A DNA stretch of 64,000 nt from a virus, in IMG/VR virus record IMGVR_UViG_3300010885_080919, positions 34,321-98,320 of that record; one strand, written 5' to 3'. How positions within the stretch are numbered: the first letter of the stretch is position 1; each line of letters begins with the position of its first letter. Positions 1 through 64,000 of this stretch are shown piece after piece. A program made the position numbers and the translations under genes. Below the pieces are notes generated by a model that did no database searches, had not been told where the DNA came from, and saw nothing but the letters and a program-made list of their open reading frames with translations.

Positions 1-580
1 AAAAAGCAACTAGATAAGACTCATTTCTTAAATTTATATTTTTATTTTTTATTGCAAATTTTTCTAAATAGTCCCAATAATTGAAAAATATTTCTTTTTG
101 AATTTCATCTTTAAATTTAAAAAAATAAAACCATTCGTATGGCATGTAAAGGTTCAATAAATTTTTTTCTGAAAACTTTGTTATATTTTTGAAAAAATTT
201 ATATTGTACATTAATTTTTTTTTATCAATAAAATTATCTAATATTTTTGGAACTTTGTAACCGTATGCTGAAAATATATATGGAGAATAAATTCCTTCTT
301 CTGCTATTTTTAATTTTTCACAACACTCTAAAAAATCTTTTTTATTAACACAGGTCACATCTGAATCAATACAGAGAGTTCCTTCGGGATCATATGAGCT
401 TCTTATAATAAATCTCTTACAATTGGTATTGAATACATCTTGTTCTTTTTGGTTTTTATAAAATAAAATTGCATTTTTTGGAAGACTTTTGTGGATCTCT
501 ATAGGAACGGGCAAGCTTTTGGCAAGATTCAAAGCTCTTTTTTGAGATTTATTTCCTATTGCTAAAGTACAAATATTCAT
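1..580 (-). CDS. Putative glycosyltransferase-like protein (DxD), 3' end outside window
   Basis: Manual translation from ATG at 580: MNICTLAIG...LCIDSDVTC; frame appears open to window edge. Confidence 0.5.
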   Translation of the reverse strand, partial: MNICTLAIGNKSQKRALNLAKSLPVPIEIHKSLPKNAILFYKNQKEQDVFNTNCKRFIIRSSYDPEGTLCIDSDVTCVNKKDFLECCEKLKIAEEGIYSPYIFSAYGYKVPKILDNFIDKKKLMYNINFFKNITKFSEKNLLNLYMPYEWFYFFKFKDEIQKEIFFNYWDYLEKFAIKNKNINLRNESYLVAF

Positions 581-757
581 TATTGTATATATTATTTTGC
601 TTGATAATTCAGTAGAATCTATAAATAAATTACAATATTGATATTATTTCTTTAAAAGATATCTTTCATCATTTGGGTTAGATTCCTATAAAACACAAAA
701 TTTAAAGCCTAATTACTTTTAAGTTTGATAAAATTTATATTATTGCTATATTATTTC

Positions 758-1579
758 ATGAAACTTTGCATGAGTACAATGTGTATAGACAACGCTTCGA
801 TTGAAGATAAAATAAAATCAATCGCACAGGCAGGATTTGACTCTATTGAAATTTGGATCAAAGATTTAAAAAATATACCAGAAATAAAGAGAATCATAAA
901 AGGCGAAGGCATTAGAGTGGCAGAGACAGTCAAGATTGAAGGGTGGTTCGAGCTTGATGGCTCTCTTATGGGGGTTAAAGATGATTGGAGCTCTATATTT
1001 GATGAATGTAAAAAAAGAATTGATATTACCAAAGAATTATCATCTAAATACATAGTCGCTTTACCCAGTAGAAGTGACAGAGGCAGATTTTCTTCTATGA
1101 GTGATGGTGTAGAAAGATATATTAAAATATTAGAATATGGAAAGACAATAGGCGTTTGTCCGACTTTAGAATTTATTGGTCAATCAAAACAAATAAATAA
1201 TATTGATTCTGCTTTAAATTTTCTAAATTTAGTTAATGATTCTTATTGCAAGTTGATTGTAGATGTTTTTCATATCTGGAGAAGCGGCGATGAGATTGGA
1301 TATTCCAAAAAAATTCCAATAGAGTCCATCAGTTTGCTTCATCTACACGACGTAACATCTACCTATCAACGTTCAGAATATAAAGATAGACATAGGGTTA
1401 TGCCGGGAGATGGTATTTTAAATTTGAAAGAATTTATAGAAATATTCGAAAAAAAAGGTTTTACAGGAGACGTTTCTTTAGGTGTTTATAATCATGATAA
1501 TTGGGTAAAAGATTCTTACGAAGTTGCAAAAGAAGGATTTTTTAAAATGAAAAAAATAATGACAATGGGGTCTTTGTGA
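758..1579 (+). CDS. Sugar phosphate isomerase/epimerase (xylose isomerase-like TIM barrel)
   Basis: AGFDSIEIW, LEF, DVFH, LHLHD, R.MPGDG motifs. Confidence 0.85.
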   Translation: MKLCMSTMCIDNASIEDKIKSIAQAGFDSIEIWIKDLKNIPEIKRIIKGEGIRVAETVKIEGWFELDGSLMGVKDDWSSIFDECKKRIDITKELSSKYIVALPSRSDRGRFSSMSDGVERYIKILEYGKTIGVCPTLEFIGQSKQINNIDSALNFLNLVNDSYCKLIVDVFHIWRSGDEIGYSKKIPIESISLLHLHDVTSTYQRSEYKDRHRVMPGDGILNLKEFIEIFEKKGFTGDVSLGVYNHDNWVKDSYEVAKEGFFKMKKIMTMGSL

Positions 1580-2160
1580 TGAAAAGTGCTTGTGTGATAG
1601 GATCCAACGGCAAGCTGGGAACAGCGATTTGCAATGTGTTGAGTGATTTTGATTTAAAAATAATAAAACATTATGGCAAATCTGATGTAGATTTTACTAG
1701 TGAAGCTGAGGTAATTGAGTTTTCAAAGAATATAAATAATCTAGATTATTTATATTGCACTATGGGCAAAAAAATAGAAGGTTCTTCATTCGATGACATT
1801 GAAGTTTTTAAGAAAATAATTGAAATAAATCTATTTTCTGTATTTCTTTGTTGTAAATACTTAATTCCTAAAATGAACTCTGATTCTAGTGTTGTACTGG
1901 TTGGAAGTTCTGATGGTTGTTTTGGCAATAAATCTACTATGTACTCAACAGCTAAATCTGCTCTTCATACTTATTCTAAGTGTTTGTCTAAAGAGTTAAA
2001 AGAAAAGAAAATTAATGTAAACTGTATAGCTCTCGGCACGCTGTTTGACAAAGAAATAATAGATAGTAGTGCAAAATCAATAGTTAATATTTGCATGTCA
2101 AGTCATATAAATGGACAAATTATAAGAGTAGACGGAGGCAATCATACTTTTCCATGTTAG
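1576..2160 (+). CDS. Short-chain dehydrogenase/reductase
   Basis: GSNGKLG Rossmann motif, YSTAK catalytic motif, INVNCIA, GQIIRVDGG. Confidence 0.85.
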   Translation: MMKSACVIGSNGKLGTAICNVLSDFDLKIIKHYGKSDVDFTSEAEVIEFSKNINNLDYLYCTMGKKIEGSSFDDIEVFKKIIEINLFSVFLCCKYLIPKMNSDSSVVLVGSSDGCFGNKSTMYSTAKSALHTYSKCLSKELKEKKINVNCIALGTLFDKEIIDSSAKSIVNICMSSHINGQIIRVDGGNHTFPC

Positions 2161-2939
2161 AAAAAAATGGGTTTTTATTAGTTAAAGATTTTTGTACTAA
2201 TGATGTCAAAAATATAAAAAAAGAAATGGAAGTTTCTTTTGAATTAATTTGTAAAAGAAAATATAAAAATATAGACAAGGATATTATTTGTTTATTCAAA
2301 GAAGATAGGTCTAAGTTTTTGGGTTGGGCCAACATGTGTCAGAATTTGTTGTCTGTTCATAGGCTTGCAAATTCAAAAAAAATTGAAAACTTATTGGTTT
2401 CTAATGGTTTAAAAATGCCAGTTTTAAACACTAGGCCTCTTCTTTCTTTGAGTTGCAAAAGTATTGCTGAGCACGAATCATATTGGAAGGTCCCAGATCA
2501 TCAAGATTGGCCTAGCACGAGAGGCAGCCTTAATGGCGTTACAATTTGGCTGCCTTTAATTAGTTTATGCAATAATCTGGGTCCTTTAGAGGTTTTAAAA
2601 CATAGTCATTTAGACGGATTGTTGAACCACGATAATGATGGCTTGGTACCTGTAATTAGTAGCGAAATATCGTCTGATTTTATATCGAAAAAAATGAAAA
2701 TTGGAGATATTTTGATTTTTAATTATTTTACAGTGCATAGATCTGGTACTAATTTATATGCTGATAGAATAAGATGGTCTTTGCATTTTAGATACGATGA
2801 TGCAAAAGAAAAAACTTTTATAGAAAGAAAATATCCTAGATATAAAAAAGATATAAGATTAGATGAAAAATTAGATTATTCTTTTCCTACTAAAGAACAA
2901 ATAAAAAATGCTATTTTTACTAAAACAAAAACGTCCTAA
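2154..2939 (+). CDS. PhyH-like 2OG-Fe(II) dioxygenase
   Basis: HQD...TIWLPL...GPLEVL..SH...GDILIF...VHRS..N...R. Confidence 0.85.
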   Translation: MLEKNGFLLVKDFCTNDVKNIKKEMEVSFELICKRKYKNIDKDIICLFKEDRSKFLGWANMCQNLLSVHRLANSKKIENLLVSNGLKMPVLNTRPLLSLSCKSIAEHESYWKVPDHQDWPSTRGSLNGVTIWLPLISLCNNLGPLEVLKHSHLDGLLNHDNDGLVPVISSEISSDFISKKMKIGDILIFNYFTVHRSGTNLYADRIRWSLHFRYDDAKEKTFIERKYPRYKKDIRLDEKLDYSFPTKEQIKNAIFTKTKTS

Positions 2940-3714
2940 TATAGACTTTTTTATAAAAAAAATAAAGAATAATGAGTATTTTTATTACTGTAAATTAAAT
3001 CATGCTTTTTTTGAAGCTACTTGTTTGGGTTACGAAATTCCAAAACAAAGATTTGAAACCTTGCATTCTAATATTCTTTCTCAAATAATTGATATAATTA
3101 AAAATTTTCCTAAAGATAATAATTTTTTATTTGCTTTTTCTGCAAAACCTTATGAGGGGTTCAAACCGCCATCAGATAAAAAAGTTATAGAATTTTTGTA
3201 TTCTATTTTACCTAGACACAAATTTTTAGTTTATGATTCTTTGCTTTTTAAAAAATATTGTATTAGTGGCGAGATTGTGAAGTTGTTCGATATAATTAAT
3301 TTAAAAAAAATGAAAGTTATTTTGTATGGATTGGATCATTTAAAAAATGTCAATAAAAATATTAATTTTTTAAATTTTGAGTTTAGAAAAATTAATATTG
3401 ATGTCACCAAACAAAAAGAAGCTTTGATTTATGACATAATATCAAAACATGAAAGCAATTCTATTTATTTTTTTCAACTTGGAGAGGCTTTATCAACTTG
3501 GGTCATTTATAATATTTACAACAATATCAAAGATTCGTATTTTATAGATCTGGGCAGATCTATAGATTATTTTGTTGATCTTAAAGAAATGAAATTTTCT
3601 AAAGAAGATCAAGATATATATCTTGATCTTTCTCAAAATACTTTAAATTTAAATGATCATTTTTCTAATTGTTTTTCAAATAAAAATTGGATGATAAAAT
3701 GGAATAAAAATTAA
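2908..3714 (+). CDS. Hypothetical protein, possibly GT-D-like glycosyltransferase
   Basis: C-terminal FIDLGRSID motif; cluster context. Confidence 0.4.
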   Translation: MLFLLKQKRPNIDFFIKKIKNNEYFYYCKLNHAFFEATCLGYEIPKQRFETLHSNILSQIIDIIKNFPKDNNFLFAFSAKPYEGFKPPSDKKVIEFLYSILPRHKFLVYDSLLFKKYCISGEIVKLFDIINLKKMKVILYGLDHLKNVNKNINFLNFEFRKINIDVTKQKEALIYDIISKHESNSIYFFQLGEALSTWVIYNIYNNIKDSYFIDLGRSIDYFVDLKEMKFSKEDQDIYLDLSQNTLNLNDHFSNCFSNKNWMIKWNKN

Positions 3715-3753
3715 TTTTTTTGTGATACAATTATATATTGGAAAATTATAAAA

Positions 3754-5388
3754 ATGAAAATTATCTCTTTGCACATTTATCACGATATGTCTTTTTGCAT
3801 TTACGATTCTGATAAATGTTTTTTTAGATATTTTAAAGCAGAAAGAATATTAAATCAAAAGCATTTCGGTCTAGGAATGCAAGGCAATATCCATATTGAT
3901 TCAAAAAACACTTTGAATCAATGTTATGTTGAAATTTTTAAAAATATAATCAAAGAATCAGGATTTTCAAATCCTGATGTTGTTGTTATCATTGATAATG
4001 ATTATTGGTTTAGGTCGAATAATTATTCGAACAACAATTATGAGTATGTTGTTAATTTTGATAAAAAATCTAAAAAATATTCAATTTTACATTTTTTAGA
4101 TTCTTTGGGTATAAAAACTAATAATTTGTTTTTTATTGGTCATCATTATTCCCACATATTAAGTGGTTTCCCTATTTTGGATTATAAAAAATGTTCTTAT
4201 GGGGTTTGTATTGATGGACAAGGTAACAATCTTACTGTGTCTTTTTTTGAAGATCCATTTGGTGATATTAGTCAAAACAAAAGATATTATACTTTAGAAA
4301 ATGAAAATATATCTTCTATAGGACATTCTTTTAATTTGTTTGGTAAAAAGATGAAGTTGTCTGGATATTGTTTAGATTTTTCTGGCAAAGTCATGGGAGC
4401 ACAAAGTTACGGCAAAATAGATTTAGATTACATCAAGGGTCTGGATATAGATTTTATTTCTAAAAATTTTTATAATTACACCACAGATATTTTAAAAAAA
4501 TATTCTGATGTTTTTTTTAATTTTGAAAATTCAGAATTCAAAGATTTATTAAGTACTTGGCACAAAATTGCTGAGCTTTGTGTTCTGAATTTGTTTGAAA
4601 AGAACATAAAAGAAAAAAATTCTCATATCATTTATTCAGGAGGAGTTGTTCAAAATACGGTCATTAATGAATCTTTATCTAAAATTTATCCTAATTTATA
4701 TTTTACTCCACATGGTTATGATGGTGGTTTGTCTTTGGGAGGATTGTATGCGATTTGCAATTACGAGAAAATTAAAATACCAGAAATAAATAATTTTCCT
4801 TACTTACAAAGTGACGAAGTAAAAGAAACCCCAACAGAAAAAACAATAAAATACGCTGCTAAACTTCTTGCTGACGGGAAAATAGTTGGTTGGCACCAAG
4901 GAGCAGGAGAAATAGGCCCAAGATCTTTAGGAAATAGATCTATATTAATGGATCCTGGAATTTTTAATGCAAAAGAAATACTTAATAATAAGATTAAAAA
5001 GAGAGAAAGTTGGAGGCCATATGCAGCGAGTGTTTTGCTAGATTATGCTCATGATTGGTTTGATTTCGAAGGTGATTCTCCATATATGATGAGAGCAATT
5101 AAAGCAATAAAAGAAAAAAAATCAATAATAAAATCTGTTGTGCACGAAGATGACACATGTAGAATTCAAACAGTTTCTAAATATTCAAATTTATTATTTT
5201 ATAAATTGATTTATGAATTTTACAATTTAAGAGGAATACCTATGTTGCTCAACACTTCTCTAAACATAGCGGGAAAACCCATCTCAGGAGATCCTGCAAC
5301 AAGCAAACTATTGTACAACTCTAGTGAAATGGATTGTTTGATTGTAGGAAACAAAATATACAATAAACAAAAAAAAACTTATCTATAA
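3754..5388 (+). CDS. Carbamoyltransferase (NodU/CmcH family)
   Basis: HD, ER..K H, HHYSH, DGQG, GKVMG, GGVVQN, EIGPRSLGNRS, KKRESWRPYA, RIQTV, LLNTSLN. Confidence 0.92.
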   Translation: MKIISLHIYHDMSFCIYDSDKCFFRYFKAERILNQKHFGLGMQGNIHIDSKNTLNQCYVEIFKNIIKESGFSNPDVVVIIDNDYWFRSNNYSNNNYEYVVNFDKKSKKYSILHFLDSLGIKTNNLFFIGHHYSHILSGFPILDYKKCSYGVCIDGQGNNLTVSFFEDPFGDISQNKRYYTLENENISSIGHSFNLFGKKMKLSGYCLDFSGKVMGAQSYGKIDLDYIKGLDIDFISKNFYNYTTDILKKYSDVFFNFENSEFKDLLSTWHKIAELCVLNLFEKNIKEKNSHIIYSGGVVQNTVINESLSKIYPNLYFTPHGYDGGLSLGGLYAICNYEKIKIPEINNFPYLQSDEVKETPTEKTIKYAAKLLADGKIVGWHQGAGEIGPRSLGNRSILMDPGIFNAKEILNNKIKKRESWRPYAASVLLDYAHDWFDFEGDSPYMMRAIKAIKEKKSIIKSVVHEDDTCRIQTVSKYSNLLFYKLIYEFYNLRGIPMLLNTSLNIAGKPISGDPATSKLLYNSSEMDCLIVGNKIYNKQKKTYL

Positions 5389-5396
5389 GGCTTGAA

Positions 5397-6002
5397 ATGA
5401 TTCCCAAAATAATTCATCAAATTTGGATTGGTCCCAAAAAAATTCCTCAAAAATGGATGGATAGTTGGAAATATAAAAATCCTAATATGGTTATTAATAT
5501 TTGGAATGAAAATTCAATTAATAAGTTTGGATTGATTAATATAAAAAAGTATGATTTTTTTATGAGTAAATCAATATACGACGGAGCGGCAGACATTGTT
5601 AGGGTTGAAATTTTAGAACGCTATGGAGGCGTTTATCTAGATGCTGATTTAATTTGTTTGTTGCCTATAGAAGATGAATTTTTTATGAATAAAAAATTTT
5701 TTGCTAATTATGAATATGATAAAAGAATTGCAAATGGAATTATAGGAGCAACGCCAAATCACCCAATTATGACAGAATATCTTAAAAGAATGACAGAAAC
5801 TAGAGTTACTCAGCCGCCTTGTTACACTATTGGTGGCACTATGTTGACTAGTTGTGTGGATATTTATCTTGCTAAAAATATAGATCTAGAAATAGAGATT
5901 TTACCAAGTTTCTCTTTTCTTCCAAATTGGAATGAAAGAGAAAATATAAGAGGAAAAATATTTGCCAGACATATGTGGGGCACTGCTAAAAAAATTTACT
6001 AA
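5397..6002 (+). CDS. Glycosyltransferase family 32 (DxD, OCH1-like)
   Basis: IPKIIHQIWIG, ADIVR.EIL..YGGVYLDAD. Confidence 0.9.
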   Translation: MIPKIIHQIWIGPKKIPQKWMDSWKYKNPNMVINIWNENSINKFGLINIKKYDFFMSKSIYDGAADIVRVEILERYGGVYLDADLICLLPIEDEFFMNKKFFANYEYDKRIANGIIGATPNHPIMTEYLKRMTETRVTQPPCYTIGGTMLTSCVDIYLAKNIDLEIEILPSFSFLPNWNERENIRGKIFARHMWGTAKKIY

Positions 6003-6023
6003 TTGTTTTACTACTTTAATTTC

Positions 6024-6731
6024 ATGACAAATAAAATGAATAAAGAATATTTTTTAAAAAATGATTTTTTAGTTTTAGAAAATTTTTTAGAAAAAGAAAC
6101 TTTGCAATCTGCGTGTAGTATAAAAAAAATAAATAAATGGTACGATCCCAATAAAAAGTTTTTAGATAGACAAAACAATAATAGTGATAAAAATCAATAC
6201 GAATCTCATGAAAATTATTCAACAAATTTTGTACCAACTTTCAATAGATTTGTTGCTGATATAAATGAGTTAAATTTTCATTTAAAAGAAATATTAGATG
6301 TATTTAGATCTACCGTTTTTTTAGATAATCTTAAGTTTGTTACTGGGTTAGATGATCTTTTTTTTGATGAGTCTTTACGTGGAGGTGGATTGCAAAAAAG
6401 CAAAAATGGAGCTTTTTTAAGATTGCATTTAGATAATAATTGGAATCCTAAAATTGAATGCTACCCTATAATTAATGTTATTTTATTTCTAAGTGATTGG
6501 TGTGAAAATTATGGAGGAGAATTAGAACTTTGGAATAAAAATCAAAAAATTAAATCGATACCACCAAAATTGAATACACTTGTTGTGAGAAAAAATTCAC
6601 CAGAATCATATCATGGATTTCCTCATCCCTTAAAATGCCCAGAAGAATATAGTAGGTTGGCTCTAGTATTTTTTTATTATACAAAACAAATAGAACCTGA
6701 TCAAAAAAGATCTAGTGCTCTATGGTTATAG
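6024..6731 (+). CDS. 2OG-Fe(II) oxygenase (prolyl hydroxylase-like)
   Basis: GGGL, LHLD, YGGELELW, SYHG, R.AL..FYY. Confidence 0.85.
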   Translation: MTNKMNKEYFLKNDFLVLENFLEKETLQSACSIKKINKWYDPNKKFLDRQNNNSDKNQYESHENYSTNFVPTFNRFVADINELNFHLKEILDVFRSTVFLDNLKFVTGLDDLFFDESLRGGGLQKSKNGAFLRLHLDNNWNPKIECYPIINVILFLSDWCENYGGELELWNKNQKIKSIPPKLNTLVVRKNSPESYHGFPHPLKCPEEYSRLALVFFYYTKQIEPDQKRSSALWL

Positions 6732-7424
6732 CATTTTTAAAGAATTAATTAAATACTTTCTTTTTTCCGTACAGTAATGAATGCTTTGAATTTTATTTCT
6801 ATTGCATTTTGAATTGTAGCTATAATTAACTTCTTTGTCTAATTTTATTTTTATATTTTTTTCTTTAACAAATTTGCTTATTGCGTATTCATCATTGTTT
6901 AAATATAAAGATGAATTTGTAAAATTGTTATAATGTAAATTTATTATTTTTTCTTTTATTGAATTTTCTGGAGTTTTTATCCACATTACTCCGGTATTAT
7001 AATGTTCATAATCAAATTCAATCGATGGTGGGGGTGAATATTTTTTGTATAGTCTAAAGGGGCCTTCACATTCTATTTGTTCTTCTGTGAATTTTTTTAG
7101 AATCCAAACATCTAGATCTAAATACATAAAAGGCTCATTTATTATGTCGAATATTTCAAATTTTGCAAGATTATTTAAAAGTAAATCTTTTTTGTAGTGC
7201 CATATAAATTTTGATTTGATTTTGTTTTTTGCATTTGATATAATGTGTATATTAGAATTTGGATACAAAGACCTAATGCTAGATGTTGTTATTTTAAAAT
7301 ATTTTTCAACATAATCGAATCTGTTCACATCCAAATTTTTGTACAATAGCTCGGCTAGTCTATCAACCGAGTCCCTAGTTTTTTTAAAATATATTAATAC
7401 GAAGTTTTTTATTATTGCGTTCAT
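6726..7424 (-). CDS. Putative GT-A glycosyltransferase-like protein
   Basis: YLDLDV DxD, YNTGVM, DE, IHY motifs. Confidence 0.6.
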   Translation of the reverse strand: MNAIIKNFVLIYFKKTRDSVDRLAELLYKNLDVNRFDYVEKYFKITTSSIRSLYPNSNIHIISNAKNKIKSKFIWHYKKDLLLNNLAKFEIFDIINEPFMYLDLDVWILKKFTEEQIECEGPFRLYKKYSPPPSIEFDYEHYNTGVMWIKTPENSIKEKIINLHYNNFTNSSLYLNNDEYAISKFVKEKNIKIKLDKEVNYSYNSKCNRNKIQSIHYCTEKRKYLINSLKML

Positions 7425-7436
7425 TTTTATATTTCT

Positions 7437-7859
7437 ATGAAAAATCAATCACTGGTTATTTATCATTCATCTAGATATAAAAGCAATACTTTTAAGGTGG
7501 TGAAAAAAATTTCTATTTTATTGGATTTAAAAAATAAAAATATTGAATTTTTTGATTTTCAAAAATATGATATTTTTATTTTTGTTTGTGCTACTTGTGG
7601 AGATGAGGAAGTTTCATTTTTTATGGAGAACTTTTTAAGAAATTTTAGTATTTTAAATAAAAAATACTGTATATGCGAATTAGGAAATTATTTTGGTACA
7701 AAAGAAAAAGAATTTGGAGCTGCAAAAATAATAGAAAATAAATTAAATTTTTTAAAATGGGAAAAAATATACGACACACTTTCATTGGATACGGTTCCAA
7801 AAATTCGCTGGAAAGAACTAGAAAAATGGGTTTTAAATGGACAAATACATTTTAAATAA
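7437..7859 (+). CDS. Flavodoxin-like protein
   Basis: IYHSS...NT, YD.FIF...TCGD, LGN.FG...FG.A. Confidence 0.6.
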   Translation: MKNQSLVIYHSSRYKSNTFKVVKKISILLDLKNKNIEFFDFQKYDIFIFVCATCGDEEVSFFMENFLRNFSILNKKYCICELGNYFGTKEKEFGAAKIIENKLNFLKWEKIYDTLSLDTVPKIRWKELEKWVLNGQIHFK

Positions 7860-8688
7860 AATTAAAAAATTAACCTCTTTTAAATATAAAATTGATAATG
7901 GAAAATGTATTTATTTAGACTTTACAGATTCCGAAAACGTTTATTGCGGGTTATTTCGCCATTCAACAAAGAAGAAAGAAATTTTAGATCTTATCAATAG
8001 GCTTAAAAATCTAAAGTATTTAAATCTTAGAAAAAACAATATACAGCAAATTCCACAGTTGGATTTGCCTTTTTTGGAGCACTTGGATTTAGGTTCCAAT
8101 TATATAGCAAAGATTCCTGACTGGCTAATAAGCTGTAATCTTACTTATCTAAATTTAGGAGTAAATAATTTAGAAAAAATTCCAGAATGGTTTTCTGATA
8201 AAAAATTTGAAGTTTTAAAAATTCATAAAAATAATATTTTACATATCCCACTAATAAAAAATGGTATAAAACATTTAAATCTTTATCAAAACAAAATAAG
8301 ATCTATACCGAGTTTTATTTGGGATATTAGTTCGATGGAATACTTTTGTTGTGGGATGACTGATATAAGAGAAATTCCTAATCAAATTTCAAATTTAAAA
8401 AATTTAAAATGGTTGTCTTTAGTTGTTAATAAAATAGAAAAAATACCTAACGAGTTTTGTTGTTTAGAAAAATTAATTGGTGTTAGATTGTCTAAAAATA
8501 AAATTAGTTCTCTTCCTGATGATATTGGTAATTTGCAAAATTTAAGACAATTTGTATTGTACGACAATCGAATTAAAAAAATTCCTGATAGTTTTTACAA
8601 TTTGAATTTAGAATTTTTAAATATAAGCTATAATCCTTTGAATAAAATTGATAAATTAAAATTAACTCAAAAATATAGCTTTATTTAA
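7837..8688 (+). CDS. Leucine-rich repeat protein
   Basis: Repeated LxxLxLxxNxIxxIP units. Confidence 0.9.
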   Translation: MDKYILNKIKKLTSFKYKIDNGKCIYLDFTDSENVYCGLFRHSTKKKEILDLINRLKNLKYLNLRKNNIQQIPQLDLPFLEHLDLGSNYIAKIPDWLISCNLTYLNLGVNNLEKIPEWFSDKKFEVLKIHKNNILHIPLIKNGIKHLNLYQNKIRSIPSFIWDISSMEYFCCGMTDIREIPNQISNLKNLKWLSLVVNKIEKIPNEFCCLEKLIGVRLSKNKISSLPDDIGNLQNLRQFVLYDNRIKKIPDSFYNLNLEFLNISYNPLNKIDKLKLTQKYSFI

Positions 8689-8724
8689 TTTCTGCGTGTT
8701 GAACATTTTTATAGGGTATAATTT

Positions 8725-9357
8725 ATGAAAATAATTATTTTTGGAACAAACGAGATTTCTTTGATGGCAAAATTTTATTTTGAAAAAGATAGCAATTTTG
8801 AAGTTTTTGGGTTTTGTGTAGATTCAGATTTTATAAAAGAATCTAGTTTAGAAAACAAGCCTGTTTTGAGTTTTGATGGAATAGAAAATGATTTTCCTTC
8901 GAAGGATTATTTGTTTTTTGCACCATTGTATGAAAACAAATTAAGAGAAATAAAAGTAAATCAAATTATTTTAAAAGGATATAATCTCGCCACATATATT
9001 TCTTCTAAATCAACAGTATTTGCTAAAAAAATTGGATTCAATTGTTTTATATTAGAGAATAATGTTATCCAACCTTATGTTGAAATAGGAAACAATAACA
9101 TCTTTTGGAGCGGAAACCATATAGGTCACCATAGTGTTATAAAAAATAATACATTCTTTTCTTCTCACGTAGTCTTGTCAGGCAAGTGTGTAGTGGAAGA
9201 TTATTGTTGGTTTGGCGTAAACAGTTGCGTGAAGGATGGTGTAAAAATTGATGAGGGCTCTTTTATATCCATGGGAGCAGTAGTTATGAAGAAAACAAAA
9301 CCATATAAAAAGTACACAGGAAATCCAGCGAAAGAGTATGGAAATGTTATTTCGTAA
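8725..9357 (+). CDS. Sugar acetyltransferase, NeuD/PglD-like hexapeptide repeat
   Basis: N-terminal IIIFG, hexapeptide repeats, HIGHH, GNPAK. Confidence 0.85.
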   Translation: MKIIIFGTNEISLMAKFYFEKDSNFEVFGFCVDSDFIKESSLENKPVLSFDGIENDFPSKDYLFFAPLYENKLREIKVNQIILKGYNLATYISSKSTVFAKKIGFNCFILENNVIQPYVEIGNNNIFWSGNHIGHHSVIKNNTFFSSHVVLSGKCVVEDYCWFGVNSCVKDGVKIDEGSFISMGAVVMKKTKPYKKYTGNPAKEYGNVIS

Positions 9358-10129
9358 ATTAGGACTTATTTTTGACAAACAGGCACAGCTGCCAACTTTA
9401 GAGGATAGGAATGAAAATATACGAATATACTATTCTTATAGAATAAAAAAACAAAGTCATATTAATTACTTTGAAATATTTAAAAAAAATTTAAAAGTAA
9501 ATTATATAAATAAAAAGCCTGTTCTTTCTCCGGGCTCTTTAGGTTGTTTCGATGATGTTGGGGTGATGCCATCCTGTATAACTGGTGGCAAACTATACTA
9601 CACAGGTTGGAACTTACGAGGGACTGTTCCTTACGGTCAATCAATAGGTTGTGCTTATTTTGATGAAAATAAAAACAAATTTGAAAGAATTTCTAAAGGT
9701 CCAATTTTAGATCGTAGCGAAAATGTACCTTATTTGGCAAATTCTCCTTTTGTTTATAAAAACAAAATGTGGTTCTGCAATGGAACCGGATGGGATGATA
9801 AATTTGCTAAATACAATATATGGGAGGCCCAAAAAATTAAAAACAATTGGGTGATAAAAAAGTATTTGTTTGGCAAAAAAAACGAAGCCTGTTCAAGAGT
9901 TTGTTTTTCAAATATTGGGTTTTTGTTTTCTAGAAAAAATAAAAAAACAAAATATGAAATATTCATTCGAGAAAAAGAAACAGAAAAAATAAAAAAAATA
10001 ATTAGCAAGTCTCAATCTGAAGACTGGGACTCAGAAATGACTTGTTATCCTTATTTTTTTAATAATATGATATTTTATAATGGAAATGGTTATGGTTATT
10101 CTGGAATTGGTGTAGCAACACTAGAGTGA
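9338..10129 (+). CDS. Five-bladed beta-propeller glycoside hydrolase-like protein
   Basis: PVLSPG..G.FDD.GV, LYYTGW, WDSEM.CYP, FYNGNGYG.SG. Confidence 0.7.
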   Translation: MEMLFRKLGLIFDKQAQLPTLEDRNENIRIYYSYRIKKQSHINYFEIFKKNLKVNYINKKPVLSPGSLGCFDDVGVMPSCITGGKLYYTGWNLRGTVPYGQSIGCAYFDENKNKFERISKGPILDRSENVPYLANSPFVYKNKMWFCNGTGWDDKFAKYNIWEAQKIKNNWVIKKYLFGKKNEACSRVCFSNIGFLFSRKNKKTKYEIFIREKETEKIKKIISKSQSEDWDSEMTCYPYFFNNMIFYNGNGYGYSGIGVATLE

Positions 10130-10132
10130 TTT

Positions 10133-10846
10133 TTAAATTTTTATATATTTATATTTTTTTATCATATCAATAAACTCTAACTTTGTCTGGCCTTCAGGAA
10201 TATCTTTTAAATTGATATCTTTTTTTCTTGTTTTCCAAGAATTCATATTTTTATTTAAAAAAAAATCAGAATGCTTTATATCTAATTTTTTTAAAAGATT
10301 ATTGTAAGGATAATTTTCTATTTTTATTGTTATTTTGTTAAGAGAGTTTACTTCAATTAGCTTGTTCCATTCTATTAAATATCTACATGCTTTTTCTATT
10401 TTTGTTTTTTCTTCAAATATAGTAGGAACATTATTTGCAATAAAATTTTCATAATCGCCTAAATGATCAGAAGTGCAATTCGAAAAAAACTCTATATCTA
10501 GCACCCAAGAGCTTAGTGTTTTTAATGGGTTTCTTATCAAATGTATAATCAATATATCTTTAAATATATCGTCTTTTAAAAACGGAGCAGCCATATAGCT
10601 TGATTCCGCAACTATTTTTTTTGGATCAAACCATCCGGTTGTTTCTTCTTCTTTAACATGATTGTAAAGAGAACATTTGCTGGTCTCTATTTCTACATCG
10701 CCTGATAATCTTTTTTTAGCTTCTTCTATTCCCTTATAATCAAATATAGCTTCGTGCCCACAATGGATTCCCAAATGCGTCAAAAATCTGGCCATATATA
10801 CAGTGCCGCATCTTCCTGTTCCTGTTACTAAATATTTTAGCTTCAT
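10133..10846 (-). CDS. Sulfotransferase-like protein
   Basis: TGTGRCGT PAPS-loop-like motif, HE, IHLIRNP...S. Confidence 0.7.
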   Translation of the reverse strand: MKLKYLVTGTGRCGTVYMARFLTHLGIHCGHEAIFDYKGIEEAKKRLSGDVEIETSKCSLYNHVKEEETTGWFDPKKIVAESSYMAAPFLKDDIFKDILIIHLIRNPLKTLSSWVLDIEFFSNCTSDHLGDYENFIANNVPTIFEEKTKIEKACRYLIEWNKLIEVNSLNKITIKIENYPYNNLLKKLDIKHSDFFLNKNMNSWKTRKKDINLKDIPEGQTKLEFIDMIKKYKYIKI

Positions 10847-11532
10847 AGTTTTTTAGCCTCTAAAGCGACTATGTGTTCTTGATGTTTTACTTTTTTGTGA
10901 TTTTCTATCACTTCGTCTAAATTGAAATGAAATCTTCGACACAGCTCACTCATTCTCTCAGGAGGCGAAGCGTAAACGTTGTCTATTCCCCACATCAACT
11001 TGTTAGAATAAAAAGAAAACTCTTTATATTTATCGCAATAATTTAATATTTTAACAATATCTTTTGGCAAATATTTTAAAGTGCCTCTTCTATAATTAAA
11101 CAAATCAAATCTCATATTTAACACTAAATCGCAATTTTCTTGACATGCTCTATCCACAACATTGTGTATTCCGTGCCACATTCTTTTCCAAGCCAATATT
11201 GGCGTTCTAGTATTCCCAAGATTTCCATCTATTTTACCTAATAAAGATATCTTCTCTTCGTCTTCTACAACCACGCTTTTTAGATTTTCATTTGAAAAGT
11301 ATTCTTTAATCATATTTTCATTTATTTCCTTTTTTGGTTTTTCCAAAAACCTCCAACTAACGTCTGCTTCGTCCACAATCCAACTATGAACGTACAAAAA
11401 AGTATTGTATTCTCGGGAAATTTTTGATACAAAGTCTTTAAGAAGGCTGTTTTCTAGCGAGCCTCGTTCGTGTCCTCTTATAGCAATTGCTATTTTAGTT
11501 TTCTTTTTTGGTTTGATTAATTTATGAATCAT
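10843..11532 (-). CDS. Hypothetical protein (glycan-cluster associated)
   Basis: KIAIAIRGHER, HSW, MRFDL; full-length ORF. Confidence 0.5.
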   Translation of the reverse strand: MIHKLIKPKKKTKIAIAIRGHERGSLENSLLKDFVSKISREYNTFLYVHSWIVDEADVSWRFLEKPKKEINENMIKEYFSNENLKSVVVEDEEKISLLGKIDGNLGNTRTPILAWKRMWHGIHNVVDRACQENCDLVLNMRFDLFNYRRGTLKYLPKDIVKILNYCDKYKEFSFYSNKLMWGIDNVYASPPERMSELCRRFHFNLDEVIENHKKVKHQEHIVALEAKKL

Positions 11533-12273
11533 GAATTTGAAGAATTAAAAAGGTTTTTAAAAGATGATGCTTGGCCGAAAGCAGTCGATAAATGTATCAA
11601 TTTAAATATAGAAAAGGAAAAGGAAAATAGAGCGACAAATATATTGAATATTTTCGATATAGATCTAAAAGGAAAAAGATTTCTTGATTTTGGTTGCGGA
11701 GAAGGACATGTAGCTTTAAAGGCCAAACCTCTATCTTTTTTGTCTATGGGGTTTGATCTTTTCGAAAAAGGAGACTTATGGGCAAGGAATGATAATTTGA
11801 CATTAGATTGGAAGAGAATAAAAGATAGCGGTCCATACGATGTTATTTTGATGCACGATGTGGTTGATCATATAATAGGTGATTACAACGATGTGTTTGA
11901 AAATATAAAGGATGTCTCTAACGGTCTTGTATGCATTAGATGCCACCCATTTTGTGGCAGGCACGGATTCCACATGCACCATCAGATAAACAAGGCGTTT
12001 ATTCAAATGGTGTTCACAGAGCAAGAATTGACTTTACTGGGATTATATCAAGAAGAAAAGACTGCTCCGATAATACTTCCTACTCAATTTTATAGTTTTT
12101 TTTCTAAGTATTTTGAAGTTTTAGAATTTCGAATAACAAGGGATCCAGTAGAAGATTTCTTCAAGAATGAACTTGTTGAAAGTAGAATAAAACTATGGTA
12201 TGGCGACGATCTCAAATTTCATGACCATATGTCCTGTTCTTTTGTTGATTTTATTCTTTGCAACAAAAGTTAA
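11524..12273 (+). CDS. Class I SAM-dependent methyltransferase (paralog of 38034-38963)
   Basis: FLDFGCGEG motif I, YDVILMHDVVDH. Confidence 0.8.
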   Translation: MNHEFEELKRFLKDDAWPKAVDKCINLNIEKEKENRATNILNIFDIDLKGKRFLDFGCGEGHVALKAKPLSFLSMGFDLFEKGDLWARNDNLTLDWKRIKDSGPYDVILMHDVVDHIIGDYNDVFENIKDVSNGLVCIRCHPFCGRHGFHMHHQINKAFIQMVFTEQELTLLGLYQEEKTAPIILPTQFYSFFSKYFEVLEFRITRDPVEDFFKNELVESRIKLWYGDDLKFHDHMSCSFVDFILCNKS

Positions 12274-12899
12274 ATTTTTTGTATTATTCCTGTTCCGTAT
12301 CTTGTTTTGAATATATAAGGTTTAAGCTTTTTGTTGTCGCAAAAACTGTCAAAAGCTTCTTTTGAAGGCGGATTTTTGTTCATATATTCGACTATTATAA
12401 TGCCTGAATCTGATACTTGAGGCCACATTAATTCCATATATTCAAGTTGTTTATCGTATTTTTTCTCTTCCCCAATCAAAACAACATCCCAAAGATTTTT
12501 TGAAAAGTCTAGAAATTCTTGATCATACAACTCCCCAGAATAGAAATTTTTATTTTTCTTAAATACTTTGTTTATGTTTATTTTTCCAATTCTAGTAGAA
12601 ACAAATTCAGGAATTTTTTCTTTAAATCCAAAGAAATTTTCAACGCTTTTGCAAGACAGCATAAAGCTAGAACTAAGCAACCCGAGCGTGAATCCTATTT
12701 CTGCTAAAGACTTTGCAGGAAAGTATTTTCCTAGATAATAATAAAAAGGAGCATACGTATGATCTACGTAGGCAGATGTTTTTCTAGATCCGTCTTCTAT
12801 AACACAAAACCGGTCGAGCAGTACTTTCCCGCTTATTTTTTGTGATTCTAGTTCTAAATCTATTTTGTTTTTTATTTCATCAAGAGATATGAGTTGCAT
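12270..12899 (-). CDS. Divergent methyltransferase-fold protein
   Basis: LAEIGFTLGLLS motif-I-like, WDVVLI, GIIIV. Confidence 0.5.
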   Translation of the reverse strand: MQLISLDEIKNKIDLELESQKISGKVLLDRFCVIEDGSRKTSAYVDHTYAPFYYYLGKYFPAKSLAEIGFTLGLLSSSFMLSCKSVENFFGFKEKIPEFVSTRIGKININKVFKKNKNFYSGELYDQEFLDFSKNLWDVVLIGEEKKYDKQLEYMELMWPQVSDSGIIIVEYMNKNPPSKEAFDSFCDNKKLKPYIFKTRYGTGIIQKI

Positions 12900-12942
12900 A
12901 CTATAATAGAGATATAAATCTATAATTAGTTGGGGAAAATAT

Positions 12943-13668
12943 ATGGGATTTGAAGTTTGTTATTATTTCCACGATAAAATTAATGGCGAATACGACAAAG
13001 AAGAAATAAAAAGTTTCAAAAAGAAGGTAGGAGATCCTTTTGAGGAAACTCCCTTGGAGAAGCTATCTACAGCAATAATGGCCCAGTTAGCCAGAAGAGA
13101 TATTTGGATTATCAATGTAGAGGTTTACGAGCTTTCTAAAAAGAAAATCACTTTTAAAGAAACAAAAGGTGGTATGATTATAAAAAACAAGAAATTCTTG
13201 TTTGATTCTTTAGAAGGCCCAACATCAGTAGAGGATGAAGAAGAGACAAAATGCAATATGCAGCCTCACAACGCATTACAGCCCCATAATGCATTACAGC
13301 CTCACAATACTCTTAAACATCAAGCAAGTGTCTCTAATAGACGCATAGTAGATACAGTGGTCTATTCCCCAGAGCCTGCACAGATCATAGAAGCAGAAAG
13401 AAAAAATTTAAAACTAACACTTGATAAAAAGTATTCTGTTTTTAAGAAAAGCGTATCTCCAACAGGTTTGGGAGAATTATATTTGATAGAAGATGACGCA
13501 GGAAAAGAAATCTCTGTATCAGACGTATATTTTGTACCAGCAGCAGTTAATTTGTATGCTGATAAAGAGTTAGATTTTTCAGGTGCTCGCAGTCAAAAAG
13601 AAGGAGTAAACCTTTTGTGGGGTGGTGCCTCTTTCGATGAAAACATGCCAAATATTCGTAAAAGGTGA
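12943..13668 (+). CDS. Hypothetical protein with short QPHN(A/T)L repeats
   Basis: ORF; three 18-nt imperfect repeats at 13261-13314. Confidence 0.6.
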   Translation: MGFEVCYYFHDKINGEYDKEEIKSFKKKVGDPFEETPLEKLSTAIMAQLARRDIWIINVEVYELSKKKITFKETKGGMIIKNKKFLFDSLEGPTSVEDEEETKCNMQPHNALQPHNALQPHNTLKHQASVSNRRIVDTVVYSPEPAQIIEAERKNLKLTLDKKYSVFKKSVSPTGLGELYLIEDDAGKEISVSDVYFVPAAVNLYADKELDFSGARSQKEGVNLLWGGASFDENMPNIRKR

Positions 13669-13672
13669 AATT

Positions 13673-14149
13673 ATGTCTAAAAAACAAAAAGAAAGAAAAA
13701 AGAAGCTTCGTGAACAAGTCGCACGAAGTAGAGTTGTCAGAAGAAGAGCAACGCTTCGTACAGATAGGAAAAAAGCTTTGCTTGAGCAAAAAAAGCAGCA
13801 AATAGCAGAAAATGCTGTTTATGGCAAACAACAACCTTTTATAAAAGATAATCTTGTAGAAGAACTGACAGATGATCAAAAGAAGAAGAAATTTGATGAA
13901 ATTCAAGAAAAAATAAATCATAATTACAAAATTCTTGAAGCTCTTGAACAAGAATACGATCAAGAACAAGCTCAAAGAAAAGAAATCAATGAGAAGCTAG
14001 AACAAGAAGGCTGCAAGACAATAAGAGAGAAAATGGACTCTTTGCATCAAAAAGCTTTAGAGATAGAAGGTAAATCTCAAGAATTAGCAGATGCTCAGAA
14101 TGAATATGAAGCAGAAAAGAACGACATAATAGTAGAAAATGACCAGTAA
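13673..14149 (+). CDS. Hypothetical coiled-coil protein with basic N-terminus
   Basis: AGGTGA SD, charged helical composition. Confidence 0.6.
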   Translation: MSKKQKERKKKLREQVARSRVVRRRATLRTDRKKALLEQKKQQIAENAVYGKQQPFIKDNLVEELTDDQKKKKFDEIQEKINHNYKILEALEQEYDQEQAQRKEINEKLEQEGCKTIREKMDSLHQKALEIEGKSQELADAQNEYEAEKNDIIVENDQ

Positions 14150-14257
14150 AATATTTTTTTTAAAATCTATTGATCTACTGGCCGATATATCATATAGTTC
14201 AAACCAGCGATGAGTTTTGAACACAAAACTTTATTTTTAACTATAGGAGTAACTATT

Positions 14258-15247
14258 ATGTCAACTGAATACGAAGCCCTTGATATGTCTCAAATGATCT
14301 CGGAATACGAGAGAGTCAGCCAAGAGCCTGGTGCCGCAAGAGGCGAAGATTATCTTGAAAAGTTTGTAAGACTGCCAGATCGTGATGGATTTGTTTCGAT
14401 GAGATTTCTGCCTCGCAAAAAGGGACAGAATTTTGTGTGTGTAACAAGAGTTCACACTCTTGTAAATCCTGCAACAAAGCAGAAGCGAACCTACCATTGC
14501 CGTAGAGAGCTTGTACACACAGACAAGGGGCCAAAGTGGCACGGTGATTGCATCATCTGTCGGTATTACTCTGACACATGGCAGCGATCAGAAGCTGTTA
14601 GCGGCAAAGCACAAGAAGATCTTCAGAATCAGGCAAGAGCCATTAAGCCTGTTGAAAGATATTATTACAATGTGATTGTTCGCTCTGCTAAAAATAAGGA
14701 CGGCGTAGTAGAGTCTAATGTTGGTCCAAAGATTTATAGTTGCGGAAAGAGCCAGCACGCCAAGATTACACGTGCTATTGTAGGAGACGAGGTTGCTGGT
14801 GAAGCTCCTCTGGGCGACATCACACATCCAATTAATGGCCGAGATTTCAAGGTCGTTAAGAAGGTTGTCAAGGGTGGTGGAGGTCAGGAGTATCCTAATT
14901 ATGATAGCTCCAAGTTCGAAGAACCTTCTCCTCTCGGAACCAAAGAAGAGATCTCGAATTGGATCGAAAAGGCCCATGATCTTCAAACGCTCAGGGTCGT
15001 TAAGACTGACGAGGAACTCAAGCAGGCTTTGCGAGTCCATCTAGGCTTGGTCAAGGATTCAGATTCTTCGCAGAATGATGACCTTGAGGAATTTAAGTCT
15101 GCAGGTCAATCAAGTAGTGCTCCTGCTCCTGTTGCTGCTTCGAAAATTAAAGAAGAAGTAAAGGTTTTAACTCCTAAGGCAGTTGAGTCTAACGATGAAG
15201 ACTTGCTGGCAGACGACGATTTTATGCGTGAATTAGGATCTATGTGA
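14258..15247 (+). CDS. Single-stranded DNA-binding protein, T4 gp32-like
   Basis: RFLP, C..C zinc motif, YYYNVIV, G.DF.V.K, YPNYDSSKF, acidic C-tail; AGGAG SD. Confidence 0.85.
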   Translation: MSTEYEALDMSQMISEYERVSQEPGAARGEDYLEKFVRLPDRDGFVSMRFLPRKKGQNFVCVTRVHTLVNPATKQKRTYHCRRELVHTDKGPKWHGDCIICRYYSDTWQRSEAVSGKAQEDLQNQARAIKPVERYYYNVIVRSAKNKDGVVESNVGPKIYSCGKSQHAKITRAIVGDEVAGEAPLGDITHPINGRDFKVVKKVVKGGGGQEYPNYDSSKFEEPSPLGTKEEISNWIEKAHDLQTLRVVKTDEELKQALRVHLGLVKDSDSSQNDDLEEFKSAGQSSSAPAPVAASKIKEEVKVLTPKAVESNDEDLLADDDFMRELGSM

Positions 15248-15265
15248 TGTGACTCCTGTTCCGGT

Positions 15266-15318
15266 GGGGGGGTAGGAGAAATGCTCCATACCCATCTTCT
15301 TCTACCCCCTCTTTTTTT
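15266..15318 (+). terminator. Intrinsic terminator after SSB
   Basis: GGGGGTAGGAGAA/TTCTTCTACCCCC stem followed by T-tract. Confidence 0.7.
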
Positions 15319-15343
15319 ATATTTTACAATACAAGGAATTTTT

Positions 15344-16588
15344 ATGGCTAAGAAGAAAAATGCGGTTGATGCTGATGAAGAAGATAATTTCTTTGAGGAT
15401 TTCGCAAAGAAAACTGGATGCGAAGTTCTTGATAAAATAGATAGTGTTAAATATTTTGTAGACACAGGCTCTTTAGCCTTGAACTACATATGCTCAGGAA
15501 AATTTATAGCTGGTGGTGTTCCGGGCGGCAAATTAACAGAAATATATGGCCCAAGCTCTTCTTCAAAGAGTTTAATTGGTACGAATATATTGCATGGTTG
15601 CCAGAGAATGAAAGGAATTCCAATCCTTTTAGATTGCGAGAATTCTGCAAACAAAGAGTTTATTAAGAAGGCATCTCACTGCGATCTTAAAAAGGTGGCA
15701 CGATGTGCTCCAGAAAGTTTGGAAGAAGTCTTTTTGAAGATGCACAAGATGATTGAATATGTGCGTGAGAAAAAAGATAATAGTGTTCCAATTGTTATTT
15801 TGTACGATTCGATTGGAGTATCACCATCAGCCAGAGAGCTTAAAGAAGTAGCACTGCCTGAGAATTTTACAAAAGCAGATTTCAAAAGAATAGTCGGAGG
15901 AAATGAGCAACCGGGCGAAAGAGCCAAGATTTGTTCAAAGGAATTCAGGAAACTGAACACCGCTTTGGAAAAGCATAATGCCACGGTTGTAATATTAAAT
16001 CAGACTAGAGATAAAATCGGCGGTTTTGCTCCAATGGGAATGCAGGCAAAAACCACAGCGGGTGGTGGTAACGCTCTTCCTTTTTATGCTTCATGTCGCA
16101 TAGAAACTAAGACCCAAATTAAAATTGACCGTAAAATTACGGCAACTAAGAAAAAGGTCTTGGGAATTAATGTCAAGATGAAGAATGTGAAAAACAAGAC
16201 TCATAGGCCATTCATAGAGTCAGATAACATTCAACTATTGTTTGATAGAGGAGTTAATCCTTTGAGTGGTCTCTTGTCTTGTTTGATGGACGCAGATCGC
16301 ATCGAAGCAAAGAGTGCAGGAAATTTTCTTGTCAAACAGCCATGGGCAGGAACAGAAGAAGAAGTAAAATTCAAGGCAAGCCTTGATCGAAATGATGTTC
16401 CTATGGATATTTTGCTCAAATGTCCAGGTTTAATCGATGCTGTTAGCGAAGAAGAAGTGAGAGAATATCTAGAACCTTTTATGGAAGCAATTAATTTTGA
16501 TCCTGAAAGCGACAAGGACATTGTCATCACTGATGTTTCCTCAGGATTTGATGATTACGGAATTGATGAAGATTTAGAAGCTGAGTAA
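15344..16588 (+). CDS. recA: RecA/UvsX-like recombinase
   Basis: DTGSLALN, GKLTEIYGPSSSSKS, D.E, YDSI, ILNQTR, GG.ALPFYAS.R, VKNK; acidic tail. Confidence 0.9.
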   Translation: MAKKKNAVDADEEDNFFEDFAKKTGCEVLDKIDSVKYFVDTGSLALNYICSGKFIAGGVPGGKLTEIYGPSSSSKSLIGTNILHGCQRMKGIPILLDCENSANKEFIKKASHCDLKKVARCAPESLEEVFLKMHKMIEYVREKKDNSVPIVILYDSIGVSPSARELKEVALPENFTKADFKRIVGGNEQPGERAKICSKEFRKLNTALEKHNATVVILNQTRDKIGGFAPMGMQAKTTAGGGNALPFYASCRIETKTQIKIDRKITATKKKVLGINVKMKNVKNKTHRPFIESDNIQLLFDRGVNPLSGLLSCLMDADRIEAKSAGNFLVKQPWAGTEEEVKFKASLDRNDVPMDILLKCPGLIDAVSEEEVREYLEPFMEAINFDPESDKDIVITDVSSGFDDYGIDEDLEAE

Positions 16589-16602
16589 AAAATTATAAGA
16601 AT

Positions 16603-16641
16603 GGTGGGTGGTGCTAGTCCTTTTGGAAAGCACCACCCACC
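16603..16641 (+). terminator. GC-rich hairpin between recA and tRNA (terminator or processing signal)
   Basis: 13-bp inverted repeat GGTGGGTGGTGCT/AGCACCACCCACC; no strong U-tract. Confidence 0.5.
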
Positions 16642-16651
16642 GGAACTTTAT

Positions 16652-16922
16652 GGCCCCATCGTCTAACGGTTAGGACAGCAGACTTTCAAAAGGGAGTGCC
16701 TAAAGAGAAATCTTTAGAGTAGAATCGCTCAAAGTCGGTGAACGCTTTAAAATGCTAATACCGAGCCAAGCCTAAGTGATTAGGAAGGTGTAGAGACTTG
16801 ACGGGCGACACCTAAAGCAACAGCTATGGTGAAGGTAAAGTCCACAGACAAATCGAAAGAGCAACGAAAGTTGCAGTGTCTAGGTCAATCTGCTAATCGG
16901 AGTTCGATTCTCCGTGGGGTCA
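16652..16922 (+). tRNA. tRNA-Glu(UUC) interrupted by a group I intron; exons 16652-16685 and 16885-16922; CCA not encoded
   Basis: Acceptor GGCCCCA/TGGGGTC, D-arm, anticodon stem GCAGA/TCTGC, reconstituted loop CTTTCAA, T-loop GTTCGATTC. Confidence 0.92.
16686..16884 (+). ncRNA. Group I self-splicing intron (IC3, Azoarcus tRNA-Ile intron-like), 199 nt, no ORF
   Basis: P1 with U.G at splice site, P2 GAAA loop, P3 CGCTC/GGGCG, P4 TCGGTG/TACCGA, GTAGAGACTT/AAGTC P7, P8 receptor CCTAAAG..TATGG, P9 GAAA loops, terminal G. Confidence 0.9.
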
Positions 16923-16940
16923 CTTTAAAATTTAAATTAA

Positions 16941-17186
16941 ATGCACGAAACACCTGATAAACAGTACCGCCTCAATAATGTGGCCAATTTAATTTTAATT
17001 CTCCAGAGGTTGCCACAAGACGCCCTAATATATCCTGTTAGTATTAATTGCGAAATGGACCTTTCCTGCACAGAAGTAGTCACTACTATCGAATTGAAAA
17101 TATTTGCAAACTTATTAGATGTGATCTCAAATCCTGTAGCGGTTATCGAACAAAACATCACACCTAATAGGATAGAGTTTAAATGA
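16941..17186 (+). CDS. Hypothetical protein
   Basis: ORF coupled to next gene (ATGA overlap). Confidence 0.45.
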   Translation: MHETPDKQYRLNNVANLILILQRLPQDALIYPVSINCEMDLSCTEVVTTIELKIFANLLDVISNPVAVIEQNITPNRIEFK

Positions 17187-17530
17187 ACGACCTTGTTGAA
17201 AGATTAATTGCTGCATCTCAACTTCTTAATGAAGCCGCAGAAAAAATCAAAGAGTTAGAGGATTGTCTTCGATGGACACCAATTGAAGACGGTATCCCCA
17301 CAGAATATGAATATGTAGAATATACAGGCATGTGCGGAACGCAGATTGGGCGTGCTTTTCTTGAATCATCAGGCACTATTAGCTTCATGGAGGCAGAAGA
17401 TGGCCCCCATCACATAGGTACTGATGAACAAGGCCAGATTGGAGTTACTCACTGGCGACGTATTCCAAAAGACCCTACAGCCGATCAGATACTGAACAGC
17501 ATCAAGACGACAGATCATCGAATTTCTTGA
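17183..17530 (+). CDS. DUF551-like phage protein
   Basis: RW.P.E...P and VTHWR.IP motifs. Confidence 0.6.
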   Translation: MNDLVERLIAASQLLNEAAEKIKELEDCLRWTPIEDGIPTEYEYVEYTGMCGTQIGRAFLESSGTISFMEAEDGPHHIGTDEQGQIGVTHWRRIPKDPTADQILNSIKTTDHRIS

Positions 17531-17535
17531 TTGAT

Positions 17536-17982
17536 TTAATTTGATCTTTTGTAAACACCAGTTTTAATTTTTGAGAATTCATATCCTTTTTTCTCTAATT
17601 CTAATTTTGTCTTTTTAAAGTAGTTGTACAAAGTTACCTCTGATATATCGTACTTTTTAAATTTGCTTTTAATCTTCTTGATTGACATTGGCTTTTTATT
17701 TATAAGCTCTGTCACTATAAAATCTTTAATTTTACCTGATAGATTGTTTTTTTCTGTTTTTTTGATTTGTTCTATTATTTTGTAGGTGTTCTCTATCTTT
17801 TTGTTACCTACACTGCATAGTGCAGAAGCAAGTTGATCTAACTCTAGAATCTCTCCTTTTTCTAACTCTACTATAAAAGCTTTAGAATTGAATGTTTTCA
17901 AAAAATCATTTAGTTGAATTAGATTTTTTTTATGCGTAAAAAACTGTCTTTTATCGTTTGTTTCTATTAATATGCATTTCAT
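17536..17982 (-). CDS. Hypothetical protein, possible C-terminal winged helix
   Basis: ISEVTLYNYF...G.Y pattern; AAGGAA SD. Confidence 0.5.
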   Translation of the reverse strand: MKCILIETNDKRQFFTHKKNLIQLNDFLKTFNSKAFIVELEKGEILELDQLASALCSVGNKKIENTYKIIEQIKKTEKNNLSGKIKDFIVTELINKKPMSIKKIKSKFKKYDISEVTLYNYFKKTKLELEKKGYEFSKIKTGVYKRSN

Positions 17983-18039
17983 ATTTGATTCCTTTACAAA
18001 TTATTATATATTTAATACGCCTTTAAACAAGAGGGATTT

Positions 18040-18978
18040 ATGGATTTAAATTCTCTGATTAGATTTGGCGTGGAAATAGAGATAAATTCTTTTGATGGCC
18101 TTAGCAAACCTCTCGGTCATCAAGCAGGCGAACCACCAGTTGGAATGTACTGTGTAGCAGATTTGATATATCGAGCAATTAAAGAAAAAGTTTTTATCAA
18201 TAAGTGGGGTAATAATCACGACAACGATTACTGGGTAATAAAACCAGATTCTAGTTGTGGAATAGAAATATGCTCTCCTGTTTTGAAGGGGTGGTATGGA
18301 ATAAAAAAAATAAAAAAAATAGCTAATTGTTTACATGAAGACAAGAGCGTGACGAGTGATGATAGATGTTCTTATCATGTTCATTTTGATGTTTCTGATT
18401 TTTCTTCTGAAGAGCTTAATTCTGTAATTTCTTGGTGGATAAAATGCGAAGCAGTTTTTATGGATGCTATGCCAAAAAATAGAAAAATAAATCAATTTTG
18501 CCAATTGATAGCGGCCACAGATGTTATTCCAAATGTTGCAAGTTTTTTATCTACAGAAGATTTAGTAAAAAGATTAGGTATTTCAAAATATTATTCTATG
18601 AACACGTTCCATTATTACAACAATAAAAGAGAGAGCATCGAGTTTAGAATAATGGACAATGAATGTTGTTTGGACTCCGAAGCTGCTGGTAATTGGGTGG
18701 CTTTTTTGTTGCACTTTTTAGAAACTTGTAGAAAAAAAGGCAGGCCAAAATCTTTTGTGCCTAGCGATAGTATGAGTGGATATTGTTGGTTAGATCCAAT
18801 AGAAGTTTTTAACTTTTTGGATTTCACGCCTGAGTTTGATACGTCTCCAAGATTGCTGGAGGTTAAAAACTGGTTCTTAACTAGACTAAAAAATAATAGT
18901 GTTGATGCACATTCCAACGGCTTGTTTAGCAAGCAGTGTAGAAGCGTAGCGATTAAACAAATTAAAAAAATGAATTGA
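18040..18978 (+). CDS. Putative amidoligase (COOH-NH2 ligase type 2)
   Basis: FGVEIE, W.IKPDSS.G.E..SP.L, CSYHVH, KY.SMN, SIEFR. Confidence 0.8.
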   Translation: MDLNSLIRFGVEIEINSFDGLSKPLGHQAGEPPVGMYCVADLIYRAIKEKVFINKWGNNHDNDYWVIKPDSSCGIEICSPVLKGWYGIKKIKKIANCLHEDKSVTSDDRCSYHVHFDVSDFSSEELNSVISWWIKCEAVFMDAMPKNRKINQFCQLIAATDVIPNVASFLSTEDLVKRLGISKYYSMNTFHYYNNKRESIEFRIMDNECCLDSEAAGNWVAFLLHFLETCRKKGRPKSFVPSDSMSGYCWLDPIEVFNFLDFTPEFDTSPRLLEVKNWFLTRLKNNSVDAHSNGLFSKQCRSVAIKQIKKMN

Positions 18979-18998
18979 TATATAATATTGGAGATTTT

Positions 18999-19463
18999 AT
19001 GTTAAGAAAAGAGAGAGAACTAAACGAAGTAATAGCTAATATGAAGTCTTTGGGGGAGATGTTGGTCCCATACAATTATCCTCGTACTCCGTTGATTTTA
19101 TACGAAGATTCTTATGAGTTTTTCAAAGAAAGAGATGTTGTTGTAGACGGATATTCGCTTATCATTCATTACCAAAAATCTGATTACAAAGAATATTTTC
19201 TTAAGACTTTTCAAATCCACAATAAAACTGGGCCTTTTTTGCCATTTTATTTGGTTGCGAAAATGGCAAAAAAGTTTTTAGGATCTGAGTATTTGTCTTT
19301 AGTAGAGATATTCAAAGACAGCAAGAAAATTTATTGTTGGTCTGTTGCAGTAGATGAGAATGATGTTGCTATTGAAACTCCATACGAAATAGATGGCGAA
19401 AAGTGTAGTTTTGAGGGGTTTGAATATATCTACATGAGCCCAGAAAGTATCAATTTCTATTGA
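18999..19463 (+). CDS. Hypothetical protein
   Basis: GGAG SD, ORF. Confidence 0.6.
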   Translation: MLRKERELNEVIANMKSLGEMLVPYNYPRTPLILYEDSYEFFKERDVVVDGYSLIIHYQKSDYKEYFLKTFQIHNKTGPFLPFYLVAKMAKKFLGSEYLSLVEIFKDSKKIYCWSVAVDENDVAIETPYEIDGEKCSFEGFEYIYMSPESINFY

Positions 19464-19561
19464 TTTGCAGATTGGCAATTGGAAATATTCTTTAAAAAAA
19501 AGATTTTAGACCCATATATATGATTAGTAGGATTCTACTTTTTGCAAAAAGGAGATAATAT

Positions 19562-19789
19562 ATGTCAAATTATGCAGTACAACTCGTTCCAGCACTAGTC
19601 AATTTCGCAACAGAAAGTGGACTAGATACCTCAGTCGTGGGTGGTGTTTCTCTCCAGAGAACTCTAAACATGGTTATGACTGTTGATTCATCTGCTAATC
19701 GCAAGATGGTCGTTGCAGTCAAAGACGACGGTACTTTTAGCGACGTTCCGCAGACACTAGTTAGTGTCCCCGGCATTATCGCTGGTTGA
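19562..19789 (+). CDS. Small hypothetical protein, probably highly expressed (possibly virion)
   Basis: AAGGAG SD, own terminator, small-residue-rich. Confidence 0.6.
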   Translation: MSNYAVQLVPALVNFATESGLDTSVVGGVSLQRTLNMVMTVDSSANRKMVVAVKDDGTFSDVPQTLVSVPGIIAG

Positions 19790-19814
19790 TTTTCGGAATG
19801 AAAAAAACGATAAG

Positions 19815-19851
19815 AAAAAGGGTCATTTTTGAAAAAGAATGATCCTTTTTT
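19815..19851 (+). terminator. Intrinsic terminator
   Basis: AAAAAGGGTCATT/AATGATCCTTTTTT inverted repeat. Confidence 0.6.
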
Positions 19852-19907
19852 GTTTTGATTTTAATATATAAATATATGAACATTCCTTTTTCGCAAAGGA
19901 GCTTAAA

Positions 19908-20210
19908 ATGTCTTCCAAAGGTAAAATTCAGCATTTGCTTGTTGATTATCTTCTTAAATACGGCCAAATTGAATTGGCTCTCCCAGATGGAGTTGTGTTA
20001 GAAATAGGTGTAACACAAGAAGATGAAACTGGTGGCTTCATAGTCAAAGATGATTATTGTTGGGTCATTGCGACTCACAAGAATCGATCAGCTTCGTTGG
20101 ATCCATATAATCTTGGAATAAGATTTACTGGAAACAATAAAAATTTAGTTTTAGAAGACAAATTTGTTGACCAAGACGGACTAGAAGTCACAAGATTAGA
20201 CGTAGTCTAA
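19908..20210 (+). CDS. Hypothetical protein
   Basis: AAGGAG SD, ORF. Confidence 0.6.
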   Translation: MSSKGKIQHLLVDYLLKYGQIELALPDGVVLEIGVTQEDETGGFIVKDDYCWVIATHKNRSASLDPYNLGIRFTGNNKNLVLEDKFVDQDGLEVTRLDVV

Positions 20211-20539
20211 GCAGGATGCAGATTCCCTACAATTGAACGAATCTTAGTTTCCTTATTATCGTAAGGGACAAAGGCTTCCATTGTACCTTCTGCAATCTGA
20301 TTGTTTATAAGATTATAAAACTCAATCCAGAAATAATATCCTTCTTTTGTAGAATAAAATCTTGATAAAGATATACTATCTCCCTTGATCGATCCTCTTT
20401 TGGTTGGTATTATAATTAAATTGTTGAGGTTCTTTTGTAACTCAGTTTTTACAAGAGCTTTTAACAGTTGTATGTCGATAAATTGAGTCCAATTTGCGAC
20501 AATTAGTTCTTCTAATTTTTCTTCTTTGATTATTTTCAT
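20207..20539 (-). CDS. Hypothetical protein
   Basis: ORF. Confidence 0.5.
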   Translation of the reverse strand: MKIIKEEKLEELIVANWTQFIDIQLLKALVKTELQKNLNNLIIIPTKRGSIKGDSISLSRFYSTKEGYYFWIEFYNLINNQIAEGTMEAFVPYDNKETKIRSIVGNLHPA

Positions 20540-20553
20540 AAAGGTAAATAGTA

Positions 20554-20805
20554 ATGAAAAAGCCAATAGATACATTTTTAAAAGAGTATTGCCATGAGCT
20601 TTCCGACGATCATTTGAAGTTTTTGTCTCAAAGGTTTGCTCAGAAACTCTACGGCGACACAGTTGAAATTCTAAATTTTTTGAGTTCTAACAAAGCAGTT
20701 GATAAGTGGTTTTCTTCTGCTTGCTCTTGCGATAATTTCTACGAGATGTTAGACTCGTTTCAAGAGATTGTAGAAAAAGAAAATCAAATTCGACAGCCGG
20801 CTTAA
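20554..20805 (+). CDS. Hypothetical protein
   Basis: ORF with AGGT SD. Confidence 0.55.
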   Translation: MKKPIDTFLKEYCHELSDDHLKFLSQRFAQKLYGDTVEILNFLSSNKAVDKWFSSACSCDNFYEMLDSFQEIVEKENQIRQPA

Positions 20806-20835
20806 TTCATTTATTCATTCATTCATTCATTCATT
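20805..20835. repeat. (ATTC)n microsatellite
   Basis: About 7 tetramer units with one variant. Confidence 0.8.
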
Positions 20836-20840
20836 ATAAG

Positions 20841-20880
20841 GCAAAAGCCCGCACATAGTTTCTATTTGCGGGCTTTTGTT
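20841..20880 (+). terminator. Intrinsic terminator
   Basis: GCAAAAGCCCGCA/TGCGGGCTTTTGT stem. Confidence 0.7.
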
Positions 20881-20897
20881 CTAGAAAGATATAAAAT

Positions 20898-22919
20898 ATG
20901 CCTCCACTACTAAAAATACAAGATCAGCCAATCTTGGTGGAAACCAGTGCCTATCCATATGCTTCATGGAACTTCGAAAAGTTTAATTGTGTTCAAAGCA
21001 GAATAATGGAAGTTTATGACAAAGAGACTAGCGGTCTTATAGCAGCAGCCACAAGTAGCGGCAAAACAATAGTCGCAGAGCTTTTTCTTGCACACGAGAT
21101 AAGAAAAAGAGGCGGCAAAGGAATGTATTTGGTTCCTATGCGAGCTTTAGCTCAAGAAAAAATCGATCAATGGACAGATCCAAAATATCACTTTAAAGAC
21201 TTGAAAGTGTCCATCTGCACCGGTGATTATAGAATCACCAAAGAAAGAGCAAAAGAGCTAGAAGAAGCAGATCTGATTATTATGACATCAGAAATGCTAT
21301 CTCACAGAAGTAGAAACTATAAAGCAGAACAAAATAACTTTTTGAAAAATGTCAACACATTGGTTGTAGATGAAGCACACCTTTTAACAGTTCCAGGTAG
21401 AGGAGATCATCTTGAAGTTGGTTTGATGAAGTTCACAGAAATAAATAAAAATGCAAGAATAATTTTTCTTTCTGCCACAATGCCTAATGTTGAAGAAATA
21501 GCTGGCTGGATATCTTACGGTCTGACAAAAAAAGATACATTTATTCTTGAGTCGAAATTCAGACCAGTTCCTCTCACCACACATTACGAGGTTTATTCAG
21601 AAGATATAAAAGGCTACAGTGCAATCGAACAGGCTAAAGTCGAATACGCAATGGAGATAGTTAAATATTACGAAGAGGACAAATTCTTAATTTTTTCTCA
21701 TACCAAAAAGACCGGTGAGATAATGAAAAAAGAGTTGATAAAATCAGGCATACAAGCAGAATTTCACAATGCTAATTTGGATAAAAAATCAAGAATCTCT
21801 TTAGAGAATAAGTTTAAAAATGAAAAAGACCCAAGAGTTATCGTCGCCACCAGCACTCTTGCATGGGGATGCAACTTGCCAGCAAGAAGAGTTATTATTT
21901 TAGGAGTCCACAGAGGAACAGAAGAAGTAGAGTCTTACGACATACTCCAAATGGTAGGTCGATCTGGTAGGCTTGGAATAGATCCTATGGGAGACGCATA
22001 TATTTTGATTCCAGAAAGCACACAATTAAAATATAAAGAGAAACTAGGCACAGCTCCAAAAATAGAGTCACAATTGCTACAGAAAAATGGAAGTCACTAT
22101 AAAAATTTGGCATTTCATTTGGTCAGTGAGATATATCATGATTCAATCAAAACAAATGAGGATGTTCACAAATGGTACGAAAGATCTTTAGCTTATTTTC
22201 AAAATAAAGAATTAGAAGACAGCATCCTGAATAGCACCTTAGATTCTTTGACCAAATGTGGAGCTATAGCTTTTCAAGACAATCGATGGACTGCGAGGGC
22301 TATTGGTAAAGTCTCTAGTATGTTTTATTTTAGTCCGTTCGATACATCTGATTTATTTTTTAATATGAAGTTTCTTTTTGACAATAAAAAACAGAATGAT
22401 GAGTATTATGTTTCTATGGCTTTGGCCAATATAGACAGCAATAGAACTCCCATAGTTTCTAAAGCAGAAAAAGATGAGATGTTCACGTACAAGAATAAGG
22501 TGCTAGCTAATAGGACAAACAAGTTCATTACAGAAGGATCTTGTAAAATTGGGTTTTGTTATTTTAATCTTTTAAAAGGAAGTGTAAACCCAGTCTTTGC
22601 AGCTATGCAGAGAAATTTGCAGCTTGATTTCAATAGGATTTCCCAAATCATACAGGCTTTAGATTCTTTTGGTGGCAAGTGGAATGCTAAAGGTTGGATT
22701 AAAAATATAGAAGGCATGATTACGTACGGAGTGCCACAACACTTGGTAAGCTTGTGCTCTGTGCCTAGTATTGGCAAGGTTCGTGCTAAGAAGCTGTACG
22801 AAGCAGGAATTAAAGATGCAAAATCCATTGCAGCGTGTGATAAAGAAGCTCTTAAAAAGCTTTTGAATATGAAAATGGAATCTATAGAACAAATTATTAA
22901 GGATTCTTCTTCTTCTTAG
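20898..22919 (+). CDS. Ski2/Hel308-like SF2 DEAH helicase with C-terminal HhH
   Basis: TSSGKT, P.RALA.EK, TGD, DEAH, RG..LE, SAT, RPVPL, ATSTLAWG.NLPA, QMVGRSGR, IGKVRAKKLYEAG. Confidence 0.9.
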   Translation: MPPLLKIQDQPILVETSAYPYASWNFEKFNCVQSRIMEVYDKETSGLIAAATSSGKTIVAELFLAHEIRKRGGKGMYLVPMRALAQEKIDQWTDPKYHFKDLKVSICTGDYRITKERAKELEEADLIIMTSEMLSHRSRNYKAEQNNFLKNVNTLVVDEAHLLTVPGRGDHLEVGLMKFTEINKNARIIFLSATMPNVEEIAGWISYGLTKKDTFILESKFRPVPLTTHYEVYSEDIKGYSAIEQAKVEYAMEIVKYYEEDKFLIFSHTKKTGEIMKKELIKSGIQAEFHNANLDKKSRISLENKFKNEKDPRVIVATSTLAWGCNLPARRVIILGVHRGTEEVESYDILQMVGRSGRLGIDPMGDAYILIPESTQLKYKEKLGTAPKIESQLLQKNGSHYKNLAFHLVSEIYHDSIKTNEDVHKWYERSLAYFQNKELEDSILNSTLDSLTKCGAIAFQDNRWTARAIGKVSSMFYFSPFDTSDLFFNMKFLFDNKKQNDEYYVSMALANIDSNRTPIVSKAEKDEMFTYKNKVLANRTNKFITEGSCKIGFCYFNLLKGSVNPVFAAMQRNLQLDFNRISQIIQALDSFGGKWNAKGWIKNIEGMITYGVPQHLVSLCSVPSIGKVRAKKLYEAGIKDAKSIAACDKEALKKLLNMKMESIEQIIKDSSSS

Positions 22920-23835
22920 AAGAATTCTTCTTTTTTGTCACTCGTTTTATAAGCTCTTTTTTATTTACGTATGTCTTAGACTTACCGGTTTTCAAGTTTC
23001 TTCGTTTTATTACTTTGAATGCGGGAGCACATGGTGGTGGCAACAATGTGCCTGAGTCTGAGATAAAATTACAAGCACAAGGACAAGCTCCGCTAATCGG
23101 TGTAAGTCCAAAGAATATTTCTACAACATCACAATTTGAAACTTGTTTACTTTTTGTGTTTGTTCCGTTTATTGTCACATTGAATTGCCCGCAAGAAGTT
23201 GATGGAGTATCAACTGTAACAGTTCCATCTCCAATTGCTATGAATTTTAGATATCCCGCTGCATGCCCTTCTGTTCCTACCACCATGCAACAGCCACCAA
23301 AAGACACAGAAACAGTCTTTTCTTCACATGCCGGTATGGAGCAAGGAGAAGAAAGTATATAAACGATATTTCCATCGTCATCTGTATACTCTTCATCTTC
23401 TTCGTGTAAAGTAAAGTCTTCTTCTGGATTATAGTTGAATTTTGGAAAATCAACATCTAATTGTGTGAGAGACAGAAGTTCTGGGTCTTGCACTTCTTCT
23501 ATTTCGGTTATCGAGCTTTTCTTTAAATTTTCGCAAGATTTTATATCTTTGTGTGCGGAGCACATGCACTCATCATATGATTCATATATTTTACTTCCCA
23601 GCGGAGCATCTGGGGTGTATACACAACTACTATCTGTTGCAATATAACCAGCTTGTTTTTCTGTATCGGCAACACGCATAGCGGGCGGTGCAGCACAGTC
23701 CCCGCAGTTATATATAAATGACCAGCCTGTATAACAAGGATTAGGCGGGAAACAATTGTCACTGCAACTACATCCGCACCAACTTCCGCTGGTACCGGGA
23801 GCATTTCCGCAGTTATATGGAGGGTTACATCCCAT
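22897..23835 (-). CDS. Cysteine-rich hypothetical protein
   Basis: Many Cys, acidic linker, basic C-tail. Confidence 0.65.
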   Translation of the reverse strand: MGCNPPYNCGNAPGTSGSWCGCSCSDNCFPPNPCYTGWSFIYNCGDCAAPPAMRVADTEKQAGYIATDSSCVYTPDAPLGSKIYESYDECMCSAHKDIKSCENLKKSSITEIEEVQDPELLSLTQLDVDFPKFNYNPEEDFTLHEEDEEYTDDDGNIVYILSSPCSIPACEEKTVSVSFGGCCMVVGTEGHAAGYLKFIAIGDGTVTVDTPSTSCGQFNVTINGTNTKSKQVSNCDVVEIFFGLTPISGACPCACNFISDSGTLLPPPCAPAFKVIKRRNLKTGKSKTYVNKKELIKRVTKKKNSSKKKKNP

Positions 23836-24088
23836 TCTTCCCTTTTCCGAAGAACCCGACTGGGTATTCTATTTTTACAGTGCCTTTTTCAGATAAATTG
23901 CCATTTTCATCTTCTGCCCACCATCTAACTTGTTCGATAGGTATGCCTAATTCATCCATATGACACTTATCTTTTGGAAAAACAGGCATGTGGTATTGTG
24001 TGCCTTCTATCAATATTGCTACTTTGCATTCTTTTTTTTCGTTATTGTAAAGCAGGCAGTTCCCACAAATCTTTTTTATGTCTTTCAT
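23825..24088 (-). CDS. Small Cys-containing hypothetical protein
   Basis: AAGGA SD; CxxC..C..C. Confidence 0.6.
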   Translation of the reverse strand: MKDIKKICGNCLLYNNEKKECKVAILIEGTQYHMPVFPKDKCHMDELGIPIEQVRWWAEDENGNLSEKGTVKIEYPVGFFGKGKNGM

Positions 24089-24168
24089 ATCCTTTCTCCG
24101 TATGATATAATAGTGTATCCACCTATATTTGAAGATTAAATCAGCTTTTATACGACAAGGAATTTTAC

Positions 24169-25287
24169 ATGATAATAGGTATTGCTGGGCGAAAAAGCTC
24201 AGGCAAAAGCACAATTGCCAATGTGTTGATAAATAAAGGGTTTAAAAAAGCGAGTTTTGGAGACCCTTTGAAAAGATATATCTCCCAGCTATATGATTGG
24301 GAAATAGACTCATTATACACACAAGAGGGTAAAGAGTCTCTTTTAAATTTTCCTGTAGAATGGAACGAGGATGCCTGTAAGAAGCTTTCTGATATTATCG
24401 GAATAGAAATACCTTATTCGGGTAAAAAGGTCTTTAATACAAAAAGAGACGCCCTACAGTATATTGGCACAGACGTTTTAAGAGATCAAGTAGATAAAGA
24501 TTTCCATATAAATAAATTCAAACAATTCTTTACCGAAGGAGACTATGTTTGTGATGATTTAAGGTTCCCCAATGAATCTCAAACAATAAAAGACATGGGT
24601 GGAATTCCTATTTTCTTGATAAGGCCTAATTATTGGGATTATTCTAATCATTCAAGTGAGATATCGCTTTGTAGGCATGATTTTAATTATGTGTACATTA
24701 ATGACAAATCAAAGGTTGAAATACTCGAGAAATTCAATTCTTTTATGGAGAATTTATTTGATCAAAAATATGAAACATTTAGCAAAGATAAGTTTATAGA
24801 CATCTTTAGCAGTTGTGATTTTGACACAGAGATCATGGCTAACAAACTTCGGCTCAGTGTAGATGAAATTTCTAATTATGTTGAAAAATACATGCCATCG
24901 ATTTACGGAGATTCATACTCTGTAAACAACCATGCTTTTAGCAGAATCACACCTGAGTCAGCGTTTTGGGCAGGGGCCGTATCTATTGCAGGGCGTGTTG
25001 TTGAGTATTCAAAATACGATTATTTTTTAGAATTTAGTAGCAAAAATAAACCTTTTGTTGAGAATTTTAAAAGATTCATACAAACTAAAAATGAAATTTA
25101 TAATGTTACTTCTAGACACGGAAAGAAGTATTATCTCCAAGCAGGATCACCTTATCTAACAGAAGATTTAAAACTGTGGAATATTGAACCCACAAGCTCA
25201 GTTTCAAGAGAACCGGAAGTATTGCAGGATAGTCCTTTGCTTGATTATTGGGTTGTTGGTAAAAAAACAGGAGAATCCAATGGATAA
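24169..25287 (+). CDS. dNMP kinase fused to a degenerate LAGLIDADG-like domain
   Basis: GRKSSGKS, SFGDPLK, R.ALQYIGTD..R, DDLRFPNE, HSSE; C-terminal N.HAF..ITPESAFWAG...AG. Confidence 0.8.
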   Translation: MIIGIAGRKSSGKSTIANVLINKGFKKASFGDPLKRYISQLYDWEIDSLYTQEGKESLLNFPVEWNEDACKKLSDIIGIEIPYSGKKVFNTKRDALQYIGTDVLRDQVDKDFHINKFKQFFTEGDYVCDDLRFPNESQTIKDMGGIPIFLIRPNYWDYSNHSSEISLCRHDFNYVYINDKSKVEILEKFNSFMENLFDQKYETFSKDKFIDIFSSCDFDTEIMANKLRLSVDEISNYVEKYMPSIYGDSYSVNNHAFSRITPESAFWAGAVSIAGRVVEYSKYDYFLEFSSKNKPFVENFKRFIQTKNEIYNVTSRHGKKYYLQAGSPYLTEDLKLWNIEPTSSVSREPEVLQDSPLLDYWVVGKKTGESNG

Positions 25288-25534
25288 TTTCACAAAAAAA
25301 GACTTTATGAAAGACCTTAGAGATTTGATAGAAAAATATGATGGAATGTTATCATTTGAAACCAATCAAGAATATTTCGACACATGCGAAGATAGTTATG
25401 CTTGCGAACCATGCAAGACTTTTAAAATTGAATTTGATGATTATGTATATTCGACTGAAGATTGTGTTGTAAAACGTACTCCTTTTGTATTCAACATTGA
25501 AGATCTAGAAAACCTATATGGAGAAAAACAATGA
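25280..25534 (+). CDS. Hypothetical protein
   Basis: AGGAG SD, ORF. Confidence 0.55.
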   Translation: MDNFTKKDFMKDLRDLIEKYDGMLSFETNQEYFDTCEDSYACEPCKTFKIEFDDYVYSTEDCVVKRTPFVFNIEDLENLYGEKQ

Positions 25535-25583
25535 ATGCAAATCAACTTCAAACCCTGCGGTCAGCACATACTGACGAACGAAT

Positions 25584-25865
25584 ATGAACTTCTCCCAAAG
25601 AATATTCTTAGCAACACTGATCATGGTTCCCACTTTTGAATTTGATTCAAATTGGCAGTATCGTCATGGTGAAAAGGTAGAGGTGTGGATTCCGCCGATT
25701 GCAGACTTAATGATTGATGGTTCTTGGAATGATGGCACATTCAATTTAGTGAAGCGCCAGATAGATATAGACGGAACATTTGGTGGGGCTTATGTGCCGT
25801 TGGATGGTGTTAAAAGAGCTTTACCACAAAACTGGGTACGTAGAAAACGGGAAGAAAGAAAGTGA
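25584..25865 (+). CDS. Hypothetical protein (start uncertain)
   Basis: ORF; upstream frames ambiguous. Confidence 0.4.
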   Translation: MNFSQRIFLATLIMVPTFEFDSNWQYRHGEKVEVWIPPIADLMIDGSWNDGTFNLVKRQIDIDGTFGGAYVPLDGVKRALPQNWVRRKREERK

Positions 25866-25872
25866 AAATTGA

Positions 25873-26514
25873 TCATATGAAAAATTTTTCTCCTATAGCA
25901 CAAGCTGTATTTGTCAAAGGTAAGAATTTAAACTTTTGGCAAATGCTGACTCCGTGTCTAAATTTTAAATCTGTTCCTACTCCATGATTCTTTTTTCTAG
26001 GATGTAAGCAAAATACATCGTACCCGAGTTTTTTTAACTTATTAGTCATATCTCTCTCGACCCTTTGATGTACTTTAGGTTTTCCGTCTACACCATAATG
26101 GACATTCGTATCGTGTAGGGCTATTATTGTTTTGTTGTCGATTGTTCCTGATTTGACCAATCTATCATGAAGTCCGATTTGCGACATATTATGGCAGTCA
26201 AAAAACACCAAATCAAGAGGATCTCCTTGAGCAAAATCCAAATGGTCTACTTTGTTTGCGTCTTTTTGAATAACTATGTGGTTGCTTGAAAGCTTAGGGA
26301 CTTTATTGAGGTCTACGGTGTAAAGTACGCCTTCTGTCATAGATGCCAAAAAGTTCTGGGCAGAATAGCCATGCAGTCCACCTACTTCCAATATTCTTTT
26401 CATCCTCATTGCTTTTACTATTGAGTATAAAAACAATGCTTCATCGTCTTGAATTGGCCCGCAAACCCTTTGGTGTTCTTCCTGTTGCAGGTGGTTTAGA
26501 TTATATTTGACCAT
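25873..26514 (-). CDS. Class I SAM methyltransferase (Methyltransf_24-like)
   Basis: ILEVGG..GYSA, YTVD, LDLVFFDCH, IALHDT. Confidence 0.8.
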   Translation of the reverse strand: MVKYNLNHLQQEEHQRVCGPIQDDEALFLYSIVKAMRMKRILEVGGLHGYSAQNFLASMTEGVLYTVDLNKVPKLSSNHIVIQKDANKVDHLDFAQGDPLDLVFFDCHNMSQIGLHDRLVKSGTIDNKTIIALHDTNVHYGVDGKPKVHQRVERDMTNKLKKLGYDVFCLHPRKKNHGVGTDLKFRHGVSICQKFKFLPLTNTACAIGEKFFI

Positions 26515-26653
26515 GTTAGTTCCTCCTTGAACTAATTTATATAGTCTGTTTTGCTATTGATTATTTTAACATATGGTGAAAATTGATATGATTCCTCATG
26601 TCTATAAGCATGGTCTAATATCTTTTTCAAATCAGGCAGCGTACTAAAACCAT

Positions 26654-27478
26654 TCAAGATGCCTTCGAAGGCTGATTTTTGAAATAAAGGAAATACTTTG
26701 TTAAAGTAAGAACAAATTTATTATAACACGATTTTAATTCTTCTATTTGTTGAGGAGTTAAATTAAATTTGTTTTTTAATCTCTCAAGATCTTCACCGAA
26801 ATGTATAAGTGTGTCCACACTTCCAGATATTTTTTTCTTGTAGAAGTTTTGTTTGAACTTATTGAAATCTAAAGATGCGTCTTGAGGAAACATCTTATAG
26901 TATCTGTAGGCACTTTCCTTAGCGTAAGCTGAAACTTCTCCACTGTGACAAAGATAATCTCTGGCTCTTATAAGAGCGTTTTCTTCGCTCTCATCGGGAG
27001 CAGTACCTACATCTAATAAGTGTTGTAATTCGTGTTGTATGGTTGCCTTATAAGCGTCAGGGTCTTTCATAAAAATAAATATGTTAATGCGCATTTCGTC
27101 ACTCTTGCCTTTATTTTCTCCCCAACCATGGATTACTAATCCACCGGCCTCGCTCTCCTCTACAGGAAACCCCAAATAAAAAGGCGTAGCCAACGATGGA
27201 AAAGCATTCTTTATCATATCGGGAATCAAGATCTCTATCCCACAACCAGAAGGCTTCCATCCTTTTGCATTTTTTGAAGGACGATATAAACGTCCCACTC
27301 TTCCAAAATCACGACAAAATTTTATATAGTCATTTACGTCATTGATTGTATAATTTTGTTGGTCTATTTGCTGCTTAAGGTCAAATAAAACATCTCTAAT
27401 AATAATATAAAGTTGCTTAAAAGCTGAGTTCTGCTCAGGTGTTATTTCTTCTTTAAAAAGCCAAATCTTAAAATTCAT
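26654..27478 (-). CDS. HEXXH zincin-like protein with capsid-targeting-like N-terminus
   Basis: QHELQH, Y....GEVSAY; starts MNFKIWL..EE. Confidence 0.6.
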   Translation of the reverse strand: MNFKIWLFKEEITPEQNSAFKQLYIIIRDVLFDLKQQIDQQNYTINDVNDYIKFCRDFGRVGRLYRPSKNAKGWKPSGCGIEILIPDMIKNAFPSLATPFYLGFPVEESEAGGLVIHGWGENKGKSDEMRINIFIFMKDPDAYKATIQHELQHLLDVGTAPDESEENALIRARDYLCHSGEVSAYAKESAYRYYKMFPQDASLDFNKFKQNFYKKKISGSVDTLIHFGEDLERLKNKFNLTPQQIEELKSCYNKFVLTLTKYFLYFKNQPSKAS

Positions 27479-27540
27479 AATTCACCAATAAAGAACATTG
27501 CTCTTTTATATATTGACCGAGACTGTTTTCTAGCCAAATT

Positions 27541-28209
27541 TTAAAGCTCATAAGCTCCGCCATTCTTTATTTTTTGTTTTAATTTACTCATTCCTACCTC
27601 TGTGAGCACCATAAATTTGTATCCACGGGTTTCACAAAAGTATTGGCAGGCGGACCATTTAGCATTGTTTTTAGGCAAGCTAGTTTGATTAGATGGTTTG
27701 ATTTCCCATATTTCTACATGTCCATCATGGAAAAACACCTGTAGATCTGGATTGTATTCGTGACTTTCTCCCTGAAAACTATACTGCACAGCAAAAGGTT
27801 CGACTTCATATCTCATTACTTCTTCCAAAGCTTCTAATGATTCATATACCTCGCACTCCATGCCAGATCTATAATGAACTTCTTTTCCGTTTTTAACGGA
27901 AAACATGTATCCTTCTCTAAACTTGGGTTTTCTTTGTGTCATTTTCCCAGTTTTTGAGTTTTGATCTTTCCATATAGTGGCTCTAAATTGTCCTATTTTT
28001 GGAATAGATTGAGAAGGATGTTTGGTCTTAAAGTGTTGACGTAAGTCTCTAACGCATGCTCTACATCGCTCAAGAGGACATCTTATATATTCTCTTCCTT
28101 CTTCGTGGTTTTCTGTTATGTGGTCTGTAAATTCGTTGAAACTTGTGTGGCTAACTCCGCACACAAAACATGTGTATTGTCTTTTATCGTTTTTTTCAAA
28201 AGGAAACAT
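27541..28209 (-). CDS. TnsA/T4 gp4-like head completion endonuclease with N-terminal C2H2 zinc fingers
   Basis: YRSGMEC, Y.PD, WEIKP, KW.A...C...G.KF.VLTE; CxxC-x12-HxxxxH and CxxxxC..HxxxxH. Confidence 0.75.
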   Translation of the reverse strand: MFPFEKNDKRQYTCFVCGVSHTSFNEFTDHITENHEEGREYIRCPLERCRACVRDLRQHFKTKHPSQSIPKIGQFRATIWKDQNSKTGKMTQRKPKFREGYMFSVKNGKEVHYRSGMECEVYESLEALEEVMRYEVEPFAVQYSFQGESHEYNPDLQVFFHDGHVEIWEIKPSNQTSLPKNNAKWSACQYFCETRGYKFMVLTEVGMSKLKQKIKNGGAYEL

Positions 28210-28210
28210 A

Positions 28211-28528
28211 TTATTTTTTCTTTGATATGTGACTCACAACATCTCTTTTATCGCATACTTTTATGCTTGGTATATCTTTTTCGCCAAATAACACAATTTT
28301 TGGATCATCTTTTTTAGATTTTGATAAATTTTTAGCCATAAATTTTATTTCTTTTCCAGGCTCTGTGGTTAAATCATCTGTATCATTTGATTTTATTTTG
28401 GCAAACACAATACGGCTATCTTCAGGAGCAGCAAAATACTCACCATCTTTTTTAAAGAAAAGAGTAAATCCTTCTTCGTCTAAGCTATTAGATATATCGT
28501 AGAATGTTTCCCAAGTCATAATTTTCAT
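28211..28528 (-). CDS. Hypothetical protein
   Basis: ORF. Confidence 0.55.
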   Translation of the reverse strand: MKIMTWETFYDISNSLDEEGFTLFFKKDGEYFAAPEDSRIVFAKIKSNDTDDLTTEPGKEIKFMAKNLSKSKKDDPKIVLFGEKDIPSIKVCDKRDVVSHISKKK

Positions 28529-28570
28529 GGTTTTTTCTCTATTTGTAATCAGATATGATATATAGTTATT

Positions 28571-29023
28571 ATGAGTAATTTATCTGGTTTTAAACAATTT
28601 GTTATTAAAGAGGAAGAAGGTCCCGAACCTGAAAACAAAATTGATTATTTTTCAGCTTTAGGAGACGAAGAAGGTATAGAGTGGTCTGATTTAGTGAAAG
28701 CTTATGAATCAGACCCACAAATATCAGCTCATTTTGGGTTGGGACAAAATATTTATAAACTTTCTCCTTGGGAAATTGTTAAAGGCTCTTTGACTCCGAA
28801 TGGAGCAGATATAAGATTAAAACCACAAAGAGGTAATAGGAGTTATTTAAAAGGAAATAGATTGAATAAATCCAATTACGAAGACAATAGAAGATATCAT
28901 TTAAATAGAAAAGAATTATTGAATTTTCTAACCAAAGGATGGACGCCCATAGTTCAACCAGCAGGAGGCGATATGGGAGGAGGAATGGGCGATATGGGTG
29001 GCGGAATGGGAGCGATAACTTGA
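28571..29023 (+). CDS. Hypothetical protein with GGM-rich tail
   Basis: ORF; starts ...FKQFVIKEE. Confidence 0.6.
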   Translation: MSNLSGFKQFVIKEEEGPEPENKIDYFSALGDEEGIEWSDLVKAYESDPQISAHFGLGQNIYKLSPWEIVKGSLTPNGADIRLKPQRGNRSYLKGNRLNKSNYEDNRRYHLNRKELLNFLTKGWTPIVQPAGGDMGGGMGDMGGGMGAIT

Positions 29024-29211
29024 TGAGTTTTAAAGAATGGTTCAAATTACAAGAAGTTGGCACATCCACAGCCTCTGTGGCTCCTTTTATTCGTCCCTTA
29101 TTTGGTGGGCCTGTAACAAGGATGTATCCTGACCCTGTCACTATAGAAATAGATCCATTTTTTAAAAAGAAAAAAAATTCTCGTCTTGATCAAAAATCTG
29201 ATATAAAGTAA
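29023..29211 (+). CDS. Small hypothetical protein
   Basis: TGATG coupling; MSFKEWFKLQE. Confidence 0.55.
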   Translation: MSFKEWFKLQEVGTSTASVAPFIRPLFGGPVTRMYPDPVTIEIDPFFKKKKNSRLDQKSDIK

Positions 29212-29246
29212 TATCAAAAAGTCAGATTTATTCTTGGGATCAAAGC

Positions 29247-29903
29247 ATGAGTGTTAAATTTGTTTCTATAACACCGGACGCAGAGAAGCTAATGGCATAC
29301 TGCGCCAGAGTCAGCAATCCGGCCAATCAAGACTCTGAAAATTATTCTAGACTTTTGAAATATTGTATAGATAATTCTCACTGGTCCATATTTGAAATGT
29401 CGAACATGGTTCTAGAGATCGATACAACCCGAGCTATCGCCGCACAAATTTTACGGCATAAAAGCTTCAATTTTCAAGAATTTAGTTTAAGATATTCGGA
29501 TGCAACACTGCTATCAGAGGATATTCCGCTTTTCGATCTTAGAAGACAAGATACTAAAAATAGACAAAATAGCATCGATGATATATCTGATGAAATAAAA
29601 GTGAAATGGAATGCTCGTATCCGTGAACATTTCTCAAAAGCAAAATCAATTTACGACGGAATGATTGCGGATGGCATAGCAAAAGAGTGTGCTAGATTCG
29701 TGCTTCCGTTGAATACGCCCACTAGACTATACATGCAGGGAAGCATTAGGTCGTGGATACATTATATTTCTCTTAGAGAAAAAAACGGCACACAAAAAGA
29801 ACACATGCAAATAGCATGTGATGCAAAGAAGATTTTTTGTGAACAGCTTCCGATTGTCTCAGAAGCTTTAAATTGGAGTTCTAAATTAGGAGATCAAACA
29901 TGA
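29247..29903 (+). CDS. thyX: Flavin-dependent thymidylate synthase
   Basis: ARVS, HWS.FE, RHKSFNFQEFSLRY ThyX motif, E.ARFVLP, Q.EH. Confidence 0.95.
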   Translation: MSVKFVSITPDAEKLMAYCARVSNPANQDSENYSRLLKYCIDNSHWSIFEMSNMVLEIDTTRAIAAQILRHKSFNFQEFSLRYSDATLLSEDIPLFDLRRQDTKNRQNSIDDISDEIKVKWNARIREHFSKAKSIYDGMIADGIAKECARFVLPLNTPTRLYMQGSIRSWIHYISLREKNGTQKEHMQIACDAKKIFCEQLPIVSEALNWSSKLGDQT

Positions 29904-30178
29904 TCAAAGTTGTTAAATTGGTTACGGGCGAAGATGTGGTTGCGGATGTTGAGTGTACACCTGTAAGTATCATTCTAAAAAACCCACAAAGGTTTATGAT
30001 GACGCAGGAGGGTATCGGTTCTATTCCGCTTGTGCCGTTCTCATCAGATAGCAAATATGAAATCAACATGAATCATGTGGTTTTAATATGTGAACCAGAT
30101 CAAGATATAAAGAACGGTTATAACGCTCAACATGGAAGTGGTATTGTCATACCCACAAATGACAAAATAATTCAGTAG
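29900..30178 (+). CDS. T4-like Sm-fold small protein
   Basis: IKVVKLVTGEDVVA...LKNP...Y.AQ.GSGIV.P pattern. Confidence 0.6.
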   Translation: MIKVVKLVTGEDVVADVECTPVSIILKNPQRFMMTQEGIGSIPLVPFSSDSKYEINMNHVVLICEPDQDIKNGYNAQHGSGIVIPTNDKIIQ

Positions 30179-30209
30179 CTATTTTCTGCGAGCCATACTC
30201 GATTGTAGT

Positions 30210-30488
30210 ATGGCTCGCAGAAAAAAACTGATTAACAAAAAAGTTAAAAAACTTATACAAAAAAAATGTTATTTTTGTCCTTGTGACATCTATGACTTAT
30301 TGGATGTACATAGAATAGTTCCGGGTAAAGAAGGCCACGGTTATATCGAAACAAACACTGTTGTTTGTTGTTCTTTGTGTCATCGAAAGATTCACGCAGG
30401 TATAATTAAGATTGACAGATTTTACCCTTCTACATCTGGACAATTAGTTCTGCATTACTGGGACCAAGAAGTAGAGTGTTGGAAGTGA
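30210..30488 (+). CDS. HNH endonuclease
   Basis: CxxC, LDVHRI.P, N....C..CHRKIH. Confidence 0.75.
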   Translation: MARRKKLINKKVKKLIQKKCYFCPCDIYDLLDVHRIVPGKEGHGYIETNTVVCCSLCHRKIHAGIIKIDRFYPSTSGQLVLHYWDQEVECWK

Positions 30489-30800
30489 TTAGGCTGAAGG
30501 CAATCCACCTGCTCCGTGATTGTCTACTGGTTCCATTCTGTCCATCATCGCAGGATGCATCAAAGGACCAGTGAGAGAAACCTTGCCTGCTCCCATTATG
30601 GGGTTTTTCTGTAAATCTGATACATCTACCATTCTGGTAATTATGCCTTTGCTGTCATTTCCTGGAGTGTTGTTGTCCAGAGAAACACTCAGTAATATCT
30701 TACCATTTCCACCATCTTTTAATTCTACTAAATATGGACCTACTTGAGTAGAAGACGATTTGCCAACATATGATTCCATCCAACCTTTAAATGTTTTCAC
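30489..30800 (-). CDS. Hypothetical protein
   Basis: GTG start; MKTFKGWMES. Confidence 0.55.
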   Translation of the reverse strand: MKTFKGWMESYVGKSSSTQVGPYLVELKDGGNGKILLSVSLDNNTPGNDSKGIITRMVDVSDLQKNPIMGAGKVSLTGPLMHPAMMDRMEPVDNHGAGGLPSA

Positions 30801-32101
30801 GATTCCTCGCTTGGTTCAAAATCTATATCTGATTCTGTTACTTTTTTCTCTATTGCTTCGATGATCATCTTGGTTGCTTTAGTAACATTTTGTCTTCTTG
30901 CTTTTATATCATCGCCTTTAGCTCTCCAAAGAGCTAGATAGTTTGGAGTGTCTTTTGTTTCGAATCCAAAATGATGGCAAACTATAAAAGCAGTTGTTTC
31001 TGCATCTATTTCTTTTTGTTGTTTAGAAGATTCTTTTTCTAATTTAGAGCGGGGGCCGTAGTCTATGCCCTTTTCAAGCCAATGTAGAACTTCGTGGGCT
31101 GTTTCATGAACCAATGTGCTGAAAAGATTAACTCCTTTAAACTTATTGTTTATTGTTATTTTACCGCCGAATGATTGACCACCTAATTCGCTAGAAAGTT
31201 CTTGGTAATCAACATGTATTTTTTCTTCTTTTAGCCAATTGGTCAAAGCGTTTATCAAGACATTCAATTCTTCTACGTCTTCGTTTGCATCCTTACTCCA
31301 GTCTTTTCTGTTTACCGGACTGAATACATTAGGATGACCTGGAATGGGTTCTGTTGCTGTGACGTCATAAACCTTTACAGCTTTAAAATATTTAAGTTGT
31401 CTTTTTTCTTTTTCTCCTGTATTTGGATTTTCTTTTTCTATGTTTTTAAAATTTGGGGCAAATATTACAATTCCTTTTGACCAATCATGAATAGTTCTTC
31501 CCATTTTTGTCCAATTTGTCGGAGAAGCAACATGTTGTGCTTCTCCTTTTGTTTGGGTCCATATTAACATTTGATTTGTTAGACTGTAATTGTGGAATTT
31601 AGAAGAGAAAATTAAAAAATTTCTTATAAATGATTGCTTAGTAGCCTCGTCAGTCAAATTGGCAACATGTTCGATCATTTTTTCTATATTTGCTACTAAA
31701 TTTTTTAATTTAGAATCTTCTCCTTCGCTTTTCATTGCTTTAGTTAAATCGGCCTGCATGTTGTGGAGAAGTTGATCGGCTTTGGTTTTATTGGAATCAT
31801 CTGATGTTTCTGGCGGAGTTATTTGTGGCGGAGAACTAGGAGCTTCGGGTCTTTTTTCATCTGCTCCGCTTAGATCGACGCCTAGACTGATAAGTGTTGA
31901 TTTCATTTGGTCTGTAATTTTATCTTCCAGTGTGCTCCAAGTGCCTTGGAAGTATCTAAAACCCATTTTTTTCAACTCATCTTTAATTGGAAATGTGTTT
32001 CCATAAAGTATAACAAAGTTTTGTTGGGGATTTTTAGGGTTCGCCTTTTTATAGCTTCTAACGACCTCTTCAGATATAAGCCAGCTTTTAAATGATATCA
32101 T
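30797..32101 (-). CDS. ArdC-like antirestriction ssDNA-binding protein with zincin domain
   Basis: FHNYS..N.MLI..Q, W.K.GR, I.IFAP, F..VKVYDV, HETAH, E..AE..AF, YL..W. Confidence 0.8.
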   Translation of the reverse strand: MISFKSWLISEEVVRSYKKANPKNPQQNFVILYGNTFPIKDELKKMGFRYFQGTWSTLEDKITDQMKSTLISLGVDLSGADEKRPEAPSSPPQITPPETSDDSNKTKADQLLHNMQADLTKAMKSEGEDSKLKNLVANIEKMIEHVANLTDEATKQSFIRNFLIFSSKFHNYSLTNQMLIWTQTKGEAQHVASPTNWTKMGRTIHDWSKGIVIFAPNFKNIEKENPNTGEKEKRQLKYFKAVKVYDVTATEPIPGHPNVFSPVNRKDWSKDANEDVEELNVLINALTNWLKEEKIHVDYQELSSELGGQSFGGKITINNKFKGVNLFSTLVHETAHEVLHWLEKGIDYGPRSKLEKESSKQQKEIDAETTAFIVCHHFGFETKDTPNYLALWRAKGDDIKARRQNVTKATKMIIEAIEKKVTESDIDFEPSEES

Positions 32102-32154
32102 ATAATTCCTAATTATTAACCGTAAAGATATATATATTCTAAATGGAGGATTTT

Positions 32155-32472
32155 ATGGGTTCTTTTTCTAAGTGGTTAAAGCAGAGACGTTTATCTGAGG
32201 ACGATCAGAATTCTGAATTCAATAAACAAATAGATGCCTCTATAGCTCAAGCAATGGTCAAAACTCCATCAAATCGACCACCAAATCCTGCGATGATAGC
32301 CAGTCAGGTTTTAAAAGATCCAAGAATTAAACAAGTAGTACCCAAGGGTTTGAAGCCAGACCCCAATCAAATTCAAGACAAAGTGTCAAACACTGTAAGA
32401 CAAAACCAGCAGAACCAGCAAAATCAGCAAAGAAAAACCACAACGGTACAATCAACGCCAAGAATTATGTAA
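32155..32472 (+). CDS. Gln/Pro-rich hypothetical protein
   Basis: GGAGG SD; MGSFSKWL...LSE. Confidence 0.6.
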   Translation: MGSFSKWLKQRRLSEDDQNSEFNKQIDASIAQAMVKTPSNRPPNPAMIASQVLKDPRIKQVVPKGLKPDPNQIQDKVSNTVRQNQQNQQNQQRKTTTVQSTPRIM

Positions 32473-32504
32473 TTCAAAAGAAAGCAACATAACTCTATTA
32501 GTTT

Positions 32505-33083
32505 ATGATTTCTTCATTGGGCGACGGATTAAATATACTTATTTCTTGTGACCACATACCAGGTCATAGCTGGATGGCATATGTTTGCTGGTATTCTATT
32601 TCAAAAAATTTACCAGAAGCAAAAGTCTTTGTTGTTTCTAGAAGAAAAAACGTCACAGGAAATCTTTTTCTATGGACGAAAAAAGTAAACATCCCTTTCC
32701 AGATGTATAATGGGGAATATTCGCTAAGTAACTTAGCGGGATTAACTGATAGACCAATGTTGATAGTTCCTCCTGAATCTGTCGCCATAAGAGATTTTGA
32801 AGAGGCGAAAATTGATCCCAGCTCTATAAATGATGTCGTTTTGTTAAATTCTCCATTTGTTTGTGATTCTAAAGAAGATGATGCTTGTGTATTTTCTTCT
32901 TATTTTAACGGATGGGGAAATTTTGTTTTATCTGAGTGGATATATAATGTGAATTGTCCACTGACTACATCAGGCTCTAAAAGATTTTTAAAAAACATTA
33001 TGACCATTAACGAGATACGAATTGGGCAAGTATGGAATGCCAGCATTCCTTTGTTTCAAGGGATATCGGCAGGGAAACAATGA
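32505..33083 (+). CDS. Hypothetical protein
   Basis: ORF. Confidence 0.55.
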   Translation: MISSLGDGLNILISCDHIPGHSWMAYVCWYSISKNLPEAKVFVVSRRKNVTGNLFLWTKKVNIPFQMYNGEYSLSNLAGLTDRPMLIVPPESVAIRDFEEAKIDPSSINDVVLLNSPFVCDSKEDDACVFSSYFNGWGNFVLSEWIYNVNCPLTTSGSKRFLKNIMTINEIRIGQVWNASIPLFQGISAGKQ

Positions 33084-33379
33084 GAAGATTTAATTTCGAA
33101 GATGATGATCAAGATAATGAAAGAGATGTGGACCCTAATGAGTACATCATAGGTCCAGAAGAATATAATGAGATACTTGAGAGTGAAATAAATTTATATG
33201 AACGTAAATTTAAAAATTCTCAACAACAAATGAACTATAAATTGCTTTTAACATCTTTGAAAATGTTAAAAACTTCTTTTTGGTGGAATTTTTACTCATT
33301 GAATACTAAACTAAATTATATTCAAAAAACTTGTACAAAACTAAAAGAATTAGTACAGGTTGAAGACGAAGAACAATAG
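33080..33379 (+). CDS. Hypothetical protein
   Basis: ATGA coupling, ORF. Confidence 0.55.
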   Translation: MRRFNFEDDDQDNERDVDPNEYIIGPEEYNEILESEINLYERKFKNSQQQMNYKLLLTSLKMLKTSFWWNFYSLNTKLNYIQKTCTKLKELVQVEDEEQ

Positions 33380-33393
33380 AAAACAGGTGATTT

Positions 33394-33729
33394 ATTCCAA
33401 GATATGACTTTCAGTGCAAAAAATGTGAAAATATTTTTGAAGAAATGGTCCCATACGACGATACTGGAAAATACAAAACAGTAAAATGCCCAGAATGTGG
33501 ATCTAGCAAAAAAGAAAAAATAATGTCATTCTGTAGTTTTAATTTTTCTAATCCTATAGGAACAGATAGGTGGAACAATGAAAGATCAGGGCACGATTAT
33601 AGGTTCAAGCATAACCTTCCAAACGTTATCAAACAAAGAAGAGCAGCAGAGGTTGCTCAAAAGACTTCTAGTCCATATAATAAGATAAATGATTTGAATA
33701 GAAACGATTCCTGGGGAGAGGCTAAGTAA
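33394..33729 (+). CDS. FmdB-family zinc-ribbon protein, predicted ATT start
   Basis: (M)PRYDFQCKKC...FE...CPECGS; in-frame TGA immediately upstream, AGGTGA SD. Confidence 0.75.
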   Translation: MPRYDFQCKKCENIFEEMVPYDDTGKYKTVKCPECGSSKKEKIMSFCSFNFSNPIGTDRWNNERSGHDYRFKHNLPNVIKQRRAAEVAQKTSSPYNKINDLNRNDSWGEAK

Positions 33730-33830
33730 GCTTTTCTTTTTTATGCTTTCTGCTTATAATAATTTCAACATCAACTTGATTGATTGTTTGATTTGTTATA
33801 TAGTATCTTTTACCAATCGGGAGATAACAA

Positions 33831-35933
33831 ATGACGGAATATGTACAGTCCACCGAATCAACCGCTCTCAAAAATATATTAACCGGATTTAACAAGGAAG
33901 AATTTAAGAATTTAAATTCTGAAATGAGTTTTAGCGAGTATCTAGATCTGCTAAAGCAACAGCCCTCCCTGCTAAGAAATGCTTGGCAGAGTATTTATGA
34001 AATGATAATCGAAAAAGGATCAAGCACTGTAGAGGAATACAGAAAGACCTACATTCATTATAATTTCTTTGACGATGCTGACTTGCCAATAGTAGGATTG
34101 GCTCCCATGAAGGACGCATTGGTCAAATTTATCAAGGGAGCAGCAGGAGGTTACGGAACAGAACGTAGAATCCTGCTGCTCCATGGGCCTGTAGGAAGCT
34201 CCAAATCAACGACATGTAGATTGTTGAAAAGAGGACTAGAGAAATATTCCAAGACAGACGCAGGAGCGTGGTATTCCTTTAAGTGGGTCAATCTACCAAC
34301 AGGATCAGACGGAATATATACAGACTCAACATGTGACTGTCCAATGCACGAACAGCCACTGAAATTGCTTCCTTTGGATGTTAGACTACCATTTATCAAG
34401 GAATTAAATAGTATATTTGAGAGCTCGCTGCCAGAAGAAAGAAAGGTAGATGCATACACGCTCAAGTGCTCTGATGATCTCGATCCATTATGCAAGAAGT
34501 TTATGGGGACACTTCTCAAAAAATATAATGGAGATCTTGAGAAGGTGCTTGAACAACATATCCGTGTTGTTCGAAAAGTACATAGTGAATCTGAGCGTTG
34601 TGGTATCGCAACATTTCAGCCAAAAGACGAGAAGAATCAAGATAGCACAGAACTTACTGGCGATATTAACTTCCGACAAATAGGTAGTTTTGGTTCAGAT
34701 TCTGACCCAAGAGCCTTTTCTTTTGATGGTGAATTTTGTGCCGGTAACAGAGGAATGATAGAGTTTATCGAAGTGCTTAAATTAGATACAGCTTTCTTGT
34801 ACGACTTGCTAGGAGCCAGCCAAGAACAATCTATTAAGCCTAAAAAGTTCGCACAGGTTTCTATTGATGAAGCAATTTTTGGTCACACCAATGACCCAGA
34901 ATTTCAAAAGCTAAAGAGCAACCAGTACATGGAAGCCTTTAGAGATAGAACAACAAAGATTGACGTTCCATACACTTTGAAATGGTCTGAAGAATTAAAG
35001 ATTCTCGAAAAAGATTACGGACCAAGCAAGGTGAAGCAACATATAGCTCCTCACACATTAGAGATAGCAGCTTTATTTTCAGTCCTTACCAGATTAGCAG
35101 AAGACAAAGATGGCAAAATATCTTTAACTGAAAAAGCGGAACTTTATGATGGCCGACTTTTGCCAGGTTGGACAGAAGACAGCGTTAAAGAGATGAAAGA
35201 TAAATATCCAGATGAAGGTATGTCTGGCGGCGTTTCTGTTAGATATCTTCAAGATAAGATATCTAACTGTCTAGCTAACAATCATGAATATGTAAATATG
35301 TTTATGGTTCTTAACGAGCTTAAAGATGGATTAGATAATTCTTCTTTGTTTAACAACAAAGAGCAGGTAGGCAAGTATATTTCATGCGTTGATCTTTCTC
35401 TTAAAAAGCTAACAGAAATTTTGAAGTCAGAAGTTCAAAAAGCTTTGGTAGGAGACGAAGATGCAATAATCAGATTGTGTACAAATTATATTGATAATAT
35501 AATGGCTTATATTAATCGGTCAAAAATTAAAGATCCGATCACAGGACAAGATAGAAAGCCAGACGAACGATTGATGAGACAGATTGAAGAAAAGATTCAA
35601 ATCCCAGAAACAGGGGCCGAAGATTTTCGTCGTCAAATTGCTGCTTTTATAGGAGAACTATCTCATAAAAACAAGCAATTTAAATGGGATTCGAATCCGA
35701 AGCTTCGAAAAGCTCTGGAAGCAAAGCTTTTTGAAGATGTAAAAGATACCATTAAGCTTTCTGCTCTAAGCATAACTGGATCAAGCGTTGTTGACAAAAA
35801 TATCCAAGAAAAGATAGATGCAATCAAAACCAGACTTGTTAAGCAGTATGGTTATAATGACCGCTCTGCAACAGATGTCTTGGAATTTGTAGGATCTATT
35901 TTTAGTCGAGGCGACACCGCAGAAGATGATTGA
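33831..35933 (+). CDS. prkA: PrkA/YeaG AAA+ serine protein kinase
   Basis: LLHGPVGSSKS, CPMHEQPL, FQPKDEKNQDSTELTG, DPRAF.FDGE...NRG..EF.E.LK, PY.L....E..I. Confidence 0.95.
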   Translation: MTEYVQSTESTALKNILTGFNKEEFKNLNSEMSFSEYLDLLKQQPSLLRNAWQSIYEMIIEKGSSTVEEYRKTYIHYNFFDDADLPIVGLAPMKDALVKFIKGAAGGYGTERRILLLHGPVGSSKSTTCRLLKRGLEKYSKTDAGAWYSFKWVNLPTGSDGIYTDSTCDCPMHEQPLKLLPLDVRLPFIKELNSIFESSLPEERKVDAYTLKCSDDLDPLCKKFMGTLLKKYNGDLEKVLEQHIRVVRKVHSESERCGIATFQPKDEKNQDSTELTGDINFRQIGSFGSDSDPRAFSFDGEFCAGNRGMIEFIEVLKLDTAFLYDLLGASQEQSIKPKKFAQVSIDEAIFGHTNDPEFQKLKSNQYMEAFRDRTTKIDVPYTLKWSEELKILEKDYGPSKVKQHIAPHTLEIAALFSVLTRLAEDKDGKISLTEKAELYDGRLLPGWTEDSVKEMKDKYPDEGMSGGVSVRYLQDKISNCLANNHEYVNMFMVLNELKDGLDNSSLFNNKEQVGKYISCVDLSLKKLTEILKSEVQKALVGDEDAIIRLCTNYIDNIMAYINRSKIKDPITGQDRKPDERLMRQIEEKIQIPETGAEDFRRQIAAFIGELSHKNKQFKWDSNPKLRKALEAKLFEDVKDTIKLSALSITGSSVVDKNIQEKIDAIKTRLVKQYGYNDRSATDVLEFVGSIFSRGDTAEDD

Positions 35934-35938
35934 TTATC

Positions 35939-36535
35939 ATGAAAAATAAAAAAATATTAATTATTTTGTGTTCTTTGTTGCTTTTATTCTTGTTAGGATG
36001 GTATTGTACAAGATTCCTTCCTGATCCTAGAATTGTAGAAATTTTAGAAATGCAACAAAAAATACAAAATAATATAAAAAATAATGGTCCTGCAAATTTA
36101 GAAGAGGCAAAAGAAATAGCAGCCAGTGCGGCACAGATTAGAGAAAAAATCAATAGCTTGCCTGACAACTTAAGGCAAAAGATGAGAGGATCAGGCGGTA
36201 GAAATTTTCAAAACAATATGAATTACAAAATCAACGCTTACTTTTCTTTGCCGCCATCCAAAAGAAAGATGGAACTAGACAGACAAATAAAACAAGACGA
36301 AATGATGAGGCAAGCATATAGCTTATTAAGCAACAATGGCAACAATGGAAACAATCAAAATCGAAATCAAACTGGACAAAACAATCAAAACAATCAAAAC
36401 AATCAAAATCGAAATCAAACAGGACAAAACAATGGTGCTAAATCTCGTATAGACAGAACCAGTCCTGAACAGCGAGCCCAATATACAGAATATCGCAGAG
36501 CGATGGATGTTCGTCGTAAAGAGCTTGGTTTATAA
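35939..36535 (+). CDS. Membrane-anchored hypothetical protein with Asn/Gln repeats
   Basis: N-terminal TM helix; NNQNRNQTGQ repeats ~36331-36433. Confidence 0.65.
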   Translation: MKNKKILIILCSLLLLFLLGWYCTRFLPDPRIVEILEMQQKIQNNIKNNGPANLEEAKEIAASAAQIREKINSLPDNLRQKMRGSGGRNFQNNMNYKINAYFSLPPSKRKMELDRQIKQDEMMRQAYSLLSNNGNNGNNQNRNQTGQNNQNNQNNQNRNQTGQNNGAKSRIDRTSPEQRAQYTEYRRAMDVRRKELGL

Positions 36536-36542
36536 AATTGCG

Positions 36543-36584
36543 AAAGGCGGCAGGCAGATAACCCGCTAATCTGCCTGCCGCTTT
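36543..36584 (+). terminator. GC-rich hairpin (probable terminator)
   Basis: 13-bp GCGGCAGGCAGAT/ATCTGCCTGCCGC stem. Confidence 0.55.
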
Positions 36585-36597
36585 GGGGGAAATAAAA

Positions 36598-36816
36598 ATG
36601 AAAAATTATTGGTTAGGTACCGCTAAGAAAAAAAGAATGCTAACCAGCATCGATGATGTTGGTATGGAAGTATGGAGCAAAGATGGTACTCTAGGCGACT
36701 TCTTGAGCGGACTTAATAAAGAACAAAAATCATTTATAATGTCCATGAGTATGGCTGATTTTATTTGCGAAATCAACGAAGACAGATTCATCATCGAATT
36801 GATTCATACAAACTAG
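36598..36816 (+). CDS. Hypothetical protein
   Basis: GGGGGA SD, ORF. Confidence 0.5.
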   Translation: MKNYWLGTAKKKRMLTSIDDVGMEVWSKDGTLGDFLSGLNKEQKSFIMSMSMADFICEINEDRFIIELIHTN

Positions 36817-36830
36817 AAATTAGGTGAACT

Positions 36831-38033
36831 TTGCCTCGCCGTATAGAAGAAGACCATAAAGACTTTAGAGATGTGGTTTCTGGAAGAATCCGGAAAGCAC
36901 TCAAGAAGTTTATAAAGAGTGGGCAGATTGTTCGCCATCGTGGTAAAAATGGCAAAATATCTATTACTATTCCAAAGATAGATATTCCCCATATTGTCTA
37001 CGGCAATTCTGGAGAAGGCGTTGGGCGAGGTCAAGGACAAGATGGTGAAGTTATAGGCCAAGATCCTAAACCTGGAAAAGGAAATAAAGCAGGTGAAGTA
37101 GAAGTAGAAGGAATAACAATAAACTTAGACCTAGAAGATGTTCTAAAGTTTATGCAGGAAGAATTAAAACTTCCAAACTTAAAGAAAAAGCCTAATGAAA
37201 CTTACGAAGAAGTAAAAATAAAATACAATAATATCTCGCTCATCGGGCCTGAATCATTAAGACACAATCGTCGCACACTTATGCAGACGTTAAAAAGGCA
37301 AGCAGCAGAAGGAACACTAGAAAAACTATCAGTAGTTCCAGGTTTAAAAGACCCCGTTAGAATACTAAAACCAATAAATGACGATAAAAGATACAGACAA
37401 TTCAACGAGATAAAGATACCCTCCAGCAACGCTTTGATAGTTTTTGCAAGAGATGGTTCTGGATCTATGGATTCTACCAAATGCGATATAGTATCTGATA
37501 TGAGCTGGTGGATAGACACATGGATCAGAAGATTCTACGATAGAGTAGATAGGCTGTATGTCTGGCACGATACAACTGCTATTGAAGTAGATGAGGAAAA
37601 ATTCTATAAATATAGGTTTGGCGGCGGCACCACATGTAGCAGTTCTTTAAAATTTATAGCAAAACAATTTGAGAATAGATACCCACCAGAAAAGTGGAAT
37701 ATATATGTTTTTTATTTTACAGATGGAGAAAACTGGGAAGGCGACAATCAAGTTTTTATCTCTACTCTACAAGAAGAGTTTAATTCAGATGTTGTTAACT
37801 TCACAGGTATAACTCAAATTTTATCTTCTGTGAGAGGCGGTAGCGTGAAAGATGATGTAGATAACGCTATCGATGACGGAACATTAAATCCAGAATATGT
37901 AAGGACTGCTTCGGTAGGAGAAGGAAATCCTTATTGGTCCTCTGCTGTTGAAGAAGATAGAAATAAAGAAATCATGAAGGCTATCAAGAAATTATTAGGC
38001 AACCCAGAAATTATACAAGATGAGGAAAGTTAA
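36831..38033 (+). CDS. yeaH: YeaH/YhbH (DUF444) vWA-domain protein
   Basis: RIEEDH..FR, G.G.G.G linker, LPNLK.K, D.RY, DGSGSM MIDAS, GGT.CSS, YP...WNIY.F..TDGEN. Confidence 0.92.
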   Translation: MPRRIEEDHKDFRDVVSGRIRKALKKFIKSGQIVRHRGKNGKISITIPKIDIPHIVYGNSGEGVGRGQGQDGEVIGQDPKPGKGNKAGEVEVEGITINLDLEDVLKFMQEELKLPNLKKKPNETYEEVKIKYNNISLIGPESLRHNRRTLMQTLKRQAAEGTLEKLSVVPGLKDPVRILKPINDDKRYRQFNEIKIPSSNALIVFARDGSGSMDSTKCDIVSDMSWWIDTWIRRFYDRVDRLYVWHDTTAIEVDEEKFYKYRFGGGTTCSSSLKFIAKQFENRYPPEKWNIYVFYFTDGENWEGDNQVFISTLQEEFNSDVVNFTGITQILSSVRGGSVKDDVDNAIDDGTLNPEYVRTASVGEGNPYWSSAVEEDRNKEIMKAIKKLLGNPEIIQDEES

Positions 38034-38963
38034 ATGGATAAGAAAAAAATATACGATCTGATTAATAAGATTCAAATTAATCTCAACGATGTTCTAAGAG
38101 AAATTAATTCGGAATCCGAACCCGTAGCTGCACATGTAGCTACAGCCGCTTTGGAGGCTAAGGATACATCATCAGATAAGCATTTTGAAGAGCTTAAAAT
38201 TTTATTGGCTTCGGATGAGTGGCCAGAAGCAGTTCTTGATTTCCAAATAGTAAATCAAGATTCCGAAGAAGAAAAAATGGATAGAGCAGAAGGAATTGTC
38301 GATATATTGGTACAAGAAGAAATTCAAGATAAAAAGTTTTTGGATTTTGGATGTGGCGAAGGACACATGGTCAAATATGCATCAAAAGACTCGGCAATAG
38401 CTGTTGGTTATGATATAGCTAAGCCAGAAAAGTCAAAGTTTAACTGGGAAGAAAAAGAAGACAAATTTCTTTTAACAACAGATTTTGAAAAAGTTAAAGA
38501 AGAAGGTCCATATGATGTAATTATGATATATGATGTTATCGATCATGCAGAAGGTGATCCGGTAGATATCTTGATAAAAGCAAAGTCTGTATTATCAATC
38601 GGCGGCAAAATATACATGAGGACACATCCTTGGTCTTCAAGACATGGCGGACATCTATACAGAAAAATCAACAAAGCTTTTGTTCATCTGGTTTTCACTC
38701 AAGAAGAATTAGAGCTTATGGGGTATACTTTTGAAGAAAAGCATACTAAGGTTATTTTTCCTATAGCCACATATGCTGGTTACATAGAAAAAGCCAAATT
38801 GAAAAAGAAAGGCGAACCAGATATTGAACATCAGACGCCAGAAGATTTTTTCAAAAACAGTAATATTGTTAGTTCTAGATTGAAAAGACTAACACCAAAT
38901 GGCAAGGACTTTCCAGAATTTCAAATGTCTCAATGCTTTCATGATTACGTATTAGTGAAGTGA
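38034..38963 (+). CDS. Class I SAM-dependent methyltransferase (paralog of 11524-12273)
   Basis: FLDFGCGEGH, GPYDVI..YDVIDH, RHGGH. Confidence 0.8.
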   Translation: MDKKKIYDLINKIQINLNDVLREINSESEPVAAHVATAALEAKDTSSDKHFEELKILLASDEWPEAVLDFQIVNQDSEEEKMDRAEGIVDILVQEEIQDKKFLDFGCGEGHMVKYASKDSAIAVGYDIAKPEKSKFNWEEKEDKFLLTTDFEKVKEEGPYDVIMIYDVIDHAEGDPVDILIKAKSVLSIGGKIYMRTHPWSSRHGGHLYRKINKAFVHLVFTQEELELMGYTFEEKHTKVIFPIATYAGYIEKAKLKKKGEPDIEHQTPEDFFKNSNIVSSRLKRLTPNGKDFPEFQMSQCFHDYVLVK

Positions 38964-38975
38964 GAAGGAATATTC

Positions 38976-40574
38976 ATGTCAAATAAATTCATGCATGGTT
39001 CGCCTATTCTTTTAGGCGACAATACCGTACCGGGCGTAAAACTTTCAAAAGAATTGAAACAATACGCCCCTAAAATTTTACAAGCTTGTAGAGACTGGGG
39101 ACTAGATTTTTATCCCACAGTAGTGCAACTTCTAACTTATGACGAGATAAGCGAGATAGCTGCTTATAACGGCTTTCCAGTTAGATATCCGCATTGGTCT
39201 TTTGGCATGGAATACGAAGAACTACAACGTGGATATGAATTCGGGCTTCACAAAATTTATGAAATGGTAATCAATACAAATCCCTGTTACATCTACTGTT
39301 TAAGCAGCAATACGCTTCTTGACCACCTGACAGTTATTGCTCACGCCACAGGTCATAATGATTTCTTTAAGAATAACATATATTTTAGTGCCACAGATAC
39401 AAATATGTTGAACAAGATGGCGAATCACGGCACAAGGATTCGTGGATATATGACCAGATGGGGAAAAGAGAAAGTAACAGAATTTTTAGATTGGGCTATG
39501 AGAATACAAACACTCATAGACGGATCAGAAGCTTGGTCAGAAAAGATATCTAAAAACGTCATTATCAGAGATGAAAGAAAGTATAGACATCCAAGAAGAT
39601 TGACAGTTGATAAAAGCAGGCTTTATATGGAGCCTTTTATAAACACAAAAGAATATATTTCAAAAGAAAATGAAAGAGTTCAAGAAGAAGATATCGCTGA
39701 AGAGCTTGGTTTGTTCAAAGAACCTACAAAAAATATATTGGGATTCCTAAGAGATAACGCACCATTAAAACCATGGCAAGCGGATATTATTTCGATGCTT
39801 TATGATGAAGCTATGTATTTTTATCCACAAAGACAAACTAAAACTTTGAACGAAGGCTTCGCTAGTACAGTAGACAGTGTGATAATGGCAGAACAAGGTT
39901 ATGTTTCTCTTGGTCAAGAGGGAGATGATCATGGTATTATTGAGTATTCACAACACAAAATGGGTGTTTTAGGCGGTAAGTATTCTACTAATCCATACAA
40001 ACTAGGTTACAACCTTTTAGCAGATATTCGAGAAAGATGGGATAAAGGGCAGTTTGGAACAGAGTGGGAAGACTGCAAAGATATGCGGAAAAAAGAATCT
40101 TGGGATCTAGAAACAAAGCTAGGCAAAGAAAAAATATTTGAAGTAAGAAAGTATTATAACGATCTTACTTTAATTCATGAGTTCTTTACCGAAGAGTTTT
40201 GTAGAAAACAAGAGTATTTTAACTGGGTTCATTATCCTAATGGTGAGTTTAGGCTTGAAAACCGTGATTATAAAAAGATTAAGACACTTTTGATGCGAAA
40301 GCATGTCAATGGAGGTCTGCCAGACATACGCCTTACAGAGCCCAATTACAGAGGCGATGGTTCAATGATGTTGGAGCACTTTTATGACGGTAGAACTTTA
40401 TATGAGCCATATGTATCAGATGTTTTAATGGCAATACGGTCTATTTGGGGCAAAGATGTATTTTTATCAACAAAAGATGTAGATGGAAACGAAAAAGTGT
40501 ATTGTTGCTACGGTACTAATTTTGAAAAAGATGTAGAAGTGGTAAGTAGAGAAGATCACGTTAAAAATTCGTGA
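38976..40574 (+). CDS. spoVR: SpoVR/YcgB family protein
   Basis: GFPVRYPHWSFG, IYEMVINTNPC, AHA.GHNDFFKNN, YFYPQRQTK.LNEG.A, NPYKLG. Confidence 0.95.
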   Translation: MSNKFMHGSPILLGDNTVPGVKLSKELKQYAPKILQACRDWGLDFYPTVVQLLTYDEISEIAAYNGFPVRYPHWSFGMEYEELQRGYEFGLHKIYEMVINTNPCYIYCLSSNTLLDHLTVIAHATGHNDFFKNNIYFSATDTNMLNKMANHGTRIRGYMTRWGKEKVTEFLDWAMRIQTLIDGSEAWSEKISKNVIIRDERKYRHPRRLTVDKSRLYMEPFINTKEYISKENERVQEEDIAEELGLFKEPTKNILGFLRDNAPLKPWQADIISMLYDEAMYFYPQRQTKTLNEGFASTVDSVIMAEQGYVSLGQEGDDHGIIEYSQHKMGVLGGKYSTNPYKLGYNLLADIRERWDKGQFGTEWEDCKDMRKKESWDLETKLGKEKIFEVRKYYNDLTLIHEFFTEEFCRKQEYFNWVHYPNGEFRLENRDYKKIKTLLMRKHVNGGLPDIRLTEPNYRGDGSMMLEHFYDGRTLYEPYVSDVLMAIRSIWGKDVFLSTKDVDGNEKVYCCYGTNFEKDVEVVSREDHVKNS

Positions 40575-40595
40575 AAACACGCCCTATATATTTCC

Positions 40596-42002
40596 ATGAA
40601 ATCATCATTTGCAATATATTGCAACAATAAAGAAAAATACGACGAAGCTTTTTTGGACTCTATGACCAAAAGTTATAGAACTAATTACAATCAGGCCCAA
40701 CAAGGAACTAATCAAAATTACGATAAATACTCGGATGTTGCCAAACAAGCATTATCAAAAGCTGGCGATACTGCGAAATTTCTTTCTCAAAAAACTGGTG
40801 TGCCGCTTCCCTTAGCAACAGCCTTGATAGCAGCAGGAATGACAGGTGGACCAGCCGCTATTCCATTTGCTGCTCTTCTTTATTTCGTTAAACAACCATT
40901 GATGAAGGGTGCGAACAAAGCATTCGATGCAACATGGGATACAGGTGCCAGAGCCGTACAGGGTGTTAAAAATACTCTATCTGGAAAACAACCCGTTCAA
41001 AAACAGACTAGTTATTCCAGTCCCGGTTGGGCGGGCAACGCCACGGAATCATTCAGAGCATTTATAGAAGCAGACTCTTGGGGAGATTGGGCGGGAGAGA
41101 AGTTGGGTGGAGCTGCCGGAACTATTGCTGGAAATGTGTCAGGATATGGCGGAAAAGTAGCTAGTTCGATAAGCAGTAGAATTAAAGAAATTGGTCAATA
41201 TGCAAAAAACAATCCAAAAGAAATTGCAAGGTTTGCATTTTTGGTTGGTGCCGGTGCTGCTATTGGTGCTGGAGTAGGAAAAATAACCCACGAAGTACAA
41301 GATTTCATAGTGCAAAAAATAAAAGATCAAGGAATAGATCCAGAAGTTCTCGACTGGGCGAAACACAATATTGTGTTAAATAAAAAAGGCTCAGGAAACA
41401 ACTTAAGTGGGAAAGTAAATACTTCTAATACTGGTCATGACGTAAAACACCCTTCCTTCATAGACCCAGAAACAGGATACGAAGTAAGCCCAGAAGCAAA
41501 ACTCGCTACTGGAGGAAAAATGATGAAAAGATTCGGTGCTCCCGACCAAGAAGATATAGCAAATATTGGTGGCAAAGGAAATATTTTGTCTAAAGACGGC
41601 ATGGGAGTTGGAACAACAATATCGAATACGAGCAGTGCTGGAACTACAAATACGACTCGGATATCTGTACCAGAAAGTCCAGATTTAAGAGACTCATATA
41701 GAGATGCTGCTAAGGTACTTCAAGGCGAATATAAACCTGGAATTTTTGGAGGAATTTTTGGAGGCAAAGCAGAAAGAGGAGATGCGGTTGATCATATGGT
41801 TAATTCATCTCCTACTGACCTCACAAGAACAATAGACTTAAAGCCGGCAGGCACCGCCTTGAATCATTATGGTCATAGTCGTTCTGAAGAGATTGCTAAA
41901 AGATTGGCTGCTGCCAAAGCACAATTCTCACCCGATAACTACACCACCCCAGCCGCTATAGCAGGTGGCGTAGTTGGAGGAACAGGAAATAAAAGACGAT
42001 AG
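40596..42002 (+). CDS. Gly/Ala-rich hypothetical protein with hydrophobic segments
   Basis: Long ORF; two hydrophobic Gly/Ala stretches. Confidence 0.65.
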   Translation: MKSSFAIYCNNKEKYDEAFLDSMTKSYRTNYNQAQQGTNQNYDKYSDVAKQALSKAGDTAKFLSQKTGVPLPLATALIAAGMTGGPAAIPFAALLYFVKQPLMKGANKAFDATWDTGARAVQGVKNTLSGKQPVQKQTSYSSPGWAGNATESFRAFIEADSWGDWAGEKLGGAAGTIAGNVSGYGGKVASSISSRIKEIGQYAKNNPKEIARFAFLVGAGAAIGAGVGKITHEVQDFIVQKIKDQGIDPEVLDWAKHNIVLNKKGSGNNLSGKVNTSNTGHDVKHPSFIDPETGYEVSPEAKLATGGKMMKRFGAPDQEDIANIGGKGNILSKDGMGVGTTISNTSSAGTTNTTRISVPESPDLRDSYRDAAKVLQGEYKPGIFGGIFGGKAERGDAVDHMVNSSPTDLTRTIDLKPAGTALNHYGHSRSEEIAKRLAAAKAQFSPDNYTTPAAIAGGVVGGTGNKRR

Positions 42003-42020
42003 ACGATAGATATTTACACA

Positions 42021-42242
42021 ATGGAGAAAAACATGGAAAAAAATGATTATCTTTTGACTGATGAGTTTGTTGCATTTTCACAGAAAATAGCTCAAATTCT
42101 TGAACTAAAAAAAGCTAAAAAGCTAGAGCTTAAAACTTTTTATGAGAATGTACAGAATGATCTAAAAAATCTAGAAGAACAGGCTAGAGTAGCCGAAGCA
42201 GAATTTGAAGAATTCAAACAAAGCAAAATGGAAGCAGAATAG
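42021..42242 (+). CDS. Small coiled-coil hypothetical protein
   Basis: ORF (start may be 42033 after GGAG). Confidence 0.55.
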   Translation: MEKNMEKNDYLLTDEFVAFSQKIAQILELKKAKKLELKTFYENVQNDLKNLEEQARVAEAEFEEFKQSKMEAE

Positions 42243-42249
42243 GAGTTTT

Positions 42250-43314
42250 GTGGGAACTTTCGCTTCATGGCTCAGTCTGAAGGAGATGGCTTACGTAAGT
42301 AAGCAGCCTGTATATTTGGACGAGAGCGATATTGAATATTTAAAACAATTTCCTGCTCAGTTTTGGGCACAAGCTCTTAAAATGAGATATAATGATTTCA
42401 TTTTAAATGCATTTAAAAGAAGCCCCGGCGAAGTTTCCGGTGCTGTAGGTCAGGGTTGGTCTGATATTCAACAAGTTCATTTTGTTGGAGATAAAAGACA
42501 TATTAATCCAATGGGCTTCAGCGGAAAAATACACACAGGGATTACTGTTTTATTGCAAAAACTAAAAAGATTGGGATATGACTTCAGTGGAGTGAACCCT
42601 TCTGCATCAACTTCTTTGTATTTAGGCCTAATGAAGCCTGCTCTTGCCAATAAGTTAAAAGCAGAGCTTATCAGTACTATTAGTGCGGAAAGTGTTCAAA
42701 AATATAAAAAACTTGCTTCACAATATAGAACGCAAGGACGTTTGGTTCCAAAAGAAGTCGTTGCATTATTAAATCCAAAGCCTAATATAGTTTATTTTGT
42801 TCCTAACAAACTAATGTCAAATAGACATGACCCAGAACCTGGTTATTCTGGAGATTCATATTATGAAAGAGTTTGGAATGAATTCAAACCAAAGGTAAAC
42901 GAAATAATAAACTACTATGTCAAAAATTTGGACAAAGTAGCAAGAAATAAAACTAATGCAATTTATTGGGGAACGGGAGCAAAAGACGAACACGGACAAA
43001 CTTTAACTCAACAGCTTTTTAATTATACTAGATCAAACTGGAAGAATATTAAGCATGATGAAAAATCTATCAAAAATTACATTATATTGAAAATAAATAC
43101 TATATTGCAAAATGGAATTATCTCAAGAAGATTAGATGATCAATTGAAGTTAAATGGAATTAATATGTACGATGTGATAAAAAAATTAAATTGGTCGCCG
43201 GAAGTTGCAAAAAACTTTATTGATAGCAATAAAACGCATGGTAATATCTATTCTCTAGTAGACGCAATCAATAAGCTAATAGGCAAGAGTTCCAAGAAAA
43301 GAAACACAGGGTGA
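42250..43314 (+). CDS. Hypothetical protein
   Basis: AGGAG SD + GTG; MGTFASWL..KE. Confidence 0.6.
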   Translation: MGTFASWLSLKEMAYVSKQPVYLDESDIEYLKQFPAQFWAQALKMRYNDFILNAFKRSPGEVSGAVGQGWSDIQQVHFVGDKRHINPMGFSGKIHTGITVLLQKLKRLGYDFSGVNPSASTSLYLGLMKPALANKLKAELISTISAESVQKYKKLASQYRTQGRLVPKEVVALLNPKPNIVYFVPNKLMSNRHDPEPGYSGDSYYERVWNEFKPKVNEIINYYVKNLDKVARNKTNAIYWGTGAKDEHGQTLTQQLFNYTRSNWKNIKHDEKSIKNYIILKINTILQNGIISRRLDDQLKLNGINMYDVIKKLNWSPEVAKNFIDSNKTHGNIYSLVDAINKLIGKSSKKRNTG

Positions 43315-43315
43315 A

Positions 43316-43495
43316 ATGAGCTATAAATGTGTTGGTGGTTGTATGAACGATGAAATACATGAGTCTTCTGAAAACGAAGCTATAATGGGTATGTTTTTCG
43401 CTGTATGTCCAGAAACAGGCAAAGTACACCAATATAGCCTATGCGATCAGAAAAATGTTTGGGAGTTTGTTGGAGAACTAGAGCTTCCAAATTGA
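43316..43495 (+). CDS. Small hypothetical protein (59 aa, absent from ORF track)
   Basis: Manual translation MSYKCVGGCMNDE...LPN*; fills the gap exactly. Confidence 0.5.
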   Translation: MSYKCVGGCMNDEIHESSENEAIMGMFFAVCPETGKVHQYSLCDQKNVWEFVGELELPN

Positions 43496-43514
43496 CCGAT
43501 AATAGAAAGCAAAT

Positions 43515-44378
43515 ATGAGAGAGTTTTTAGATTTTTTAAATGAAGAGCGAACCAGAAACAAAGGGGCTAAAATAAAGATTTTAGCAATCCAAGGATCTGC
43601 TAGAAACGAGGATTGCTGCCCAGATCATGAATCTAAAAGTTATAGATTGTTAAAAAATGCTATTAAAGATAGAAAAGATGTGATTTTTGATGTAATAGAT
43701 TTATCTGTTAAGTGCGACGGCAACATCATTCAACCTTGTAAAGCTTGTGTAAGCACGGCTGGAGGTATTCATTGCCATTTTCCTTGTTCATGCTATAGCA
43801 AAGGAAGCAAAATAAAAGATTTTATGCATGAGGAAGATGTTTATAAAAAATTAGAAAATTGCGACGGATTCGTTGTGTTCTCCCCCATTAACTGGGACGC
43901 CCCCAGTAGCGTAGTAAAAAGTTTCTTTGACCGATTAGTGTGTTGTAATCTTACCCTAAATATGGAAGATGCCAAAGAAATATTAGGAGATGATTTAAAA
44001 AATAGTGCGGTTACACGACCATTGGCAAAAAGCGGAAAGTATAACGATTTATTGAAAAATCACTTAGAAGGCAAGTACGCAGCTTTCTTTATGCAAGGCG
44101 ACAACGGAGCCGATGACTATAACGACATCAAAAAACCAGATTCTTATATTGAATATACAAAAAACAACAAAAACGTAAACTCAGATCCCATTAAGAGTAT
44201 AGAACCTATCGTCAAACAAATGGTTTACTCCGGAATTTACGTAAAAGAAGGATGTGTAGATGGTTTAATATCTGGGTTCGGAACAGATTATCCAACAAAT
44301 GACGATAAACTGAAACAAGAATTATTTCGACGTTCTCGAAAAGTTGTCGATAATTTGATTGGTCACATATTAAAATGA
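43515..44378 (+). CDS. Flavodoxin-family / iron-sulfur flavoprotein (NADPH-dependent FMN reductase fold)
   Basis: IQGSAR, PCKACVS....CHFPCSC, D.M, DG.V..SPINW, K.FFDRL. Confidence 0.8.
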   Translation: MREFLDFLNEERTRNKGAKIKILAIQGSARNEDCCPDHESKSYRLLKNAIKDRKDVIFDVIDLSVKCDGNIIQPCKACVSTAGGIHCHFPCSCYSKGSKIKDFMHEEDVYKKLENCDGFVVFSPINWDAPSSVVKSFFDRLVCCNLTLNMEDAKEILGDDLKNSAVTRPLAKSGKYNDLLKNHLEGKYAAFFMQGDNGADDYNDIKKPDSYIEYTKNNKNVNSDPIKSIEPIVKQMVYSGIYVKEGCVDGLISGFGTDYPTNDDKLKQELFRRSRKVVDNLIGHILK

Positions 44379-44384
44379 GCTTTG

Positions 44385-44801
44385 ATGAAACTATCATTTA
44401 AAAAATACATTAGCGAAGGTATTGAAGCTGACACCCCAGAATCCAAAGAATTAAGAAAATTGGTGGACAATGGAGAATATCAGTCTGGCGATTGTTATGT
44501 TTGTTCAAGAAGATTTGCGATGAAAATAGATGGTGATTATGTAGAAGGCGTGTTGACAGGCGGAATTCCCAAAAGAAGAATACTTCATGCTTGGGTTGAA
44601 AAAGATGGTTTCGCCTATGACCCCACAACTCCAGAAGCATTAACCAAAGATGAATATTACAGAATATATGATGCTAAACCTCATTACAAAGCAGACGGAG
44701 TCAAAGCAACTTTAAAATCATCAAAAGAAAATAAACCGGGACCAGTTGGAGATGTTCCAAATGGATTCGAGTTTAAAGATAATGTTTGGAAACAAATATA
44801 G
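44385..44801 (+). CDS. Hypothetical protein, possible transglutaminase/papain-like fold
   Basis: GDCY...HAWVE...YDPT Cys-His-Asp pattern. Confidence 0.5.
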   Translation: MKLSFKKYISEGIEADTPESKELRKLVDNGEYQSGDCYVCSRRFAMKIDGDYVEGVLTGGIPKRRILHAWVEKDGFAYDPTTPEALTKDEYYRIYDAKPHYKADGVKATLKSSKENKPGPVGDVPNGFEFKDNVWKQI

Positions 44802-44808
44802 AAAAAGC

Positions 44809-44836
44809 TTGACTCATCTTTAAATTTATCTATAAT
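44809..44836 (+). promoter_or_regulatory. Sigma70-type promoter
   Basis: TTGACT-16 nt-TATAAT in intergenic region. Confidence 0.65.
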
Positions 44837-44868
44837 AATTTGACTAGCCTTAATTAAAAGGAAATCAA

Positions 44869-45273
44869 ATGATAAATTTGTCAAATGTTGCTGACAGCGT
44901 TTCTATATTAATCAGAGATAATTCTACTTTCGAGAGACTGAAAACAGATTTTCCAGATATTCTAGCCGATTTGGTCACATTTAAAGACAATCCTAATTGC
45001 TCTTGTAGAGGAAGAGTTTTTAAATTCTTCACAGATAAAGTAGAGCAGACCCCAGATATTCTAAACAAATACATATTTGATCCAGAGTTTTTGTCTAGAG
45101 AACTACACTTAATCAACAATCAAAGAGCAGAAAATAATTACGCTGGAAAAGTAATGTCTGTTGAAAAAACAGAACAAGCTTGGCGTGATTTTACAAATTC
45201 GCTAACAGGAAAGACTTTTAGAAGTTTCAGCGTTGCGGAAAGAGAAAATTCTGTCATGGTGTATTTCCTATGA
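44869..45273 (+). CDS. Hypothetical protein
   Basis: AAGGA SD; NPNCSCR. Confidence 0.6.
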   Translation: MINLSNVADSVSILIRDNSTFERLKTDFPDILADLVTFKDNPNCSCRGRVFKFFTDKVEQTPDILNKYIFDPEFLSRELHLINNQRAENNYAGKVMSVEKTEQAWRDFTNSLTGKTFRSFSVAERENSVMVYFL

Positions 45274-45557
45274 TTTTTCTTTATTATTTAATTTGTTCTT
45301 TAGGAATTTCCTATGCTTGGAGCGACACTGAAATAAGTGTTCCCGCAAGGAATTTTGTTGCAAAGTTTGCTTTTTTTAGAAAACTTCTTTTGTGCCACGA
45401 ATGCTCCAGCTTCTGGATCAGTCTGGCTTTAAGCTTGTTTTTGAATCCATTTGATTCTTATTGCTTACCTATTATCAGTAATATTTTGAGTGCGTTTTGT
45501 GGCTTTTTCGTTAATCTTTTCTTTGTAAGAAAGCATATTATTCCTTATAAGGATTGA
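45270..45557 (+). CDS. DUF1360-like small membrane protein
   Basis: TM helices with LL.CHEC.SFW. Confidence 0.6.
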   Translation: MIFLYYLICSLGISYAWSDTEISVPARNFVAKFAFFRKLLLCHECSSFWISLALSLFLNPFDSYCLPIISNILSAFCGFFVNLFFVRKHIIPYKD

Positions 45558-45560
45558 AAA

Positions 45561-45800
45561 ATGAATAGATTTGATTTAGAAGAACAGATGTCTGCTTGCT
45601 GGAATACAAAAGACGATATTGACTTATTGTGCGAGTCAATTCTTAAAAACGATATGTCAAAAGATGAAATTTCAAATGCGTTGTTGGGAATTTCACAATT
45701 GCACGAAATGAGATGCCATAGAACTTTTGAAACCTTTAAAGTTCTTGTTCATAATGGAACGATTGGCTCGATTGATTCGGATGATAATTTTCTTGAATAA
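45561..45800 (+). CDS. Conserved T4-like phage hypothetical protein
   Basis: RFDLEEQ...CW...DD...D...NALLG..L pattern. Confidence 0.55.
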   Translation: MNRFDLEEQMSACWNTKDDIDLLCESILKNDMSKDEISNALLGISQLHEMRCHRTFETFKVLVHNGTIGSIDSDDNFLE

Positions 45801-45814
45801 AATAGCAGAAGTCA

Positions 45815-46342
45815 ATGAGCGAATTATATAAAAATAAAAGATATTGCCCCAAATTAAAAAGCTTGCATGATAGCAATGGCAAAGAATTAGCAAAAGAAAT
45901 TATGAAGGATGTGCTTAATGCTGAATTGATTACAACAAACGAAAAAGAGGATCAAGGCGATTTTTCGGACGGCTTTTGGGATCAAAAATACCGTCTTCCA
46001 GATGGATGTTGCGTTGAAGAAATCAAAGTAGAACCCGAGATGAAAGATGCAAAATGGTGGGGAGATAAATTTTCTTTAGCTCGTCCTTTCCAATACTCAA
46101 CAATGGATATACCTTCTAGAAAAGAAAAAAATCAATCGCATCTCCATATTGTTATTAGCACATGCAAAAAATATGCTTTTTTAGTTACAAGGTTCGCAAT
46201 GAACAATTCTGGTCCGTTTAAAACAAAGAAAACAAAATATGAGCCTGAAGGTGCGAGTTACTATAATATTCCAACAAAACTTGGCCGGTTTGTTAAAAAA
46301 GTCAATAACCGTTGGCGGTTAATACCAAAAGATTCCCGATGA
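45815..46342 (+). CDS. Hypothetical protein, possible PD-(D/E)XK nuclease
   Basis: D...EPEMK..W...F.Y.T.DIP.RK.K. Confidence 0.4.
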   Translation: MSELYKNKRYCPKLKSLHDSNGKELAKEIMKDVLNAELITTNEKEDQGDFSDGFWDQKYRLPDGCCVEEIKVEPEMKDAKWWGDKFSLARPFQYSTMDIPSRKEKNQSHLHIVISTCKKYAFLVTRFAMNNSGPFKTKKTKYEPEGASYYNIPTKLGRFVKKVNNRWRLIPKDSR

Positions 46343-46461
46343 ATCAGTTGCTATGCAAAATTATTTTTGTGATCTATTATAAAGATTTAAATAACTTCTC
46401 ATCATATTTCAACTTAAGGAACTATAATACTATTAAATAATCACGAAATATTTAGTAGCAA

Positions 46462-47559
46462 ATGAAAAAAGACACCAAAGAAACATTCGTTGAAAAAGCT
46501 AAGGAAAAGCATGGAGACAAATACTGTTATGATTTAGTAAAATACGTTAACAGCAAAACGCTTGTCGAAATTATTTGCAACGAGTGTCGTGAGCTTTTCT
46601 GGCAATTACCATATAATCATTTGCAAGGAAAAGAATGTCTACCATGTGCTACTAAAAAAAGAGCAGACACCAAAGAAACATTCGTTGAAAAAGCTAAGGA
46701 AAAGCATGGAGACAAATACTGTTATGATTCAGTAAAATACGTTAACAGCAAAACGCTTGTCGAAATTATTTGCAACGAGTGTCATGGGCCTTTATGGCAA
46801 AAACCCCAGAATCATACGAGCGGAGACGGATGTCTACCATGTGCTAATAAAAAAAGAGCAGACACCGAAGAAACATTCATTGAAAAAGCTAAGGAAAAGC
46901 ATGGAGACAAATACTGTTATGATTCAGTAAAATATGTTAACAGTAGAACGCCTGTCGAAATTATTTGCAAAGAGTGTCATGAGCCTTTCTTGCAAAGACC
47001 GTATAATCATACGCAAGGATACGGATGTCCACTTCATAAATCTTCAAAAGGAGAATTAGCTATTTTAGAGTTTTTTAAACGTCGTGGTCTTAAAGATGAG
47101 AAAGACTTCTTTCGTGAGCACAAAACCAAAACCTGCCGCATAGACTTTGTCTTGCCAAAAGAAAAACTTTTAATAGAATACAATGGGCGTCAACATTATA
47201 TTCCCGTTAGCTTTGGCTCTAAGCAAAAAGATGCCCCACAAAAAAAATTAGAAATAAATATTAAAAACGACTACAAAAGAATAAGGTTTTGTACAGAGAA
47301 AGAAGGTTATTATCTTTTAATTATTCCGTATTGGGATTTTAAAAACATAAATCAAATACTGAACGACTATTTGAAGGGGAAAAATCCAACTTTCTCTGAG
47401 CCGCCCCCAGAAGTTAGAAAACATAAAAAGCTTAGAGCCAAAATCAGGAAAGAATTAGATATTGTTGAGGAAGAAATATTATGTGGGGTTGTGGGGTCGA
47501 AAAAACATATTTCTGTGAATCGGGTTTTATTCTGTAAAAGTTTGATATCAATCCAATAA
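46462..47559 (+). CDS. Free-standing homing endonuclease-like protein: three zinc-ribbon (DUF723-like) repeats plus Vsr/PD-(D/E)XK-type nuclease
   Basis: 3x F.EKAK..HG..Y.Y..V.Y.N....V.I.C..C.....H..G..CP.C; SKGE, RIDF.LP...IEYNG.QHY. Confidence 0.8.
   Translation: MKKDTKETFVEKAKEKHGDKYCYDLVKYVNSKTLVEIICNECRELFWQLPYNHLQGKECLPCATKKRADTKETFVEKAKEKHGDKYCYDSVKYVNSKTLVEIICNECHGPLWQKPQNHTSGDGCLPCANKKRADTEETFIEKAKEKHGDKYCYDSVKYVNSRTPVEIICKECHEPFLQRPYNHTQGYGCPLHKSSKGELAILEFFKRRGLKDEKDFFREHKTKTCRIDFVLPKEKLLIEYNGRQHYIPVSFGSKQKDAPQKKLEINIKNDYKRIRFCTEKEGYYLLIIPYWDFKNINQILNDYLKGKNPTFSEPPPEVRKHKKLRAKIRKELDIVEEEILCGVVGSKKHISVNRVLFCKSLISIQ
46471..47030 (+). repeat. Three near-identical 195-nt coding tandem repeats
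   Basis: Units start at 46471, 46666, 46861. Confidence 0.9.
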
Positions 47560-47657
47560 ATTAAAGCTCTTGTTTTTTACTGAGGATTGTGGTAAAAATA
47601 AAGTGCAAAGATTGATTCAAAAAACATTTCCTTTTAACTAAGAAGGGAGGGCAATTT

Positions 47658-64000: not shown

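Follow-up and report, generated by a model that had tools for sequence, protein, structure and literature searches.

Can the anticodon of a phage tRNA gene be split by an intact self-splicing intron and, if so, to which intron lineage does it belong and what does it mean for the phage? This question is raised by the only tRNA gene found in a 98-kb metagenome-derived IMG/VR record, of which bases 34321-98320 were analyzed here as a single stretch of 64,000 nucleotides (the window). The CheckV completeness of the record is about 20%, which implies a genome of several hundred kb. A first-pass annotation made from the letters of the window had described a 199-nt group I intron after U34 of a tRNA-Glu(UUC) gene, with a P1 helix of ACUUUC and GGGAGU carrying a U·G pair at the splice site, a full IC3-like core, a very short P5 region and no ORF. 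All of these readings are borne out by the data below, and we regard it as highly probable that a large uncultured phage here carries a genuine tRNA-Glu(UUC) gene, which an intact, ORF-less IC3 group I intron splits between U34 and U35. The predicted parts of the gene are:

16652..16685, plus strand: tRNA-Glu(UUC) 5' exon (acceptor 5' strand, D arm, anticodon-stem 5' strand, C32-U33-U34)
16686..16884, plus strand: group I intron, 199 nt, ORF-less (IC3, tRNA-Leu(UAA)-type clade), based on RF00028, covariation in relatives and the MFE fold
16885..16922, plus strand: tRNA-Glu(UUC) 3' exon (U35-C36-A37-A38, anticodon-stem 3' strand, 4-nt variable loop, T arm, acceptor 3' strand, discriminator A)

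Joining position 16685 to 16885 in silico gives a 72-nt canonical cloverleaf that ARAGORN names tRNA-Glu(ttc), with a 7-bp acceptor stem and a 4-nt variable loop; CCA is not encoded in the gene. The predicted ligated-exon junction consists of GCAGACUU followed by UCAAUCUGC and would restore the anticodon loop CUUUCAA. Indeed, an uninterrupted tRNA-Glu in an unrelated phage contig has an anticodon arm (GCAGACTTTCAATCTGC) that is exactly the one predicted here after splicing, and the first 26 nt of the window tRNA-Glu are identical to those of a split metagenome copy (L154, see below). The spliced tRNA has a Glu-type body, combining the 4-nt variable loop, in which position 47 is absent, with U11-A24 and U13·G22 in the D arm. 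The same characters are identity features for the GluRS of E. coli. Standard gene finding fails at this locus: ARAGORN at default settings found no tRNA in the 64 kb and, with introns allowed, misnamed the gene tRNA-SeC(tca) with a 187-nt intron. The miscall arises because intron and 3' exon both start with TCAA, a duplication that the first-pass annotation had rightly suspected of misleading tRNA scanners.

The intron itself is recognized by the group I model RF00028, the type of check that had been suggested for it. The match (16676-16865) scores 59.4 bits, above the gathering threshold of 50, with an E-value of 1.5e-12 over the full model length (1-253), and no other Rfam match was found in the 64-kb window or in the whole 98-kb record. 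Its predicted structural elements are:

16682..16697, plus strand: P1, ACUU/UC (16682-16687; the slash marks the splice site), loop AAAA, guide GGGAGU (16692-16697)
16700..16717, plus strand: P2, CUAAAGA with UCUUUAG, GAAA loop L2 at 16707-16710; 7/7 pairs compensated in the family
16725..16730 with 16803-16808, plus strand: P3, UCGCUC with GGGCGA; 100% of cells paired, 5/6 pairs covary
16735-16740 with 16759-16764, plus strand: P4, invariant in 49 sequences
G16744-C16745 with G16754-C16755, plus strand: minimal P5; covaries, GC to CG in 5 sequences and to AU in 2
GCC 16765-16767 with GGU 16787-16789, plus strand: P6, invariant
16771-16775 with 16780-16784, plus strand: P6a hairpin, loop GUGA; 4/5 pairs covary
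GACUU 16795..16799 with AAGUC 16838-16842, plus strand: P7; 100% paired, last pair changes from U-A to A-U in 17/49
16809..16831, plus strand: P8, CACC with GGUG, inner AGC with GCU, AACA loop; outer and inner pairs covary
16832..16842, plus strand: J8/7 (AAGGUA) and the P7 3' strand (AAGUC), columns invariant or nearly so in the family
AGACA 16846-16850 with UGUCU 16877-16881, plus strand: P9, from the MFE fold
16853-16860, plus strand: P9a mini-hairpin, UC-GAAA-GA, from the MFE fold
16861-16874, plus strand: P9b, GCAAC-GAAA-GUUGC, from the MFE fold
16884, plus strand: intron 3' end, A-G and then the omega-G; G at the end in all 49 relatives

P7 and P3 make up a pseudoknot, and guanosine is expected to bind in P7. 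The single-sequence MFE fold alone gives P2, P3, P4-P6a, P8 and P9-P9b. The short P5 has an 8-nt loop and, besides two Watson-Crick pairs, a C/U mismatch; the longest ORF wholly inside the intron measures 30 aa and lies on the minus strand. A three-part P9 is also found in the relatives, with compensated stems (ACCAC/GUGGU or ACUAC/GUAGU in the family, AGUAC/GUACU in the metagenome copy L152). The location between anticodon-loop positions 34 and 35, the absence of a P5abc extension and the GNRA tetraloops (GAAA in both L2 and L9b) are traits of IC3 tRNA introns.

Comparison with relatives supports this fold. Searching IMG/VR for two core strings yielded at least 118 stretches, and of 123 regions examined with ARAGORN, 73 fell within split tRNA genes. 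With the junctions fixed by homology and by eye, 49 distinct introns, including that of the window, were aligned by MAFFT. An attempt to enumerate all U/G splice pairs with ARAGORN as judge was abandoned as too permissive, since it yielded many false joins. MAFFT misaligns P1 as well as the P9 of the window; the latter was therefore read by hand and from the MFE fold. RNAalifold on the 49 introns recovers P2, P3, P4, P5, P8, P9 and P9b, with 25 of 43 pairs compensated. In a 53-pair model that spans P2-P9b and includes P6, P6a and the P7 pseudoknot, 97.5% of the cells across the 49 introns form a standard pair, versus 24-45% in a control in which the 3' partners were slid by 1-3 columns. Both sides change in 31 of the 53 pairs, and none of 500 shuffles reached the observed values. 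All helices are formed in the window intron, which also matches the family at 72/72 invariant columns.

The host tRNAs of the IMG/VR set are dominated by Leu(UAA), which accounts for 35 distinct introns. The others are a class I tRNA with anticodon UAA (4 distinct introns), Arg(UCU) (3), Lys(UUU) (2), Met(CAU) (2, located one loop position earlier), Thr(UGU) (1), Gln(UUG) (1) and Glu(UUC) (1, the window only). Every aligned host tRNA offers C32-U33-U34, with the exception of the two Met(CAU) copies, and among the 49 introns conservation of the guide's GAG reaches at least 90%. The class I hosts with a 5-nt variable loop and anticodon UAA (L097:1503-1710 on the minus strand, L099, L113 and L059) carry the same intron type, and a Leu anticodon on such a non-Leu-shaped body is odd. 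A phage tRNA-Gln(UUG) (L098:2882-3080 on the minus strand, and L015) holds a 199-nt intron of the same clade after U34, and its anticodon stem (GCAGA/UCUGC) is identical to that of the window tRNA-Glu.

Other split tRNA-Glu genes were sought with a pattern combining a Glu-type D-arm end, five bases, CTT, the guide and the core strings, which was checked on the window. It had no match in IMG/VR besides the window's own record and none in 185,579 GTDB species genomes. A second pattern (ACTTTC..GGGAGTGC..GTAGAA) met only two chance matches in IMG/VR, both coding. Among metagenome contigs the Glu-directed pattern gave five matches, one by chance and four real:

L151 and L154, identical: 198-nt intron in tRNA-Glu(UUC)
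L152, 3566-3842, plus strand: 205-nt intron in tRNA-Glu(UUC)
L153, 743-1007: 194-nt intron in tRNA-Glu(UUC)

These four contigs, representing three distinct sequences, have the tRNA-Glu(UUC) cut at the same site as in the window, each with U(-1)·G and a G/UCA 3' junction. Their proteins have nothing in common with those of the window phage, and most lack a PHROG match. In L154 (5113-5629) the split tRNA-Glu comes first in a small group of tRNA genes, with Gly(UCC) and Gln(UUG) after it. The acceptor stem of L153 is mismatched, with a 5' half like that of the window and an acceptor 3' strand like that of L152; not every copy thus sits in a working tRNA. Recombination (perhaps exon co-conversion during homing), decay to a pseudogene or a chimeric assembly could each explain L153.

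In a quick maximum-likelihood tree of the introns, from which the guide region was left out, the four Glu introns group together with weak support (SH-aLRT 80) and belong to a clade with phage Lys, Arg and Gln introns (SH-aLRT 87). L152 is the closest Glu copy of the window (SH-aLRT 96 for the pair, 84% identity). The two introns differ by double compensatory substitutions in P2, P3, inner P8, P9 and P9b, and such paired changes are a hallmark of selection acting on the fold among the Glu introns. Where the same core occurs in GTDB genomes, the hosts are chiefly fMet/Met(CAU), Leu, Arg and Thr genes, in bacteria of candidate phyla, Omnitrophota and Planctomycetes; no such intron was seen in Glu.

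The genomic neighborhood places the tRNA gene in an otherwise conserved gene order. Upstream of it lies a UvsX-like recombinase gene (15281-16588), itself preceded by a gene for a gp32-like protein; small unknown ORFs follow downstream. Twenty-one IMG/VR relatives, collected through UvsX and with contigs of up to 381 kb, have the conserved order gp32, UvsX, gap, 148-aa ORF (minus strand), amidoligase and 162-aa ORF. Where both flanking genes were matched, the gap in these relatives measures about 90-600 bp. None of the 21 has a tRNA at this locus, nor was there a blastn match. In the window the gap (16589-17535) is 947 bp long, and besides the split tRNA it accommodates two ORFs (16941-17186 and 17183-17530) and a 12-bp hairpin. 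The absence of the tRNA from all syntenic relatives indicates that the tRNA-Glu gene is a lineage-specific insertion. The hairpin (16603-16641, GGTGGGTGGTGC ... GCACCACCCACC) is perfect and G+C-rich, has a 15-nt loop and lies between the uvsX stop and the tRNA, 10 nt upstream of the latter; it has no U-tract, and its possible roles include termination, processing and stabilization. No promoter-like site was found directly upstream of the tRNA-Glu, which counts against our preferred explanation. The first 10,000 bases of the window have a G+C content of 0.24-0.29, versus 0.32-0.41 in the rest.

We considered the alternative that the intron is a decayed relic that has lost splicing, leaving the tRNA-Glu gene dead. 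Several observations would suit this reading. The phage lineage can do without the tRNA, as the 21 relatives demonstrate; damaged copies do exist, as seen in L153; P5 is minimal and contains a mismatch; and no homing endonuclease that could maintain the intron was found in or beside it, the neighboring ORFs lacking a Pfam or PHROG endonuclease match and the nearest HNH matches lying about 13 kb downstream (weak, below the Pfam cut-off) and about 45 kb upstream. Yet all core helices and the family-invariant nucleotides are intact, the nearest copy differs by compensatory changes, the pattern that selection on the fold would produce, and the mature tRNA is canonical. We consider a relic unlikely and favor an intron that is still able to splice.

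If it splices, does the phage make use of it? The first-pass annotation had proposed that splicing could gate supply of this tRNA or shield its anticodon loop from host anticodon nucleases until maturation, and the precursor would then form a nuclease-proof pool during infection; neither the sequence nor its surroundings offered any support for this idea. The arguments in its favor are circumstantial. A very common codon is served by the one tRNA detected in the 98 kb: GAA ranks second in the record, at 5.4%, with a GAA:GAG ratio of 3.4:1, a usage that also suits a genuine tRNA-Glu gene. Moreover, unrelated contigs have kept this intron lineage in their tRNA-Glu. Against it, introns of the same clade behave like selfish elements in residing in capsid genes and a wide range of other tRNAs; a search of the 98-kb record for an RNA ligase gave none; and the mature tRNA would be unprotected and as exposed as any other tRNA. 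In addition, L152 carries a free-standing HNH gene (2909-3475, minus strand) 90 nt upstream of and divergent from its split tRNA-Glu, the layout expected for collaborative homing, which points to mobility instead. A role for the phage is thus quite improbable, and the intron is most likely a selfish, phenotypically near-neutral passenger.

The exact splice register deserves separate attention, as P1 contains two adjacent U·G pairs. One is the wobble of U34 (16685) with G16694, which we take as the 5' splice site and which has its counterpart as U(-1)·G in all four Glu copies; the other, one base downstream, involves the first intron base (U16686·G16693). The 5' site is consequently assigned by homology and by the requirement that the anticodon loop have 7 nt. 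Cleavage elsewhere, e.g., after the next U, would create a different anticodon or an 8-nt loop, and ARAGORN indeed accepts further in silico joins, including SeC(tca), Gln(ttg) and Thr(tgt). Only U34 combined with G16884, however, unites U(-1)·G, a terminal G, a 7-nt loop and a Glu-type body, and only this combination yields a D arm and 4-nt variable loop like those of other tRNA-Glu genes. The three other distinct Glu copies keep this register, as do the relatives in Leu, Lys, Arg and Gln tRNAs, making a different site very improbable. That the whole arrangement is a chimera of intron and tRNA fragments, conceivable for a metagenome-derived IMG/VR contig, can practically be dismissed, as the exons fit perfectly and the exon-intron-exon layout recurs in four contigs assembled independently from three metagenome datasets.

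For the tRNA split after U34, we propose the following course, inferred from the established group I mechanism. The precursor would fold into the ribozyme, with the guide GGGAGU and the ACUU/UC target forming P1. Free guanosine would attack after U34, the U of the U·G wobble, and the freed 3'-OH of U34 would then attack after the omega-G at 16884, joining U34 to U35 and restoring the UUC anticodon. Host enzymes would subsequently trim the tRNA and add CCA, and modification of U34 would be possible only after splicing. The guide bases G16692-G16693 would first pair with U+1 and C+2 of the intron. Once the first step is complete, the same two bases could pair with U35-C36 of the 3' exon, providing a P10 of only 2 bp, which weighs against our preferred explanation. 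Since the GAG of the clade's guide reads C32-U33-U34, such an intron could settle at one site in any tRNA with a U-first anticodon, as in Leu(UAA), Lys, Arg(UCU), Thr, Gln and, here, Glu. The conserved GAG together with the shared C32-U33-U34 would fit a spread by reverse splicing or by endonuclease-assisted homing among these tRNAs.

Among known systems, the closest match is the 'Leu.3Ug' type of intron in tRNA-Leu(UAA). It shares with the window the 34/35 site, the CUU target cut after its last U, the GAG(U) guide, the IC3 core, the three-part P9 with a GAAA-capped hairpin, a size of about 200 nt and the absence of an ORF, and its phage copies are 77-82% identical to the window intron. The window differs by its host, Glu(UUC), which is a class I tRNA, by its location in a phage genome and by a P1 that is extended via the first two intron bases, copies of the 3'-exon start. 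The first-pass annotation had called the intron Azoarcus-like. The Azoarcus tRNA-Ile(CAU) intron ('Ile2.5Ug') indeed resembles the window intron in its IC3 subgroup, small size and GAAA loops on P2 and P9, and in Williams' seed alignment its J6/7-P7 and J8/7 core strings are nearly identical to those of the window. As represented there, it is nevertheless inserted after position 36, two loop positions further 3' (5Ug versus 3Ug), and has a single P9 hairpin and a longer P5. The assignment to IC3 thus stands, while 'Azoarcus-like' is imprecise, because in its 34/35 site, GAG(U) guide and three-part P9 the window intron agrees with Leu.3Ug. In the same source, other '3Ug' bacterial tRNA introns (Lys, Arg(UCU), Thr, Ser) have the site and CUU target of the window, and both Glu and Gln are absent from the seed settings of that preprint (Williams, 2020).

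Closely related introns are present in phages that have already been sequenced. The nearest GenBank phage matches are unannotated introns in tRNA-Leu(UAA) of LR756501 (77% identity; L004:1480-1684), LR756511 (L006, about 1280-1650) and Atu_ph07. The former two are 'huge phage' assemblies, and the intron of LR756511 holds an HNH-type ORF, with a CxxC...H motif region just before the P7 core. Atu_ph07 (MF403008.1, about 112.9-113.3 kb) is an isolated Agrobacterium jumbo phage with a 278-nt intron after U34 (L003:1487-1764), and its tRNA-Leu(UAA) is itself unannotated. Core-related group I introns, again all unannotated, were also seen at L001:1464-1654, L005:1446-1626 and 2155-2335, and L002:1444-1691 and 2017-2273. 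They interrupt the capsid gene of pelagiphage HTVC120P and, at two positions, that of an uncultured deep-sea phage; two more lie between annotated ORFs of Pseudoalteromonas phage pYD6-A. The introns in protein genes (HTVC120P, deep-sea phage capsid) belong to the same core clade, with 86-87% identity over about 75 nt, and interrupt ORFs, whereas that of the window interrupts a tRNA. The 'enigmatic' tRNA introns of Lak megaphages (PMC6784885) likewise split a phage tRNA in the anticodon loop, but these inserts are without a group I core and would need protein enzymes, in contrast to the complete ribozyme core found here.

According to Hausner et al. (2014; PMC3984707), all phage group I introns then known were located in protein genes, and Devoto et al. 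(2019; PMC6784885) stated that introns in phage tRNAs had not previously been reported, their own not being of group I. Al-Shayeb et al. (2020) make no mention of introns. For bacteria, Williams (2020, preprint) gives 21 settings for such introns, with no Glu in the seed alignment. The host list of the first-pass annotation (Leu(UAA), fMet, Ile and Arg) is therefore out of date, while its view of Glu as an unusual host holds against that alignment. In the literature searched, we found no published group I intron in a tRNA-Glu or in any phage tRNA gene; reports elsewhere are possible. The predicted mechanism is ordinary self-splicing, and the new element, as far as the sequence tells, is the Glu host in a phage.

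In summary, tRNA-Glu(UUC) is added to the tRNAs that host group I introns, and our survey shows that such introns occur quite often in phage tRNA genes. Because standard tRNA finders miss or misname the split genes, phage tRNA inventories and analyses of codon supply are incomplete. Should the phage use the intron after all, the pool of unspliced pre-tRNA-Glu would be immune to host anticodon-loop nucleases, protecting the tRNA for the second-commonest codon, or its rate of release would be set by the level of guanosine nucleotides, providing a timed tRNA supply during infection. A related and less exotic possibility, likewise improbable, is that these introns move as RNA, reverse splicing into any tRNA with a U-first anticodon and guided by nothing more than C32-U33-U34. 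They would then offer a natural test system for a transposition route that, to our knowledge, no one has demonstrated directly. Closely related introns occupy one homologous site in at least seven tRNA species that share only C32-U33-U34 opposite a conserved guide, which makes them good natural material for testing the spread of group I introns via reverse splicing.
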